Assembly: GCA_964648275.1 (NCBI GenBank)
Contig: CAZYOB010000001.1
Span: 1,443 to 65,442 of the forward strand
Source of the DNA: an uncultured Pseudomonadales bacterium
GTDB lineage: Bacteria > Patescibacteriota > Microgenomatia > UBA1400 > MFAQ01
Length of the DNA: 64,000 nucleotides
Direction: 5' to 3'
In this document: piece by piece, positions 1-64,000 of the stretch
How positions within the stretch are numbered: position 1 is the first letter of the stretch
How the letters are laid out: each line of letters begins with the position of its first letter
Position numbers and translations under genes: made by a program
Notes under the pieces: generated by a model
What the model saw: only the letters and a program-made list of their open reading frames with translations
Told to the model about the DNA's origin: nothing
Databases searched by the model: none

Positions 1-812
1 CCTCCCTTGCCTTTCTTTTTCTGCTTCTGCTGTTTAAAGGGTCCAGCCCCGCTTATGCCGATTTCCTTTACGTCGTTACCGGTTCTATAAATGACAATGG
101 AGGTATCCACAATCCAACAGACTTTACCGTCCATGTAAAAAGTGGAGATGCAGATGTGGCCGGTAGTCCCGCTCCAGGAGCAAGAGGTCCCGGCACTTTA
201 TATACACTACCTACCGGAACTTATAAAGTATCTATTGATTCTATTTCCTCGTATGCCACAAATTTTGGAGGTGATTGTGATTCAGGAGGGAACGTGACCT
301 TATCCCCGAGCGCAGGAAAGACTTGCATCATCACCAATAACGATAGAGCTCCGAGACTAAATGTGGTAACTTCAGTCATAAATGATGGCGGTGGCAATGC
401 AGTTGCCTCAGATTTTGTCATCCATGTCAGATCCGAAAATGTTGATGTGGCCGGTAGTCCCGCTCCAGGAGCTGGATCGCCCGGAGTTTTGTATGAAGTC
501 TCTCCAGGATCATATACAGTAAGCTCGGAGACCAAACCCTCATATACCCAGAGTTTCAGCGGCGATTGTGATGCCAGTGGCAACATGACAATTTCTTTGG
601 CTGATCAAAAGACGTGTAACGTGGTCAATACGTTTAACGGGGGTGTCCCGGGTTTTCCCGAAACCGGAAATGTTTTAAATGACTTTAGATTGTGCTTGGA
701 CTCAGGCAGCCTTCCGTGGATAATTACGGGACTGTCTCTTGTTTTTGCCATCTACATACTCGTTAAGAAACAAGGTCAAGTCGGAGAGAAACACGAGGAT
801 AATGATCTTTAG
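1..812 (+). CDS. Partial (5'-truncated) cell-surface protein with two tandem ~97-aa repeat domains and a C-terminal PETG-TM-KK anchor
   Basis: The reading frame is open from nt 3 with no stop. The translated N-terminus (SLAFLFLLLLFKGSSPAYA) looks like a signal peptide. Two repeats each carry 'DVAGSPAPGA...GGDCD..GN.T...KTC'. The C-terminus is 'GFPETG', ~20 aa, a hydrophobic helix, then 'KKQ' and an acidic tail. Confidence 0.5.
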   Translation, partial: SLAFLFLLLLFKGSSPAYADFLYVVTGSINDNGGIHNPTDFTVHVKSGDADVAGSPAPGARGPGTLYTLPTGTYKVSIDSISSYATNFGGDCDSGGNVTLSPSAGKTCIITNNDRAPRLNVVTSVINDGGGNAVASDFVIHVRSENVDVAGSPAPGAGSPGVLYEVSPGSYTVSSETKPSYTQSFSGDCDASGNMTISLADQKTCNVVNTFNGGVPGFPETGNVLNDFRLCLDSGSLPWIITGLSLVFAIYILVKKQGQVGEKHEDNDL

Positions 813-827
813 TTTAGAGAGAAGAGA

Positions 828-1823
828 TTAATCCAGTTCGGGGATGTTGGTGTTTTTATTTAGCTTGATATGTGAAATGATGACCCTGGCTGAGAGAATC
901 AGAGGAAGTGAAATGACAGCGACCAGTGGGCCACCAATACGATAACCAATCATCAATCCAAGGATGGTAATTAGAGGATTCAACCCGATACTTTTTTGCA
1001 TGACCTTGGGAACTATGAAGTTGTTTTCAAGCTGTTGGACGATAATGGAGACGATAATTGCGGCTAAACCATGTGTGGTTGAAATCGAGAATCCAACAAT
1101 GGCGGCGGGTATCGTGGCAATAGTAGGGCCAATGTTCGGAACCAGCTCGAGCAGGCCGGCAATGACACCCAGAGCAATGGTGTAAGGAAGGCCAATTATC
1201 ATGTAACCTATGTAGCTGAGAACACCAACAATTAGCATTAAAGCCAATTCTCCCCTAACCCAGTATCCAATTTGTTGCTCCAATTTTTTTACAATTTCGT
1301 GATACTTGATTGCTTTTTCTTTACCGAACCAAAACTCGAGGTAGTGGTTGAGGTTATGCATCTCTTTGACGATGTAGAAGGAGATGACCATCACGGTGAA
1401 AAATGAAAGTACTCCGGAAAAAGTACCAATGGCGATTCGGTATACCTGGCCGGGGACAAGATTCAGACCATTTATTTGCTCGAGATTAATTGGATATGGA
1501 TAGATCCTTTCAATGAGTGAGGGCAACTTTACTATAAAATTTTCAGTCTGTTCGATAAGCGGGAAAATAATTGAGACGGCCGAGAGAACGAGTATCGTCA
1601 AAATCGAGGTGAGAATTAGGATCGATGAGAGGGAGCGGTTAATTTGTCTCTTTTCCAGGGAATCTACAAGTGGGCATAAAGCCAAGGCTATGATGATGGA
1701 GATGAAGAGAAGGATAAAGATATCAAGGATGTTCCCCAAAAATTTAACTGCCAAAAAAGCAAATAGTGCCCAAAAAATCGTACCAAATCCTATTTCAACA
1801 GTGAGCTTGTTTTTGTTATTCAT
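828..1823 (-). CDS. AI-2E family transporter (PerM/UPF0118 permease)
   Basis: A 331-aa polytopic membrane protein whose hydrophobic pattern and conserved C-terminal region are typical of the AI-2E family. Confidence 0.75.
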   Translation of the reverse strand: MNNKNKLTVEIGFGTIFWALFAFLAVKFLGNILDIFILLFISIIIALALCPLVDSLEKRQINRSLSSILILTSILTILVLSAVSIIFPLIEQTENFIVKLPSLIERIYPYPINLEQINGLNLVPGQVYRIAIGTFSGVLSFFTVMVISFYIVKEMHNLNHYLEFWFGKEKAIKYHEIVKKLEQQIGYWVRGELALMLIVGVLSYIGYMIIGLPYTIALGVIAGLLELVPNIGPTIATIPAAIVGFSISTTHGLAAIIVSIIVQQLENNFIVPKVMQKSIGLNPLITILGLMIGYRIGGPLVAVISLPLILSARVIISHIKLNKNTNIPELD

Positions 1824-2731
1824 TTTTGTTTTTTTAAATCACGAGCTAATTCCTGAGCGAGCACTTCTCTATCCTTACTTTCATCATACCAAATAATCGA
1901 AGCTTGCTTCTTAAACCAGACATTTTGTCTTCGTGCATAACCGACTTCCGACTGAGTCCATAAACTGACCAGTTTTGTCTGTGTAATATCTCCATTTAAG
2001 TAAGAGGTTATTTCCTTAACTCCGAGACTGGTGAAAAGGGGTGACTTGGTTTTTGAGTAGGCTTTTCTTATGGCTTTGACCTCCTGGACAGCACCCTGCT
2101 TGATTCTTTCCCGAACTCTTTTCTCAATTAACTTCTTCTGGGTGGCTTTTGAGAGATTAAGACCAATCCAGTTAAATTGCGCGAGGGGAGGAGTGGGAGT
2201 GCTAGGCTTTTTTGACGAGAGGCATTTTTCTATGTGTCGAATTAGTCGGCGAGGGTTATTCCTATCGGAGTTGTTTAGCTGATCAAAGAGTTGGGCATTA
2301 ATTTTTTTTAGTTCTCGCTGAAGACCATCCAGACTGAAGTGGGAAAGTTTATCCCGCAGTTCCTGATCAGGTGGGATGTAAATATCACTTAGATCAGATG
2401 TAAGTGCCTTAATGTACAAGCCGCTTCCTCCAACAAGAATGAGTGGGGTTCCGTTAGCTAAATTGTCTTTAATGATGGGTTTTACTTTCTTGACAAAGGA
2501 GGCAATGTTTACTTCTTCACCAGTATCAAGCAGATCCGATCCATAAATATTGGTCCCCTTCGGCAATCTCTTCGGAATATCTTTTCCGGTCAAAATACTA
2601 AGCTCTTTGTAGGCTTGTCTGGCATCCACAGAGATGATGGAGCAACGAGGAAGGAGAGAGGCGACTTTTAGAGCCAATGAGGTTTTACCTGAAGCTGTCG
2701 GCCCAACGATGACTAATACTTTTGGTTTCAT
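1820..2731 (-). CDS. miaA: tRNA dimethylallyltransferase
   Basis: N-terminal P-loop 'VIVGPTASGKTSLAL', 303 aa, sits next to a miaB-like gene. Confidence 0.9.
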   Translation of the reverse strand: MKPKVLVIVGPTASGKTSLALKVASLLPRCSIISVDARQAYKELSILTGKDIPKRLPKGTNIYGSDLLDTGEEVNIASFVKKVKPIIKDNLANGTPLILVGGSGLYIKALTSDLSDIYIPPDQELRDKLSHFSLDGLQRELKKINAQLFDQLNNSDRNNPRRLIRHIEKCLSSKKPSTPTPPLAQFNWIGLNLSKATQKKLIEKRVRERIKQGAVQEVKAIRKAYSKTKSPLFTSLGVKEITSYLNGDITQTKLVSLWTQSEVGYARRQNVWFKKQASIIWYDESKDREVLAQELARDLKKQK

Positions 2732-3874
2732 TTAAGGGACAATCGGTCTGACGGAAAGATTGTCTTTATTGATTATTTTATCCAGTATTTCCCAACGCAT
2801 TTTTTTTATCGCCGGTGAGACATCGTCGGGAAATAATTTGGATGATACCGTTCCTGGTCTGGGAGAGTAACGAGCGACAAAGCCAACTTTGAAACCGATT
2901 TGTTTGACCAAATTAACAGTTTCATGAAAGTCTTCATCAGTTTCAGTTGGAAAGCCAACGATAATGTCTGTACCAAAGACAGCTTCAGGTATCTTGGTTT
3001 TAATCTTAGAGACAAGTGCCAAATATGACTCTCGAGTATAACCTCGGTTCATTTTTTCAAGAATCCGATTGCTGCCCGACTGGACTGGAAGATGGATAAA
3101 ACGGTCGATCTTGGGATTTTTGGCAATCTCATCTATGAGTTCGTCGTAAAAGTCCCAAGGATTGGATGTGAAGAAGCTGATCTTTTTAATTTGATCTATT
3201 TTCGAGATTTTCTGAAGCAGAATGACAAATGGTGGAGTAGATTTAGCTTTTTTGTATTGAGACTGGTTTGAAGGAAGGCTTGAAAGGTCAAGGTGTGACT
3301 CCATGTATAACTTCCTCAAAGCAATCCCTTCTTTCTCCAGGCCGTATGAATTAACGTTCTGGCCAAGAAGAGTAATTTCGGTGAAACCAATTTTAGCCAA
3401 GTTCTCCACCTCTAAGACAATGTCTGCTTCGGGACGGGACACTTCTCTCCCCCGAGAATACGGAACAATGCAGTAGGTACAAAAAGAGTTACAACCTGAA
3501 GACACTGGGACCCAAGCGTGAATCTTATCTTTTCTAATTGCCTGTTGATTAAAACCGACCTCGTTTATGGGCAGCACCTCATCTACCTCGGGAAGAAGTT
3601 CTCTTATTTGAGCCTCAGACCTGAAAAGCATGCAACCAGTGAGGATTATCTTGGGTTTACTGGAGGTTGCGAAAAATTTATTGATGTTGTTGATGAATCC
3701 CCTAACCCTATCTTCCGCCGAGCGCCTGACAGAACAGGTGTTGATGACAATTTCATCAGCTTTCTTCCAATCGTCTGTTTCAGAGAAACCACGAGCAAAG
3801 TAGTCACCCAAAATTCTTTCGGAGTCGGATTTGTTGGCCTGACAGCCAAAGGTCTTGATGTGAACTAGGGGCAT
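2732..3874 (-). CDS. miaB: MiaB-family tRNA methylthiotransferase (radical SAM)
   Basis: N-terminal 'IKTFGCQAN' MTTase domain, radical-SAM 'CNSFCTYCIVPYSRG', C-terminal TRAM-like region; adjacent to miaA. Confidence 0.85.
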   Translation of the reverse strand: MPLVHIKTFGCQANKSDSERILGDYFARGFSETDDWKKADEIVINTCSVRRSAEDRVRGFINNINKFFATSSKPKIILTGCMLFRSEAQIRELLPEVDEVLPINEVGFNQQAIRKDKIHAWVPVSSGCNSFCTYCIVPYSRGREVSRPEADIVLEVENLAKIGFTEITLLGQNVNSYGLEKEGIALRKLYMESHLDLSSLPSNQSQYKKAKSTPPFVILLQKISKIDQIKKISFFTSNPWDFYDELIDEIAKNPKIDRFIHLPVQSGSNRILEKMNRGYTRESYLALVSKIKTKIPEAVFGTDIIVGFPTETDEDFHETVNLVKQIGFKVGFVARYSPRPGTVSSKLFPDDVSPAIKKMRWEILDKIINKDNLSVRPIVP

Positions 3875-4150
3875 TTACCAGACTTTTTTCTTGAGAGGTT
3901 TACCAACGTGGAAGTTGATTACCTTATGTCCTTTGACAACCTGTCTCTTGGTTTCGTTTCCAAAGGGAACAACTTGTTTGTCGTCAACCTTACCGATGTA
4001 GAAGGTACCGAATCCGGAAACCACAACTTTATCACCCTTCACGAGAGAAGCGATCATCTCATCAAAAAAGGTGTCTACGGTTTCTTTAACGGCCTTTTTA
4101 GTAAGGTGGACTTTTTTGGAAACAATGTTAATAAGCGAATGTTTGGTCAT
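3875..4150 (-). CDS. hup: HU family DNA-binding protein
   Basis: 91 aa with 'GFGTF' and the arm motifs of HU/IHF. Confidence 0.85.
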   Translation of the reverse strand: MTKHSLINIVSKKVHLTKKAVKETVDTFFDEMIASLVKGDKVVVSGFGTFYIGKVDDKQVVPFGNETKRQVVKGHKVINFHVGKPLKKKVW

Positions 4151-4248
4151 AATTTTTTTTGTTCACCTCCTTGAACATGGACAGGCTCAAATTTAAATTA
4201 ATGTCTGATGTTACCATCAATTTGTTGATTTTATCAAGTGGCAGAGAT

Positions 4249-5838
4249 TTAACTGGCAATCTCGGCCGCTCTGGTTTCGCGCAGGACATTGACCTTAACC
4301 GTTCCCGGGAAGGTCATTGTGTTTCTTATTTCATCGCGAATGGCAGCAGCAAGAATAGGAAGTTGCTCATCACTGGCCTTGCTAGGATTAACAATAACAC
4401 GTATTTCCCTTCCGGCGGAGATGGCGTATGCGTCTTCTACCTCCGGGTGTTTCTTAGCGATGGTCTCAAGCTGAGTTATCCTCTTGGCATACTCTTCAGT
4501 ATTTTCATGTCTGGCACCAGGGCGAGAGCCGGAGATGGCATCGGAAATGTAGACCAAGATTGACTCAACGTGACTGAATTCCTCGTCCTCATGATGTTGG
4601 GCGACACAGTCAATGACATTCTGAGGTAAATTGAATTTTTTCAGGTAATTAACACCGAGCTCAACATGGTTACCTTCACCCTCGATGACTTTTCCGATAT
4701 CGTGCAGCAAGCAACCAAGGCGAACAGTATCAACGTTGGCTCCAACCTCGTTGGCCAGTTTTATACCAATCCTTGTTTCCTCTAGAGTGTGACTAATCAT
4801 ATTTTGTCCATACGAAGTGCGGAATTTGAATCTTCCCAGGATGCCGATAAGATCACGGGGCATGTTGTAGACACCGACTGCGTGGCAGAGTTTCTGTCCT
4901 TCTTGGAACATGATCTGTTCTACATCTCTGCGGGCTCTATCGAAGTATTCTTCAATACGGGCAGGGTGAATACGGCCGTCTTTAATTAATCGAATCAGGG
5001 TCACACGGGCAATCTCTCTCCTGACTGGGTCAAAGCTGGATAGTTTTACTTCATCCGGGGATTCATCCATAGAAACGTCGCAACCGGAAATTTTTTCAAA
5101 GATCCTAATGTTGCGGCCGTCTTTGCCGATGATACGTCCTTTGGTCTCTTCATCAGGGATCGGGACTGTAGAAATGGTATATTCTGCAACGTAGTCTGTA
5201 GCGCCACTTCTCATAGCGTCGACTAATATTTCTCTAGCGATATCGTCGGCCTCAAGCTTGGCCTTTTCCTCGGTTTCTTTGATGACCTTGGCAATATCTC
5301 CAGCAGATCTTTTTTCGACCTGGGAGAGTAGTTCTTTTTTAGCCTGATCCGCAGTCATGGAGGCTATTTTCTCCAGCTTGAGGGCAATGGAGTCTTCTTG
5401 GGAGGTCAGATGTTTTTTCTGTTCTTCTACTTGGTTGAGGCTATTATCCAATGAGGATTTTTGTTTTTTGACCTGATCTTCAAGAGAGATTAATCCCTGC
5501 TGTTTTTGAGCTAGGTTTTTAGCGCGAAGCTCGATTTCTTCAAGCTGAATTCTGGCGTCTTTGACGGCTTGATCTTTGATCTTGAAAGCTTCATCCTTGG
5601 CGGCAAGGATGATTTCTCTGGCTTGGGATTGTGCCTGTGATTGGGCTTGGGCGGTGACTTGGGCGACTATGGCCTTGGTGTCTACCTGTGGGGCAGCAGG
5701 AGCGGGGACAGGTGCCGGTGATGCCTGGTGAGAGGCTTTTAGTTCTACGGGGGTAATAACTTTCTTAGGCGTGGCCTGAGGCCCTGCCTTAAAGAGGTTT
5801 GATTTAAAGATTGATAAGAGTGACATGTGGTCTAGCAA
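4249..5838 (-). CDS. rny: Ribonuclease Y
   Basis: Coiled-coil region, KH domain 'GRIIGKDGRNIR', HD domain 'LLHDIGK'. The N-terminus is not clearly a TM helix, and the start codon is uncertain. Confidence 0.85.
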   Translation of the reverse strand: MLDHMSLLSIFKSNLFKAGPQATPKKVITPVELKASHQASPAPVPAPAAPQVDTKAIVAQVTAQAQSQAQSQAREIILAAKDEAFKIKDQAVKDARIQLEEIELRAKNLAQKQQGLISLEDQVKKQKSSLDNSLNQVEEQKKHLTSQEDSIALKLEKIASMTADQAKKELLSQVEKRSAGDIAKVIKETEEKAKLEADDIAREILVDAMRSGATDYVAEYTISTVPIPDEETKGRIIGKDGRNIRIFEKISGCDVSMDESPDEVKLSSFDPVRREIARVTLIRLIKDGRIHPARIEEYFDRARRDVEQIMFQEGQKLCHAVGVYNMPRDLIGILGRFKFRTSYGQNMISHTLEETRIGIKLANEVGANVDTVRLGCLLHDIGKVIEGEGNHVELGVNYLKKFNLPQNVIDCVAQHHEDEEFSHVESILVYISDAISGSRPGARHENTEEYAKRITQLETIAKKHPEVEDAYAISAGREIRVIVNPSKASDEQLPILAAAIRDEIRNTMTFPGTVKVNVLRETRAAEIAS

Positions 5839-5976
5839 AAATTACTAAGCCCACTTTCAAGAGTCCCTGGAACGCAAAACTTACCCTGCTAGGGGTACCG
5901 CTGTTATATTATTGTTTAATAGAATGACAGTCATGTGTGCGTAAAAGAGGTTGTTCCTGATTATGGTATCTGTATT

Positions 5977-6456
5977 TTAGTCTTCTTGGGTTGCAGAGTC
6001 AAATCTATTTAGGATGGCAGCACCGTTGAAACCTCTCTGAAAGAGCTTGTTTGTCTGGATCCTGGGGTCATATCGGTTGATTTTTTTCAGATAGTGGCTG
6101 ATGGCCTCCTTCTGTTGAGGCAGGTCAGCCTCGGTCAGGATAGCCTCCTGAGCGGTCTCCCGGTCTACACCAAGCCTGATTAGCTTGAGAAGGATAATCC
6201 GGGGCCCCCAGCCTTTTCTGAGCTCTTTCCTGACATAGCCTGCGGCCAAGTAACGGTCGTCAAGAAACTTGTTTGATGCGAGTTCGGAAATTATAGCTTC
6301 TATGACTTCTTCGGCGGCAACGAAACCCATTTTTTGAGCACGTTCTTGAAGTTTCTGCCTTAATTTTCCGGAAAAATATGGCCGCATGCCCAGAATGCGA
6401 GCAGCGTAGCTCACCAAAGACTGTCTAACCTCAGACGGCTGGCTTGTCCGGGGCAT
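5977..6456 (-). CDS. recX: Regulatory protein RecX
   Basis: 159-aa helical-repeat protein immediately downstream of recA. It overlaps recA by 26 nt, so the real start may be an internal Met. Confidence 0.75.
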
Positions 6457-7486
6457 GAACTTTTTCCATTACCTGAGCACGAATTTTGTCCATGAGCTCG
6501 GGTCTTTCAGCTAAATATGCTTTGGCCGACTCACGACCTTGAGCAATGGTCTGACCTTCATACTTAAGGAAAGCGCCGGCTTTGTCTATAACTCCATAGG
6601 TTATGGCAGTGTCTAAGAGGTCACCCAGACGGCTGATTCCACCGACATTGAGGATATCAACCTCGGTTGATTTAAATGGTGGGGCGACTTTGTTTTTGAC
6701 AATTTTTGCTCGATGTCGTGATCCAATAATCTCTTCCCCCTCCTGAATATTACCAATCTTGCGCATGTCGATGCGGACAGAGGCGTAGAACTTAAGAGCT
6801 TTGCCACCGGTGGTAACTTCAGGATTGCCGAACATAACACCGATTTTTTCGCGAAGCTGGTTAGTGAAGATTACAATACATTTTGATTTGGAAATAGCAC
6901 CGGTAATTTTTCGAAGGGCCTGACTCATCAACCGAGCCTGGAGACCCATGGACGAATCTCCCATTTCGCCTTCTATCTCGGATTTTGGGACAAGAGCGGC
7001 GACAGAGTCAATAACAACAACATCGACACCACCGGAACGGATTAAAGTTTCGGCGATTTCTAAAGCCTGTTCACCGTTGTCCGGCTGGGAAAGCAATAAA
7101 TTATCCAGATCCACTCCGATTGATTGAGCTCTAGCAGGATCCATGGCGTGTTCTGCATCAATAAATGCTGCTACACCGCCATTTTTTTGAGCTTCAGCAA
7201 TCACATGAAGAGCCACTGTTGTTTTTCCAGAGGCTTCGGGACCATAGATCTCAACAATACGCCCTTTGGGGAAACCGCCCACTCCTAGGGCGAGATCAAG
7301 ACTGAGAGCTCCACTACTGATGACTGGGATTTTTTCTGATACTTTATCCACTCCCATGCGCATGATTGCACCTTCTCCGAACTGTTTTTGAATTTGCTGC
7401 ATGGCAATTTTTACGGCTGTTAGTCGGGCGCTGTTGTCAGTAATCTGGGTAACCTTAACCTCTTCTTTTTTAGCTTTTTTAGCCAT
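6431..7486 (-). CDS. recA: Recombinase RecA
   Basis: Walker A 'GPEASGKTT' and L1/L2 loops. I set the start at MAKKAKK (ATG at 7484-7486) because the longer track ORF runs into the tRNA-Pro on the opposite strand. Confidence 0.95.
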
Positions 7487-7596
7487 TCTTTTACTTTTAA
7501 TTTTTAAGCTCTCAAAGCCATTATGGAGGTTTCGGGTTATTTTTGTCAATACCCAGTGTCCTACGCATTCGTGCCTGTGGTAAAATAGGCTTACTT

Positions 7597-7671
7597 CGGG
7601 GTATAGTATAGCGGCTAGTATCTGCGCCTGGGGGGCGCAGGGTCCCAGTTCAATTCTGGGTACCCCGACCA
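7597..7671 (+). tRNA. tRNA-Pro (anticodon GGG), CCA encoded
   Basis: Hand-folded cloverleaf. Acceptor CGGGGTA/TACCCCG, anticodon stem TGCGC/GCGCA, loop CTGGGGG (G37), T-arm CCCAG-TTCAATT-CTGGG, discriminator A then CCA. Confidence 0.8.
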
Positions 7672-7680
7672 AAACAAAAG

Positions 7681-7704
7681 AACTTCCTTTGGGAAGTTTT
7701 TTTA
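7681..7704. terminator. Rho-independent terminator after tRNA-Pro (possibly bidirectional)
   Basis: AACTTCC-TTTG-GGAAGTT followed by TTTTTTT. Confidence 0.5.
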
Positions 7705-7756
7705 CGCTGGGTTACATTTTCCGGCCTTCAGGATTGTGATCACTCAAACAAGTCGA

Positions 7757-8122
7757 CTAGCGCTGCCCAGTATTTTCCTTCACACGGAATTGAACCATTC
7801 GGCGGATCAGGCTTAGAGGAAGTGCTCTGTCCTTGGGAAATTGAATTGCTCCCTTGGACGTTATGTATTGAGTGAGTTCGTTTTTGAAAGCTTCTATTGC
7901 CGATGGGGTGGGATAGAAACCAATGTGACCTTTGAAAGCTGCAAAATGAACTAAATTGCCGTTAAGTACGAAGGTGGGCATTTGGTACTTAATAGTTTCT
8001 TTAGCCTGCGGAGCTTCCTCCGCAATGACCTCTCTGATAGCATGCAGGGATTCCCTGACATCCGCCTGACTAGATTCGATATATTCGTCAATCGTTTTGA
8101 TAGGCGAATTGGATAGGTCCAT
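7757..8122 (-). CDS. DUF1801 (YdhG-like) domain protein
   Basis: 121 aa with the characteristic 'VHFAAFKGHIGFYP' region. Confidence 0.5.
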   Translation of the reverse strand: MDLSNSPIKTIDEYIESSQADVRESLHAIREVIAEEAPQAKETIKYQMPTFVLNGNLVHFAAFKGHIGFYPTPSAIEAFKNELTQYITSKGAIQFPKDRALPLSLIRRMVQFRVKENTGQR

Positions 8123-8125
8123 GGA

Positions 8126-9277
8126 TTATTTGGTTTTTTCCGGGAGGAAGCTGGTGAACAGTGCCCCGAGACCGGTGAAGAATGCAATAAGAGCGATAAG
8201 CCATCCCAGGACAGGAATCGATGCAATTAGTCCCAGAGTAAAAGTGCCCGCTAGAGCTGATAGGAATGGGGTGGGTGTTTTTTTATTGACCAGTTTAAGA
8301 AAGTTCCACCCAATTACTATGGAGGTATAGACCGAGGCAACGATCAAAGCTACAAAATAGACAAAAAGAGTCACGAACGCCAAAGGTATGCCGAGGAGTG
8401 TCATTATTAGGAGAATGAAGACGAGAGGAAAAGTAACAAACACAGCTAAGCCAATGAAACCGCTAAGAACCGGTTTTTCCTGAATTCGATTGATCACTTT
8501 TTCGGTACGGGATTTGTCAAAATATATTAGTACCGAAGCAATAATAAAGAAAGCCAGGGCACCAAAAATAACTTTAGATAAAAGTGACATTGGTGATAAA
8601 GATTCAGATTTCTCCGGAGCAGACTTATCTTCATAGATCAAGTCATGCCTTCTGACCTGACCGACAACCGATTGTGAACTGATGGAGGCAGCCCGATCTT
8701 TTTCGGTGTAGTAGTCTAGATCACCCCTGATCCTGGCGGTGTCAGAAATGTTGAGATTGGCAGCGTTCACCGTGGCATTTCTAAACAAGGACCCTGAAAC
8801 AGTAACTGTTTCACCAGCTCCGGCTAGATCACGTCCTGCAGTTCCAGAGAGGTCAACGGACTGCACTCCGAAGAATATATCGCCTTTGACGGCTGCTAAT
8901 TTTTTAAGGGTTAACGTTTGAGCGAGAGCATTTAGGTTACGGTTTACCGTTCCAGATACTTCTACCGTTTGACCAGCTACCCGTACGTTACCGTCCACGA
9001 GACCGTTGATTTTTATGTCCTGGACGACACACAGGACATCTCCTTTAATGGAGCCATTAATGGTTATCGACTGGCCGGCACAAAAAAGATCTCCAGTAAT
9101 ATCTGAATCGATAATGATTTGCTCCCCCGAGATAAAAAGTGACTCGTCCAAATTTTCTCCCTTAGGTAGGTTTAAATTAGTTCCCGATTTAAACTGGACT
9201 GCTTGAACCGGAGAGGAGATCAATAATAGAAAAATAAAGGCAAAAAATAAAGAAAATAATCTTACAAATTTATTCAT
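8126..9277 (-). CDS. Secreted beta-helix-repeat (DUF4097/adhesin-like) protein with C-terminal multi-TM anchor
   Basis: Signal peptide from MNKFVRL (ATG at 9275-9277), repeated 'G.V.v.G...GD' beta-solenoid-like units, and about 4 C-terminal TM helices. Confidence 0.45.
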   Translation of the reverse strand: MNKFVRLFSLFFAFIFLLLISSPVQAVQFKSGTNLNLPKGENLDESLFISGEQIIIDSDITGDLFCAGQSITINGSIKGDVLCVVQDIKINGLVDGNVRVAGQTVEVSGTVNRNLNALAQTLTLKKLAAVKGDIFFGVQSVDLSGTAGRDLAGAGETVTVSGSLFRNATVNAANLNISDTARIRGDLDYYTEKDRAASISSQSVVGQVRRHDLIYEDKSAPEKSESLSPMSLLSKVIFGALAFFIIASVLIYFDKSRTEKVINRIQEKPVLSGFIGLAVFVTFPLVFILLIMTLLGIPLAFVTLFVYFVALIVASVYTSIVIGWNFLKLVNKKTPTPFLSALAGTFTLGLIASIPVLGWLIALIAFFTGLGALFTSFLPEKTK

Positions 9278-9284
9278 AATTACA

Positions 9285-9785
9285 CTATACACCCACTGAT
9301 TTTTTAAGATTTTTTGAGACAAGATCCAGATAAAGATGACGAAGACTTTCATCCATGGTGACGTCAGGAATTAATTTGAGTGAATATTCAATTCCATTTG
9401 AACCAAGATTGTATTTTTCTATAAGTAGGTTTAGATTGTGGTCACCTGAGGGAGTGGAGATTTTGGCTACTCCCCTGGAAGTGTCGGATGGATCATCCTT
9501 GTCTATAAGCGGGTTTTTTCCGGCAAAATTTGGATTGGACTCTATCTTCTTATCTTCATCATTAAAACGGAAACCGGTTTCGACCGATTCTCCGTCACTA
9601 TTAATACCAAGCAAAATTCTCATTTGGTCGGTCGATAGTTGCCGTAGAACGATCTCTCCAGTTTTGAATGATTCAAGTTTAGCTTCGAGTGCTGAGGCAA
9701 GTTCGAAAGCACCTTCGTTGGATGGAAAGTGTTCTACCTGGTTGGCTTTTTCTGCAGATGCGATTGGAGGTGACAGTGCTTCCAT
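9285..9785 (-). CDS. Hypothetical protein
   Basis: 166-aa ORF co-oriented with its neighbours. The plus-strand ORF 9355..9792 is treated as its antisense shadow. Confidence 0.4.
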   Translation of the reverse strand: MEALSPPIASAEKANQVEHFPSNEGAFELASALEAKLESFKTGEIVLRQLSTDQMRILLGINSDGESVETGFRFNDEDKKIESNPNFAGKNPLIDKDDPSDTSRGVAKISTPSGDHNLNLLIEKYNLGSNGIEYSLKLIPDVTMDESLRHLYLDLVSKNLKKSVGV

Positions 9786-9795
9786 TAGATAAATC

Positions 9796-10743
9796 TTATT
9801 TCAAAGTAACTGAATTGACAAATCGGGGCTGACCAAAATCGAATATCCTGACAGGAAGATCTTGTGAGGTAAGATAGTTTTTACCTGAAAAAAACATCTT
9901 AACCACTAATCCTTCTTGAGTTTTATCAGACCATGCCTGGTCAAAAATGAGATTCCCCAGAGAGTAGTAGATTGGTTTGCCGAGATAGATTTCTTTTTCC
10001 TGGACCCAATGAGGATGATGGCCAATGATGACATCCGCTCCAGAATCCACGCTTAGATGGGCAATCCTTTTTTGTGTGGCATTTGATTTTGGGGAATATT
10101 CCGATCCCCAGTGAAAAGTTGCGACTAGGATATCAACCTGATCATCAAGTTCTTTAATCTGTAACGAAAGTGACGATTCGTCTATTTTATCTATGGCGTT
10201 AAAACCGAGAAAGCCAAACTTAATACCCTTCATTTCCTTGATCGCAGGCTCAAAACCTATGGGAGTTATGTTGTTTTGCCTTAGGGTAGAGATGGTATAG
10301 TCGACGCCTTCCTGACCACGATTCCTAATGTGATTATTAGCTAGGTTGGCTATGTCAATGCCGGCCATTTTTAACCCTTCCAAATGTTCCGGAGGAGCGC
10401 AAAATATCATTCCGAAATCTGTCGGGGTGCAGTCCGAAAAGAACGGTGCCTCCAGATTAATCAAGGAGATATCGGCCGAGCTAAATTCTTGGGCGATATT
10501 TTTAAACGCCCATGTGTAGTCCTTATTTTTTATACTTCTGGTATTAACAGATCTGCCCAACATAACGTCTCCTCCAGCGATAAAGGTTATCATCTGGGAG
10601 GCGCTAGCGGTCCTTGGTTTATTATTAAGGGTTGGCTGTGAAATTATTTCCGGAAGTGGAGAGATCAACTTTGAGAAGGAACCGCTGCCGAGATAGGGAG
10701 TGACCAAGACGATGGCAATAAAAATGAGGAAGATTGGTTTCAT
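9796..10743 (-). CDS. CapA/PGA_cap family metallophosphatase-like protein
   Basis: Signal peptide plus the motifs 'GGDVMLGR', 'GHHPH' and 'YSLGNLIFDQ'. Confidence 0.8.
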   Translation of the reverse strand: MKPIFLIFIAIVLVTPYLGSGSFSKLISPLPEIISQPTLNNKPRTASASQMITFIAGGDVMLGRSVNTRSIKNKDYTWAFKNIAQEFSSADISLINLEAPFFSDCTPTDFGMIFCAPPEHLEGLKMAGIDIANLANNHIRNRGQEGVDYTISTLRQNNITPIGFEPAIKEMKGIKFGFLGFNAIDKIDESSLSLQIKELDDQVDILVATFHWGSEYSPKSNATQKRIAHLSVDSGADVIIGHHPHWVQEKEIYLGKPIYYSLGNLIFDQAWSDKTQEGLVVKMFFSGKNYLTSQDLPVRIFDFGQPRFVNSVTLK

Positions 10744-10751
10744 CTCTCATT

Positions 10752-11345
10752 TTAGTGTACCTTTGAGAGTGCAGAATTTGCAAACATTTTCCTATGCAGA
10801 GGTGAAAGTCCGTAATTCTTAAGAGCATATAAATGTTCTCTGGTACCGTAACCAGAGTTGTTTGCCCAGTTGTATTGTGGATGTACTTTATGATATTCCG
10901 TCATGGCCAAGTCTCTTTCAACTTTCGCTAAAATGCTGGCAAGCATAATCTGTGGATACAGATCATCACCACGGACGACACTTTCCATTTTGGGATCGTC
11001 AAATCTGATATTGCCATCAATCAGATACTTATCCGCGGTCATTTTTAAGGTCAACCTGAGGAACACTTCTTTGTTTGCCCAGGTGATTCCTCTAGTGTTG
11101 ATATCATCAACACCGATTGATTCCGTCAGATAAATTATCGGAAGACCCTCCCTTACCTCATAAATCTTCAGGCGTTGAATTTCAGTCATTTTTTTACTAT
11201 CCCTGAGAGGAGCAGGTAGCAGAGAAACAATTTTTTTGGCTGACTTGAGAAAAATTACACCTCCCGCGACCAATGGCCCGGCGAGCGAGCCGCGTCCACA
11301 TTCATCCAATCCACAAATTACCATGAGTGGATTATACAGATTCAA
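10752..11345 (-). CDS. rnhB: Ribonuclease HII
   Basis: 'ICGLDECGRGSLAGPLV' active-site motif, 197 aa. Confidence 0.85.
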   Translation of the reverse strand: MNLYNPLMVICGLDECGRGSLAGPLVAGGVIFLKSAKKIVSLLPAPLRDSKKMTEIQRLKIYEVREGLPIIYLTESIGVDDINTRGITWANKEVFLRLTLKMTADKYLIDGNIRFDDPKMESVVRGDDLYPQIMLASILAKVERDLAMTEYHKVHPQYNWANNSGYGTREHLYALKNYGLSPLHRKMFANSALSKVH

Positions 11346-11389
11346 AAAGCGCCCCCACGGAGCGCTTCTTGAAATTTTTTGATAAAAAA

Positions 11390-11869
11390 TTAACGTTTCG
11401 GAGATTGTTTCTTGGCGCGGGCACGTCCACCTTGGCCGGCTTTACGAGTTTCTTTCATACGAGGATCGCGAGTCAGAAGTCCCTTGGCTCTGAGCAATGC
11501 TTTGTATTTATCGGCGTCTATCTTGATAAGGGCACGGGCAATGCCGTGGACCATAGCGTCGGCTTGAGACATCATGCCTGAGCCTGCCACCTTAACACTA
11601 CCGGTGTATTGACCGAGAGTTTCGGTGATGGCGAAAGGAAGCTGATAGATCTTCTTGAGTGTTTCACCCTTGAAATAGCCGGAAACCGGTTTTCCATTGA
11701 CTACTAGTTCCTGCTTGCCTGGCCAAAGTCTGACGCGGGCAACGGCGGTTTTTCTTCTACCAACGGCAGAAATGTAGTCCTTGGGCATGGCGAGGACTCC
11801 TTTTTTTACCGGAACTGTCTTGACTGGTTTAACGGCGATCTTTGATTTTTTTGTGAGTTTTTGAGCCAT
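11390..11869 (-). CDS. rpsI: 30S ribosomal protein S9 (with basic N-terminal extension)
   Basis: 'GRRKTAVARV', 'HGIARAL' and a C-terminal 'KR'. The start may instead be the internal MPKDY. Confidence 0.85.
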   Translation of the reverse strand: MAQKLTKKSKIAVKPVKTVPVKKGVLAMPKDYISAVGRRKTAVARVRLWPGKQELVVNGKPVSGYFKGETLKKIYQLPFAITETLGQYTGSVKVAGSGMMSQADAMVHGIARALIKIDADKYKALLRAKGLLTRDPRMKETRKAGQGGRARAKKQSPKR

Positions 11870-11872
11870 AGT

Positions 11873-12304
11873 TTATTTTGTTTCTTTGTTTAATCCCAGT
11901 TCGACAGAGTAAGGATGAGTGGCGTCGGGGTAGACCTTGAGACGACGGAGGCGAGTCTGTTGGTGTTTATTCTTGGGAAGCATACCTTTGACTGCCTTTT
12001 CAATGACTTTGCGAGGATCTTTGGCGAGAAGTTGTTCGAAACTGAGCTCCTTGAGGCCACCGGGGAAACCGGAGTGAGAATAGTATTTTTTGTCGGTAAC
12101 TTTTTTACCGGTAACGTGAATTTTGGCTGCGTTGATAGCAACGACGAAGTCACCATTGTCCAAGTGACCCCCCGAAAGAGGCTTTCCCTTACCAATGAGA
12201 AGTTGGGCGATTTCGGTAGAAACACGACCCAGGGTTTTACCATCAAGATCAACTAGGTGCCAAGAATGCTTAACGTCTGTGGGTTTTATAGTAAGAGTTT
12301 TCAT
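11873..12304 (-). CDS. rplM: 50S ribosomal protein L13
   Basis: 'WHLVDLDGKTLGR' L13 signature. Confidence 0.9.
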   Translation of the reverse strand: MKTLTIKPTDVKHSWHLVDLDGKTLGRVSTEIAQLLIGKGKPLSGGHLDNGDFVVAINAAKIHVTGKKVTDKKYYSHSGFPGGLKELSFEQLLAKDPRKVIEKAVKGMLPKNKHQQTRLRRLKVYPDATHPYSVELGLNKETK

Positions 12305-12309
12305 AAGAT

Positions 12310-12747
12310 TTATTTGGCTTTTTTAACTGACTTTTCTTTCTTGGCGGCCTTCTTATCTTCCTTCACAGGTTTGACAGTCTCTGGCATGGGAACAACCAAC
12401 TTGAGAATGGCAAGTGCGGTTGCATCACCACGGCGGACTTCTGTCTTTTGGATAGTGGTGAAACCACTAGTCCTATCAGAAAGAGCCGGAGTAATGGTAT
12501 CAACCAGTCTGTTCCCGGAAGCGGGGTTACCCAAGGTGGCGATGACATTGCGTCTTGAACTAAGAGTCCCCTGCTTGGCTTTGGTCACCAACTTGTCAAA
12601 GAGACGTTTGATGATCTTGGCTTTGGTCACGGTCGTAGTAAGGTAACCATTCTTGATAAGTTCTTTTAACTGATTCCTGAAAAGAGCTTTTCTGTGGTTC
12701 GCGTCACGATTTAGTTTTGGCAGACGAGATTGATGTTTTACAGCCAT
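12310..12747 (-). CDS. rplQ: 50S ribosomal protein L17
   Basis: 'HRKALFRNQ' L17 signature. Confidence 0.9.
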   Translation of the reverse strand: MAVKHQSRLPKLNRDANHRKALFRNQLKELIKNGYLTTTVTKAKIIKRLFDKLVTKAKQGTLSSRRNVIATLGNPASGNRLVDTITPALSDRTSGFTTIQKTEVRRGDATALAILKLVVPMPETVKPVKEDKKAAKKEKSVKKAK

Positions 12748-12755
12748 AGTAAGTA

Positions 12756-13661
12756 TTACGCAATAGTAATGCCCTTCTCAGCGGCTTTTTCGACGACCTG
12801 AGCGGCAGATTTCTCACCAAGATTTTTCACCTTGTGGAGATCTGAAAGAGAGAGGGATTTGAGATCTGATAACTTGACAATATCGGCTTTTTTGAGAGCG
12901 TTCAGCACTCTAGTAGGAAGATCAAGATCATCGACATAACCTCCAGTTGCCAGAGTGGAAGCTTTGGGCTTGACCTCGATAAGATAGGCTTCTTCCGAGT
13001 TTACATATGCGGAATAATCAGTGAGAAGGCGAGAAGCTTCCTTGAAGGCGTCAAGTGGGGTTATGGATCCGTCGGTGACAAGTTGTAATTTGATCTTGTC
13101 GAAAGCGGTACTGCGGCCCACACGAGTGGCTTCGATGGTATAGCTTGCACTGATAACCGGAGAGAAAGAAGAATCCAGAGGGATGACGCCGATCTCTTCA
13201 GAGGTGTGTTCTTCAGCGGGCACGTAACCCATACCTCGGGCGACTGTGATAACGGCATTGATCTTGGCCTTGGGAGACGTGAGATGGCAAAGAACTTTGT
13301 CGGGATTAGTGACGGTGACGCCAGTGGGGCAATCTAGATCCGAAGCCTTGATTTCTTTTTCGCCTGAAACATGAAGTTTGACGTTTTTAATTTCGTCAGT
13401 ATCGATGGCGAAATTAACGGTCTTGAGATTTAGGATGAGGTCCAAGATATCTTCCCTGAGACCGGAGAGAGTTGAAAATTGGTGAGGAACACCATCGACC
13501 TTAATGCTGGTAGCAGATCCGCCCTCGAGAGAAGTGAGGAGGATACGGCGAAGGGAGTTACCCAGGGTGTGACCGAAGTTTTGGGGAAGAGGTTCAATAA
13601 TGATCTGAGCTGCGTTAACACCAGTATCTTTAGTGGTGACCTTAAAGTTTGGTTGTAACAT
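12756..13661 (-). CDS. rpoA: DNA-directed RNA polymerase subunit alpha
   Basis: N-terminal domain 'GHTLGNSLRRILL', C-terminal alpha-CTD, 301 aa. Confidence 0.9.
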   Translation of the reverse strand: MLQPNFKVTTKDTGVNAAQIIIEPLPQNFGHTLGNSLRRILLTSLEGGSATSIKVDGVPHQFSTLSGLREDILDLILNLKTVNFAIDTDEIKNVKLHVSGEKEIKASDLDCPTGVTVTNPDKVLCHLTSPKAKINAVITVARGMGYVPAEEHTSEEIGVIPLDSSFSPVISASYTIEATRVGRSTAFDKIKLQLVTDGSITPLDAFKEASRLLTDYSAYVNSEEAYLIEVKPKASTLATGGYVDDLDLPTRVLNALKKADIVKLSDLKSLSLSDLHKVKNLGEKSAAQVVEKAAEKGITIA

Positions 13662-13690
13662 TTTAGAATTTATACTAATTATTAAAATTT

Positions 13691-14314
13691 TTATCTTGAG
13701 TAGAACTCGATAATAAGATTCTCCTTGATGTCGGAACCGATTTCGTCACGAGTAGGAAGACGGTCAATTTTTCCAACAGTTGCTTTGCGGGATAACCACT
13801 TGGCGGGAAGATTCTTTTCGTTAAGGTTGTCAGCAACAAAGTTCATCTTAGCTCCCTCAGGAGTTAGAGATATTACTTCGCCGGGTTTGGTGAGGTAGCT
13901 GCAGATATCAACTTTTTTGTCATTAACTTTGAGATGACCGTGGGTAACAAGTTGACGGGCAAGAGAGCGGCTGATGGTGAATCCAAGGCGATAGACGACG
14001 TTGTCCAAGCGGGACTCGAGTGTCTGCATAAGAACTTCACCTGTATTTTGAGGTGACTTGAGAGACATAACGTAGTATCTGTGGAATTGGCCTTCGAGAA
14101 TGCCGTAGAGACGTTTGGCTTTTTGTTTTTCTCTGAGTTGAATTCCGTAACCGGAGATACGTCCACGGGATCTCTTTTTTCCGTGCTGACCGGGAACCTG
14201 AGCGCCTCTTTTTTCAATGGGACATTTGGGGGTAAAACAGCGGGCACCCTTGAGATAGAGCTTAACGCCTTCACGGCGACAGAGTCTGCATTTGGGATCG
14301 ATGTATTTTGCCAT
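13691..14314 (-). CDS. rpsD: 30S ribosomal protein S4
   Basis: N-terminal 'CRLCRREG...KC' zinc motif and an S4 domain. Confidence 0.9.
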   Translation of the reverse strand: MAKYIDPKCRLCRREGVKLYLKGARCFTPKCPIEKRGAQVPGQHGKKRSRGRISGYGIQLREKQKAKRLYGILEGQFHRYYVMSLKSPQNTGEVLMQTLESRLDNVVYRLGFTISRSLARQLVTHGHLKVNDKKVDICSYLTKPGEVISLTPEGAKMNFVADNLNEKNLPAKWLSRKATVGKIDRLPTRDEIGSDIKENLIIEFYSR

Positions 14315-14342
14315 AGTGTATTTTTCTTAGTGTAAGTAAATG

Positions 14343-14750
14343 TTAGACTCTCCTGGTTTTTCTGGGACGGCAGCCATTGTGAGGGATAGGAGTGGTGTCG
14401 GCAAGAAGGTTAATATCGAGACCTGAGGTCTTTAGGACGCGGATAGAAGCGTCTTTACCGGGACCGGGTCCTTTAAGGAAGACTTCAAGAGTGTTGAGGC
14501 CCAGAGATTTGGCTTTGCGGAGGCCTTCTTCAACGATGGTGGTAGCAGCGAAAGGGGTTGAGCGCTTGGCGCCTTTGAAACCACAAGTTCCAGCCGAGCT
14601 CCAGCAAACGACGTTGCCTGTCATGTCAGTAAAAGAGACATAGGTGGTATTGAAGGTGGATTTGACGTACATCTTTCCCTGACCGCCTTTGAAATGAGCG
14701 GTTGAGGCCTTTTTGGTTTTTTTGATGGTTTTTTCTTTAGGTGCTGGCAT
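14343..14750 (-). CDS. rpsK: 30S ribosomal protein S11
   Basis: 'TPIPHNGCRP' C-terminal signature. Confidence 0.9.
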   Translation of the reverse strand: MPAPKEKTIKKTKKASTAHFKGGQGKMYVKSTFNTTYVSFTDMTGNVVCWSSAGTCGFKGAKRSTPFAATTIVEEGLRKAKSLGLNTLEVFLKGPGPGKDASIRVLKTSGLDINLLADTTPIPHNGCRPRKTRRV

Positions 14751-14756
14751 GTTAGT

Positions 14757-15161
14757 TTATTTCTTGACTGGTGAAGTTTCTAGTTTGGCTGCAGCTTCTT
14801 TACTTAGGGCACCGATAGTCTTTCTCTTGCCTTTACGGGTTCGAGCATTAGTGCGTGTGCGTTGGCCGCGGACGGGAAGTCCCATGGTGTGACGGAGACC
14901 CCTATATGCCTGACTTCTTTTGAGAGTTTCGATGTTGTCACGGACCATTTTTCTTAGCTCACCCTCTGTTGGAACTGATTCAACAATAGCCTGGATGGTC
15001 TTAAGTTCGTCAGCGGTCAAGTTTTTAGTCTTGATGCTGGGATCCACTTTAGCCTGTTTAAGGATGTCTTTGGCGATCTTTTTTCCGACACCAAAGATAT
15101 AGGTGAGGGATATATCGATTCTTTTTTCGTTTGGTACGTCTACTCCTGCAAGTCTTGGCAT
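14757..15161 (-). CDS. rpsM: 30S ribosomal protein S13
   Basis: 'MPRLAGVDVP...ISLTYIFG' signature. Confidence 0.9.
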   Translation of the reverse strand: MPRLAGVDVPNEKRIDISLTYIFGVGKKIAKDILKQAKVDPSIKTKNLTADELKTIQAIVESVPTEGELRKMVRDNIETLKRSQAYRGLRHTMGLPVRGQRTRTNARTRKGKRKTIGALSKEAAAKLETSPVKK

Positions 15162-15176
15162 ATATTCAATAAGTAA

Positions 15177-15290
15177 TTAGCCCTGGCGCTGTTTATGGCG
15201 AGGGGTGGTGCAAATAACGAACACCTTACCGTGGCGTTTAATAATTTTGCAATTTTTGCATCTAGGGCGGACTGATGATTGAACCCGCAT
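15177..15290 (-). CDS. rpmJ: 50S ribosomal protein L36
   Basis: Not in the ORF track because it is under 60 aa. Hand translation gives [37 protein letters not shown], with the C..C..C..H zinc ribbon. Confidence 0.85.
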
Positions 15291-15349
15291 GCTTATATAT
15301 TTAAGTGTTAGTAATTGATTTTGGACATTGGAAAACAGGAGAAGATGGA

Positions 15350-15568
15350 TCAGCTCTGACGGAATACAATCCTGCCTTTGGTGGTGTCGTATGGGCTCAT
15401 ATCGAGCTTAACTTTGTCACCCGGCATGACTTTTATGCGATATAGACGCATTTTTCCGGCGAGATGGGCCAAGATTTCTCTGCCATCTTCGAGGGTTACC
15501 CTGAATTGTGTGTTTGGTAAGGCCTCGGAGACGACTCCGTTTACCTCAGTCATCTGGTTTTTAGCCAT
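15350..15568 (-). CDS. infA: Translation initiation factor IF-1
   Basis: 72 aa from MAKNQ. The S1-like fold 'GKMR...PGDKV' is present. The longer track ORF is a 5' over-extension. Confidence 0.85.
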
Positions 15569-15683
15569 ATTAAGTTGTGCAAGTGGTATTGTACCAGAGA
15601 CAGGCTCAAATTGCCAGTTAGCCCTGGGCACGACCACGTAGGGGATATTGTACATCAATTATGTGAGGAATGTACACCAATCT

Positions 15684-16418
15684 CTAGTTTGCCTGGGTGA
15701 GAATTATGGGGCCGTCTTGGCTGATATAGACTGTTTCCTCAAACATGCCTGTGACCGAGCCATCCTGGGTAGAAAGAGTCCAGCCATCGCTATCCTCAAC
15801 CAGGCTAGGTCGCCCCATGGCATACATTATCTCGATGGCAATGGTCTGGTTTTCATGAAGAATGTTTTTCTTGGTGTGAGGGTCCGCGAAGCAGGGAATG
15901 TACGGTTCCATGTGAAGTTCTTTGCCTATACCGTGGCCAGTCAGGTCTCTGATGACCGAATATCCGGCAGGCTCAACCGTGTCCTGCATAGCCAAGCTAA
16001 TATCGAAGATCGTGTTCCCAGGGCGGGCCGCCACAATGGCACGGGAGAGGGCTAGCTGGCCGATCTTAAGGAATTCAGTAGTTTTGTTATCAACAGGCTC
16101 AACTTGAATCGTTAGAGATGAATCGAGGTGATAACCATTATGGAATAACCCCATGTCTACCTTGACAACATCTCCGGATTTAAAGGGAATGTCATTGGGA
16201 ATGCCATGAACCATTCCTGAGTTGACGTTGATACAAGTGGCATTGAAGTATCCTGGAACCATTTTAAAAGAAGGTCTATCACCGCCTTTGACGATAAGAT
16301 CATCAATCACTTGGTCGATTTCCCGTGGAGTGACTCCGGCTTTTATTTTCGAGGAGATGAGGGACTTGATGTGCCCTAAGCGTTTACCGCCCTCAACCAT
16401 GGCGGTGAGTTTGTTCAT
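15684..16418 (-). CDS. map: Methionine aminopeptidase type I
   Basis: Metal ligands in 'DVVKVDMG' and 'HGIG', pita-bread fold, 244 aa. Confidence 0.9.
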   Translation of the reverse strand: MNKLTAMVEGGKRLGHIKSLISSKIKAGVTPREIDQVIDDLIVKGGDRPSFKMVPGYFNATCINVNSGMVHGIPNDIPFKSGDVVKVDMGLFHNGYHLDSSLTIQVEPVDNKTTEFLKIGQLALSRAIVAARPGNTIFDISLAMQDTVEPAGYSVIRDLTGHGIGKELHMEPYIPCFADPHTKKNILHENQTIAIEIMYAMGRPSLVEDSDGWTLSTQDGSVTGMFEETVYISQDGPIILTQAN

Positions 16419-16987
16419 GAGACATATTTTACATCTTCGAGCTTGCTGACGATATCCCGAAAAACCGTATCGATGTCCGGGGTACCATTAACCTCGATGA
16501 CTTTGCCTTGCTGGCGATAGAAGTCTATGACGGGAACTGTTTCATTCTGATAGAGCTCAAGGCGTTTTTGCATGGCTTCGTCGTTGTCATCAGTGCGATG
16601 CTCGATTTCAGCCCGTTTACGCATTCTGTTAAGGCTTTCCTCATGTGAAAGGGTGAGCAGGACAACCTTATCCAGCTTAACCCCCACTCTCTTAAAAACT
16701 TTTTCCAGCTCCTGGGCTTGAAATAGATTTCTGGGGGTGCCGTCAAGAATGAAACCATTTTTTTGATTGAGTGGAGTCTTTTCAAGAACAGAAAAAAGTT
16801 CGGAGTCAGATATCAGTTCACCGGTGTTGATTTTTTCCTGGAGTGCCCTGCCGAAGGGGCTGTTTGACGCAACCTCCTGCCTGATCAGTTCTCCGGTCGA
16901 AATGTGATTGAGATTGTATTTATCGGCCAACAGTTTGGCTTGAGTGCCCTTGCCCGACCCTTGAGGTCCCAATATTATTAAGTTCAT
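16415..16987 (-). CDS. adk: Adenylate kinase
   Basis: 'ILGPQGSGKGTQA' P-loop, 190 aa, short-lid type. Confidence 0.9.
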   Translation of the reverse strand: MNLIILGPQGSGKGTQAKLLADKYNLNHISTGELIRQEVASNSPFGRALQEKINTGELISDSELFSVLEKTPLNQKNGFILDGTPRNLFQAQELEKVFKRVGVKLDKVVLLTLSHEESLNRMRKRAEIEHRTDDNDEAMQKRLELYQNETVPVIDFYRQQGKVIEVNGTPDIDTVFRDIVSKLEDVKYVS

Positions 16988-16989
16988 CT

Positions 16990-18273
16990 TTAACTTAAAA
17001 ACTTTTCGTAGTGGTGCATGTAGAGTTGCGAGTTGATCGACTTCAGAATTTCCAGGACTACCGAAACAACGATAAGAACCCCGGTACCACCAATGGCTAG
17101 CGCGGACACTCCAGTGATGCCGGAAACAATGGCCGGCATGACGGCGACCAGTCCGAGGAAAAATGCGCCGACAAGAGTGATGCGGTTAAGAACAAAATTA
17201 AGGTACTTGATCGTATCAGGACCGGGACGGACTCCAGGAATGAAGCTGCCCGACTGTCTGAGGTCTTTAGCGATTTTTTCCGGATTAAAGACAACTGCGG
17301 TGTAAAAGTAGGTAAAGGCAACGACGAAGAAGAAGTAAAGTGCATTGTATAAGAAACTATTGGGGTTGAGTGAGTTGCTGAGATTGGTAGCAAGTTGAGC
17401 CAGTTGAGGTTGCTGAACACCCGATAGAACCCGAGCGAGAAGTCCGGGAATCATCATGAAAGAAACTGCGAAGATGATCGGAATGACACCGGCTTGGTTC
17501 AATCTGAGGGGGAGATGGTTTTTGACGGCAGCTGTGTAGGAGGTGAGCCCTCTTCTAGCCGACTGAATGGGAACTTCTCTGGTGGCTTCACTAGCGCGGA
17601 CAATGGCGTAAATGACAGCAAGAGAGGCAGCAAGAAAGATGCCGTACTGGATAAACATGGATTGATCGGCTGTGGTAAATAATTGGACGGCGGTGACGGG
17701 CAGACGGCTAATAATGCCGACAAAGATCAGTAAGCTAATCCCATTACCAAGGCCGTAGTCATTAAGTTGTTCTCCCAACCAGACCATAAGAGCAGTGCCA
17801 GCCGAGAGGGTAAAGACTATGCTAGCCAATTGAAGAGGATCGGAGGTGGTAGTGAGTCCCTGACGAGAAAGTAAGAAGAGTAGACCGACGGCTTGCATAA
17901 AACAGAGAGGAACAGTGAGAAGTCTGGTGTACTGGTTGATCTTCTGACGACCGTAGTCCCCTTCTTTCTGGAGTTCTTCGATTTTGGGAATAACCATACC
18001 CAACATTTGGATAATGATGGAGGCGTTGATGTATGGGTTCAACCCTAGGGCCATGATGGAAAAATTGCCCAAGGTTCCACCGGAAAAGACGTCCAAAAGT
18101 GAGAGGAAGGCAGATTGATCGAAAATATTTTTTAAGGAAGCAAGGTTGATCCCCGGGGCTGGGATGTGGGCAACGAAACGGATAATAGCGATAATAAGAG
18201 CCGTAAAGATAAGACGGTTTCGAAGATCCTTAATCTTCAGAAGTCCGCGAAAAGGAGCTAATAAATTTTCCAT
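16990..18273 (-). CDS. secY: Preprotein translocase subunit SecY
   Basis: 427 aa with 10 TM helices, in its conserved position after the adk/map side of the cluster. Confidence 0.9.
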   Translation of the reverse strand: MENLLAPFRGLLKIKDLRNRLIFTALIIAIIRFVAHIPAPGINLASLKNIFDQSAFLSLLDVFSGGTLGNFSIMALGLNPYINASIIIQMLGMVIPKIEELQKEGDYGRQKINQYTRLLTVPLCFMQAVGLLFLLSRQGLTTTSDPLQLASIVFTLSAGTALMVWLGEQLNDYGLGNGISLLIFVGIISRLPVTAVQLFTTADQSMFIQYGIFLAASLAVIYAIVRASEATREVPIQSARRGLTSYTAAVKNHLPLRLNQAGVIPIIFAVSFMMIPGLLARVLSGVQQPQLAQLATNLSNSLNPNSFLYNALYFFFVVAFTYFYTAVVFNPEKIAKDLRQSGSFIPGVRPGPDTIKYLNFVLNRITLVGAFFLGLVAVMPAIVSGITGVSALAIGGTGVLIVVSVVLEILKSINSQLYMHHYEKFLS

Positions 18274-18317
18274 GTGTTTATATTCTAGCAGGGAATTATG
18301 CGTACAGTCGGTCTTGA

Positions 18318-18851
18318 TTACAGATTTTGGCCCCTACATTCCCAGAGGTCTGTTATCCCGTCTCTGTTGTAATCGTATGTGACCCATGCTATCGGGCAGT
18401 AAAAGTATTTACCACTTTCATTAGTGACGCATTTATACCCATTCCTGACCTTCTCGGGGGTAACGTAGGAAACAAGACTACTATTAGGACAGGTGGTCGT
18501 GGACCAATCTGAAACGGTAGGAACTGTCTTTGTGGGAGTAGGAGCATCTTTGCTCTTAACAAATGAACAGATCGGGATATTGGTGGACTTACCGGTCTTG
18601 GAGTCCTTGCGTTTCTCCGTCCTTGTCTTTTCGCAAATTCCGCCCCCAATCCTATCGCCTACTGAGGCATTCTTACATTTGCTGTCGGATTTGGCTGGGT
18701 GGCAACTTTTTGATGCAGCTGAAGAACTAATGTCGAGAGATGGGGAGGTAAAAGCGACTATGGCAGCCGAAAGACCGAGAACCAATAATGCTACCGGGAG
18801 AAACCTTTTAAGGTTAAGTTTGCTGACCGAAAAGCTCTTTTTCTTGGACAT
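18318..18851 (-). CDS. Hypothetical Cys-rich secreted/anchored protein
   Basis: N-terminal TM or signal peptide (LPVALLVLGLSAAIVAF), 10 cysteines, no recognisable domain. It is inserted between rplO and secY. Confidence 0.45.
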   Translation of the reverse strand: MSKKKSFSVSKLNLKRFLPVALLVLGLSAAIVAFTSPSLDISSSAASKSCHPAKSDSKCKNASVGDRIGGGICEKTRTEKRKDSKTGKSTNIPICSFVKSKDAPTPTKTVPTVSDWSTTTCPNSSLVSYVTPEKVRNGYKCVTNESGKYFYCPIAWVTYDYNRDGITDLWECRGQNL

Positions 18852-18887
18852 AATAAAAATATACCATATCGACCGTTGTCTTTAAAT

Positions 18888-18912
18888 ACAAAAAAGCGGC
18901 AATGAGCCGCTC
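18888..18912 (-). terminator. Rho-independent terminator downstream of rplO
   Basis: On the minus strand: GAGCGGC-TCATT-GCCGCT followed by TTTTTTG. Confidence 0.5.
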
Positions 18913-18936
18913 CTTTGTACTGCTATATTTTTTGTA

Positions 18937-19383
18937 TTATTTGGCGAATGAATATTTTCCTCCGGCTTTCTCAATGAGTTTGACAGCTCCTGCAGTGGCC
19001 AAGACGGCAATCTCCAGAGGCTTTTCAATCTTGCCAGTGGCAACGATCTTGAAACCTCTTTTGGATTCTTTCTCGTTGAGTTTCAGACTTTCCGAAAGAA
19101 GTTTGGCATCAACAACGGTGTTATCGGCAAACTTGCTCAAGAAATCAAGATTAACGACAATGGGCTGAGAGTATATGGACTGGAAACGGTGCTTACCTTT
19201 GATGAAAGGGGTACGTCTAACGATTGGAAGCTGTCCACCTTCAAACCAGGCTGGGATGGTACCACGGGTCTTCTGGCCCTTTTGACCACGACCGACAGTG
19301 TGACCGCCAACTCCGGAACCAAAACCGCGACCAAGGCGTTTTTTGCTCTTAAGGGTAGATTTGGGTAAACTTGCAAGTAACAT
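18937..19383 (-). CDS. rplO: 50S ribosomal protein L15
   Basis: 'RLGRGFGSG.GGHTVGRGQKGQK' signature. Confidence 0.9.
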   Translation of the reverse strand: MLLASLPKSTLKSKKRLGRGFGSGVGGHTVGRGQKGQKTRGTIPAWFEGGQLPIVRRTPFIKGKHRFQSIYSQPIVVNLDFLSKFADNTVVDAKLLSESLKLNEKESKRGFKIVATGKIEKPLEIAVLATAGAVKLIEKAGGKYSFAK

Positions 19384-19388
19384 AGTCT

Positions 19389-19892
19389 TTATTTAATTTT
19401 GAGCAACTTGTATTTTTTGTCGAGAAGCTCGATGTGCTTAAGGGCTTTGAAGGTAGCGCGGGCATTGGTGGTCTTGTTGTTCGATCCGAGGGATTTACAG
19501 ACGATGTCGGTAATACCAGCGGCTTCGACGACTGCGCGAACGGCAGAACCGGCAATGATACCAGTACCCTTGGGAGCGGGTCTAAGAAGAACTTCTGCGG
19601 CGCCAAATTTGGATTTGGTTTCGTAGGGAATAGTGCCTTCTTTGATAGGAACCATGACCAGGTCACGATTACCAAGGCGGATGGACTTCTTGATGGCATC
19701 GGCGACGTTAGGGGCTTTGGCGAGACCAAGACCGACCTTACCTTTTTTGTCTCCAGTAACAACGAGAGCGGAAAAGGCCACCTGACTACCACCTTGAGTT
19801 TTCTTGCTGACACGACGGATTTGAAGTACCTGCTCAAAACCTTCCGGTTGAGGGCGAGGACTATTTCGGTTGGGGGTTTGTGAATAAGCCAT
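19389..19892 (-). CDS. rpsE: 30S ribosomal protein S5
   Basis: dsRBD plus a C-terminal domain with 'GTGIIAG..VR'. Confidence 0.9.
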   Translation of the reverse strand: MAYSQTPNRNSPRPQPEGFEQVLQIRRVSKKTQGGSQVAFSALVVTGDKKGKVGLGLAKAPNVADAIKKSIRLGNRDLVMVPIKEGTIPYETKSKFGAAEVLLRPAPKGTGIIAGSAVRAVVEAAGITDIVCKSLGSNNKTTNARATFKALKHIELLDKKYKLLKIK

Positions 19893-19897
19893 ATTTT

Positions 19898-20245
19898 TTA
19901 GAATTTAATTCCTGATTGACGAACGGCTTCCGCAAGAGCCTTGACGCGGCCATGAAATCTGTATGATCCGCGATCAAAGACGACCTCGGTAACTTTTTTC
20001 TCCTTGGCCAGTTCGGCTATTTTTGTACCGACCTGAGTGGCGATTTCAACGTTAGTGCCTTTGGCATCTTTGATTGACTGAGATGAGAAACCGGCCAAAA
20101 CTTTGCCTGTTTTTTCGATGATCTGAGCAGAAATGTGTTGATTCGAACGAGAAACTACGAGCCTGGGTTTGAGCGACACTGCGAGAAGTGACCTTCTAAT
20201 GCGATGCTGCCTCTTGATTTTAGGGGTAAGATTTTTTTCTATCAT
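19898..20245 (-). CDS. rplR: 50S ribosomal protein L18
   Basis: 'RLVV.RSN.HI.AQ' L18 pattern. Confidence 0.9.
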   Translation of the reverse strand: MIEKNLTPKIKRQHRIRRSLLAVSLKPRLVVSRSNQHISAQIIEKTGKVLAGFSSQSIKDAKGTNVEIATQVGTKIAELAKEKKVTEVVFDRGSYRFHGRVKALAEAVRQSGIKF

Positions 20246-20251
20246 ATTCTT

Positions 20252-20800
20252 TTAGGCGGCTGATTTAGTGGCGGTCTTGCCCTGTTTCTTGATAACCACT
20301 TCGTCTGTGTAACGGATGCCCTTGCCCTTGTAAGGCTCAGGTTTCTTGATGGCTCTGATGTTAGCAGCTACTTGTCCGACCAATTGTTTGTCGATGCCGG
20401 AGATGTTGATCTTATCCTGGCCTTCAACAACCACACTGACTCCGTCTACTTTTTTGAAGATGACGGGATGGCTGTAACCAACAGAAAGAGAGATACCTTC
20501 GGGGTGAGCGGCAACACGATATCCTGTACCAACCAGTTGGAGTTGTTTGCTAAATCCGTCCACGACTCCGGTGGCGGCGTTTTGGGCGAGGCGGCGGATT
20601 AGTCCATGTAAAGCTTTGACTGCTGGGATTTCGGAGGTGCGGACAAAGTTTAAGACGTTATCTTTTTCCTCAACCTTGATGGTTTCGGGAAGGGTGACTT
20701 CCAGAGAACCTTTGGGGCCAGTGAATTTTAGAATCCCATCAACCTTCTCGTATTTTACCGAGTCTGGCAGGTGAAGGGGTTTGCGTCCTATGCGGCTCAT
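20252..20800 (-). CDS. rplF: 50S ribosomal protein L6
   Basis: 'MSRIGRKPL' N-terminus and two L6 domains. Confidence 0.9.
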   Translation of the reverse strand: MSRIGRKPLHLPDSVKYEKVDGILKFTGPKGSLEVTLPETIKVEEKDNVLNFVRTSEIPAVKALHGLIRRLAQNAATGVVDGFSKQLQLVGTGYRVAAHPEGISLSVGYSHPVIFKKVDGVSVVVEGQDKINISGIDKQLVGQVAANIRAIKKPEPYKGKGIRYTDEVVIKKQGKTATKSAA

Positions 20801-20823
20801 ATAATTTTTTTAAATAATGGTGT

Positions 20824-21213
20824 TTACCAAACTTGACAAATAATTTCTCCTCCGAGGTGGTTCTTCGAGGCTTGCTTACCGGCCATAAGGCCTTTAGAAG
20901 TGGAAACGATGGTAAGACCAGCTCCGGAAAGAGTAAGGGGGATCTCGTTGTAGGCTTTGTGAATTCTGACACTGGGTTTACTGACTCTCTTAATGCCGGC
21001 GATGGCAGGGAGATCTTTTTCGAAGTAACGGAGAGTAACGGTCAATTTTGAGACCGGTTTCTCTTCGATAACTGTAAAGTCAGAGACAAAACCTGCTTCT
21101 TTGAGAATCTTGACGATCTCAAGGCGGGTCTTCGAGACGTTGACAGTGATGGTTTCCCTCTTTGCGAGGTAACCGTTTCTTATAGCAGTAAGGAAGTCGG
21201 CGATAGTATCCAT
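20824..21213 (-). CDS. rpsH: 30S ribosomal protein S8
   Basis: 'DTIADFLTAIRNG' N-terminus and a C-terminal 'GGE..C.VW'. Confidence 0.9.
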   Translation of the reverse strand: MDTIADFLTAIRNGYLAKRETITVNVSKTRLEIVKILKEAGFVSDFTVIEEKPVSKLTVTLRYFEKDLPAIAGIKRVSKPSVRIHKAYNEIPLTLSGAGLTIVSTSKGLMAGKQASKNHLGGEIICQVW

Positions 21214-21214
21214 A

Positions 21215-21400
21215 TTATTTGCTCATTTTGTAAACTCCGGGGAGTTCACCTTTGTGGACTAATTTTCTAAAACAGTGACGGCAGATGCCAAAGAGACGAA
21301 TATATCCCCTGGGACGACCGCAAAGTTTGCAGCGATTGTGGTCTCGGGTCGAATGACCTTTGAGCTTTTTTGTTTTAGCGATTTTGCTTGTTTTAGCCAC
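21215..21400 (-). CDS. rpsZ: 30S ribosomal protein S14 type Z (zinc-binding)
   Basis: 61 aa with C..C...C..C. Confidence 0.9.
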
Positions 21401-21420
21401 GATAGTTTGGTTTTAGTAAT

Positions 21421-21969
21421 TTAGGCTGTCTTTGTAAAAGGCATTCCAAGAGAGGTGAGAAGCTTTTCGGCCTGAGCGGAATCATCAGCAGAAGTGGAAA
21501 TTGTCATTTCTAGCCCTTGAATCCTGCCAATTTTATCATATTCGATCTCAGGGAACACGATCTGTTCGGAAAGTCCGAGAGTATAGTTGCCGTTTTTGTC
21601 GAAGGTGGTGCGGGAGACTCCCTGGAAATCTTTGATACGAGGAAGAACTATGCCAATCAATTTCTGGAAAAAATCATACATGCGGTCTCCCCTGAGAGTG
21701 GTTTTCAGACCGACAACATCACCCTCTCTTAGATTGAAAGCGGCGATGGACTTCTTAGAGCGGGTTTCCATAGGTGTTTGTCCGGTAATGGTGGAAAGCC
21801 AACCCTTGGTCTTGTCTAAGAATTCCTTGTCCGTCTTAAAGTCTTTGGAGCTGGTATTGACGGTGATCTTAACCATCTTAGGAACAGCTTCAATGCTCTT
21901 GAGTCCAAGCTCTTTTTGAAGAGCGGGGCGGATTTCTTTCTGGTATTGGTCTTTTAGTGTTTGGGTCAT
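21421..21969 (-). CDS. rplE: 50S ribosomal protein L5
   Basis: L5 signature and position between L24 and S14. Confidence 0.9.
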   Translation of the reverse strand: MTQTLKDQYQKEIRPALQKELGLKSIEAVPKMVKITVNTSSKDFKTDKEFLDKTKGWLSTITGQTPMETRSKKSIAAFNLREGDVVGLKTTLRGDRMYDFFQKLIGIVLPRIKDFQGVSRTTFDKNGNYTLGLSEQIVFPEIEYDKIGRIQGLEMTISTSADDSAQAEKLLTSLGMPFTKTA

Positions 21970-22301
21970 TTGCTTTTCTTAGTGGTAGTAGTGGCGTTTA
22001 TAACCTGGCGGCAGCGATGACAGACTCTGACCTTGGGTTCCTGGGAGGCATCAAAGCCAACTCTGGTAGGTTTGCCACAGGATGGGCAGACGAGGGCAAC
22101 GCTGGCAACTGAGAGTGCACGAGGAAGGGTGAGGATCTGACCGGCTTCATTACCCTTGGGTTTGATGTGTTTCTTATAGAGGTTAATACCTTCGACGAGT
22201 ACTTTGTGTGCTTTTGGATCGACCTCAAGGACCTTACCGGTCCGACCTTTGTCCTTACCAGCAGTAACTTGAATGGTGTCGTTGACTTTAAACTTGTACA
22301 T
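21966..22301 (-). CDS. rplX: 50S ribosomal protein L24 (with C4 zinc-ribbon-like insertion)
   Basis: KOW motif 'GKDKGRTGKV', and a C-terminal half with CPSC...CHRC. Confidence 0.9.
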   Translation of the reverse strand: MYKFKVNDTIQVTAGKDKGRTGKVLEVDPKAHKVLVEGINLYKKHIKPKGNEAGQILTLPRALSVASVALVCPSCGKPTRVGFDASQEPKVRVCHRCRQVINATTTTKKSK

Positions 22302-22313
22302 ATTCTTTTATTT

Positions 22314-22688
22314 TTATATGACCTCGGGAGCAAGAGAGGCTATCTTGGCGAAACCAGCTTCTTTTACCTCGCGGGCAACTGGTCCAAAAATACGGGTTCC
22401 AAGAGGTTGCTTTGAGCTAATGGAGTCAATAATAACGGCGGCGTTGTCATCGAATCTGACATAAGTACCATCCGGACGGCGTGTTTCTTTGCGAGTACGG
22501 ACAATAACGGCTTTGACCACCTGTTTGTCCTTGACCGCTCCGTTGGTATCGGCACCTTCGACAGCGGCTGTGACGATATCACCGATGTGACCGAATCTGC
22601 GGCGAGAACCTCCATGAACCAAAATCACTTTAATAAGCTTGGCTCCTGAATTGTCGGCAATGTTAAGTACGGATCTTAGCTGGATCAT
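22314..22688 (-). CDS. rplN: 50S ribosomal protein L14
   Basis: '[13 protein letters not shown]' signature. Confidence 0.9.
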
Positions 22689-22912
22689 AGGACTTTAGTG
22701 ATTTGCCAGGCTTTGTTTTTGCTAATGGGTTTGGTCTCTTCCATAAGAACGGTATCGCCGGCTTTGGCACCGATCTCGTTGTGGGCAAGGTATGATTTGG
22801 TGACTTTTGAGCGTTTTAGGTATTTGGGGTGAACTTTGAACCTGGTAACGATCACGGTCGCACTCTTGGTCATTTTGTCACTCTTGACTACGCCTTGTAG
22901 ATGTTTCTTCAT
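22685..22912 (-). CDS. rpsQ: 30S ribosomal protein S17
   Basis: 75 aa with an OB fold. Confidence 0.9.
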
Positions 22913-23067
22913 AGACTTTTTGATTTAGTTAGCAACTGAGCAATTTCTTTTTTAAGCTTTTTATGAGCATTGGTGTTTTTTTCCTGCCCGGCTTTTATGG
23001 ATAGCTTAACCGAGACCAATTTGGTCTTAAGTTCAGCCAGATTTGTTTGGAGATCGCTTTTAGTCAT
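22909..23067 (-). CDS. rpmC: 50S ribosomal protein L29
   Basis: I set the start at MTKSDL, because the upstream part of the track ORF overlaps rplP. This gives a 52-aa helical hairpin. Confidence 0.8.
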   Translation of the reverse strand: MTKSDLQTNLAELKTKLVSVKLSIKAGQEKNTNAHKKLKKEIAQLLTKSKSL

Positions 23068-23473
23068 TGTTTTTTTCGATAAATTTGGTTTTAACAGAAA
23101 GCTTGTGACTGGCGAGGCGGATAGCTTCGGAGGCGATTTCACGAGATACTCCGGAGATTTCCATGAGGATCTGGCCGGGTTTGACTACGGCAACGTAACC
23201 TGAGATATCGGCTTTTCCGGAACCCATACGAGCACCAGCAACTTTGTTGGTGATAGGTTTGTGGGGGAAGACTCTGAGGAAGAATTTACCTACACGCTTG
23301 GTGTGGTGAGTGATGGTACGCCTGGCCGACTCAATTTCGGCAGCAGAGAGCCAACCACATTCCTGGGTTTTGATACCGAAGTCTCCGTAGGAAAGAGTAT
23401 TGCTTCGGGTGGCAATTCCGGACATTGTGCCTCGGAACTCTTTTCTATATTTTCGTCTTGCGGGTTGTAGCAT
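23060..23473 (-). CDS. rplP: 50S ribosomal protein L16
   Basis: 'MLQPARRKYRK' N-terminus. Confidence 0.9.
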   Translation of the reverse strand: MLQPARRKYRKEFRGTMSGIATRSNTLSYGDFGIKTQECGWLSAAEIESARRTITHHTKRVGKFFLRVFPHKPITNKVAGARMGSGKADISGYVAVVKPGQILMEISGVSREIASEAIRLASHKLSVKTKFIEKNND

Positions 23474-23482
23474 GTTAGTAAT

Positions 23483-24136
23483 TTATTTAGCTAATACGTC
23501 TCCGGTGTAGATCCAGACTTTGACACCAACATATCCGGACCTTGTCAGTGCAGGGAGTTCGGCATAATCTATATTGGCTCTTAAAGTTTGGGTGGGAACG
23601 CGACCTTGCTTAAAAGACTCTTGTCTGGCAATTTCTGCTCCGTCAATCCTTCCGGAAAACATTATTTTAACACCTTTTGCCCCTGCAGCCATGACTTTCT
23701 CAATTGCCTGGTTGGCAGCGCGGCGGAAAGGATAGCGGTGAGCGAGTTGGTTGGCAAGGCGATCGGCGATGATGGCGGAGCTGAGATCGGGGATCTTGAT
23801 CTCCATGGGGTGAAGGTTGACCTTGATGGCGCTCTTGGTCTTATATATACCGAGAAGTTTTTCAACTTCTTTTTTGAGAGCTTCAAGGGAAGACCCTCCA
23901 CGGCCGATAACAACACCGGGACGGGAAACGTACATGAAGATGTCGACTGTGTTGATAGAACGCTTGATCTCAATAGTGGTGATGCCGGCAAGCTTCAGTT
24001 TTTCCTCCAAGAACCTGCGGATCTTGTTATCCTCAATGACAAATTTGGAATAGTTTTGCTCTGTGGCAAACCAAACCGATTTTGTCGGGAATATGACTCC
24101 GGTACGGAAGCTGGTAGGATGGACTTTTTTACCCAT
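23483..24136 (-). CDS. rpsC: 30S ribosomal protein S3
   Basis: KH domain 'GKKVHP' N-terminus, 217 aa. Confidence 0.9.
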   Translation of the reverse strand: MGKKVHPTSFRTGVIFPTKSVWFATEQNYSKFVIEDNKIRRFLEEKLKLAGITTIEIKRSINTVDIFMYVSRPGVVIGRGGSSLEALKKEVEKLLGIYKTKSAIKVNLHPMEIKIPDLSSAIIADRLANQLAHRYPFRRAANQAIEKVMAAGAKGVKIMFSGRIDGAEIARQESFKQGRVPTQTLRANIDYAELPALTRSGYVGVKVWIYTGDVLAK

Positions 24137-24138
24137 GT

Positions 24139-24600
24139 TTATTTAGTTTTCTTAGTTGTTTTAACAGCCTTAGTTTTGGCAGCTACCTTTGGCTCTTCAA
24201 CTTTCTCTGCTTTGGGAGCAGCGACTTTGGGAGCCTGGATGGCGGGAGCTTCTTGAATTCTAAGGTTCAGAGTAAGGTGGGAGGCGATGCGCTCGTAAGG
24301 CTTGGTGCGACCACGACCACCGATGTGAGCGCGTTTGAGTGTGCGGCCCTTGGTGGCGAAGGCAGAATCAATGACCAATGAGTCTGGAGAGGCCGAGTGA
24401 AGAGAAACAGCATTGCCGATAGCTTGTTTGATGAGCTTGGCGACCGGATCTGCAGCTCTTTGGGGAGTGAGGGTCAGTTGTTTGAGTACCAGAGTGGCAC
24501 GACGGCCGACGATTGCCTCGAGAAGCAAGTTAGCTTTTCTGGGAGAAACCAGAACGTGTTGGGCGCGAGCAACGATGATTGTAGGATTAGTTTTAGCCAT
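24139..24600 (-). CDS. rplV: 50S ribosomal protein L22 (with Lys/Ala-rich C-terminal extension)
   Basis: L22 core followed by an 'AAPKAEKVEEPKVAAKTKAVK' tail. Confidence 0.9.
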   Translation of the reverse strand: MAKTNPTIIVARAQHVLVSPRKANLLLEAIVGRRATLVLKQLTLTPQRAADPVAKLIKQAIGNAVSLHSASPDSLVIDSAFATKGRTLKRAHIGGRGRTKPYERIASHLTLNLRIQEAPAIQAPKVAAPKAEKVEEPKVAAKTKAVKTTKKTK

Positions 24601-24606
24601 ATTATT

Positions 24607-24891
24607 TTAGGTCTTGCTTAGAAGTCTCTTAACCATACGTCCGTGGCCACGGAAGGTACGAGTGGGAGAGAATTCACCCAAGCGGTGACCAACCATGTCT
24701 TCGGTAACAAAAACTTCTTTAAATATCTTGCCGTTGTGAACAAGGAAGGTGTAGCCGACGAATTCAGGAGGAATCTGACTATTTCTGGCCCAGGTCTTGA
24801 TACCTTCTTTTTTTCCGGCAGCCTTAAGACGCTCAACTTTTTGGATGAGCCTCTCGTTTACGTATGGTCCTTTTTTAGAGCTTCTAGACAT
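24607..24891 (-). CDS. rpsS: 30S ribosomal protein S19
   Basis: '[11 protein letters not shown]' N-terminus and a 'HNGK' motif. Confidence 0.9.
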
Positions 24892-24901
24892 ATTGATTTA
24901 T

Positions 24902-25660
24902 TTATTTTTTGCCACGACGTTTGATAATGAGGTGGTTGCTGTGTTTCTTTTTATTTCTGGTGCGGACACCCATGACGCGTTTACCGTAGACAGATTTAGG
25001 CGATTTGAGACCGATTCCGGATCTTCCTTCACCTCCACCGTGTGGATGAGAGCGGGGATCCTGGGCGACACCACGAACGGTTGGGCGGCGGCCCATGTGT
25101 CTGGCACGACCGGCTGAACCAATTTGTTCTTCTTTGTGATGTTCCTGTCCAAGAGCACCGACGGTAGCCTTGGCGGCGGGATTGAAAGAGCGGATCTCAC
25201 CAGACGGGAGTTTGACCAAAATTTTATCCTCTTCTTTCGATTGGACGACGGCGAAGTTACCGGCCGAACGAACCATTTGAGCGCCTTTACCCGGCATGAT
25301 TTCTAAGTTGTGGATCTGGACACCAATGGGGATGTTCCTTAAGGGAAGGCAGTTGCCTGTTTTTATTTCAGCGGCTTCGGAAGATTGAATAAGATCACCA
25401 ATCTTGAGTCCCTGAGGAGCAAGGATGTAGTCTTTGAGTCCATTCTGGTATGCAAGAAGAGCTATCTCGACTGTGCGGTTTGGATCGTACTGAATGGAAA
25501 TGACTTTGGCAGGAACCGAGGTGTTTCGTTTCCAATCGATGTGTCTTAACTGTCTCTTTTCGCGGCCACCCTGGTGACGGACTGTGATCTTTCCGGAGGA
25601 GTTCCTACCAGAAGACTTGGGGTTAATTCGTTTTAGACGTTTTGGTACTGCGACTTTCAT
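24902..25660 (-). CDS. rplB: 50S ribosomal protein L2
   Basis: 'GGGEGRSGIG', 'HPHGGGEG' and 'YDPNR' motifs. Confidence 0.9.
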   Translation of the reverse strand: MKVAVPKRLKRINPKSSGRNSSGKITVRHQGGREKRQLRHIDWKRNTSVPAKVISIQYDPNRTVEIALLAYQNGLKDYILAPQGLKIGDLIQSSEAAEIKTGNCLPLRNIPIGVQIHNLEIMPGKGAQMVRSAGNFAVVQSKEEDKILVKLPSGEIRSFNPAAKATVGALGQEHHKEEQIGSAGRARHMGRRPTVRGVAQDPRSHPHGGGEGRSGIGLKSPKSVYGKRVMGVRTRNKKKHSNHLIIKRRGKK

Positions 25661-25666
25661 ATGTTT

Positions 25667-25975
25667 TTATGAATTGAGAGCGGAGAAGATCTCGATCTTC
25701 TGACCTTTCTTGATTTGAACTATGGCTTTCTTGGTAACCGGAAGGTTGACATATTTACCCGTTTTCATAGAGCGGACGGTGCGAGAGGCTTTTTTGACGG
25801 TGCTGACATTAAGAACATCAACTTTGAAAAGGTCTTTGACGGCCTGCTTGATCTGGTTTTTGTTGGCTTGAGGGTCAACTCTGAATACATACTTGTCCAG
25901 AGCTGCCAATCCGTAGCTCTTTTCAGTAATGACAGGTTTAATAATGGTATTTTGATGAATAAGTGGAGTAGACAT
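25667..25975 (-). CDS. rplW: 50S ribosomal protein L23
   Basis: 102 aa with 'PVITEKS'. Confidence 0.9.
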   Translation of the reverse strand: MSTPLIHQNTIIKPVITEKSYGLAALDKYVFRVDPQANKNQIKQAVKDLFKVDVLNVSTVKKASRTVRSMKTGKYVNLPVTKKAIVQIKKGQKIEIFSALNS

Positions 25976-25976
25976 A

Positions 25977-26612
25977 TTATTTAGTGGTTGCTTTCTTAAC
26001 TAGGCTGACCTTTTTACCCAAGTAGTCAAGAGCTGTGGCGGTGAGGATGACCTTACCGCTTTGGGCGACTTTGTAAGCGTTCAGACGATTAGCTGCAAGA
26101 AGAGTGAGTCCTTTGACGTTACTGAGGGATTTGAGTAGCTCTGGAGTGTCTCCGAAATGAACCAGAGAGGTTTTCTGCTTGTCATAACCTTCAGGAAGGA
26201 GCTTGATGGCCTTCTTGGTGGATTTGTCTTTGAGTTCTTTGCTATCCAAAAGAGAAAGTCTATCTTCGGCGCGATAGAGAGTGAGAATGCCTGCCAGAGC
26301 TTTAAGTTTCATCTTCTGATTGAAAGATTTAAGGGGTGTAGCAAGACCGGTGGGACCGAAGACAACACCACCTCCAACGAAGATGGGAGCCGACTTGGCG
26401 CCGTGACGGGCGTTACCAGTACCTTTTTGTTTGTAGATCTTGCGAGTGGAAGCAGTGACTTCTCCACGAGTTTTTACCTTGGCAACTCCACGGTGAGAGT
26501 TAGCTTGGTAGATGTAAATGGCTTGAGAAATCAAAGAAGGAGAGACTTCGACATTGAAGACACTAAAATCAGGAGCGATTGAAGTAGTAGCGGTGGTTTT
26601 TTTGGTAGGCAT
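25977..26612 (-). CDS. rplD: 50S ribosomal protein L4
   Basis: 211 aa with a 'KQKGTGNARHG' loop. Confidence 0.9.
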   Translation of the reverse strand: MPTKKTTATTSIAPDFSVFNVEVSPSLISQAIYIYQANSHRGVAKVKTRGEVTASTRKIYKQKGTGNARHGAKSAPIFVGGGVVFGPTGLATPLKSFNQKMKLKALAGILTLYRAEDRLSLLDSKELKDKSTKKAIKLLPEGYDKQKTSLVHFGDTPELLKSLSNVKGLTLLAANRLNAYKVAQSGKVILTATALDYLGKKVSLVKKATTK

Positions 26613-26617
26613 GAGTA

Positions 26618-27244
26618 TTAGGCTTTTTTGGTAACAGTTAAACGCACGAGTGTACCTCTGGAACCAGGAAGGGGACCGGTGACGGCCAGTTTTCCAGTGG
26701 CGGCATCAAATGAGTGAATGGTCAAGTTACTGATATAGATATTTTCTGAACCCATGTGGCCGGCCATTTTTTTACCTTTAAGAACGCGGCCAGGGGTGGT
26801 GCCTCTGCCGATAGAACCTGGGGCACGAGCTCTGTCTGACTGACCGTGAGTGCGGGGACCGCCGTGGAAACCGTAGCGTTTCATAACACCGGCAGTGCCT
26901 TTTCCTTTGGAAACAGAAGTGACTGAAACGGTCGATCCGACGGTTAAAACCTCGGCCAAGTTAATTTCTGATTTGGCTTCGGCTGTTTCTTCGGTGCGAA
27001 CTTCACGAATATTCTTAGGGGTAAAGTCTAGACCAACCTTTTTAAGGAAGTTGGCTAAGGGCTTGTTAGCAGTCTTTTTACGGGAATCAACACCAAGTAT
27101 TTGGGCGGTGTAACCGTCTTTTTCTTGTGTTTTATTGCCAAGAACCACATGACGACCTACCGTAAGCACGGTAAGAGGAACTCTTTTACCTTCGGCGAAG
27201 GTTTGAGTCATGTCTGTCTTGACTGCGTATATTTTATTAATCAT
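26618..27244 (-). CDS. rplC: 50S ribosomal protein L3
   Basis: 208 aa with 'GKGTAGVMKRYGF.GG'. Confidence 0.9.
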   Translation of the reverse strand: MINKIYAVKTDMTQTFAEGKRVPLTVLTVGRHVVLGNKTQEKDGYTAQILGVDSRKKTANKPLANFLKKVGLDFTPKNIREVRTEETAEAKSEINLAEVLTVGSTVSVTSVSKGKGTAGVMKRYGFHGGPRTHGQSDRARAPGSIGRGTTPGRVLKGKKMAGHMGSENIYISNLTIHSFDAATGKLAVTGPLPGSRGTLVRLTVTKKA

Positions 27245-27249
27245 GTTTT

Positions 27250-27280
27250 TTCAGAAAAACGTCCCCGGATTTCCGGGGGA
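27250..27280 (-). promoter_or_regulatory. GC-rich hairpin plus U-run between rpsJ and rplC (attenuator/terminator-like)
   Basis: On the minus strand: TCCCCCGGA-AAT-CCGGGGA followed by CGTTTTTCTG, about 6 nt upstream of the rplC ATG. Confidence 0.35.
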
Positions 27281-27336
27281 CCCGAAAATCAGAATTGGAG
27301 TTTTGTTTTAGTAATTTAATGTTTGCATAGCGCGAC

Positions 27337-27648
27337 CTACATTTTGATCTCAATGCCGACACCGGCAGGTAGATCCAAATGCTGGAGGGAGTCAATGGTT
27401 TTATTAGTAGGAGAAACTATATCGATGAGTCTCTTGTGAGTGAGAACAGCGTACTGTTCACGGGAGTCCTTGTCGGTGTGAGGTGAAGCGAGAACGACAA
27501 TGGTCTTTTTTTTGGTGGGCAGAGGTACAGGACCAACCACGTTGGCTCCAGAGACTAGCGCGGCTTGAATGATTTTCTTGGCCGCCTCGTCAATGACGCG
27601 GTGATCAAATGACTTTAATTTAACACGAATACGTGGTTGGTCCTGCAT
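27337..27648 (-). CDS. rpsJ: 30S ribosomal protein S10
   Basis: 'RIRVKLKSFDH' signature. Confidence 0.9.
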   Translation of the reverse strand: MQDQPRIRVKLKSFDHRVIDEAAKKIIQAALVSGANVVGPVPLPTKKKTIVVLASPHTDKDSREQYAVLTHKRLIDIVSPTNKTIDSLQHLDLPAGVGIEIKM

Positions 27649-27692
27649 ATGAAGTTTTTACAAAGTGCTAATTTTTTGAGACTTGGTTAGTC

Positions 27693-28868
27693 TTAGGCGA
27701 TGATCTTGGTAATTACACCGGCACCGACGGTCAGACCACCTTCGCGGATAGCGAAGCGTTGGCCATCTTCCATGGCGATGGGGGCGATAAGTTCGACAGA
27801 CATCTTGGCGTTGTCACCAGGCATGATCATCTCTACACCTTCGGGGAGTTTTACCTCACCGGTAACATCAGTGGTGCGGATAAAGAACTGAGGTTTGTAT
27901 CCTGTGAAAAGAGGAGTGTGGCGACCACCTTCATCTTTACCGAGGATGTAACCTTCAGCTTCGAATTTGGTGTGAGGAGTGATCGAGTTGGCCTTGGCTA
28001 ATACCTGTCCTCTTTGAACATCGTCTTTTTCAATACCACGAAGGAGAAGACCGACGTTGTCACCAGCCTGACCCTGTTCGAGCTGTTGGTGGAACATTTC
28101 TACACCGGTAACAACTGATTTGGCGGTAGCTTTAAGACCAACGATCTCAATTTCGTCACCGATCTTGACTACACCTCTCTCGATACGACCAGTTACGACT
28201 GTTCCACGACCCTTGATCGAGAAAACGTCTTCAACGGGCATGAGGAAGGGTTTGTCGAGGTCACGGACCGGATCTGGGATCCATTCGTCAACTGTGTCCA
28301 TGAGCTTCATAATGCCTTCTTGAGCGGCTTTGTCGCCTTCAAGGGCCTTAAGAGCGGAAACACGGATGATAGGAGTATCTTCTTCGAACTTGTATTTCTT
28401 GAGAAGTTCACGGATTTCCATTTCGACCAACTCGAGAAGTTCGGGGTCGGAAACGGCATCGACTTTGTTCAAGGCAACTACGATACGAGGAACGTTGACC
28501 TGGTGAGCAAGAAGAAGATGCTCTTTGGTCTGGGGCATAGGACCGTCAGTGGCAGCAACGACCAAGATAGCACCGTCCATCTGAGCGGCACCGGTAATCA
28601 TGTTCTTGATGTAGTCACGGTGACCAGGACAGTCAATGTGAGCGTAGTGGCGTTTTTTGGTCTCGTAAGGGACGTGAGAGATTTGAATCGTAACACCACG
28701 AGCTCTCTCTTCGGGAGAGGAGTCGATTTTGTCGAATGCGAGGGCCTCGGCTAATCCTTGAGATGCAAGGGTGGTGGTAATAGCGGCAGTAAGAGTGGTC
28801 TTACCGTGGTCGACGTGACCAATGGTACCGATATTTACGTGAGGCTTTGTGCGAGAAAATGTAGCCAT
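27693..28868 (-). CDS. tuf: Elongation factor Tu
   Basis: '[13 protein letters not shown]', 'DCPGH' and 'NKVD' motifs, 391 aa. Confidence 0.95.
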
Positions 28869-28934
28869 ATTTGTTTAATTATTATTTAATTACTAATTTT
28901 ATTTTTAGCGTTTGCGATTATATCAGATTTTAAG

Positions 28935-31055
28935 CTAGTTGGCAGGAGTTTTCAACAACTTGGCAGCAAAACTCTGGGGAAGCTCTTGATAATGTGAGGG
29001 CTCCATGTAATAGCTGGCGCGTCCGGCGGTAAGCGATCTGATTGCGGTAGCGTAAGCGGAAAGCTCAGATAGAGGAACCTGGGCGGTGATAACACGGGCA
29101 TTACCTCTTTGAGCGGTACCGGCGATTTGAGCGCGTCTGGCGGAAAGATCTCCGATAATGTCACCCATGTTGCCTTCAGGAGTGGTGACTTCCACTTTCA
29201 TGATAGGCTCGAGGATCACGGGACCGGCTTTCTTGACAGCATCCTGGAGAGCCATTGAACCGGCAATTTTAAATGACATTTCTGAAGAGTCAACTTCATG
29301 GAAAGAACCGTCGACGACTGCAACATCGAGATCAACCATTTGGAAACCGGCGATGATACCGTTGTCGAGAGCTTCTCGAACACCCTTTTCGATAGGACCA
29401 ATGAATTCACGAGGAATGGAACCACCGACGATCTTGTTGGTGAAGGTAAATCCTTCGCCGCGGGCTTTGGGGGTAACGATGAGAATAGCGTGTCCGTATT
29501 GACCGCGACCTCCGGACTGGCGGATATATTTACCTTCTCCGCGAGCTTCTTTGGTAACAGTTTCACGATAAGCGACCTGGGGAGCACCAGTGGTGGCTTC
29601 GACCTTAAATTCTCGTTTCAGACGATCAACTAAGATTTCGAGGTGGAGTTCTCCCATACCGGCGATGACTGTCTGGCCGGTTTCGTGATCAGTTTTAATT
29701 TTAAAGGTTGGATCTTCTTCAGCAAGGCGACCAAGGGCGATGTCTAGTTTTTCCTGGTCGGCTTTTGTTTTAGGCTCGATAGCAAGGGAGATAACCGGGT
29801 CCGGGAAGTTGATCGACTCGAGAATGATGGGCTTAGTCTCTTCACAAAGGGTGTCACCGGTCTTGGTGGCTTTCAGTCCAACTACACCGACGATTTCTCC
29901 GGCACCTGCTTGAGGGATTTCTTCTCTGGAGTTGGCATGCATGAGCATCAGGCGACCAACGCGCTCACGTTCATCTTTGCCCGGGTTGTAGATATATGAA
30001 CCGGAAACGATCTTTCCCGAGTAGATGCGAACATAGGTAAGCTTACCAACATGAGGATCGGCTTGGATTTTGAAAGCCAGTCCTGCAAAAGGTTCTGCCG
30101 GATCGGGTTTTCTGATCTCTTCTTCCTGAGTCTTGGGATTGAGGCCGCGAGTAACGTCTTTGTCGAGAGGTGAGGGAAGGAAATCGACAACAGCATCGAG
30201 GAGTGGCTGGACACCTTTGTTCCTAAGTGAGGATCCGGGAAAGACGGGAACAATTTCATTCTTGATGGTGGCCTGACGGAGAGCATCTTTCAGCTCTTTC
30301 ATGGTCGGCTCTTCACCGGCAAAGAATTTGTCCATCAATTTTTCTTCGGTCTCAACGATAGCTTCAATGAGCTGGGCTCTTTCGGCTTCACACAAATCTT
30401 TCATGTCTTCAGGAAAACCTTCCAAAACATCATAGTGAGCACCGGTCTCATCACCTCTCCAGATCAGTTGCTTGCGTTCCAGTAACAGGACGATACCTTT
30501 GAATGTGTTTTCAACTCCGATAGGCAAGGCCATGGTAGCGGTTTTAGCTCCGAGTTTATTGTGGACATCATCGAGGGTGGCTTGGAAATCGGCTCCCAAA
30601 ACGTCCATTTTGTTTACAAGGGCGATGCGGGGAACTTTATATTTGTCTGCTTGGCGCCAAACAGTTTCGGTTTGTGATTGAACGCCTGATCCTGCATCGA
30701 GAACGATGATGCCACCGTCGAGCACACGGAGGGAGCGCTCAACTTCGGCAGTAAAATCAACGTGTCCGGGAGTGTCAATGATGTTGAAACGGCAAGTTTC
30801 TTTGATGTTTGTATCTTCAAGGGCGGGTGTCCAGAAAGTGGTGGTAGCAGCAGAGACGATAGTGATACCACGCTCTCTTTCCTGGTCCATCCAGTCCATC
30901 TGAGTGTCACCTTCATCGATGTCACCAATTTTGTAGGTCTTACCGGTATAGAACAGAATTCGTTCAGTGGTGGTGGTTTTCCCTGCATCAATGTGCGCAA
31001 TGACACCGATGTTTCTTACCTTGTCCAAGGGAACGGTTTTTTGTGCTGCAGCCAT
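28935..31055 (-). CDS. fusA: Elongation factor G
   Basis: 'AHIDAGKTTTTE' and 'DTPGHVDF' motifs, 706 aa. Confidence 0.95.
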   Translation of the reverse strand: MAAAQKTVPLDKVRNIGVIAHIDAGKTTTTERILFYTGKTYKIGDIDEGDTQMDWMDQERERGITIVSAATTTFWTPALEDTNIKETCRFNIIDTPGHVDFTAEVERSLRVLDGGIIVLDAGSGVQSQTETVWRQADKYKVPRIALVNKMDVLGADFQATLDDVHNKLGAKTATMALPIGVENTFKGIVLLLERKQLIWRGDETGAHYDVLEGFPEDMKDLCEAERAQLIEAIVETEEKLMDKFFAGEEPTMKELKDALRQATIKNEIVPVFPGSSLRNKGVQPLLDAVVDFLPSPLDKDVTRGLNPKTQEEEIRKPDPAEPFAGLAFKIQADPHVGKLTYVRIYSGKIVSGSYIYNPGKDERERVGRLMLMHANSREEIPQAGAGEIVGVVGLKATKTGDTLCEETKPIILESINFPDPVISLAIEPKTKADQEKLDIALGRLAEEDPTFKIKTDHETGQTVIAGMGELHLEILVDRLKREFKVEATTGAPQVAYRETVTKEARGEGKYIRQSGGRGQYGHAILIVTPKARGEGFTFTNKIVGGSIPREFIGPIEKGVREALDNGIIAGFQMVDLDVAVVDGSFHEVDSSEMSFKIAGSMALQDAVKKAGPVILEPIMKVEVTTPEGNMGDIIGDLSARRAQIAGTAQRGNARVITAQVPLSELSAYATAIRSLTAGRASYYMEPSHYQELPQSFAAKLLKTPAN

Positions 31056-31199
31056 GTTTTTTTATGTTTTATGTCTTTGTAACTCTTTGGCGAAAGAAAC
31101 CTGCCCAGTGAAGGACAGAGTTCAAACAGAGCTAATTTTATCACAGATGTGCCTATTTTTGTTAGACGGATGGAAGTTGCCGAGGAACGGTTGTTGGGA

Positions 31200-31231
31200 T
31201 ATAAAGAAAGCTCCCCGGATAAAGGGAGCTT
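31200..31231 (-). terminator. Intrinsic terminator-like hairpin after ORF 31238..31723
   Basis: AGCTCCC-loop-GGGAGCT followed by TCTTTAT on the minus strand. The U-tract is weak. Confidence 0.35.
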
Positions 31232-31237
31232 AACGGC

Positions 31238-31723
31238 TCAGGAAGATGATTTTAATATTCGGTCGCCTGAGATAGAGAAAGTGCCGATGATCAAGATGCG
31301 GATCAACCAGGCAAGAACAGCCACTACGATGGGGATGATTCTGAGCATATCGGGGCCAGCCCCCAGACTGGGGTGGTTCAAAATGGCGATGGAAATTCCC
31401 CACCAGGTAATCATGGCGTTCATAGTGGCAGCCAATAGCCATGCGCCGAGCAGGTACCAGATTGCATCCGAATCATCAGTGCCTGTCTGAGGAATAAATA
31501 ACCGAGCGAGGCCGGCAAAATCAATTCCACAGAAGGCAATCGCGAGAATAGTTGCCCAGCGGAGGTCAAAAAAGCTTAAATTGCCAAGCAGGTCGGTTAA
31601 GGCATAATCAGTAACGGAGTAATTGAAGACTTCAAAAGCCAGAAGAGAGAAAATGAGGACAAACCCGAAGAGAAGTGGTGAATTTAGTTTCACTAAAACC
31701 TCCAATGTTATGGTGCACACCAA
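31238..31723 (-). CDS. Hypothetical polytopic membrane protein
   Basis: Several hydrophobic helices and no recognisable motif. The start codon is uncertain. Confidence 0.4.
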   Translation of the reverse strand: MVCTITLEVLVKLNSPLLFGFVLIFSLLAFEVFNYSVTDYALTDLLGNLSFFDLRWATILAIAFCGIDFAGLARLFIPQTGTDDSDAIWYLLGAWLLAATMNAMITWWGISIAILNHPSLGAGPDMLRIIPIVVAVLAWLIRILIIGTFSISGDRILKSSS

Positions 31724-31787
31724 AAGGTGTTTTGTATAGGATATATTTTACGCTCCATCCAAAGGCATGTCAATGATATAGGATGAA

Positions 31788-32054
31788 TCACGGCCGGTAA
31801 ACTTCGTCATGGGTACCAATATGGATGAGGACAATCTCGTCACCTTTGATGTCAAAGATGATTCTGGTGGCCATGTCTATAGAGATGGACCACTCGGAAT
31901 TGTTTCCCAGCTTGTGAGTACGCAAAGAGGGGTGATCGGGGTCGGAGAGTAATTCCTTTAGGGATTTTATAAGCTTTTCTTTTAGCTCTGGATGAGACGA
32001 AACAAAATTCTTTATATCATCTTCAAAGTTGGGGGTTATCACCAAGCGGTACAT
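31788..32054 (-). CDS. RelE/ParE-superfamily (YafQ/StbE-like) toxin
   Basis: Start set at MYRLVIT (ATG at 32052-32054). The C-terminal 'RIIFDIKGDEIVLIHIGTHDEVY' matches the RelE/YafQ catalytic tail (R...H..Y). 88 aa. Confidence 0.6.
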   Translation of the reverse strand: MYRLVITPNFEDDIKNFVSSHPELKEKLIKSLKELLSDPDHPSLRTHKLGNNSEWSISIDMATRIIFDIKGDEIVLIHIGTHDEVYRP

Positions 32055-32055
32055 G

Positions 32056-32526
32056 TTAAAAAGTGGTGAAGTATTGGTCAATTTGTTCCGGGGTAGAGAT
32101 GACCTTATTTTCAATTTTAGCTTGTGAAAAAATTTCTTTCAGGTTTGCATCGGATACACCCGGGGAGTAATGCAAGGTCTGGAGTCCAAAATCCCTGGCC
32201 GATTCGATAATATCCGACCGGTCATCGATGAGCAGAACTTCATTTATTTGGAGACCAGTAGTGATTGATCGTGCCTGAGAAAAGGCCTCATTCCAAAATT
32301 CCGGGGATGGTTTGGGGGTGGAGGAAGTCGAGTTAACGATCAGGTCGGCAAGGGAAGAGACGCCATGAGGATCATTGTCCTGGCTTAGGGAAGTGTTGGT
32401 AGTAATGATTATTTTAAGATGATGGATTTGTTTAATCTCCTCCAGATTAGCGATGAGAGAGGCATTCCGAGACCCACCAAGATCAAGGACACCCTGCACA
32501 TCAAGGAAAATCGTTTTGATTGGCAC
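32056..32526 (-). CDS. HAD-like fold protein with degenerate motif I (DVQG instead of DxDG), translationally coupled to the downstream toxin
   Basis: 'IFLDVQGVLD' (motif I, second Asp replaced by Gln), 'IIITTNTS' (motif II), 'LLIDDRSD' (motif IV). Its stop TAA lies 1 nt from the toxin ATG. Confidence 0.45.
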   Translation of the reverse strand: MPIKTIFLDVQGVLDLGGSRNASLIANLEEIKQIHHLKIIITTNTSLSQDNDPHGVSSLADLIVNSTSSTPKPSPEFWNEAFSQARSITTGLQINEVLLIDDRSDIIESARDFGLQTLHYSPGVSDANLKEIFSQAKIENKVISTPEQIDQYFTTF

Positions 32527-32539
32527 AGCCTAAGTGTAA

Positions 32540-32564
32540 CAAAAACCCCTCCGTAAGGAGGGGG
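32540..32564 (-). terminator. Rho-independent terminator
   Basis: On the minus strand: CCCCTCC-TTAC-GGAGGGG followed by TTTTT. Confidence 0.55.
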
Positions 32565-32571
32565 AATTTCT

Positions 32572-33039
32572 TTAGCTATTATAGGTGAAATACATTGCGA
32601 AAGCCCATAAAAGTAACAATAGGATCCCAAGACCAAAATAGGACAGCATGTGGTAGTAAATACCCCTATCTACCACCACTTTCAGAGCAGTTTCTGAATG
32701 AATTTTTAGGTCAACGAAGCTTCCTTCGACAATCTGCCATTCGCCGAGTGTGGCCTGACCTTCATGGGAGAAGCCATCGGTGGTCTGGAGGGCAACTATT
32801 TCAGAGTTACCGGTGAATAAGAAAATATCATCACTGGTAGCTGAAACCTCATAGTTTGCCGACTTTACCGACGGGGAAAGAGCAGCTACCGCGTAGGATT
32901 CGCCTTCATTAAGATCATATAACTGCAAATCGTAACCGGAAATCTCCTGGGGAGTGCCACCGATGAGAACGACAAGAACAATATATCCAACCAGGAATAC
33001 CACAGAAACGAATAGAGCAATAATACTTCGACCTTCCAT
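32572..33039 (-). CDS. Hypothetical bitopic protein (N-terminal and C-terminal TM, ~100-aa ectodomain)
   Basis: Hydrophobic helices at both ends and no recognisable motifs. Confidence 0.4.
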   Translation of the reverse strand: MEGRSIIALFVSVVFLVGYIVLVVLIGGTPQEISGYDLQLYDLNEGESYAVAALSPSVKSANYEVSATSDDIFLFTGNSEIVALQTTDGFSHEGQATLGEWQIVEGSFVDLKIHSETALKVVVDRGIYYHMLSYFGLGILLLLLWAFAMYFTYNS

Positions 33040-33115
33040 ATGAGCACCTTCCTTTTGGGTTAATGTGCAAGATGCCCATATTATATAGGCTCTAGCAATA
33101 TTAAGTCAATTGAGA

Positions 33116-34315
33116 TTAGTCTACGAAGGTGAGGGCGAAGCCAGTTTTTCCGGCTCTGCCTGTACGGCCGATACGGTGAACGTAGTCATCGTAAGAACCG
33201 GGTTGATCGAAGTTGATGACGTGGGTGATGTCTTTAACATCAATTCCGCGAGCAGCGACGTCGGTGGCTACCAAGACTTTAAGCTGATCTGTCTTGAACT
33301 TTCTGAGCACATTTTCGCGTTGGTTCTGGCGTTTATTGCCGTGGATGGCATCGGCGCTAAAACCTCTTTTTTGGAGAGAGACAGAAATTTCTTCGACTCC
33401 ATACTTGGTACGACCAAAAATGAGGACTTTCTTAAATTCCTCTTTGGACAGGAGGTCAGTTAAGACATCCATTTTTTGGTCCTTGTAACCGGAAGTACGG
33501 ATGATGTTTTGTTCAACATTATGTGAAGAAGGACCGGTTTTAACCGAAATCTTGACCGGATTGTTCATGAACTGCATGGCAATGCCCTCGACACGATTGT
33601 CGATGGTGGCAGAGAAGAGAAGGGTTTGTCTAACTTTTGGAACAAAAGACAGAAGAGTGGTGATGTCATTGATGAAACCCATGTCAAGCATTCTATCGAC
33701 CTCGTCGAGGACCACAGTCGCGGTACTGCCAAGATTAAGAGCTCTGCGGTTGTAGAGGTCTTTAAGACGGCCAGGGGTACCAATATAGATATGGGGCCTG
33801 CGTCTTAAATCTTCAATCTGGCGACGAATGTCGGAACCACCGATGAGGATACAGGTATAGATAGGAAGACCGGTGGAAAGTGAGCGAATTTCGTCACGAA
33901 TTTGGACCGCCAACTCGCGGGTAGGAGCAATAATAAGGGCAGTTTGATTATCATTGGCAATCATCTTTTGGAGGATGGGAAGAACGAAGGCGGCGGTTTT
34001 CCCGGTACCAGTGTCAGCTAAACCCAGCACATCAGACCCGTTTAAGGCGGGAATTAAAGCTTTATCCTGAATAGGAGTAGGCTGGGTAAAACCTTTTTGG
34101 ATGAGGTTCTCAAGTAGCTTGCCGTGAAGCCCAAGGTCCTGAAATGAATTTTCGATGTTGACCTCGGCAGCCTCTGCGGGAGTAGCCGGCTTGATGAATA
34201 ACCTAGGATCCAGGTTTTTTGGTTGGAATCTGTTCCTTCTGGGGGCAAAAGATCCATGCTGACGGTTGCCGGGGCGAGCGCCACGACCACCAAAACGAGT
34301 TGGTTTAAACATATT
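33116..34315 (-). CDS. DEAD-box ATP-dependent RNA helicase
   Basis: Q-motif, 'GTGKTAAF' (motif I), 'VLDEVDRM' (motif II, DEVD), SAT and HRIGRTGR. I set the start at MFKPTRF; the upstream part of the track ORF is probably 5' UTR. Confidence 0.85.
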   Translation of the reverse strand, partial: NMFKPTRFGGRGARPGNRQHGSFAPRRNRFQPKNLDPRLFIKPATPAEAAEVNIENSFQDLGLHGKLLENLIQKGFTQPTPIQDKALIPALNGSDVLGLADTGTGKTAAFVLPILQKMIANDNQTALIIAPTRELAVQIRDEIRSLSTGLPIYTCILIGGSDIRRQIEDLRRRPHIYIGTPGRLKDLYNRRALNLGSTATVVLDEVDRMLDMGFINDITTLLSFVPKVRQTLLFSATIDNRVEGIAMQFMNNPVKISVKTGPSSHNVEQNIIRTSGYKDQKMDVLTDLLSKEEFKKVLIFGRTKYGVEEISVSLQKRGFSADAIHGNKRQNQRENVLRKFKTDQLKVLVATDVAARGIDVKDITHVINFDQPGSYDDYVHRIGRTGRAGKTGFALTFVD

Positions 34316-34433
34316 TTTTGTTGGGGGAAGAAAAAACTTCCCGGATTGTCCTAAAGGAAAACTCAAGATAGACAACCGGAAAGGGGGGTCTACGCGAGCC
34401 AGACTAACTGCCTGGCCTAAGAACAATATGGGG

Positions 34434-34466
34434 TATTATAACACACCATTTACCAGACTGTACAAC
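34434..34466 (-). promoter_or_regulatory. Candidate sigma70-type promoter for the DEAD-box helicase
   Basis: On the minus strand: TTGTAC, an 18-nt spacer, then TTATAAT, about 120 nt upstream of the ATG. Confidence 0.3.
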
Positions 34467-34469
34467 CCA

Positions 34470-34497
34470 CAAAAACCCCTCCTGGTAGGAGGGGGGG
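34470..34497 (-). terminator. Rho-independent terminator
   Basis: On the minus strand: CCCCTCC-TACCA-GGAGGGG followed by TTTTT. Confidence 0.55.
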
Positions 34498-34505
34498 TAA
34501 CGAGT

Positions 34506-34913
34506 TCACTCAGAAGGTGGGGTCTGGGTGGCATACGGGTCGTAATGGACCGGAGTTGGTGTCAGACGAGGCTCTCTATAGAGGCCAGGAGTGTTTCCTT
34601 TCACCGAGGCAGGAATATTCCATTCGTAACGGCCCTGCATGTAAAGCTGGCCACAGTTTAAGGAAATGTAGGCACACCCGTAAAGTTGTCCTACAAACTT
34701 TGCATCGTCAGAAACATAGCTTAAGACCACATCTCCATCGCTTTCAGTGCTGGCATTTGCCTGGGGAACACCGTCGACATATAACATGTCCTCAGGTAAA
34801 TCTCCGAGATTGATCACACCTTCGAAACGAGCCTGATCTCGGGTAGAACAGCCGTAAACGAGTAAGGCGAACAAAATGAAAAGAAGAACAAAAAAACCAG
34901 TTTTATAGTTCAC
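34506..34913 (-). CDS. Hypothetical lipoprotein
   Basis: Signal peptide with a lipobox-like 'LLVYGCS'; 135 aa. Confidence 0.45.
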   Translation of the reverse strand: MNYKTGFFVLLFILFALLVYGCSTRDQARFEGVINLGDLPEDMLYVDGVPQANASTESDGDVVLSYVSDDAKFVGQLYGCAYISLNCGQLYMQGRYEWNIPASVKGNTPGLYREPRLTPTPVHYDPYATQTPPSE

Positions 34914-34989
34914 GGTCCCTCCAGCAAGTTAGGGTGAAAAAATCAAGAAATATTATCACATCTTATAGTATTTCTTAACAGTGAAAGAG

Positions 34990-35019
34990 TAAACAAAAAC
35001 CTCCCTCCGTAGAGGGAGG
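34990..35019 (-). terminator. Rho-independent terminator
   Basis: On the minus strand: CCTCCCTC-TACG-GAGGGAGG followed by TTTTTGTTT. Confidence 0.55.
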
Positions 35020-35027
35020 AAACGTTA

Positions 35028-35456
35028 TTACTCCGATCTTGACTGTTCGTAACGATGGTCTTCTCTAAGGACGATGTACTTTGCCTCAATTAACTTTCCG
35101 TTTTCAATGATAAATTCAAGATTGATCTCACCGAAGATGGTAATAGTATCGTCTTTGTCGACCCAAAACCCAGTGTCATAATCGTGATCCCATGATCCAT
35201 CATGTTCGATCACAAGACCCGGTCCCGTGATGGAAAACTGACACAGTGCTCCTTTGGTTTCCTCTATCTTGGTAATAACTGCCTCGATCACCGAGAGTTT
35301 AGATCTATGTAAAAATGTGACAGAGGTAGATTTCTCAATTCCTGACAAGAAATCAGAGACACTAGTACCCCATCTTACCGAGTAAGTGCCATCATCCTCA
35401 TGCATGATATGGCAGAATGTTTGACCTTTATCTTTGGCATACAGAATCTGAGACAT
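35028..35456 (-). CDS. Hypothetical protein
   Basis: 142-aa acidic soluble ORF with no recognisable motif. Confidence 0.4.
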   Translation of the reverse strand: MSQILYAKDKGQTFCHIMHEDDGTYSVRWGTSVSDFLSGIEKSTSVTFLHRSKLSVIEAVITKIEETKGALCQFSITGPGLVIEHDGSWDHDYDTGFWVDKDDTITIFGEINLEFIIENGKLIEAKYIVLREDHRYEQSRSE

Positions 35457-35559
35457 GGGAGACTCCTTTTTTGCCTATTTAACGTGCTATTGACTTCTGT
35501 GGGACTGATGGTATCCCTTTGGGATATAGAATGTCAATTGAGGATAATCTTTGTGCCTG

Positions 35560-35593
35560 TTTTTACCAAAAATCCCGCTTCAACGCGGGATTT
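35560..35593 (-). terminator. Rho-independent terminator after rpsG
   Basis: On the minus strand: AATCCCGC-GTTGAA-GCGGGATT followed by TTTTGG. Confidence 0.5.
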
Positions 35594-35615
35594 CTTGGTG
35601 AATTAATAATTCAAT

Positions 35616-36092
35616 TTACCATCTAAAGTGAGCAAAGGCTTTGTTGGCTTCGGCCATCTTGTGGGTGTCCAGCTTCTTCTTGACGGCTGCACCCTGATTC
35701 TCGTGAGCTTCGGTGATCTCAGCGGCGAGTTTGTCGGCGAAAGTCCTGTAGGGGTTGTTCGATCTGGCTTTAGCACCGTTGAGGATCCAGCGAATTGCAA
35801 GAGAGTCACGGCGTTCCGGGCGTATAGGGGTAGGAACCTGATAGGAAGCACCACCGACACGTCTGGAGCGAACTTCAATAGTAGGCTTGACGTTGTCGAC
35901 AGCTTCGGCAAGATATTCAATGCCGCTCTTACCCGATTGTTCAGCGACGATATCAATAGCCCGATAAACGATCTTTTCGGCGACACTCTTTCTACCGTCC
36001 TGCATGACACCATTAACGATCTTGGCGACCAAAGGACTGCCGTAGACCGGGTCGAGAACGACGGGTTTAATAGGGGTTTTTCTTGATCTCAT
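35616..36092 (-). CDS. rpsG: 30S ribosomal protein S7
   Basis: 158 aa with the S7 signature; next to rpsL. Confidence 0.9.
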   Translation of the reverse strand: MRSRKTPIKPVVLDPVYGSPLVAKIVNGVMQDGRKSVAEKIVYRAIDIVAEQSGKSGIEYLAEAVDNVKPTIEVRSRRVGGASYQVPTPIRPERRDSLAIRWILNGAKARSNNPYRTFADKLAAEITEAHENQGAAVKKKLDTHKMAEANKAFAHFRW

Positions 36093-36097
36093 ATTCT

Positions 36098-36514
36098 TTA
36101 TTTAGCTGAAGGGCGTTTTTGACCGTATTTACTTCTGCTGGTGCGGCGTTTGTCGACACCACCGGCATCCAATTTACCTCTGATAATGTGGTATTTAACA
36201 CCAGGGAGATCTCTAACGCGTCCGGCTCTGACAAGAACGATAGAGTGCTCAGCCAAGTTGTGACCTTCACCCATAATATAGGCAGTGACTTCCTGTTTGT
36301 TACTGAGCCTGACTCTGGCGACCTTACGAAGAGCAGAGTTAGGTTTTTTAGGAGTCATGGTCTTGACCTGCAAGCAGACACCCGCTTTTTGAGGGTTCAT
36401 AGTAGACACCATTCTGCGCTTAATCGAATTAAAACTTTTGCGAAGAGCAGTGGCTTTAATTTTTTTAGGAACAGGCTTGCGTCCTTTTTTGATTAGCTGA
36501 TTAATTGTAGGCAT
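36098..36514 (-). CDS. rpsL: 30S ribosomal protein S12
   Basis: '[11 protein letters not shown]' N-terminus and a 'PKKPNSA' loop. Confidence 0.95.
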
Positions 36515-36533
36515 ATTTCAGATGTGTATTTTA

Positions 36534-39500
36534 TCAGATATTTTCGATCTTGGCACGCTCTTTGCTGGTCGGGACCAAACGGCCGATAATAACGTTCTCT
36601 TTCATACCAATCAGGTGATCGATTCTTCCCTGGACGGCAGAGTCGGTCAAGACGCTGGTGGTGTCCTGGAAGGAAGCGGCTGACAGCCATGAATCAGTGT
36701 GAAGAGCAGCCCTTATAGTACCCAGAATGAGGCTGGTGGCAGTGGCAGGTTCTCCACCTTGAGCGATGGCGGCCTCATTGGCCATTTCGTACGAACCACG
36801 GGAGATAACATCTCCTGCGACCAGTGATGTATCGCCGACATTATCGATGCGGACGTAATCACACATCTTGCGGACGATGACCTCAAAGTGTTTGTCATGG
36901 ATACCGATGCCCTGAGATTCATAGATACCCTGGATCTCGTGAATTAGGTATATCTGAGAGGCTCTGAGGCCCTTGATTCTGAGGAGGGACTTAATATCAA
37001 CGCCACCTGTAGCAAGTTGGGTTCCAACTGCGACCAAGCCACCATCTTCAACCTTAAGAGGCATGGCGAGGGGGATGAGATATTCTTTGCGATCTTCTTT
37101 GCCACTCTTGCCTGTTGGGGTAATGGTAACCAGATTGCCGTTGTCGGTTTCGGTAACTTTAACCTTACCGGAGACCTCAGCGAGAGGAGCTACCAGCTTG
37201 GGAGTACGAACCTCGAACAGTTCTGTAACACGGGGAAGACCTTGGGTAACGTCGACACCGGCGACACCTCCAGAGTGCTTGGTACGCATTGTTAGCTGAG
37301 TACCAGGTTCACCGATGGATTGCGCAGCGAGGACACCGGCAGGATCACCGATTTTGGCCAGATCGTTGGTAGCCAGGTTGTGGCCGTAACACTTGGCACA
37401 AAGACCGAATCTGAGTTTACAGGTGAGTGGGGATCTAACTTCGACCTCTTTTACTCCGGCGGCTTCAATGGCAACTGCGAGTTCTTCGGAAATCATGTCA
37501 CCAGCATCAACCATGACTTTTTTGGTCTCAGGGTTGATGACCTTTTTGACGGTGAAACGGTGAGCAATACGTTTTCCAAAGGCCTTGCTTCTTTCGGCTT
37601 CAGAACTGATGGTGATGAAATCATCGGTACCACAGTCTTCGGCTCTAACGATGGCGTCATGGCTAACGTCGACCAAGCGGCGGGTTAGATAACCTGCATC
37701 GGCGGTACGAAGAGCGGTATCTGTCAGACCTTTTCTTGAACCACGAACAGAGGTGACGTATTCGAAGATCGAAAGACCTTCACGGAAGTTACCTTTAGTC
37801 GGAAGCTCAACGAAGTTACCTAGAGGATCAACGTTGATACCACGCATGGCGGAGAGCTGCTTGACGGTGTTCTTGGTAATACGTCCCATGCCAGTGTCGA
37901 TGATAAGACGAATAGGATTGGTGGGGGCGAAAGTATTCCAAGTTTTCTCAGCCAAGTCGTCGGCAGTGTCCATCCACATTTGGATAGTAAGTTTTCTGCG
38001 TTCTTCGTCGGTTATAAGTCCAAGTCTGAAGTTTTCTTCGATCTCTTTAGCTTTTTGGTTTCCTTCTTCAATGACAACATCTTTATCGGGATACATTTCG
38101 TTATCGGAGATAGCAAACGAGAGACCGGAGACGGTAGCGTAGTCAAAACCGATGTCCTTAACAGCGTCGATGAGTTTAACAACTCGCTTAACCTCGAGCT
38201 CTTTGATGGCTCTGTGGAAAAGAGCAGAAATCTCTTTTCTGGGAAGATTCTTGTTGATGAACTCCCATTCTGCAGGAAGGATATTGTTGAAAAGAATGCG
38301 GCCCACTGTGGTCCTGGTGAGCTCTTTGGAGTCAGTGTCCAAGCGGACATCGACAGCCTGGCGAACCTTTACATTACCGGTCTGGTAAGCAGTAATTGCT
38401 TCTGCAGGAGTGCCAAAAGGCATGTTGTAGGGAGCAAGGTTTTCGTCAAGTGAGGTGAGGTAGTAAACACCAATAGCCATTTCTTTGGAGTCAGGAATTG
38501 AAGCAGGGCTTCCCTGAGAAGGCTTAAGAAGGTTGTACTGGGGAAGCATGTGTTTCTTGGCTTCACGGATGGACTTTTTTGTAAGAGGTACATGGACAGC
38601 CATTTGGTCACCATCGAAGTCAGCGTTGAAACCACCACAGACTACCGGGTGAAGACGAATAGCAGCACCGTCGATCAGTTTTGGCCAGAATGCCTGGATG
38701 GAGAGTTTATGGAGCGTAGGAGCACGGTTTAGGAGAACCGGATGCTTTTTGGTGATATTTTCCAAGATATCGTAGACCTCAGGTTGACGTTTTTCGATAA
38801 TGGCTTTAGCAGCTTTGACGTTAGGGGCCATATCCTGTTTGATGAGCTCGTGAAGAACGAAGGGTTTGAACATCTCAAGAGCCATGTCTTTAGGAAGACC
38901 ACACTGATTGAGTTTTAGTTCAGGACCGACGACGATAACGGAACGACCGGAGTAGTCAACACGTTTTCCAAGAAGGTTCTGGCGGAAACGACCTTGTTTT
39001 CCCCTGAGCATATCAGAAAGGGATTTAAGAGTCTTGCCTGCGCGGGATCTGCGACTAGAGCGGGCTTGTGAGGAGTCAATAAGTGAGTCTACAGCCTCCT
39101 GAAGCATGCGTTTTTCGTTTCTCAAGATGATCTCGGGGGCTCCGAGGTCGATGAGATGCTTCAAACGGTTGTTGCGGTTGATGACTCTTCTGTAGAGATC
39201 ATTGAGGTCCGATGCAGCGAAACGTCCACCAGAAAGCTGAACCATGGGACGGAGATCAGGAGGAATAACAGGAAGGACACGAAGGATCATCCATTCAGGA
39301 CGGATCTTGGCGTCGAGTAGTCCACGGGCAACCTGCAATCTCTTGGTAGCCTTGATTCTCTTGGCTTCAGAGTTGGAATTCATGTCTTCTTTCAGAGTTG
39401 CGACCAAGTCGTCGAGATTAATCTGCTGAAGAGCTGTGAGTAAAGATTCCGAACCCATGCCTGCGTCAACCCAGTCAGCGATGTTGTATTCCTGAAGTTT

Positions 39501-40247
39501 GCCGTATTCGGCATCAGCTAGAAGGGAGTTGACTCTTACACGATCGACAAGGGACTCTAGTTTGTTGTAGATTTCTTCGGTAACGGCAAGCTCGAGAACC
39601 ATCTGCTCTCTCAGCTGGGCGATCTTTTGTTTAGTATCGACCTTGAGATTTTCGGCTTTCATTTCAAACTCATCTTTGACCTTTATTTTCTTTTTGAGGT
39701 CCTTGAGTTCGACAAGGCCTTTGTCCTTGAGTTCTTCGATCTGTTTGTCAAAGCTGGCTCTGACCTCAACAAGCTTGGCTTCTCTTTGTTCGAGAATGTT
39801 TTGCTTGGCGGCTTCTCTACCCTCTTCGTTAATCCTCATGACGAGGTATTTGGAGAAGTAGATAACGGAAGTGAGGGCCTTGGGAGAAATATCTAGTAAA
39901 AGACTTAGTTTGCTGGGGGCGCCTTTGAAGAACCAAACGTGAGAGACGGGAGCAGCCAGGTCGATATGACCCATGCGTTCACGTCTGACACGGCTAAGGG
40001 TAACTTCAACACCACATTTGTCACAAACAATGCCCTTAAATCTAACTCTTTTATATTTTCCGCAGTAACATTCCCAGTCTTTGGTAGGGCCGAAGATGCG
40101 CTCGCAGAAAAGTCCGTCCTTTTCAGGTTTTTGAGTACGATAGTTAATTGTTTCCGGTTTGGTTATCTGTCCGTGAGACCATTTCTTGATCTCGTCTGGT
40201 GAGGCGAGTCTTATCTGGAGTCCGGTAAAGTCGACGATGTTATTCAT
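36534..40247 (-). CDS. rpoC: DNA-directed RNA polymerase subunit beta'
   Basis: 1237 aa with the 'NADFDGDQM' catalytic motif and zinc-binding cysteines. Confidence 0.95.
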   Translation of the reverse strand: MNNIVDFTGLQIRLASPDEIKKWSHGQITKPETINYRTQKPEKDGLFCERIFGPTKDWECYCGKYKRVRFKGIVCDKCGVEVTLSRVRRERMGHIDLAAPVSHVWFFKGAPSKLSLLLDISPKALTSVIYFSKYLVMRINEEGREAAKQNILEQREAKLVEVRASFDKQIEELKDKGLVELKDLKKKIKVKDEFEMKAENLKVDTKQKIAQLREQMVLELAVTEEIYNKLESLVDRVRVNSLLADAEYGKLQEYNIADWVDAGMGSESLLTALQQINLDDLVATLKEDMNSNSEAKRIKATKRLQVARGLLDAKIRPEWMILRVLPVIPPDLRPMVQLSGGRFAASDLNDLYRRVINRNNRLKHLIDLGAPEIILRNEKRMLQEAVDSLIDSSQARSSRRSRAGKTLKSLSDMLRGKQGRFRQNLLGKRVDYSGRSVIVVGPELKLNQCGLPKDMALEMFKPFVLHELIKQDMAPNVKAAKAIIEKRQPEVYDILENITKKHPVLLNRAPTLHKLSIQAFWPKLIDGAAIRLHPVVCGGFNADFDGDQMAVHVPLTKKSIREAKKHMLPQYNLLKPSQGSPASIPDSKEMAIGVYYLTSLDENLAPYNMPFGTPAEAITAYQTGNVKVRQAVDVRLDTDSKELTRTTVGRILFNNILPAEWEFINKNLPRKEISALFHRAIKELEVKRVVKLIDAVKDIGFDYATVSGLSFAISDNEMYPDKDVVIEEGNQKAKEIEENFRLGLITDEERRKLTIQMWMDTADDLAEKTWNTFAPTNPIRLIIDTGMGRITKNTVKQLSAMRGINVDPLGNFVELPTKGNFREGLSIFEYVTSVRGSRKGLTDTALRTADAGYLTRRLVDVSHDAIVRAEDCGTDDFITISSEAERSKAFGKRIAHRFTVKKVINPETKKVMVDAGDMISEELAVAIEAAGVKEVEVRSPLTCKLRFGLCAKCYGHNLATNDLAKIGDPAGVLAAQSIGEPGTQLTMRTKHSGGVAGVDVTQGLPRVTELFEVRTPKLVAPLAEVSGKVKVTETDNGNLVTITPTGKSGKEDRKEYLIPLAMPLKVEDGGLVAVGTQLATGGVDIKSLLRIKGLRASQIYLIHEIQGIYESQGIGIHDKHFEVIVRKMCDYVRIDNVGDTSLVAGDVISRGSYEMANEAAIAQGGEPATATSLILGTIRAALHTDSWLSAASFQDTTSVLTDSAVQGRIDHLIGMKENVIIGRLVPTSKERAKIENI

Positions 40248-40265
40248 TTTTTCAGTTAGTTTGTT

Positions 40266-43200
40266 TTAATTACTGATATCAGCTTCAACTTCTTCTTGCT
40301 GTTTGAAGCCGCCGGCTTCGGCACCTTCTTCTTCAAGATCCTCTTCTTCATATTCGTCGGCAGGAACCATTTTCTCTTCTTCAGGAGCCAGAGGAATGGT
40401 TTCTTCAGAGATGACGGCGGCAATTTCCGGTTTGACCGGAGCCTCGACAACCTCCTCTGAAACTATATTTCCAGTAGGAATGACGGCTAATGAAAGCGAG
40501 TTTAGTTCCTTGACCAAGACCTTGAAGGACTCGGGGACAGAAGACATGGGGATCTCTTCACCCTTGACGATGGCTTCGAAGGCTTTGGAGCGACCAACCA
40601 CGTCGTCGGACTTGAGGGTAAGCATTTCCTGGAGGGTGTAGGCAGCCTTGTGAGCTTCGAGAGCCCAGACTTCCATTTCTCCCAAACGCTGGCCACCCAT
40701 TTGAGCTTTACCACCTAGAGGCTGTTGAGTCACTAGGGAGTAAGGTCCAATTGAACGTGCATGGGTCTTGTCCTCAACCATGTGGTTGAGTTTGATGATG
40801 TAGCCGACACCAACGGCAGTTTCTTGTTCAAACGGAAGACCGGTGCGACCATCGTAGAGCTGAGTCTTGCCGGTGATGGGAAGGCCTGCTTCTGCGAGAA
40901 GTTTCTCGATTCTTTCTTCTTCAACGTTCTCGAAGACAGGGACGGCAATTTTCTTACCGAGTTTGGTGGCAGCGTAACCAAGCTGTGCTTCAATGAGCTG
41001 ACCAAGGTTCATACGAGCAAGAACTGAAAGAGGAGAAATAATGATGTCAACCGGGCTACCGTCAGGGAGGTAAGGCATATCAGCGACCGAAACTATCTTA
41101 GAAATGACACCTTTGTTTCCATGACGACCGGAAACTTTGTCACCGACAGTAATCTTTCTCAACTGAGCAACCCTGATTTTGATCTGTTTAATGACACCGG
41201 AATCGAGTTCATCTCCTCCCTCACGATCAAGGATTTGAACCGAAATGACGGTTCCTTGTTCACCATGAGGCATTCTGAGAGAAGTGTCTCTGACTTCACG
41301 AGCTTTCTCACCGAAGATAGCTCTTAAGAGACGTTCCTCTGCAGTCAGCTCTGTCTCACCTTTAGGAGCGATTTTACCGACTAGGATGTCGTTGGGGCCG
41401 ACGGCAGAACCAATGGCGATGACTCCATCGGGACCAAGGTTCCTGAGATCGGTTTCGGCGACGTTGGGGATATCACGGGTGAGTTCTTCTGCACCAAGCT
41501 TAGTATCCATGACGTCACAGACGTGCTCGTGGATGGAGATACTGGAGAGCAGATCTTCTTTGACACAACGATCGGAGATGACAACGGCGTCTTCATAACC
41601 CAAGCCTTCAAAAGCAGCGTAAGCAATGGTAAGGTTTTGACCAAGAGCCAATTCACCGTTTTCTGCAGCCGGACCATTGATAATCAAGTCACCTTTTTTG
41701 ATTTTGTCTCCTACGTTGACCATGGGGGTCTGGTTGTAGCAGGTATCTTGTGAGGTACCGTAGTATTTTCTGAGGTTGTAGGTTTCGATGCCTTTGTTGA
41801 CCTCAACAAATCCATAATCGAAAGGTGAGATCTCGGAGGCAGCGGTTTTGGCTTCCTCCGCACTCAGTTTGATATCGATGTGAGCGGCGTCTGAGGCGAC
41901 AACTTCACCGGAATGGCGGGCACGGACGACCCAACCCATGGATTCGGCAACGGTGTCTTCCATACCTGTACCAACTACGGGAGATGAGGGTTTTACTAAG
42001 GGCAGCGCCTGAGTAAGATGGTGAGTACCCATGAGGGCACGAGTACCTTCATCCTGTTGAATGAAAGGAATGAGGGCAGCACTGGTACCGATCACCTGAC
42101 GGGGAACAACATCGATATATTGAACTAGCGTAGAGTCGGCTTCGATGAATTTGCCCTGGTAGCGGACGGGGACCCATTTCTGAGTGATAATATCACCTTC
42201 ACGGTCGACACCTGCATGAGTGATGTAGGCATCTTCTTCGTCGTCAGCGGCAAGGTAAACAACCTCGTCGGAGATACGCATGACGGTCTCATTGCCTTTA
42301 ACCTCTTTAGTGACCTTAAGGTAGGGAGCTTCGAGAAAGCCGTAAGGATTAACACGGGTATAAAGGGCAAGGTAGGTGACCAAACCGATGTTCGGTCCTT
42401 CAGGGGAACGAACCGGACAGGTACGGGAGTATTGAGAGGAGTGAATATCACGCATGGAGAAGGAAGCGCGTTCGCGGGTGATACCACCTGGACCCATAAC
42501 GGAGATACGTCTAAGATTGTCAATTTCAGAAAGAGGATTGACCTGGTCAAGGATTGAGGAAAGTCTATTTCTGCGGAAGAATTCGGTAATCGAGGAAATG
42601 ATCGGGCGAGGATTGACGAAGGCGGCGGGGGTAGGAAGTTCATCCGGCTTGGCCAGAGACATTTTCTCTTTGATGGAGCGCTCGAGACGGAGAAGACCTA
42701 CTTTGAAAGCAGTCTGGTTGACGAGCTCACCGACACAACGAATACGACGATTGGCGAGATGATCAATATCATCGACCTTACCCTTGCCGTTTTGGAGGCT
42801 GATGAGATATTTTATGGAACCGATGACATCATCGATAGAAAGAGTGACGTGCTGTTTATCAATAGGGGTATTAGTACCGAGCTTGCGGTTAAGTTTATAG
42901 CGGCCTACCAGCCCAAGGTTGTAGCGGCGGGAATCAAAGAACATTTGGTGGAGAAGGGCTTTGGCATTATCCAAAACAGCAGGTTCACCGGGGCGGATCT
43001 TTTGGTAGAACTCGAGGAGAGCCTCTTCGGTGTTGGTGGTGGTGTCTTTTAGAAGGGTGGTGGCGACGTATTGGTGATCTTTATTGGTGTCAACGTCGGA
43101 GAAAAGCTCCTGAATTTGAGCATTTTCCGAGAAACCAAGAGCTCTGACGAGCGTGGTGGCAGAAACTTTGCGATGACGATCAATCCTAACCGAGAGATGG

Positions 43201-43718
43201 TCGTTGCGGGAGACGATAACTTCAAGCCAGGAACCGCGCATAGGACGGATCTCAGCCTGGTGAAGGGCACGGCCGGAGTGTGGGTCGACTTCACGAGTGA
43301 AGTAAACACCTGGAGAGCGGACTACCTGATTAACAACTACGCGCTCGACGCCGTTGATGATAAAGGTACCGGTATTAGTCATCATGGGGATGTCCCCGAG
43401 GAAAATTTCTTGCTGTTGAGTAGCTTTTGAGTGGAGATTGGTGAGTTTTACGGTAGCCCAAAGGGGAGCTTCGAAAGTAACACCTTTTTCGATGGCAACT
43501 TTAGGAGTAATTTTGGGCAAGCCGACACGAGAGGAAAGGAATTCGAATTCGAAAACTTTACCGGTGAAGTCCTTTATGGGATTAAGCTCTGTTAGAGATT
43601 CACTGATGCCCTCTTCGAGGAATTGTTTGTACGAGTCGATCTGTATTTTTGTAAGATCTGATTGTTCTAATTTTGGGGTGATCTTTCCCCAGTTTTCGCG
43701 ATTGATTGGTTTAATCAT
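40266..43718 (-). CDS. rpoB: DNA-directed RNA polymerase subunit beta
   Basis: About 1150 aa. I set the start at MIKPINR (ATG at 43716-43718, preceded by AAGG). It has an acidic C-terminal tail. Confidence 0.9.
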   Translation of the reverse strand: MIKPINRENWGKITPKLEQSDLTKIQIDSYKQFLEEGISESLTELNPIKDFTGKVFEFEFLSSRVGLPKITPKVAIEKGVTFEAPLWATVKLTNLHSKATQQQEIFLGDIPMMTNTGTFIINGVERVVVNQVVRSPGVYFTREVDPHSGRALHQAEIRPMRGSWLEVIVSRNDHLSVRIDRHRKVSATTLVRALGFSENAQIQELFSDVDTNKDHQYVATTLLKDTTTNTEEALLEFYQKIRPGEPAVLDNAKALLHQMFFDSRRYNLGLVGRYKLNRKLGTNTPIDKQHVTLSIDDVIGSIKYLISLQNGKGKVDDIDHLANRRIRCVGELVNQTAFKVGLLRLERSIKEKMSLAKPDELPTPAAFVNPRPIISSITEFFRRNRLSSILDQVNPLSEIDNLRRISVMGPGGITRERASFSMRDIHSSQYSRTCPVRSPEGPNIGLVTYLALYTRVNPYGFLEAPYLKVTKEVKGNETVMRISDEVVYLAADDEEDAYITHAGVDREGDIITQKWVPVRYQGKFIEADSTLVQYIDVVPRQVIGTSAALIPFIQQDEGTRALMGTHHLTQALPLVKPSSPVVGTGMEDTVAESMGWVVRARHSGEVVASDAAHIDIKLSAEEAKTAASEISPFDYGFVEVNKGIETYNLRKYYGTSQDTCYNQTPMVNVGDKIKKGDLIINGPAAENGELALGQNLTIAYAAFEGLGYEDAVVISDRCVKEDLLSSISIHEHVCDVMDTKLGAEELTRDIPNVAETDLRNLGPDGVIAIGSAVGPNDILVGKIAPKGETELTAEERLLRAIFGEKAREVRDTSLRMPHGEQGTVISVQILDREGGDELDSGVIKQIKIRVAQLRKITVGDKVSGRHGNKGVISKIVSVADMPYLPDGSPVDIIISPLSVLARMNLGQLIEAQLGYAATKLGKKIAVPVFENVEEERIEKLLAEAGLPITGKTQLYDGRTGLPFEQETAVGVGYIIKLNHMVEDKTHARSIGPYSLVTQQPLGGKAQMGGQRLGEMEVWALEAHKAAYTLQEMLTLKSDDVVGRSKAFEAIVKGEEIPMSSVPESFKVLVKELNSLSLAVIPTGNIVSEEVVEAPVKPEIAAVISEETIPLAPEEEKMVPADEYEEEDLEEEGAEAGGFKQQEEVEADISN

Positions 43719-43872
43719 CCTTATTTTTTTGTGTTTATGGGCAGAAATTATAACAATGCGCAAACGTACAAAAACCTGACCAGAAATGGCCAAGTTATAT
43801 AGCAGTGTTGATAGTATAACTTAGGATGCCTGATTATGTCAACAGGGTGGAGGCTGGGAGAATAATTGACTT

Positions 43873-44340
43873 TTGAAAGATTATAAGATAATATCCAAAG
43901 ATCAAAGTAAATCAAACCTTATTTCATTTGGAGAAAAAGGTATGAAGCACATTTTAAAGAAAGCCGTACTCCGTTTTGTCTTCCTTCTTTTCTTTTCCCT
44001 ACTGGCAGAACTGGTCATACTCCCCTTATTGCTGACCACATTGTTTAGCTCGCTGTTCCCGTCCTACGTCAGCTTTTTTACCGATTGGAGTCCAGTTTGG
44101 ATCGCAATGGTGGCCGGTAGCTTAGCTACTTCTCTCGTTCTTAGTTTTTCGGCAGTTGTTGGTGCAGTCTGGAGAGGGAAAGCTATCGTCAACGCCATGT
44201 CCACCTCCGGTGTTAATTTCGATGAAGCCCTCATCATCATTAATATGAATTATCGATATGGTGAAGATCCCAAAGACTGGAATGTTTCACATTTCACTAA
44301 AGATCTGTGGACATATAGAGCAAGAGGGCATTTTAACTAA
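43873..44340 (+). CDS. Hypothetical membrane protein
   Basis: 155-aa ORF with 2-3 hydrophobic helices, followed by a terminator. Confidence 0.4.
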   Translation: MKDYKIISKDQSKSNLISFGEKGMKHILKKAVLRFVFLLFFSLLAELVILPLLLTTLFSSLFPSYVSFFTDWSPVWIAMVAGSLATSLVLSFSAVVGAVWRGKAIVNAMSTSGVNFDEALIIINMNYRYGEDPKDWNVSHFTKDLWTYRARGHFN

Positions 44341-44350
44341 CTCGGTTTTA

Positions 44351-44377
44351 CCGGCCTAACAAGGCCGGTTTTTTATT
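44351..44377. terminator. Rho-independent terminator (plus strand; may also serve convergent mltG)
   Basis: CCGGCCT-AACA-AGGCCGG followed by TTTTTTATT. Confidence 0.55.
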
Positions 44378-45362
44378 GGCAGTCTTTTTTGAGATAGACA
44401 CAAACGTTTTCATTGTGGTCTTCGACGGTTTTGGCGAAGTGGATCTTGCCGGAAAGATCGTGGATATAAAACCAATTGGGTGTGATTAGAGGAGAGGAGG
44501 CGGCTGACAAACTGTCCCTACCGGGGTTGGAAATCGGTGCGGGAGGTAGCCCGGGGTTCTCGTAGGTATTGTAGGGAGACTTAAACTGAATATCTGCTCG
44601 GGAAAGATTTTTAGGCCACCAATCACAATCAACCTTTTTACACCGGGCGGTACCTAGAGCATACTGGACCGTGGCGTCTACTTGGAGGGGCCACCCAGCC
44701 TTGAGTCGATTATTGAGCACTCCGGCGACTTCAGGCATTTCGCCGGCATTAGCAGCCTCTCTTTCAAGAAGTGAGGCAAGAATTAATATCTCAGGTTCTT
44801 TATCGGAGCCGATCTTAAGATCGGAAATCACTCTTTTATAATTATCGTTGAGACGAGAGACAACAGTTTGGGTATCAGCCTTGGGGTCGAAATCATAGGT
44901 ATCAGGGAACAGTTTTCCCTCAAGGGTAGCAGTGAGGCTTAAAAATGTATTGGTGTCAAATCTTGATTCAGGATTATTCTCTTTGAGGGATTTTTGGACA
45001 ATGAGGGCAATTTCCTGGCGACGCAGCCCTTCGGGAATGGTCACGCGGACCTGACGAGCATAGGCTCTGGTGAGTTTTTGAGCAATGGTTGGAGCGTCCA
45101 TCGAAGGTGAGAGCCTAAAAAAACCAGCTTGAATCTTACTGGCTATGCCAAGACGGACAACCGTTAGTTTAAAGGCTGCCCTTGAACGAATAAGCTTATT
45201 CCGACTAAGGTTGTTGATTATTTGATCCAAATTCTCACCCGAGACCACTTCAAAGTCCTGCTCAGGAGTGGAGTGAACTGTAACAGGTCGAATAGAGTTG
45301 AAGTACCAACCAAGAAAGCCGACGAGAAGTATGGAAAGGACAATAAATAAACGTTTGAACAC
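44373..45362 (-). CDS. mltG: Endolytic murein transglycosylase MltG (YceG family)
   Basis: N-terminal TM and a YceG domain; conserved position next to ruvX. Confidence 0.8.
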   Translation of the reverse strand: MFKRLFIVLSILLVGFLGWYFNSIRPVTVHSTPEQDFEVVSGENLDQIINNLSRNKLIRSRAAFKLTVVRLGIASKIQAGFFRLSPSMDAPTIAQKLTRAYARQVRVTIPEGLRRQEIALIVQKSLKENNPESRFDTNTFLSLTATLEGKLFPDTYDFDPKADTQTVVSRLNDNYKRVISDLKIGSDKEPEILILASLLEREAANAGEMPEVAGVLNNRLKAGWPLQVDATVQYALGTARCKKVDCDWWPKNLSRADIQFKSPYNTYENPGLPPAPISNPGRDSLSAASSPLITPNWFYIHDLSGKIHFAKTVEDHNENVCVYLKKDCQ

Positions 45363-45371
45363 GGTTTGAAT

Positions 45372-45578
45372 TTAAACTTCGCTTAGAAGAGCTCTTCTGT
45401 AAGTGTTTTTTCCGGGATCGTAGATGAAGATGCGGCCGCACTTACAGGTGACCTGTTCTGAACCATTAACCTTGGATGACGGCTGGTGTTGGCCGTTGCT
45501 TAAGGCTGTCCCACAACCGACGCAGGAACCTCTTGAGAGAAGCCAAGCTTGGACTGGGGCAATGATGTTTTTGAACAT
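45372..45578 (-). CDS. Small zinc-ribbon protein (hypothetical)
   Basis: 68 aa with C.GCG...CKCG. Confidence 0.35.
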   Translation of the reverse strand: MFKNIIAPVQAWLLSRGSCVGCGTALSNGQHQPSSKVNGSEQVTCKCGRIFIYDPGKNTYRRALLSEV

Positions 45579-45617
45579 ATGGTTATTGTCACTCAGAGGG
45601 TCGGTAATTGCAACCCG

Positions 45618-46010
45618 TTAAACTGAATCTAAATAGTCCTGAAGGATGAGGGCGGCGGCGGTCTGGTGTTCGAGAGTTTTTATCTCATGACCGCGCTTGC
45701 CACTTTCCTTCATTTTCGAGCGGGCTTCTTTGGAACTGAGATCCTCATTAAAAAGAATAATTTGACCGGAAAAAATCCGAGGTAGCTTTTCCGCCAAGTC
45801 CTGGGCTGTCTTTACCAAAGGACCATAATCGGGAGTACCAATGACTATAGTTTGAGGATTCAAACGGGCAATAAATGGTGCCAGGCGACCAATAAGAATG
45901 TTTAGATCCCTTTCAAAAATAGTGTCGAGAGGTTCGGCGAGAATTCCCTCGTGAGAAATGGCAATACCGGTGTGAGCTGTTCCCGGATCAAGGCATAGAA
46001 TAACTGGCAT
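45618..46010 (-). CDS. ruvX: Putative pre-16S rRNA nuclease / Holliday junction resolvase-like YqgF
   Basis: 'LCLDPGTAHTGIAIS' RNase H-like N-terminus and a YqgF-like C-terminal 'AAALILQDYLD'. Confidence 0.75.
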   Translation of the reverse strand: MPVILCLDPGTAHTGIAISHEGILAEPLDTIFERDLNILIGRLAPFIARLNPQTIVIGTPDYGPLVKTAQDLAEKLPRIFSGQIILFNEDLSSKEARSKMKESGKRGHEIKTLEHQTAAALILQDYLDSV

Positions 46011-46016
46011 AGTGGT

Positions 46017-46784
46017 TTAATTTTTGACTAATTCGGCTTCAACAATCAACCGTCTGAGGGTTGTGCCCGGAGGAACACAAGTAACGACTTTAATTGTCTT
46101 TTGTGAATAATCCTGACGCAATACCCAAAGCTCGTTGGGCTTTACTTCGAAAGTTTTCGAAACACGGTAAGTATATTCTATGCCGTCATAGGCAACGAAG
46201 ATGTCCGAGCCCACCTTAAGCTTAGGTAAAGTGGAAAAAATCGATTTGTAGTTTTTGGGGTCGAAAAATTGAGGTAGAGTTGAGTGACCGAAGATCACCG
46301 GAGATCCAATCTGGCCGGGAAGGGCGGTCTGGGGATAATGGACGAGAGCTTTGGTGAGGTCCTCGCTTTTCAAACTGACTGAGGCACTTTCGATGCCGAG
46401 AGAAGGAATGGAGAGTGAGTATGATTTGGGGGCGGCAGACGGGTCTGTGGTGACATTTTCTTGAGAGACGAAAAGGTCATTCTGAATACTCCCCGGGAAC
46501 CAATTACTGGCCTTTGTAAAGTCGGCAGATCCCGAGACCAGGGATGGACCGGAGTTTTCTTCTGCTTGGGAGACATATGAAGCAGGAGAGAGTAAACCAG
46601 AATCCGTAAATGACCCTAGGATATTTACTCCCTGGAAATCAAAGCTGACGATGGGATAGATGACAAAGGCCACAAGAGCCAAGCCGAGAGCGGAAATTAG
46701 CGTAGGTAGCGCTTTCACATATCGAGGGATGAATTTCCCTGGATGGGGATCCTGCGGTGTGGCCTTGCGGTAACCGTAAAGCAT
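46017..46784 (-). CDS. Sortase family transpeptidase
   Basis: N-terminal TM, catalytic His in 'VIFGHS', Cys in 'IKVVTCVPPGT' (the TLxTC motif) and Arg in 'RRLIV'. Confidence 0.75.
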   Translation of the reverse strand: MLYGYRKATPQDPHPGKFIPRYVKALPTLISALGLALVAFVIYPIVSFDFQGVNILGSFTDSGLLSPASYVSQAEENSGPSLVSGSADFTKASNWFPGSIQNDLFVSQENVTTDPSAAPKSYSLSIPSLGIESASVSLKSEDLTKALVHYPQTALPGQIGSPVIFGHSTLPQFFDPKNYKSIFSTLPKLKVGSDIFVAYDGIEYTYRVSKTFEVKPNELWVLRQDYSQKTIKVVTCVPPGTTLRRLIVEAELVKN

Positions 46785-46786
46785 GG

Positions 46787-49012
46787 CTATTGCGGAATGA
46801 CTTCTACTTCGATATTGTTGAGGGGCAAGAATTTGGTGGACAAGAAAGGTATGTAGGGTGATGTAATTGCCTTGGATTCTGAAAACCCACTAATGTTTTG
46901 GAGGAGTACTTTTGCGTTGGGGAGAGTCTTGCCCTTGATCATATCCGAGTACTGCTTTTGATCAATTTGCTGATAGAGAGTGGCGTTGACGGTGGCTTTG
47001 GCGATGTAAGAATCCCCTTTTTGAGTGGGATTCTCTATTTTGATATCGGTAGAAGCCTGATCAAAGGTTAATCCCGAGGGAGTTTGCGATTGAAGCTCAT
47101 TTTTAACCAATTCGAAAAGTGCCTGCTTAGAATACACAAGTAGGTCAACCGATCCGGCCAGGTCGAGACCGACGGTGCCGGCCTCTTCACCAACATCTTT
47201 GGTAAATTTCTTTTGGGTGAAGTGAAGATCGTTCAGCGGAAGGGCACCGTTGTTGGGGTCTTGTGAGCTGAGCTGTTGACTGGTTTGTTCTTTAATTTTG
47301 TCAGTGGCTACTCCGAGAACTTTTTCCTGATCTTTTTTGTCTACGGCCTTAACGGTACGGGAAGTCCCACCGGTAAAGTCTGCTTCGGCGACTGCATAAA
47401 TGATGGTCTTTGAGTAGTTATCCACTATAAAGGTCGTGCTCTTTGAAAGGTTGTGTTCTGCCCCGATCTTGGAAGCACTAACCGATACGGCTTCTTTTTT
47501 ACCAAACTCTTCTTTTCCGCTGATCAAATCGGCGCTTTTTGACGCAATGGTGACAGCTTCACTGATAACAAAATTTGATTTTCCCGTTTCTGCGGCGAGA
47601 ACAGCGCCTGATTTCAGGGAAATCGGAGCGCTGGAACGATTGAAAATGGTGACCTTGCCAGAAGCACTTTCTCCGACGGTGGTTTCTCCTGTGGTAGCGA
47701 CCTCTTCCTTGGCACTACCGCTGACAGTTTCTTTTTGGGCAATGAGAGTCGGCAGATCAGGTTGAGCCACTTGGGCGATGGCAATTTCAATTTCTCGAGT
47801 AAATTTTTCCGGATTAACAAAGACCTTTATCTTGGCCGAACCGAGGAAAAAGTAATATGCAGGAATGCCGATGAGGGCAAATAGAGCCAATGCTGCAAGA
47901 GCAAGCGGCATCTTCTTGGAAGAGGAGGGAAATTTATTCGCCAAACTATGAGTAAAACTAGGAATCAATTTTTTGAGGTTTAGTTTTGGTCGAGGTTTGG
48001 AGGGCATTGAGGAGTCGTCTCCGACGGCGAAACGGGCTTCGTCATCGACTACAGAGGGCATCTCATTGATCTGAATATCCGAATCGGTCTCTTGGACAGG
48101 AATAATCTCCTTTTCTTCCGGAATTTCATCCGGGGGTGGGGTTTCTTCAAAAGTGAATCCCAGATTTTCAAGGTCAGCGACCGGTTTGTTGTCAGGAATA
48201 TAGATATTGGCAGTATCCGACTTGATTTTTTCAGATCTTTCTTCTGTTTCAACCGGGGGTGTTTTAACTTCCAGCCCCAGATGTTGGGCGGCTTCGGTGC
48301 CGCCGGCCAGAGCAACTGCTCTGACACTTAAATCTACCGGCAATATTTCTACCTTGGGCATGTGGATAAAAGGAAGCCGTTCCTGCCAGGGATAGGAAAG
48401 AATTTGCTGCTGTTCATCTTCGAGAGCACCACCATCGGTAAGAAGGAAGCGAGCAGGAAGAGATTCAAACTCCATACGAGCGAGGCCCTCTTCGACATCC
48501 CTGGCCAAATCACCGGAAACTCCCACCTCTTCAGTGGCTTCAACTTTCCCCAATTTAACGACTGAAACGACAACTTTTGTGTTGTAGATCTCCAGGAGAA
48601 TGGCAGTTGGAGGAATGCCTTCTTTTTGTTTAAGGAAGTGGGCGATGGCTTGAGTGGTGGGGACAACTCCGATGGGAGTGAGTTTTAACTCATTGACTAT
48701 TTTGCTGATTAAATTGCGTTTGGTTGGATGAATTCCCTCATCTCCCAACCATGACTCAGGTAAACCAAAGATAATGCGATGAGGTTCAGGCTTAATGTTC
48801 TTGACTGCTTCGGTAATTGACGCATCGACACCGTTAATGAGAGATTCCTCGTCTTCCCACATCTCAAACGATCCCTGTCCGATGACCTGAGGTTCTCCGT
48901 CCAGAAGTTCCCAACAAACAGATTTAATGAGTGATTCGTGAATTTCGACAGCAAGGAAGTATTCAGCAGGGGGTTCTTTTTTATTACTTCCAAATATATT
49001 TTTTAGATTCAT
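46787..49012 (-). CDS. Hypothetical 741-aa protein: N-terminal actin-like (FtsA/PilM-like) cytoplasmic domain, single TM, large extracellular C-terminal domain
   Basis: Actin-fold-like motifs ('LLTDGGA', 'VALAGGTEAAQ'), an acidic linker, TM 'MPLALAALALFALIGIPAYYFFL', then a Ser/Thr/Lys-rich ectodomain. The sortase gene starts 2 nt downstream. Confidence 0.4.
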   Translation of the reverse strand: MNLKNIFGSNKKEPPAEYFLAVEIHESLIKSVCWELLDGEPQVIGQGSFEMWEDEESLINGVDASITEAVKNIKPEPHRIIFGLPESWLGDEGIHPTKRNLISKIVNELKLTPIGVVPTTQAIAHFLKQKEGIPPTAILLEIYNTKVVVSVVKLGKVEATEEVGVSGDLARDVEEGLARMEFESLPARFLLTDGGALEDEQQQILSYPWQERLPFIHMPKVEILPVDLSVRAVALAGGTEAAQHLGLEVKTPPVETEERSEKIKSDTANIYIPDNKPVADLENLGFTFEETPPPDEIPEEKEIIPVQETDSDIQINEMPSVVDDEARFAVGDDSSMPSKPRPKLNLKKLIPSFTHSLANKFPSSSKKMPLALAALALFALIGIPAYYFFLGSAKIKVFVNPEKFTREIEIAIAQVAQPDLPTLIAQKETVSGSAKEEVATTGETTVGESASGKVTIFNRSSAPISLKSGAVLAAETGKSNFVISEAVTIASKSADLISGKEEFGKKEAVSVSASKIGAEHNLSKSTTFIVDNYSKTIIYAVAEADFTGGTSRTVKAVDKKDQEKVLGVATDKIKEQTSQQLSSQDPNNGALPLNDLHFTQKKFTKDVGEEAGTVGLDLAGSVDLLVYSKQALFELVKNELQSQTPSGLTFDQASTDIKIENPTQKGDSYIAKATVNATLYQQIDQKQYSDMIKGKTLPNAKVLLQNISGFSESKAITSPYIPFLSTKFLPLNNIEVEVIPQ

Positions 49013-49039
49013 GTCGGGCGGCCCCTAATTAGGAGCAGG

Positions 49040-50878
49040 TTATTCAAACTGCAAGTAGAGACGCCGGAGCGATGCCCCCAGCGATTCTTGCTTGACTATT
49101 TTTATCTTAGCAAGTTCCCCGGTATTAGTCACGTGCGGTCCACCACAGAATTCTTTAGAAAAGAAGTTAGGAGGAGAGCCGATGGTGTAAACGCTGACGA
49201 TGTCAGGATATTTTTGACCGAAGAACGCCAATGCCCCTTCGGATAAAGCTTCTTCCCGAGGTTTTTCTTCGCGAGTGACGGAAAGTTTTTCCGAAATTTT
49301 TTGGTTTATTAAATCCTGAACTGCGGCGATTTGTTCGTCGGTAAGTTTTTCGGGGTGAGAAAAATCAAATCTCAGCCTCTCCGAGGTAATGTTGCTGCCC
49401 TTTTGCTGAACGTGGGTCCCCAGTATTTGTCTTAGGGACGTGTGAAGAAGGTGGGTAGCGGTGTGATAGGCAGTGACTGTTTCCGATTTATCCGCGAGAC
49501 CACCTTTAAACATGCCAGCTGAGGTAGAACGCGACAGATCCCTATGTTTCTCGAACTCTTCTTTGAATTGGTCGATGTTGATAGTTCTGCCCATCTGAGA
49601 AAGAATTTCAACTGTTATTTCCAGAGGAAAGCCCAGGTTTTGATAAAGGTCGAAGGCTCCCTTTCCATCAATATCGGGATTTTTTTCCAATTCACGAAGA
49701 CCTTTTTCCAGGGATTGGGAAAATTTGCCGATCTCAGTGTTGACAGTATCTTTTATGAACCGGGTATCTTCTTCCGGCTCAAAATAGACTCCTGTGTAGA
49801 TACCAATAATGACATCGATCAGATCGGAAAGTCTGTCAAGACCGGAGCGAGAACCGGTGAGATAGTAAAACTTGACTGCGGCGCGACGTAATAGTCGACG
49901 GAGTACATAACCCTGAGTCTTGTTACCAGGGATAACTCCATCTTTTATCAGGAAAGTTGCTGCAGTGAGATGGTCGGCCAACACTCTCATCGCAGGACGA
50001 TTGTTTTCTTCGGAATATTTCTTGTCGGTAATAAGTTCCAATTTCGAGATGATAGGTGAGAGAATCGAGGTTTTAAATACATCGGGGTCCATAAGTGTAG
50101 CTGCCGATAGACGGACCAGACCACCACCGAAGTCAATATTTTTCGCCGGAAGTTCTTTGAGAGAGCCGTCATCCTGTTTGAGATACTGCATGAAAACGGA
50201 GTTGCCTATCTCGATGAAGCGCCCGCAATCACAGTTGGGATGGCAGGGCTCATCCTTCCATTTAGAATTCTCATGGAACTTGAAATCCGTTCCAAAATCG
50301 TAGAATACCTCACTGTCAGGACCACCAGGTTCACCTGAGGGCATTTGTTCAGGAGTACCTGAGCGTGACCACCAATTCTTATTGGCGGGATATGGAAAAA
50401 TTCTTTCCCCTTCTTTGGCCTCTATTCCGTTTCGAGAAAAAAGTTCCTGCCAGAGAGTGATAGCTTCTGTATCTTTATCGACTCCTGATCCGCCAGCAAA
50501 GACAGAGACATAAAGTCTGGAAGGGTCAAGGCTCAAGCCTTCATTTTTATCGGTGAGAAATGTGTAAAACCATTCAAGTTGATCTTTTTTGAAATAGTCT
50601 CCCAGAGACCAGTTACCAAGCATTTCAAAAAAAGTGGTGTGGCGGTTATCACCCACTTCCTCAATATCCTGGGAACGGAAACATTTTTGACTGTCGACAA
50701 GACGGGTCCCAAGAGGGTGTTTTTCACCGAGGAGGTAGGGCATCATTGGTTGCATGCCGGCACTGGTGAAAAGTGTAGTTGCATCTCCTTCGGGAACGAG
50801 TGAGGTTGATGGCACAACGACATGACCTCTGTTAACAAAAAAGTCGAGATATTTTTTTCTAATGTCGTTGATGTCCAT
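49040..50878 (-). CDS. alaS: Alanine--tRNA ligase (short form lacking C-Ala domain)
   Basis: Class II aaRS motifs, editing-domain 'HTATHLLH', only 612 aa. Confidence 0.85.
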   Translation of the reverse strand: MDINDIRKKYLDFFVNRGHVVVPSTSLVPEGDATTLFTSAGMQPMMPYLLGEKHPLGTRLVDSQKCFRSQDIEEVGDNRHTTFFEMLGNWSLGDYFKKDQLEWFYTFLTDKNEGLSLDPSRLYVSVFAGGSGVDKDTEAITLWQELFSRNGIEAKEGERIFPYPANKNWWSRSGTPEQMPSGEPGGPDSEVFYDFGTDFKFHENSKWKDEPCHPNCDCGRFIEIGNSVFMQYLKQDDGSLKELPAKNIDFGGGLVRLSAATLMDPDVFKTSILSPIISKLELITDKKYSEENNRPAMRVLADHLTAATFLIKDGVIPGNKTQGYVLRRLLRRAAVKFYYLTGSRSGLDRLSDLIDVIIGIYTGVYFEPEEDTRFIKDTVNTEIGKFSQSLEKGLRELEKNPDIDGKGAFDLYQNLGFPLEITVEILSQMGRTINIDQFKEEFEKHRDLSRSTSAGMFKGGLADKSETVTAYHTATHLLHTSLRQILGTHVQQKGSNITSERLRFDFSHPEKLTDEQIAAVQDLINQKISEKLSVTREEKPREEALSEGALAFFGQKYPDIVSVYTIGSPPNFFSKEFCGGPHVTNTGELAKIKIVKQESLGASLRRLYLQFE

Positions 50879-50930
50879 TTGAATACAAATTATATCCTAG
50901 TGACAGAGTAATAAGTGTAAGCGCGTGGAG

Positions 50931-51257
50931 TTATTTTGAGGGGTAAAAATATTCCGGTCGACGAGAAGTATCCGGGGGTGGAGGTGGTGGAGCTTCGTCC
51001 TTGGAATAAGCGTGGTGAGGAGTCTCTTCAGGAGTGCTTAAAGGAGGTGAAAAATCGGGTACATTTTCTTTGGAGTCCGTTTGACCAAGATGTCTGATAT
51101 TTTCCGGCAGTGAATCCATGATCTCCTTCATTAATTTTTTCCCTTCGTCTGTGCCAAGCAGCAGAGCCCCAAGAACGCCAACGGTAAGTCCAAACAGAAA
51201 CGAGTTGTCGTGATGGTCCGGGTTAGAGGCCTTCGGATTCATAAGGTTCAACGTCAA
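50931..51257 (-). CDS. YtxH-like small membrane protein
   Basis: 'SFLFGLTVGVLGALLLGTDEGKKLMKEI' resembles the YtxH family N-terminus. Confidence 0.4.
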   Translation of the reverse strand: MTLNLMNPKASNPDHHDNSFLFGLTVGVLGALLLGTDEGKKLMKEIMDSLPENIRHLGQTDSKENVPDFSPPLSTPEETPHHAYSKDEAPPPPPPDTSRRPEYFYPSK

Positions 51258-51528
51258 CTGGAGGTGTGGGTCTCCTCTTGCCTAATAACTGTGAGACAGA
51301 TTCAACTATCTTTCCCGATTGTTTGATCCCTTCAATGATGGCAATAAGACCGGCGGCAGGTTGGGATAATTTTTGAAGAGTTGTCTCAACCGTGTCGAGA
51401 GTATTGTTGAGTTTGGTAAGAGTATATTTGACTTCTTTGAGAATGGAAATTAGTTGGATACCGATGATGGTGGCCAGGACGGTGAGAAGGGCGGTAGAAA
51501 TAAGAGAAACTATTTGTGCCAGTGTCAT
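51223..51528 (-). CDS. DUF948-like small membrane protein
   Basis: N-terminal TM plus a helical region, about 100 aa. Confidence 0.35.
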   Translation of the reverse strand: MTLAQIVSLISTALLTVLATIIGIQLISILKEVKYTLTKLNNTLDTVETTLQKLSQPAAGLIAIIEGIKQSGKIVESVSQLLGKRRPTPPVDVEPYESEGL

Positions 51529-51548
51529 ATATTCAATAATAGCAGTTC

Positions 51549-52175
51549 TTACTGACTAACGACGGTTATGGGGATGCGAACGATGGAAGTCCTGCCAAAA
51601 CGATTGGTAGCTTGAATGGAAAGTGTGGTCTCCCCGACAGGCAGAGTATATCGAACCAAGAAGTGTCCTGAAGTGTCTGGTTTTGCCCGAGTGTCATCAT
51701 CAATTCTTACTACCGAATCAACTGTAGTAAGACCTTCTATTTCCAGTGGAGAGATGAGGACGCTATTGGGTGATGGTCTTTGGATTTGTAGCATTGGCGG
51801 GGTAAGTATCGCCCGAAACTGAAAACCTAAATAGATTAAAAACACCAATAGAGCGATGCCAAAGAGGGTGATCTGTGAGTTAAGAAAAGAAAAAGATAAT
51901 GGCCGATGGCGTTTGTTCTGCTTGATCTTTCCCGACTGTGGTTGTCGATAGTCTCTTCTAAAAACAGCTACCAGTTCGTCTGGGTTTTTATCAAGTCTGA
52001 TGGCTAGATTCCTTATAAAGCCCTTGGCAAAAGTCTCCGATGGGAGTTTATCAAAGGCATCCTCCTCGAGGGCGGAAATATATTTGATGTCTATTTTGGT
52101 GAGGGAAGAAAGCTGTTCGAGGGAAAAGCTTTTAGCTTCACGAGCGGTTTTGAGGATCTGCCCGACTGTCTTCAT
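51549..52175 (-). CDS. RodZ-like protein (N-terminal XRE-type HTH, TM, C-terminal domain)
   Basis: HTH 'ILKTAREAKSFSLEQLSSLTKIDIKYISALEED', a central TM, and a C-terminal beta-rich region. Confidence 0.55.
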   Translation of the reverse strand: MKTVGQILKTAREAKSFSLEQLSSLTKIDIKYISALEEDAFDKLPSETFAKGFIRNLAIRLDKNPDELVAVFRRDYRQPQSGKIKQNKRHRPLSFSFLNSQITLFGIALLVFLIYLGFQFRAILTPPMLQIQRPSPNSVLISPLEIEGLTTVDSVVRIDDDTRAKPDTSGHFLVRYTLPVGETTLSIQATNRFGRTSIVRIPITVVSQ

Positions 52176-52180
52176 ATAAT

Positions 52181-54316
52181 TTATTCCGACTGAGTTTGGG
52201 CAAGGTATTCTTCAAAACTATTAATAAGGATCTCGTGGGGTTTGTTGCCCACAGATTGGGAGATAATACCCCGCTCTTGAAGCTGATCAATAATGCGTGC
52301 CGCACGAGCGTAACCAATTTCCAGACGTCGCTGGAGAAGTGAGGCAGAGGCTTTTTGGGCCGAGACACATAGTCTGGCGGCTTCTTCGAATTTTTCGTCG
52401 ACATCTCCCATATCCTGTCCGGTGGAGCTAAAGCTGCCAGGGGTAGCGACTGTCTTGGTGACTGTTTCGTCATGCACTGCAGGGACACCTGTTTGTCGAA
52501 TAAAGTGGATGAGAGTGGTAATTTCTTTGTCCGAAACGAAAGCTCCCTGAATACGTTTAGGCTTGGCAAAGTCAGGGGGAATAAAAAGCATATCACCCTT
52601 GCCCAGGAGTTTTTCTGCACCGGGGCTGTCGATGATGACACGGCTATCGATCATAGAAGTAACCTGGAAAGCAATACGGGCGGGAATGTTTGCCTTGATG
52701 AGACCGGTAAGGACATTCACCGAAGGTCTCTGGGTGGCGAGAACCAAGTGAACACCTGTAGCACGGGCCATTTGGGCAAGACGGACAATTTTTTCTTCGA
52801 CTTCATTGGCATTTCTACTCATCATAATATCGGCCATTTCGTCAATGATGATGATGATATAGGGCATCGAACTAAACCCGCTCATCTCGTGATAGCCGGC
52901 AATATTTTTGACACCAACCTCCTGGAAGATGCGGTAGCGTTTTTCCATCTCCGCCACTGCCCAGCCAAGTGCATTAACAACCTTCTCAACGTCGGTGATC
53001 ACGGGAGTGAGTAGATGAGGAATGTCTTGGTAGGGTGTAAGCTCGACACGTTTCGGATCAACCATAATGAATTTCACTTCCTCGGGGGAGGCGCGGAAAA
53101 GAATCGAGGAGATGAAACTATTAATGAGGACTGATTTACCCGAACCAGTGGTACCGGCGATGAGTACGTGAGGCATTTTGGAGAGTTCGATAACACAAGG
53201 TGCACCGGAAACATCAAGACCGAGAGAGCATAGAGTCTTGGATTTGTTTTTCTGCATGGCGTCGGAGGCAAGCATTTGTCTGAGTGAAACAAATTCCAAA
53301 GAACGATTGGGGATTTCGATACCAACAAGGTCTCGGCCGGGGATGGGGGCTTCGATACGGATCTGACCTTGGGGTGCGGAGAGAGCAAGGGCGAGATCCG
53401 ACTGAAGAGCATTGATCTTGCTGACCTTGGTACCCATAGCGATACGGAGTGCATATTGGGTAACTGCCGGGCCGTAGTTAACTTCAATCACTTTGGCAGC
53501 GATGCTGAAGGAGCTGAGAGTGTCCTGAATAATTTCAACATTCTTATTGATATCTCCCCTGTCCGCTTTACCAAGTTTTTGATCGGAAAGAAGATTAAGA
53601 GGTGGATATTGCCAAACTACATCTGAAGCGCCTTCAGGTCGGTTGGAGGTAATGGTGGAAAGAGAGGCTGATTCTTTTAGGGCAGGTTTAACAGGTTCCG
53701 GCGTTGAGGGTGGTGGATTAATGGATAGCTGTTCGTCGTGTGTGTTGATCTTTATTCCGGCCGTTTTTCCCTGGAAAACAACTTCCTGTCTTTTACCTAG
53801 CGAGACACCTTTGAATTTACCCGAGGCGGATTGCAGCTTGTCCATAAAACTTTGGAAAAGAACTATCAGGTCCTCGATCGAGGTTTCAAAAAGAATGAAG
53901 AGGCCAATGAGGGTTCCTATTAGATAGAAAAGGATCCCTCCGGCAGTGGAGATGAGTGTGGAAACAGAGACAAAAATTTGTTCACCAACTTGTCCCGATT
54001 TAGTCAACCCGGCGAGAGAAATAAGGGTGATGACGGATCCCAGTAATACATGGGGGGAAGCGATGGCAAGTTTTGCACTGGTCAACATTAGCCCACCAAC
54101 AACAAAAACAAAGGGGAGTAGCATAAAAGTCCAGCCTAAAAAGAGGGAACCAGTCTCATAAATTTTAGTAAGATAAATCCCCTGTTGAGAAAATGAAACA
54201 GCAATCAAACCTCCAATCCCGATGACCAGTATGGCCAGGATTGAGTTCATGGTATCTTTTTTGATGTTTACCTTAAATGGTTTATTACGACGACCTTTCT
54301 TGCGAGCCATAAGCAC
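52181..54316 (-). CDS. ftsK: DNA translocase FtsK/SpoIIIE
   Basis: N-terminal TM helices, 'GTTGSGKSV' Walker A, C-terminal gamma winged-helix. Confidence 0.9.
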   Translation of the reverse strand: MLMARKKGRRNKPFKVNIKKDTMNSILAILVIGIGGLIAVSFSQQGIYLTKIYETGSLFLGWTFMLLPFVFVVGGLMLTSAKLAIASPHVLLGSVITLISLAGLTKSGQVGEQIFVSVSTLISTAGGILFYLIGTLIGLFILFETSIEDLIVLFQSFMDKLQSASGKFKGVSLGKRQEVVFQGKTAGIKINTHDEQLSINPPPSTPEPVKPALKESASLSTITSNRPEGASDVVWQYPPLNLLSDQKLGKADRGDINKNVEIIQDTLSSFSIAAKVIEVNYGPAVTQYALRIAMGTKVSKINALQSDLALALSAPQGQIRIEAPIPGRDLVGIEIPNRSLEFVSLRQMLASDAMQKNKSKTLCSLGLDVSGAPCVIELSKMPHVLIAGTTGSGKSVLINSFISSILFRASPEEVKFIMVDPKRVELTPYQDIPHLLTPVITDVEKVVNALGWAVAEMEKRYRIFQEVGVKNIAGYHEMSGFSSMPYIIIIIDEMADIMMSRNANEVEEKIVRLAQMARATGVHLVLATQRPSVNVLTGLIKANIPARIAFQVTSMIDSRVIIDSPGAEKLLGKGDMLFIPPDFAKPKRIQGAFVSDKEITTLIHFIRQTGVPAVHDETVTKTVATPGSFSSTGQDMGDVDEKFEEAARLCVSAQKASASLLQRRLEIGYARAARIIDQLQERGIISQSVGNKPHEILINSFEEYLAQTQSE

Positions 54317-54396
54317 TTAACATTATAGATTATTTCTCCTACGTTCGGCACGGAGTAAATAAATCAAAACCCGACTTTAACTAATGCAGGACATGA

Positions 54397-56049
54397 CTAT
54401 ACTTCCACGATGATAGCGATGACCATGGGGCGTCGCTGGGTTTGGTCAAAGGCGAATTTTTCCAGATGAGCTTCGATCTTTTTTCTAATGAATCCCCAGT
54501 CGGTAGCGATACCTTTTTGATCTTTAAGGCATTTATAGACTTCTTTCCGGGCATCGTTTATCAGGTCTTTTGATTCTTTCTGATAGACAAAGCCGCGGGA
54601 GATTATGTCGATATCTCCAGTAACTTGCGAATTGTCTTTTCTAAGAGGTACGATGGCGATCAGAATACCGTCTTCGGCCATGACCTGGCGGTCGCGAAGA
54701 ACAACAGTACCAACGTCACCAATACCTAAACCGTCAACATAGATGTTTTTGGTTTCAAATTTCGGTCCTTCTTTGACGACGTGGTTTTCCAGAAGCACGG
54801 ATTGTCCTTCTGAAAGAACGAATACCTTACCGGGGTCGTAGTTCATATCTTTGGCCAGATCCTTGTAAAGCATCATATGGCGCAAGTCTCCACCGATGGG
54901 GATAATGCTTTTTGGCCTTGTAAGTCTTGCGAGAAGAGCGATATCTCCACGATAGCCATGTCCGGAAACATGAAGATTTTCTGAAGTGCCTGAATAGATA
55001 ACATCGATACTGTTTTTGTACAAAGTATCCATTAGATCAAAAATGTCGGCGTCGTTACCCGTACCGGGAATAGCATTGGAGCTAATGATAACCTTGTCAC
55101 CTTTTTTCAGTCGAACCATCCGGTGCTCGTCGTTTGCTAACCTATGCATTGCTGAACCGGCCTGTCCCTGGGAACCGGAAACAATCAAGGTCACTTGTCC
55201 AGGAGGAAGGGCGGCTACCTGTTGAGGTTTAATGAGAACACCTGGAGGAATTTTCAAAAATCCAGTCTTCAGGGCAGCTTCAATGTTTTGCTCTACGGAA
55301 CGACCAATCACTGCAACACGACGGTGATATTTAACCGAGGCGTCAATGGCAATTTTAAACCTGGAAATTGAAGAAGACATGCCGGTAAAAACAAATTTAC
55401 CGACTGTGTTTCTAACTTCATTATCAATGGCGTTTACCAAGGTCCTTTCCGAGGGACAATAGCCGGATTTCTCGATACCAAGACAGTCAGTGAGTAGCAG
55501 ATCGACGCCGGTAGTTCCAGCAGCGGCCATACCACCAAGGTCCGGTGGCAAATTATCTATTGGGGTTAGATCAAACTTATAGTCGGATCCGTGATAGACA
55601 GTGCCCGCCGGGGTAGTGATATATAGATGATAGGAGTTGGGAACTGAGTGAGTCGAGTGAATTAGCTGAATATGGAAAGGTCCCAGATTCAGCGAACCTT
55701 CAACCGGGGTCAGACGATTGGTTATACCAAACTCGCGGACTCTAATTTCGGCCATTGCTATGGCGAGTTTTCCTCCAAAAACTTGAACGTCTTTAAGGCG
55801 TGGCAGAATATATGGCAGACCTCCGATATGGTCCATGTGAGGATGAGTAAGGACTATGCCTAACAAGTTTTTGCCTGCTTTCTCGAGATAACTGATATCG
55901 GGGATGACCGAGTCAACGCCTAAGGCGCTGTCTTCGGGAAAGCCCATGCCGCAATCGACAACGAGCTGGTCGTCGCCGTATTCATAGACGTACATGTTTT
56001 TTGTAGCCGAACCGACGCCTCCGAGGGGGATGATTTTTAGTGGAATCAT
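54397..56049 (-). CDS. rnj: Ribonuclease J
   Basis: MBL 'HPHMDHIGG' and beta-CASP. I set the start at MIPLKIIPLGG (ATG at 56047-56049). Confidence 0.85.
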   Translation of the reverse strand: MIPLKIIPLGGVGSATKNMYVYEYGDDQLVVDCGMGFPEDSALGVDSVIPDISYLEKAGKNLLGIVLTHPHMDHIGGLPYILPRLKDVQVFGGKLAIAMAEIRVREFGITNRLTPVEGSLNLGPFHIQLIHSTHSVPNSYHLYITTPAGTVYHGSDYKFDLTPIDNLPPDLGGMAAAGTTGVDLLLTDCLGIEKSGYCPSERTLVNAIDNEVRNTVGKFVFTGMSSSISRFKIAIDASVKYHRRVAVIGRSVEQNIEAALKTGFLKIPPGVLIKPQQVAALPPGQVTLIVSGSQGQAGSAMHRLANDEHRMVRLKKGDKVIISSNAIPGTGNDADIFDLMDTLYKNSIDVIYSGTSENLHVSGHGYRGDIALLARLTRPKSIIPIGGDLRHMMLYKDLAKDMNYDPGKVFVLSEGQSVLLENHVVKEGPKFETKNIYVDGLGIGDVGTVVLRDRQVMAEDGILIAIVPLRKDNSQVTGDIDIISRGFVYQKESKDLINDARKEVYKCLKDQKGIATDWGFIRKKIEAHLEKFAFDQTQRRPMVIAIIVEV

Positions 56050-56373
56050 AAAATTTAGATAATAAATGTCTACTGTGATTGTAATCCAATTTGGGAAATT
56101 GTAGACTTTCTGATAATAAATGTCTCCCAAAAGCGTTCTCGTTTTATAGTCGTTTTTAGATCCCTCATTTAGCGACTAATTTGTCTACTGAAACAGGATG
56201 ATGCATGGAAAACACATTTATCGGTGAATCGACCCAGGAACAAGAAGTAACTGAACCATGAACTTGAGGGTGATTATACACGACGGAGGTCAATCAAGCC
56301 AATTATTGTTCGAATTAGGCACAAAGATAAATCAAAGAGTGTGAATTGCTGAGCCTCGTTTATACTATAAAGG

Positions 56374-57735
56374 ATGGAAAAAGAGAGGGCGGTCAGAATT
56401 TTTAATTTGTCAGAAGATGTCTGGCCTTTTATTGAATCAATGGGAGACGAGAGGGCAAAAAGACTGGAAATAGAAGAGAATGCCGACTTGTCCGACCGTG
56501 ATCTGTATTCAATGGCCGAGGAATTTGAATTTACCTTTATCTCACCCAGAGAGATCAGCGCCGAATTCATCGATTATTTCAAGAAATTGTGCATGGTCAG
56601 AGAGCTGGAGATCTTGGTACCGAAGACACATAGCGGTCAACTGTGCGAGGACGCTCTAAATGATAAACGGGTGATGAAAAGATTGGTTGAGCTAGGAAAA
56701 ACCCACAAAAGATTGAGCTTGTCCTCATATTCAACAACGGCAAGTTTTTTGAAATTAGTGGAGAAATTAATAGAGAAGGGAGTGGAAGTAGTCACCCCCG
56801 CAGCACCGGAAGAAGAAAACGCCTGGACAGTCAATTTCTATGGAAGTAAGTCAGGAATCAGACAGCTGACGCAAATAAACGGGGCGATACGGTCTGACCT
56901 CAAAATGCCCAATGGAGTGATCAGTTCAGGGGTCACCGACACAGCAAGGATTGCTGCGAATAAGTATGTTAAAGAAGGCGGAGTGGTAATCAAGGCAAAC
57001 AAAGGTCATTCAGGGATGGGAGTATTGATCTTCCGCAAAGGAGATCTGCCAAAAAAGTACGAGGTATGTGAAAAAAAGATCTTCGATATATTAAAGATGG
57101 ATGCATATTGGGAAAAGTTCCCTGTGGTGGTAGAGTCGCTGGTTGCACCAAATCCCAGAATTGGTGGAGGATTCCCAAACGCAGAATTTTTAATCAAAAA
57201 AAACGGAGAGGTGAAGTTTTTGTATAGCTGTGGAATGAGAGTAGACAGACAGGGTGTTTTTGGAGGAGTTGAAATCAGTGAAGATGTTTTGCCGAAGAGA
57301 GTGGCATCTAGAATAACCGACATTGGTTATTTAATCGGTGAGCAGTATGCCAAGGATGGTTACCGGGGTTTTTATGACGTCGATTTTATTGCCGAGCGGG
57401 GCGGAGAGGTATATGTCAGTGAGTCGAATGTGAGAGTAACCGGAGGAACCCATGTATATCAGGCCGCGATTGAGTTAGCCGGGCGGAATTTTACCAAAAA
57501 ATCCTGTGTACTTTCCGACAATATGTATAAGATCCCGAGAAAGAAAAAATATGCTTTCGGAGAATTGAAAAAATTGATGTCGCCGATCCTATATTCCAGA
57601 AAAACCAAGGAGGGAGTGGTGATCGCGTCGGAAAGTCTGCTTTCCAAGGGAAAATTGGCTTACATCATTATTGGAAAAAACAAACGAAGGGCAGAAATGA
57701 TCGAGGAAGAGATGAAAAAGATATTACTCAAGTGA
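56374..57735 (+). CDS. ATP-grasp domain protein of unknown specificity
   Basis: 'VVIKANKGHSGMGV' (ATP-binding Lys plus Gly loop) and 'VSESNVRVTGGTH' (metal-binding E.N). The ~160-aa N-terminal region is unassigned. Start has an AAAGGA RBS. Confidence 0.55.
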   Translation: MEKERAVRIFNLSEDVWPFIESMGDERAKRLEIEENADLSDRDLYSMAEEFEFTFISPREISAEFIDYFKKLCMVRELEILVPKTHSGQLCEDALNDKRVMKRLVELGKTHKRLSLSSYSTTASFLKLVEKLIEKGVEVVTPAAPEEENAWTVNFYGSKSGIRQLTQINGAIRSDLKMPNGVISSGVTDTARIAANKYVKEGGVVIKANKGHSGMGVLIFRKGDLPKKYEVCEKKIFDILKMDAYWEKFPVVVESLVAPNPRIGGGFPNAEFLIKKNGEVKFLYSCGMRVDRQGVFGGVEISEDVLPKRVASRITDIGYLIGEQYAKDGYRGFYDVDFIAERGGEVYVSESNVRVTGGTHVYQAAIELAGRNFTKKSCVLSDNMYKIPRKKKYAFGELKKLMSPILYSRKTKEGVVIASESLLSKGKLAYIIIGKNKRRAEMIEEEMKKILLK

Positions 57736-58821
57736 TCACCACTTAGGTAAGAATTGTTTGATGTTTTCCTGAGTGAGATGAACAGTGAAAGTCTGGTCGG
57801 TAACTACAAGGAAGGCTACTTTCCTGACAATACCTTCAATAGTGCGGCCAAGGGTACGGATACCTGAGTCATAACCTAAGGGACGGATTATCTGTGGCCA
57901 GAGAGCAGGGTCGATGGTGATGACCGATGGGTCCATACCAGCCTCCCTGAGTGCTTTGGGGAGAAGAAATTCCTGAGCAATGTGGGTTTTCTCGTCGTCG
58001 GTGTATGAGGGCATTTGAATCGGTTCAAGACGGTCCATAACGGCTGTGGCCAGGTTGCCGGTGTTGTTAGCAGTGGCAATGAACAGGACTTCAGACAGAT
58101 CAACCGGGTAATCAATGAAGTGGTCCAAGAAACGATTGTTTTGAGTCGGGTCCAATAGCTCGACTAATACTCCCATAATGTCCATACGAGCTTCTTCGGT
58201 AACACGGTCAATTTCATCCAGAAGGATGATCGGGTTTTTAACTCCAGAATCACAGAGGGCACGAACAACATAACCAGGTTCAGCTTCAATATGAAGTCGG
58301 GACTGACCACGAAGATCTCTGGCGGATCCAAGACCACCGAAAGGAATACGGGCGATAGGCCGACCAAGAGCATCTGAAAGAGCATAGGCAAAGGTAGTTT
58401 TTCCGGTACCAACCAAACCGACGAGACAAATGATAGGTGCTCGAGCGACTCCGAGATTCTTTGAAGATCTAAGCTTCAAGACAGACATGTATTCAATAAT
58501 GCGGTCCTTGACCATGTCCATACCATAATGACTCTTGTCCATTGAGGCGCGAATGGCGGTCAGATCGATGGGTCGCTCCACTCTTTTCGTCCAAGGAACT
58601 TTAATAATCCAGTCCAGATAATGACCAATCTTCTCGAATTCTTCCGAATAGAACCCTTGAGAGAACATGCGCTCGAGACGAGCTATCTGATTCTGAATAT
58701 CTTCTTTCAATTCAGGAGGAATCTCAACCGAGTTGAGCTTGCTGTTTAAGACCTCGAGGTCTCTGGCTGCGGCCGTAGTTGAGGATTTGGCAGGATCGTC
58801 CATTAGATTCATTATAAACAA
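57736..58821 (-). CDS. Lon-family AAA+ ATPase module without protease or LonN domains
   Basis: Tracks Lon closely in 'YLDWIIKVPWTK...DKSHYGMDMVKDRIIEYM'. Walker A GLVGTGKTT, Walker B ILLDEIDRV, sensor 'ATANN'. No Ser-Lys protease domain in the 361 aa. Confidence 0.6.
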   Translation of the reverse strand: MFIMNLMDDPAKSSTTAAARDLEVLNSKLNSVEIPPELKEDIQNQIARLERMFSQGFYSEEFEKIGHYLDWIIKVPWTKRVERPIDLTAIRASMDKSHYGMDMVKDRIIEYMSVLKLRSSKNLGVARAPIICLVGLVGTGKTTFAYALSDALGRPIARIPFGGLGSARDLRGQSRLHIEAEPGYVVRALCDSGVKNPIILLDEIDRVTEEARMDIMGVLVELLDPTQNNRFLDHFIDYPVDLSEVLFIATANNTGNLATAVMDRLEPIQMPSYTDDEKTHIAQEFLLPKALREAGMDPSVITIDPALWPQIIRPLGYDSGIRTLGRTIEGIVRKVAFLVVTDQTFTVHLTQENIKQFLPKW

Positions 58822-58849
58822 AAAAACGGGTAGCTGGGCTACCCGTTCA
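58818..58849 (-). terminator. Rho-independent terminator
   Basis: On the minus strand: AACGGGTAGC-CCA-GCTACCCGTT followed by TTTTTTT. Confidence 0.55.
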
Positions 58850-58883
58850 AGGTCTTACTTGGAGACCGAGGATTCAGAGAAGA

Positions 58884-59324
58884 TCAAGGATAATTAGCGA
58901 TCATATACCCGAATCCAAAGAGCAAGATGCCGAAGATTGAGACAAAGATGATACACAAAAACCAATCAGAGGCACTTTGGTGGATTGTGATACTGACTGG
59001 GTTCTCAGAAACAATGTTGTAGTCTGTTCCGAAACCATCTTGAACAGTCCATCGGTTTCCATCCAAACTTCCCTTTCCGGAAAAGTTGTCTCCCGTGATA
59101 GGCTGCCCATCTACATAGGTATTGCCTGAAGAAATTCGAAAATAACCTACTCCGGAGGCAGAGATTTGGTAGGAGTCAGCGCCGGAAACTTCAACCCAAT
59201 CACCCTCTCCGGCCGTAAAATTCAAAAATGTGCCTGCTTGAGTATGCGGATTGAGAGTTAAATAGCAAACAAAGACTGCAGTAAGAACAAGCAGGAAACC
59301 CCAAATGAACAAACCTTTATTCAT
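58884..59324 (-). CDS. Hypothetical bitopic protein (N- and C-terminal TM)
   Basis: Same topology as ORF 32572..33039, with a Gly/Ser-rich ectodomain. Confidence 0.4.
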   Translation of the reverse strand: MNKGLFIWGFLLVLTAVFVCYLTLNPHTQAGTFLNFTAGEGDWVEVSGADSYQISASGVGYFRISSGNTYVDGQPITGDNFSGKGSLDGNRWTVQDGFGTDYNIVSENPVSITIHQSASDWFLCIIFVSIFGILLFGFGYMIANYP

Positions 59325-59511
59325 AATCTCTCCTTGTTACTGTGTTACTGTTGGTAAAGTACGATGAGGAATTATACTACAGGATTAATTACGTACTGGT
59401 GTGCATGAATAAGGACCTCAAAACCTGCCTAACCAGGTTTCGATAGCTGTTCACGGGAAATACACACCAGTAAAGTCTGTTAAGTTTGGGAACAGTCCGA
59501 TTCAAATTGTC

Positions 59512-61674
59512 TTAGCGATTGTCGCGGAAGCGTTTGAAGGGAGGTCTACCTCCACCTCCACCGCCTTGGAATCGACGTTCACCGCCGCCTTCACCTTCTC
59601 TGCGTGGTTGAGGAGGAACAGGTCTTTCACCCTCTTTGAGAGTGGTGAGGTTAACCCTGCCCAGGTCATCGACATCGCGAACGCGGACTTCAAGTTTGTC
59701 TCCAACCTTGAGAGCTTTAAAAGCTTCAGGATAGATTTGAGAGATGTGAACCAGACCATCTTTACCAGGAAGGATGTTGACGAAGGCTCCAAAAGCTTCA
59801 ATACGGGCAACCGAACCTTGGTAAGTAGCTCCGATTTCAGCTTCGGCTACGAGGCTGTCAATGTAAGCCCTGGCTCCATCCACCTTGGCTTGGTCGATAC
59901 CGGCTACAGTAATAGTGCCGTCTTCCTCAACATTGACTTCTACTTCGAAATCTTCCTGAATACCACGGATGACCTTGCCACCCGAACCAATAACATCTCC
60001 AATGCGATCTTCGGGAACTTTGGTGCTGACTATTTTGGGTGCGTATTGAGACAGAGCAGAGCGAGGCTCCTTGATGACAGCAATCATCTTTTCCAAGATG
60101 GTCAGTCTGCCACTTTTTGCTTGGGTAATAGCTTCACCCAAGACTTCAGCGTTGATACCAGTGACTTTAACATCCATTTGGAGAGCGGTGATACCATCGG
60201 CCGTTCCAGAAACTTTGAAATCCATATCACCCAAATGATCCTCCAGACCACAAATGTCGGTTAGGGTAATATTTTTTTCACCTTCACTGATAAGGCCCAT
60301 GGCCACACCAGCAACAGGTTTCTTGATGGGGACACCGGCGTCCATAAGAGCCAATGTTGATCCACAAACAGAACCTTGGGAGGTTGAGCCGTTTGAACTG
60401 AGAACTTCGGATACAACACGGATAGCGTAGGGGAATTCTTGCTGATCAGGAAGAACTGGGATAAGGGCTTTCTCTGCGAGAGCACCGTGACCGATTTCTC
60501 TTCTGCCTGTACCAGGTCTACCAACTTCACCCGAGGCGTAACCCGGCATATTGTAGTGATGCATATAGCGTTTGGTGGCTTCACCTTTCATACCATCAAT
60601 GGTCTGTTCTCTGGCGGGAGAGGCTAGGGTGACGACCGAGAGTACGTGAGTGAGACCTCTTTGGAAGAAACCTGAACCGTGGGTGCGGGGAAGAAGTCCG
60701 ACTTCAACGTTTATCTGGCGAACCTCATCCAATTTACGGCCATCCGGACGGTCCGATTTGTCCAAAATTTGCCTGCGGGCAAGGTTACGAAGAAGCTCGT
60801 CGGCAATGGCATAAATATCATTAGGATTGAATTCGGGGTGAGCTAGGGCAATATCCGCGACAAGTTGTGACATTTGAGTGCCGGTTTTGAGAGCCTCATT
60901 TTTGAGGATCTCGGAGAGATCACCGAGTTCTTTTTCCACAATTTCACGGACTTCACCGGGAATCTCTTTGGGAGTAAGGGAGATTTTTTCCTTACCATGT
61001 TCTTTAGCGAAATCTGCGATGGCTTGGGCAACCTGATCGGAGAAACCCTGAGCAAATTTTAGAGCTTCGATCATTTTTTCTTCGGAAACTTCTTTTGCAC
61101 CAGATTCGACCATGGCGATGCCACCCTTGGGACCGGAAACTACCAGGTCTAGAGCAGACAGAGCTTTTTGTTCGTTGGTGGGGTTAACAATAAATTCTCC
61201 TTCAGGAGTCATACCTACACGGACGGCACCGACGGGGCCGAGCCATGGGTAGTGAGAAATAGATGCAGCTGCGGAAGCGGCGATGACGGCCAAGATCTCC
61301 GGCTCTTCGACTCCATCAATGGAGAGAGGAGAGATCATGATCTGGACATCATTCCTTGAGGATTGATCGAAAAGAGGGCGAAGGGATCTGTCGACCAAAC
61401 GACCGGTGAGAACTTCATTCTCAGAGGGTCGACCTTCTCTTTTTACGAATCTGCTGGAGCTGATTACGCCTCCGGCGTAAAGCTTCTCCTGATATTCGAT
61501 GGAAAGAGGAAAGTAATCGATACCTTCTCTAACTTTGCTGGCGGTAAACGCTGCCAGAACCATGGTATCGCCACAGCGGACTGTGACTGCTCCTGATGCC
61601 TGGGCGCCAAAACGGCCAGTTTCTATAGTAATGTTTTTACCATTAAGGTTAATGGTGGTGGTGGGATAGGTCAT
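59512..61674 (-). CDS. pnp: Polyribonucleotide nucleotidyltransferase (PNPase) with Gly/Arg-rich C-terminal tail
   Basis: Two RNase PH domains, KH, S1, then 'RREGEGGGERRFQGGGGGGRPPFKRFR'. Confidence 0.9.
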   Translation of the reverse strand: MTYPTTTINLNGKNITIETGRFGAQASGAVTVRCGDTMVLAAFTASKVREGIDYFPLSIEYQEKLYAGGVISSSRFVKREGRPSENEVLTGRLVDRSLRPLFDQSSRNDVQIMISPLSIDGVEEPEILAVIAASAAASISHYPWLGPVGAVRVGMTPEGEFIVNPTNEQKALSALDLVVSGPKGGIAMVESGAKEVSEEKMIEALKFAQGFSDQVAQAIADFAKEHGKEKISLTPKEIPGEVREIVEKELGDLSEILKNEALKTGTQMSQLVADIALAHPEFNPNDIYAIADELLRNLARRQILDKSDRPDGRKLDEVRQINVEVGLLPRTHGSGFFQRGLTHVLSVVTLASPAREQTIDGMKGEATKRYMHHYNMPGYASGEVGRPGTGRREIGHGALAEKALIPVLPDQQEFPYAIRVVSEVLSSNGSTSQGSVCGSTLALMDAGVPIKKPVAGVAMGLISEGEKNITLTDICGLEDHLGDMDFKVSGTADGITALQMDVKVTGINAEVLGEAITQAKSGRLTILEKMIAVIKEPRSALSQYAPKIVSTKVPEDRIGDVIGSGGKVIRGIQEDFEVEVNVEEDGTITVAGIDQAKVDGARAYIDSLVAEAEIGATYQGSVARIEAFGAFVNILPGKDGLVHISQIYPEAFKALKVGDKLEVRVRDVDDLGRVNLTTLKEGERPVPPQPRREGEGGGERRFQGGGGGGRPPFKRFRDNR

Positions 61675-61777
61675 GCCTTTTCCTTTCGTTGTGCGGCGCG
61701 AAGCTTGGATCTTGAGAAGAAAACAGAAAATACCCTCGCCTCTCCTGAGACGGATATGCTCTATTTACTCCTCAAGC

Positions 61778-62068
61778 TTATTTAGCCGAGTCGCGCAGTT
61801 GACTGCTGATTTTTAATGTTTTTGTAATATCTAAATAGTCGGTAGGATTGGATTTTCCAAGGTAGTTTAGGAGGCGGCGTCTCTTAGAGATGATCTTGAG
61901 AAGGCCACGGCGTGAGTGGTTGTCCTTTTTGTGGACCTTGAGATGGTTGGTCAATTCGTCGATCTGAGAAGTAAGAAGGGCGATCTGGACGCGAGGAGAA
62001 CCAGTGTCTTTTTCACTGGCGGCGAATTTTTTAATGATGTCGATTTTTGTATCTGATTTTAGAGCCAT
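61778..62068 (-). CDS. rpsO: 30S ribosomal protein S15
   Basis: Start set at MALKSDTK (ATG at 62066-62068). '[27 protein letters not shown]' signature. Confidence 0.85.
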
Positions 62069-62116
62069 ATTCAGGTGGTATTGTAACAGAAGTGGGTAAA
62101 TTTTACCACAAGATAT

Positions 62117-62145
62117 CAAAAAAGCCCCGGGTATTAGCCGGGGCC
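62117..62145 (-). terminator. Rho-independent terminator
   Basis: On the minus strand: GCCCCGG-CTAATAC-CCGGGGC followed by TTTTTT. Confidence 0.55.
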
Positions 62146-62158
62146 GGGTGGTTACGTT

Positions 62159-62566
62159 TTAGAGAGGTTGGACCGAAGCGATGACGTTATCCAGCACCAT
62201 GCGTAAATGCGCCTCGATACTCGCTTCCATTTTCAGCCATTGAGCCATTGTCGAAAGGATGACAATATCCAGCTCCTGCTCCATCACCAGCTGAGGCAGT
62301 GCCTTAAAAGGCTCGCCGCAGATGATGACAAAGAAGCCTCCGAGTACGATCTGGAAACCGCGTTCCTGTTTGTAAACGATTAGTATCTTGGAGGGCTTGC
62401 CGTTTTTCAAAGGGTCAGAACTGAAGTAAACATAGGGGTACCAAATTCCAGACTGTTCGTTTTGAGAGAAGCCAACCGAATACTCAGCGCTTTTGTGGAG
62501 TCGCGGAGTCATTTCCTCGAACCGGATGGCGGCTTCCTCGAGCTCGTAGTCGAATATTTTGCTCAT
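62159..62566 (-). CDS. Hypothetical protein
   Basis: 135-aa ORF with no recognisable motif. Confidence 0.35.
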   Translation of the reverse strand: MSKIFDYELEEAAIRFEEMTPRLHKSAEYSVGFSQNEQSGIWYPYVYFSSDPLKNGKPSKILIVYKQERGFQIVLGGFFVIICGEPFKALPQLVMEQELDIVILSTMAQWLKMEASIEAHLRMVLDNVIASVQPL

Positions 62567-62646
62567 GACAACCTCCTTAAGTTATCAATAAAATAATTTA
62601 AGGTTCAATCGGGATATTATGGGCTATTGGAGGCTAATAGTCAAGA

Positions 62647-63261
62647 TTACTGCTGAAGTAGGTTAAGGTAGGCCGACTTACTTCCACCTAGAGTAAAGTT
62701 CTTTTCATCGACTGTTTTTATACCTGAGAATGACATCGCCGTTTTTTCTATTGAAGATAAGAACTGAGCATGACCACAACTGCTATTGGCGCCTGATTTG
62801 ACGGCTTCGAGGGCAGCGGGTCGGTTGAAGTCGAGATAGACGATACCATTTTTGACGTTCACCGATTTCAGAAGATCGGTGGTGGTTGAGGAAAAAACCG
62901 ATCTATATCCGAATGCCTGCTCTTGTTCGGTTGGACCTTGGAACAGGAGATCGAGGGCGGTTCTAAGAGGAACGTTGGTGACAGAAATTTGTCTTTTTAC
63001 AGGAAAAACCGCGGAGCAGCTGGCAGCATTGGAGTTGAAAAGGATATTGTCGAAGTAAAGCGTAAGGATGACTTTTCCATCTGTTGGAGTAGGGTCCGGT
63101 ATCCCTGAGGGAGTGGGTGTGGGAGTAACTGTGACAACAGGTCGTGTGGTAACAGGCTTGGGAGAAAATCTTCCAAGGGTAAACCCTAAACCGAAACCCA
63201 AAATTAGAGTTGCCAAACAAGCAAGAAAACAGTGAAAAAGAGGGAGGCGATAAACGGCCAT
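62647..63261 (-). CDS. GerMN-domain protein (secreted/anchored)
   Basis: N-terminal TM, Pro/Thr linker, then GerMN-like 'LYFDN...PVKRQ...ALDLLFQGPTEQE...GIVYLDFN'. Confidence 0.5.
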   Translation of the reverse strand: MAVYRLPLFHCFLACLATLILGFGLGFTLGRFSPKPVTTRPVVTVTPTPTPSGIPDPTPTDGKVILTLYFDNILFNSNAASCSAVFPVKRQISVTNVPLRTALDLLFQGPTEQEQAFGYRSVFSSTTTDLLKSVNVKNGIVYLDFNRPAALEAVKSGANSSCGHAQFLSSIEKTAMSFSGIKTVDEKNFTLGGSKSAYLNLLQQ

Positions 63262-63273
63262 GACTTAATAATA

Positions 63274-64000
63274 CTATTTCGCAGACGGGTCTTCACCGAC
63301 ACGAAAGATCTTGGGCTTTTTCCAGTCAGAAGGAACTGGTCCCGTTTCTTCTTCAGAAGTATCATCGGAAGCGACAGGTAGGGCGAGAGGAGATTCGAAG
63401 AAAGGTGGTTGAGAGAATTTCGGGAAGTGAGCCTGTTGATTTGGAAGGTGACCACCAGATTTCATCAAGAAGGAGAGGCTGGAGAATGTATCAGCCGTAA
63501 TTTTGCTTGAAGAAAGACTTTGGGTGCTTTCAAAAATTCCGAAAATCAGGTTATTGGCTGCGTCTTGGGAGGGAGTGATACCAGCTTTCTCGAGAAGCAT
63601 GGAGACGAGCTCGGCATATGAGGGGATAAATAAATGGAGTTGGTTATCGGTAAAGGACGATGGCCTGGGAGAAATGTTAAGACTGAGAATATTTGCCTCG
63701 TCAAGAAAGGTTTTTTCTTCAGAGTAGATGGCACCCAACTCTTCCAGAGAGTTGACACCGATAACAACGACAAGGTCAGCTTCGGCACCTGAATAGGAAA
63801 ATTTGGCGCAAGAGACGTCGGGGATGGGTGCACTCTCTTTGGGTTTGATGACAAGATAAAACTTGCCGTCCTCCCGGACGTCGTAGTCGACCTTATCGAG
63901 ATAATCTTCTTTATAGTCAAAGGAAATTATAAGATTACGGCTACCTACAGTATCGCTGATTTTTTCTACACCCTGGATCTTTGAATTGACATGAATCTGA
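63274..64000 (-). CDS. Partial CDS (5' end beyond window); possible DHH/DHHA1 phosphoesterase C-terminal region
   Basis: On the minus strand the frame is open continuously from the window edge to a stop at 63274. A 'GGH' motif ('MKSGGHLP') is reminiscent of DHHA1. The two track ORFs here are fragments of this frame or an alternative frame. Confidence 0.35.
   Translation of the reverse strand, partial: QIHVNSKIQGVEKISDTVGSRNLIISFDYKEDYLDKVDYDVREDGKFYLVIKPKESAPIPDVSCAKFSYSGAEADLVVVIGVNSLEELGAIYSEEKTFLDEANILSLNISPRPSSFTDNQLHLFIPSYAELVSMLLEKAGITPSQDAANNLIFGIFESTQSLSSSKITADTFSSLSFLMKSGGHLPNQQAHFPKFSQPPFFESPLALPVASDDTSEEETGPVPSDWKKPKIFRVGEDPSAK

What the first reader, a model, noticed from the sequence alone, without database searches (positions are those of the whole stretch)
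57736..58821. Stand-alone Lon-family AAA+ module lacking both the LonN and protease domains
The 361-aa protein matches the Lon ATPase module almost motif for motif ('YLDW..K.PW.K', 'HYGM..VK.RI.EY', Walker A/B, sensor-1, Arg finger), but it stops where the Ser-Lys protease domain should begin, and neither neighbouring gene supplies one. It could be a Lon-derived chaperone or unfoldase, a partner for a separately encoded protease, or a truncated remnant. Its terminal abutment with the ATP-grasp gene (stop codons separated by 0 nt, with a shared AAGTG-ATCAC-CACTT palindrome) is notable.
Basis: partly seen in the sequence, partly recalled or inferred. Interest (0 to 1): 0.55.

Follow-up and report, generated by a model that had tools for sequence, protein, structure and literature searches.

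The report
Protease-less Lon ATPase of Microgenomates bacteria
This gene encodes only the ATP-burning motor of the Lon protease, with no cutting domain and with altered substrate-gripping loops. It is not a broken gene but a strongly conserved, unstudied protein family found across a whole class of ultra-small (CPR) bacteria, where databases usually call it "Lon protease".

Summary
Window 57736..58803(-) encodes a 355-aa protein; the ORF runs to a TTG at 58821, but homologues and promoter geometry favour the ATG at 58803. It matches only the LonA helical-bundle + AAA+ + lid module (TIGR00763 positions 254-568 of 795; E. coli Lon 252-579). No LonN or S16 domain lies in the 64-kb window.

It is neither a truncation nor a split gene:
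- More than 120 protein clusters at 66-99% identity and 66 complete ORFs from other Microgenomatia genomes have the same ~354-aa architecture.
- These proteins form one clade.
- dN/dS is about 0.09.
- None has a Lon N or protease domain within ±10 kb.

The ATPase residues are 99-100% conserved (Walker A/B, sensor-1, Arg finger, sensor-2). Both pore loops are rebuilt: Tyr398 becomes His, and Gly400 and Met402 become Glu.

The gene sits in an old rpsO-pnp-X-rnj-ftsK array, or beside groES-groEL in some lineages. It appears to have its own leaderless promoter. The ATP-grasp abutment and 5-bp palindrome are lineage-specific and trivial.

Most likely function: an ATP-driven, non-proteolytic remodeller or chaperone. 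Whether the same genomes carry a protease partner or a full-length Lon could not be tested.

The parts
57736..58803 (-). CDS of the stand-alone Lon-type AAA+ ATPase. It is 355 aa from ATG 58803, with stop at 57736-57738. The mechanical ORF extends to TTG 58821.
58606..58794 (-). N-terminal three-helix bundle (residues 4-66), equivalent to the LonA NTD-3H segment that precedes the AAA+ fold. Y294/W297-equivalent residues are conserved.
   Evidence: AF2 helices 4-24, 30-49 and 52-66; alignment to EcLon 252-300; conservation
58396..58419 (-). Walker A, GLVGTGKT (residues 129-136). The Lys is conserved in 100% of 204 family members.
58273..58311 (-). Remodelled pore loop 1, RGQSRLHIEAEPG (residues 165-177). 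Canonical Lon has RGHRRTY(V/I)GAMPG. Tyr398 becomes His171, Gly400 becomes Glu and Met402 becomes Glu.
   Evidence: HMMER alignment to 3m6a; role of Y398/I399 from PMC7239648
58207..58227 (-). Walker B, ILLDEID (residues 193-199). Asp-Glu is 100% conserved.
58171..58206 (-). Remodelled pore loop 2, RVTEEARMDIMG (residues 200-211). Canonical Lon has K(L/M)xxD(F/Y/M)RGDPAS.
58063..58077 (-). Sensor-1 strand, ATANN (N246 corresponds to EcLon N473).
58024..58035 (-). Arg finger, DRLE (R258 corresponds to EcLon R484). The Arg is 100% conserved.
57739..57999 (-). Lon-type lid (small alpha) domain, with sensor-2 R316 in GIRTLGR (57844-57864). It ends in the family's C-terminal LPKW exactly where the Lon linker to the protease domain would start.
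   Evidence: Pfam Lon_lid 293-343
58811..58816 (-). TATAAT -10-like box 7 nt upstream of ATG 58803, with no room for a Shine-Dalgarno sequence. This is probably the gene's own promoter giving a leaderless mRNA. The same geometry is seen in most related loci.
   Evidence: inference; no transcript data
58824..58848 (-). Terminator-like hairpin (11-bp stem, T-run) that ends the inserted upstream gene. It separates the AAA+ gene from pnp transcription in this genome.
   Evidence: also present in L089
59512..61674 (-). pnp (PNPase), the conserved upstream member of the array.
54397..56130 (-). rnj (RNase J), the conserved downstream neighbour. The adjacency holds even for family members only 36% identical.
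56374..57735 (+). Convergent ATP-grasp gene (Pre-ATP-grasp + PGM1_C). It is a lineage-specific insertion in the variable slot between the AAA+ gene and rnj, and is not part of the system.
58884..59324 (-). Orphan 146-aa membrane-like ORF inserted between pnp and the AAA+ gene. It has no Pfam match and no homologue in any related locus, and is not part of the system.

Best explanation
**Shown**
- The gene is a genuine, vertically inherited member of a protein family confined to Microgenomatia-type CPR bacteria: Collier-, Shapiro-, Ames-, Levy-, Woese-, Davies-, Roizman-, Gottesman- and Pacebacteria, WWE3 and Dojkabacteria.
- The family consists only of the LonA three-helix bundle, AAA+ alpha/beta domain and lid.
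- It has lost the N-terminal substrate-binding domain and the S16 protease domain.
- Every ATP-binding and ATP-hydrolysis residue is kept.
- The two substrate-gripping pore loops are replaced: Tyr-Val/Ile-Gly-Ala-Met becomes His-Leu/Ile-Glu-Ala/Ser-Glu, and the aromatic residue of pore loop 2 becomes Ala.

**Inferred**
- The trans-acting Arg finger is invariant, so the protein should work as a ring oligomer, probably a hexamer, that hydrolyses ATP.
- It has no peptidase and no aromatic pore loops. It therefore most likely acts as a non-proteolytic, chaperone-like remodeller rather than a degradation machine or a classical threading unfoldase.
- Its acidic pore and overall acidic charge would favour basic client proteins.
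- It is probably expressed from its own promoter as a leaderless mRNA, often reading on into rnj.
For: **Architecture.** The AF2 model (pLDDT 86.9) matches Lon AAA+ modules at TM about 0.8.

**A real, conserved family.**
- More than 120 clusters of 351-357 aa at 66-99% identity.
- 66 complete ORFs in other genomes, median 354 aa.
- One pure clade of 87 dereplicated sequences against 64 full-length Lons.
- dN/dS about 0.09 with dS saturated.
- More conserved than PNPase in 23 of 24 loci, RNase J in 24 of 24 and FtsK in 17 of 24.

**Motifs.** Among 204 members, the Walker A Lys, Walker B Asp-Glu, sensor-1 Asn and Arg finger are 100% conserved, and the sensor-2 Arg 99%. Pore-loop-1 Tyr is 98% in Lon but only 5% here (His 64%). 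Gly400 is Glu/Asp in 92% and Met402 is Glu in 96%. The roles of these residues are taken from PMC7239648.

**No partner domains nearby.** No LonN or Lon_C was found within ±10 kb in 68 genomes, while 11 control Lon loci were all detected.

**Proteostasis context.** In 8 loci confirmed by ORF clustering, the gene is divergent from groES-groEL; the short contig L041 shows the same upstream sequence.

**Precedent.** LONP1's anti-aggregation activity needs ATP hydrolysis but not proteolysis (PMC8368198 abstract), and LONP1 cooperates with mtHSP70 (PMC7801493).

**Charge.** Family median pI is 5.9, against 7.9 for Lon AAA modules.
Against: - No experiment exists. Oligomer state, ATPase activity and clients are all inferred.
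- In canonical Lon the protease domain helps hold the hexamer together (my own knowledge), so a ring without it is not guaranteed.
- A 2026 preprint attributes LONP1's chaperone-like activity to the N domain, which this protein lacks, and finds it ATPase-independent.
- The most persistent neighbour is RNase J, not a chaperone.
- No CIRCE heat-shock operator was found.
- A conserved C-terminal LP[KQST][WY] could be a docking tail for an unknown partner.
- I could not check the rest of any genome for an S16 peptidase or a full-length Lon.
Confidence: 0.5

Rival explanations
1. It is the ATPase half of a two-component protease. The ring would dock onto a separately encoded peptidase (an orphan S16 domain, ClpP/HslV-like, or a new one) and feed it substrates.
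For:
- The family ends in a conserved LP[KQST][WY]-COOH. It sits exactly where Lon's linker to the protease domain begins and could be a docking tail.
- The ATPase machinery is intact.
Against: - No Lon_C domain lies within ±10 kb in 68 genomes or in the 64-kb window.
- No recurrent peptidase-like neighbour was found. The recurrent neighbours are PNPase, RNase J, UDG, FtsK and GroES/EL.
- Feeding a peptidase requires translocation, yet the pore-loop-1 Tyr/hydrophobic pair and the pore-loop-2 aromatic are lost family-wide.
- The C-terminal motif is not kept in the more divergent members.
Confidence: 0.2
2. It is an accessory of RNA decay or processing. This would be an ATP-driven remodeller working with RNase J and PNPase, for example stripping basic RNA-binding or ribosomal proteins from RNA. 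It would take the place that DEAD-box helicases hold in other degradosomes.
For: - RNase J lies downstream on the same strand in 38 of 51 loci with enough flank. Spacers are as short as 8-19 nt, and one case overlaps.
- The adjacency persists in members only 36-52% identical.
- PNPase lies upstream in 32 of 55 loci.
- The acidic pore loops would suit basic clients.
- Lon proteins are known nucleic-acid binders (PDB 6n2i is named 'DNA-binding ATP-dependent protease La').
Against: - The pnp...rnj...ftsK order also exists in Firmicutes without this gene (my own knowledge of the B. subtilis map), so the adjacency may be frozen synteny.
- The slot between the gene and rnj is an insertion hot spot: UDG, epimerase, ATP-grasp, Nudix and membrane proteins.
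- The gene has its own promoter-like box, and here an upstream terminator.
- A whole sub-clade has moved it next to groESL, away from pnp and rnj.
- The protein is acidic, which makes direct RNA binding unlikely.
Confidence: 0.15
3. It is an artefact or remnant: a frameshifted, truncated or split lon gene, or an assembly break at 57736.
For: Only the bare fact that the protein stops where the protease domain should start.
Against: - The same end point and length occur in more than 180 independent sequences from many assemblies and sequencing projects.
- dN/dS is about 0.09.
- The catalytic residues are invariant.
- The sequence past the stop encodes unrelated genes that differ between genomes.
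- No Lon_C remnant appears in any frame.
Confidence: 0.01

Closest known systems
LonA protease (endopeptidase La; MEROPS S16; TIGR00763), e.g. E. coli / Y. pestis Lon, B. subtilis LonA, M. taiwanensis LonA, human LONP1
   Same: - It shares the three-helix bundle + AAA+ alpha/beta + Lon lid, at 33-41% identity and TM about 0.8.
- Walker A/B, sensor-1 N473, Arg finger R484 and sensor-2 R542 equivalents are all kept.
- The Lon-specific scaffold residues Y294, W297, W303, E442, D445, Q448, N449, D454 and H455 are kept.
   Different: - No LonN domain and no S16 Ser-Lys protease domain.
- Pore-loop-1 Tyr398 is replaced by His/other, Gly400 and Met402 by Glu, and Arg395 by Ser.
- The pore-loop-2 aromatic is replaced by Ala.
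- The 'acidic bridge' E447 is not conserved.
- The module is acidic rather than basic.
- It scores half the TIGR00763 cutoff.
Isolated E. coli Lon AAA+ module (PDB 6n2i, a laboratory construct of 344 residues)
   Same: The boundaries are nearly identical: query residues 21-357 (361-aa ORF numbering) align to chain residues 10-338. Foldseek gives TM 0.77-0.80.
   Different: 6n2i is an engineered fragment of a full protease. Here the same fragment is a natural, conserved gene product with changed pore loops.
LonB, LonC and LonBA subfamilies
   Same: They are Lon-type ATPase relatives, and some lack the LonN domain.
   Different: A review abstract states that all Lons contain an ATPase and a protease domain (PMC9569914). 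LonB carries a membrane anchor, and LonC has a degenerate ATPase but an active protease (my own knowledge). This family is the reverse case: an intact ATPase and no protease.
AAA+ unfoldases that work without, or have lost, their peptidase (ClpB/Hsp104; ClpX in yeast mitochondria, which lack ClpP; protease-dead FtsHi)
   Same: The concept is the same: a protease-lineage AAA+ motor retained for non-degradative remodelling (my own knowledge; an analogy only).
   Different: Those motors keep aromatic pore loops and thread polypeptides. They belong to other AAA+ families. None is a Lon derivative that lost a cis-encoded protease domain.

Membership tests
LonA protease (TIGR00763 / MEROPS S16) | N-terminal LON substrate-binding domain (PF02190) | tested here: not met
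   There is no Pfam hit. tblastn with the E. coli and P0175 N domains finds nothing in the window or in 68 related loci, while 11 control loci are positive.
LonA protease (TIGR00763 / MEROPS S16) | Lon-type AAA+ module with Lon_lid | tested here: met
   PF00004 + PF22667; TIGR00763 positions 254-568, E=4.5e-91; PDB Lon chains E about 1e-67; Foldseek TM about 0.8.
LonA protease (TIGR00763 / MEROPS S16) | C-terminal S16 Ser-Lys proteolytic domain (PF05362) | tested here: not met
   The protein ends at EcLon position ~579-580, which is the linker. There is no Lon_C in any frame of the window or within ±10 kb in 68 genomes.
LonA protease (TIGR00763 / MEROPS S16) | Whole-protein score above NCBIfam curated cutoff | tested here: not met
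   306.5 bits against a cutoff of 608 for TIGR00763, and 228.6 against 891 for NF008053.
LonA protease (TIGR00763 / MEROPS S16) | Pore-loop-1 aromatic-hydrophobic pair (Y398/I399) that grips substrate | tested here: not met
   His171 aligns to the Tyr. The position is Tyr in 98% of 64 Lons but in only 5% of 204 family members. The residue's role is from PMC7239648.
AAA+ ATPases, HCLR clade (Lon-type) | Walker A Lys, Walker B Asp-Glu, sensor-1 Asn, trans Arg finger, sensor-2 Arg | tested here: met
   These residues are 99-100% conserved in 204 sequences, and their coordinates were verified.
AAA+ ATPases, HCLR clade (Lon-type) | Ring oligomer with ATPase activity | not testable with these tools
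   This is inferred only from the invariant Arg finger. No multimer prediction or biochemistry was available.
Two-component AAA+ protease (ClpX/ClpP- or HslU/HslV-like) | A partner peptidase gene, usually adjacent or co-conserved | tested here: inconclusive
   There is no peptidase-like recurrent neighbour within ±10 kb. The rest of the genomes could not be read with these tools.
Known anti-phage defence ATPases (PADLOC) | Significant match to a defence-system model | tested here: not met
   Only generic AAA noise was found (best hit 20.5 bits; no matched stretch passes the threshold on its own). The context is housekeeping genes.

The most novel reading that the evidence does not exclude
In Microgenomatia the Lon motor may have been repurposed into an ATP-driven ribonucleoprotein remodeller that works with RNase J and PNPase. 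On this reading its acidic His/Glu pore grips basic RNA-binding or ribosomal proteins and strips them from RNA. That would give these minimal cells a degradosome whose ATPase is a protease-derived AAA+ ring instead of a DEAD-box helicase. It may also be the only Lon-type protein these organisms have, so that the class lacks Lon proteolysis altogether.
Probability: 0.12. Interest if true: 0.8.

Novelty: new variant of a known kind. Interest (0 to 1): 0.55.

Why it matters
- **Classification.** Lon is described as always carrying its protease in the same chain (PMC9569914 abstract). Here a whole bacterial class keeps only the motor, under strong selection, with the substrate-gripping loops rewritten.
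- **A natural experiment.** This is a natural separation-of-function variant. It could show what a Lon ATPase ring does without proteolysis, which is debated for mitochondrial LONP1. It could also show what non-aromatic, acidic pore loops can do in an AAA+ ring.
- **Annotation.** These proteins are deposited as 'Lon protease' or 'ATP-dependent Lon protease'. Surveys of CPR metabolism may therefore credit these organisms with a protease they may not have.

Tried and rejected
1. **Frameshift, truncation or split gene.** Rejected by comparative data.
2. **Lon N or P domain elsewhere in the window.** tblastn with E. coli Lon found only noise.
3. **Junction palindrome as terminator or regulatory site.** It has a 5-bp stem, is not called by the scan and is not conserved. 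There is a 7-nt gap in L090, and different genes occupy the site elsewhere.
4. **CIRCE/HrcA operator upstream of the gene or in the groES-LonAAA intergenic regions.** None was found within 4 mismatches at those sites.
5. **C-terminal or N-terminal extensions of longer relatives (P0176, P0146, P0143) as cryptic domains.** They are low-complexity Q/P/S/N tails with no Pfam match.
6. **Defence-system membership.** No PADLOC match.
7. **Literature.** No paper in the library links Lon with CPR/Patescibacteria or describes a protease-less Lon.
8. **Foldseek against AFDB.** The library was not available.
9. **Genome-wide co-occurrence with Lon_C or full-length Lon.** This was not possible.
10. **That scan hit its row limit.** The closest (Collierbacteria) genomes were therefore not among the 80 loci, and context for them came instead.
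Full report
**1. What is in the sequence**

On the minus strand an ORF runs from TTG 58821 to the stop at 57736-57738, 361 codons. Close homologues are 351-357 aa and begin MD..., which corresponds to ATG 58803. A TATAAT box (58811-58816) lies 7 nt upstream of that ATG, and a strong terminator-like hairpin (58824-58848) lies just before it. I therefore take the product as 355 aa (57736..58803).

The domain evidence is consistent:
- Pfam finds only AAA (PF00004) and Lon_lid (PF22667).
- NCBIfam's Lon equivalog TIGR00763 matches at E=4.5e-91, but only over model positions 254-568 of 795 and at half the curated cutoff (306 vs 608 bits).
- Solved Lon structures match at E about 1e-67 to 1e-69 over their AAA+ modules only.
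- tblastn with E. coli Lon aligns residues 252-579. Neither its N domain nor its protease domain matches anywhere in the 64-kb window.
- An AlphaFold2 model (pLDDT 86.9, pTM 0.81) superposes on Lon/LONP1 AAA+ modules at TM about 0.8. These include 6n2i, the engineered E. coli AAA+ fragment with almost the same boundaries.

**2. It is a gene family, not a broken gene**

- A search of 5.8 billion proteins returned at least 120 clusters at 66-99% identity. Nearly all are 351-357 aa (a few are fragments or mis-called longer ORFs), and none has Lon_C among its precomputed Pfam domains.
- Their public names are 'Lon protease', 'ATP-dependent Lon protease', 'AAA family ATPase' or 'hypothetical protein'. 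Most are from Candidatus Collierbacteria and the Microgenomates group, for example KKS32894.1.
- An exhaustive HMMER search of 1.84 billion cluster representatives found further ~350-aa AAA-only representatives at 35-55% identity. The nearest full-length Lons were at 36-41%.
- A scan of GTDB species genomes gave 68 loci from many Microgenomatia lineages plus 11 ordinary Lon loci from other phyla. The lineages were Shapiro-, Ames-, Levy-, Woese-, Davies-, Roizman-, Gottesman- and Pacebacteria, WWE3 and Dojkabacteria.
- In those loci, 66 complete ORFs have a median length of 354 aa (range 318-472).
- tblastn with two Lon N domains and three Lon protease domains found nothing within ±10 kb of any of the 68. 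All 11 controls showed N-AAA-P.
- Longer relatives only carry low-complexity tails.
- In a neighbour-joining tree the 87 dereplicated AAA-only sequences form one pure clade apart from 64 full-length Lons.
- Against relatives, dN is 0.09-0.25 while dS is saturated, giving dN/dS of about 0.09 where it can be computed.
- Across 24 loci that hold the whole array, this protein is more similar to the window's copy (median 50.7%) than PNPase (46.1%), RNase J (38.8%) or FtsK (49.1%).

Truncation, frameshift, assembly break and split gene are thereby excluded.

**3. What changed besides the domain losses**

I aligned 204 family members with 64 full-length Lons. Residue roles are taken from the Y. pestis Lon cryo-EM paper, PMC7239648.

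Conserved:
- Walker A Lys, Walker B Asp-Glu, sensor-1 Asn and the trans Arg finger are 100% conserved. The sensor-2 Arg is 99%.
- Lon-specific scaffold residues Y294, W297, W303, E442, D445, Q448, N449, D454 and H455 are also kept.

Changed:
- Pore-loop-1 Tyr398, which with Ile399 intercalates into the substrate, is Tyr in 98% of Lons but only 5% of the family. There it is His in 64%, and Phe, Ser or other residues in the rest.
- Gly400 is Glu/Asp in 92%, Met402 is Glu in 96%, and Arg395 is Ser in 92%.
- In pore loop 2 the aromatic position is Ala in 75%, and the Gly-Asp-Pro motif is gone.
- In the window the loop reads RGQSRLHIEAEPG (58273-58311).
- The divergent representatives have ...P-D-A-E-P-G with no aromatic residue.
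- The module is also acidic: median pI is 5.9, against 7.9 for Lon AAA modules and 9.1 for E. coli Lon.

So the ATP engine is under strict constraint while the substrate-gripping surface has been re-specified.

**4. Genomic context**

The gene lies in an old array: rpsO - pnp - X - rnj - ftsK - rodZ-like.
- RNase J is downstream on the same strand in 38 of 51 loci with enough flank. In 18 of these it lies within 300 nt, and the shortest spacers are 8-19 nt.
- PNPase is upstream in 32 of 55 loci.
- The adjacency to RNase J, or the S15-PNPase...X...FtsK order, persists in members only 35-52% identical.

The slot between X and rnj is variable. It holds a family-4 UDG of about 208 aa in some 15 loci, and Nudix, phosphoesterase or membrane proteins in others. 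An 86% relative carries an epimerase there. The convergent ATP-grasp gene is present only in the window and one 83-84% relative.

The ATP-grasp abutment is therefore a local accident. The AAGTG-N5-CACTT repeat is 5 bp, is not terminator-like, and follows from both reading frames ending in AAG-TG. The 146-aa ORF between pnp and X is likewise unique to this genome.

A second context exists. In 8 Roizmanbacteria-like loci confirmed by ORF clustering, plus the short contig L041 with the same upstream sequence, X is divergent from groES-groEL. A conserved TTGTCAAG-N12-14-CTGCTAA promoter-like element lies just before the ATG, and there is no CIRCE.

In most loci of both contexts a -10 box sits 6-7 nt before the start codon with no room for a Shine-Dalgarno sequence. 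This suggests a dedicated promoter and a leaderless mRNA. That is an inference; there are no transcript data.

**5. How it most likely works**

Shown: the architecture, conservation, motif status and context described above.

Inferred:
- An invariant trans Arg finger implies function as a ring oligomer that hydrolyses ATP.
- Without a peptidase and without aromatic pore loops, it is unlikely to degrade proteins or to thread them in the Lon manner.
- The best-supported reading is a non-proteolytic, ATP-driven remodeller or chaperone (about 0.5).

Support for that reading:
- There is precedent in LONP1. Its anti-aggregation activity needs ATP hydrolysis but not proteolysis (PMC8368198), and it cooperates with mtHSP70 (PMC7801493). 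It also associates with Hsp60-mtHsp70 (PMC4669791). I used only the abstracts.
- A sub-clade places the gene next to groESL.

Against that reading:
- A 2026 preprint attributes LONP1's chaperone-like activity to the N domain, which is absent here.
- The Lon protease domain normally stabilises the hexamer (my own knowledge).

Rivals:
- **Two-component protease with an unknown peptidase (about 0.2).** It is favoured by the conserved C-terminal LP[KQST][WY]. It is disfavoured by the lost translocation loops and the absence of any peptidase neighbour.
- **RNA-decay or RNP-remodelling accessory of RNase J and PNPase (about 0.15).** It is favoured by the deep adjacency. It is disfavoured by the independent promoter, the insertion-prone slot, the relocation to groESL, the acidic charge, and the fact that pnp...rnj...ftsK synteny exists in Firmicutes without this gene (my own knowledge).
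- **Artefact (about 0.01).**

**6. Comparison with what is known, and novelty**

The protein works like, and descends from, the LonA ATPase module. It fails the membership test for Lon proteases: no LonN, no S16 domain, a score below the curated cutoffs, and no pore-loop Tyr.
- A review of Lon subfamilies states that all Lons contain both ATPase and protease domains (PMC9569914 abstract).
- No curated NCBIfam or Pfam family describes the AAA-only form.
- No paper in the searchable library mentions it.

I rate it a new variant of a known kind. The sequences have been public since 2015 (the GW2011 genomes) but are unrecognised and often mis-named.

**7. Limits**

I could not read whole genomes. 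Whether these organisms also carry a full-length Lon or an orphan S16 peptidase is therefore untested, and this is the decisive next computation. Oligomer state, ATPase activity and clients need experiments.

Noticed in passing
window 58803-58848 (-); related loci L001, L003, L028, L034, L044, L063, L073, L089 and others, immediately upstream of the AAA+ start: An extended -10-like box (TATAAT or TATACT, often preceded by TG) sits 6-7 nt before the ATG with no space for a ribosome-binding site. This is seen in the window and in most of the 68 loci, and suggests a conserved leaderless mRNA. The first codons (ATG GAY nnn GCn, giving MD-S/N/D-A) are also unusually conserved.
   Followed up: partly
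L030, L033, L037, L041, L043, L047, L050, L058, L062 (intergenic region before the AAA+ gene): In a Roizmanbacteria-like sub-clade the gene is divergent from groES-groEL. It is preceded by a conserved TTGTCAAG-N12-14-CTGCTAA(C/T) element 3-10 nt before the ATG. This could be a promoter or an operator, and it is not a CIRCE element.
   Followed up: partly
L011, L016, L017, L019, L020, L023, L026, L029, L035, L051, L054, L061, L075 (between the AAA+ gene and rnj); L007:1443-2084: A family-4 uracil-DNA glycosylase gene of about 208 aa recurs directly downstream of the AAA+ gene on the same strand. In L007 it overlaps the stop codon. L012 and L077 hold a ~221-aa ORF in the same position; the L012 one looks like a family-1 UNG.
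   Followed up: partly
proteins P0121-P0134, e.g. P0121, 1675 aa: The highest-scoring representatives in the exhaustive search are 1000-1700-aa proteins matched in two to four stretches. For P0121, Pfam shows three AAA modules followed by Lon_lid and Lon_C. This is an unusual multi-ring Lon architecture of unknown origin.
   Followed up: no
window 56374-57735 (+): A 453-aa ATP-grasp protein with Pre-ATP-grasp and PGM1_C domains, weakly similar to amino-acid ligases (BesA, LdmS). It is found only here and in one close relative (L090, 63% identity), so it is a recent insertion into the pnp-rnj array. Its GC content is 43%, against 46% for the window.
   Followed up: partly
window 58884-59324 (-): An orphan 146-aa ORF with hydrophobic N- and C-terminal segments. 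It has no Pfam, NCBIfam or PADLOC match and no homologue in any fetched locus. It is followed by a strong terminator-like hairpin.
   Followed up: partly
C-terminus of the family (window 57739-57750): More than 110 of 204 family members end in LP[KQST][WY]-COOH (LPKW in 79). This conserved terminal aromatic sits exactly where Lon's linker to the protease domain starts, and could be a docking tail.
   Followed up: no
L010, L013-L015, L021-L023 and many others (record titles); L056; P0051: Many MAG records that carry this CPR-specific gene in a typical CPR gene order are titled 'uncultured Gammaproteobacteria/Pseudomonadales', 'Candidatus Methanoperedens sp.' or 'Spirochaetia bacterium'. These labels are probably placeholders or mis-binned taxonomy.
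   Followed up: no
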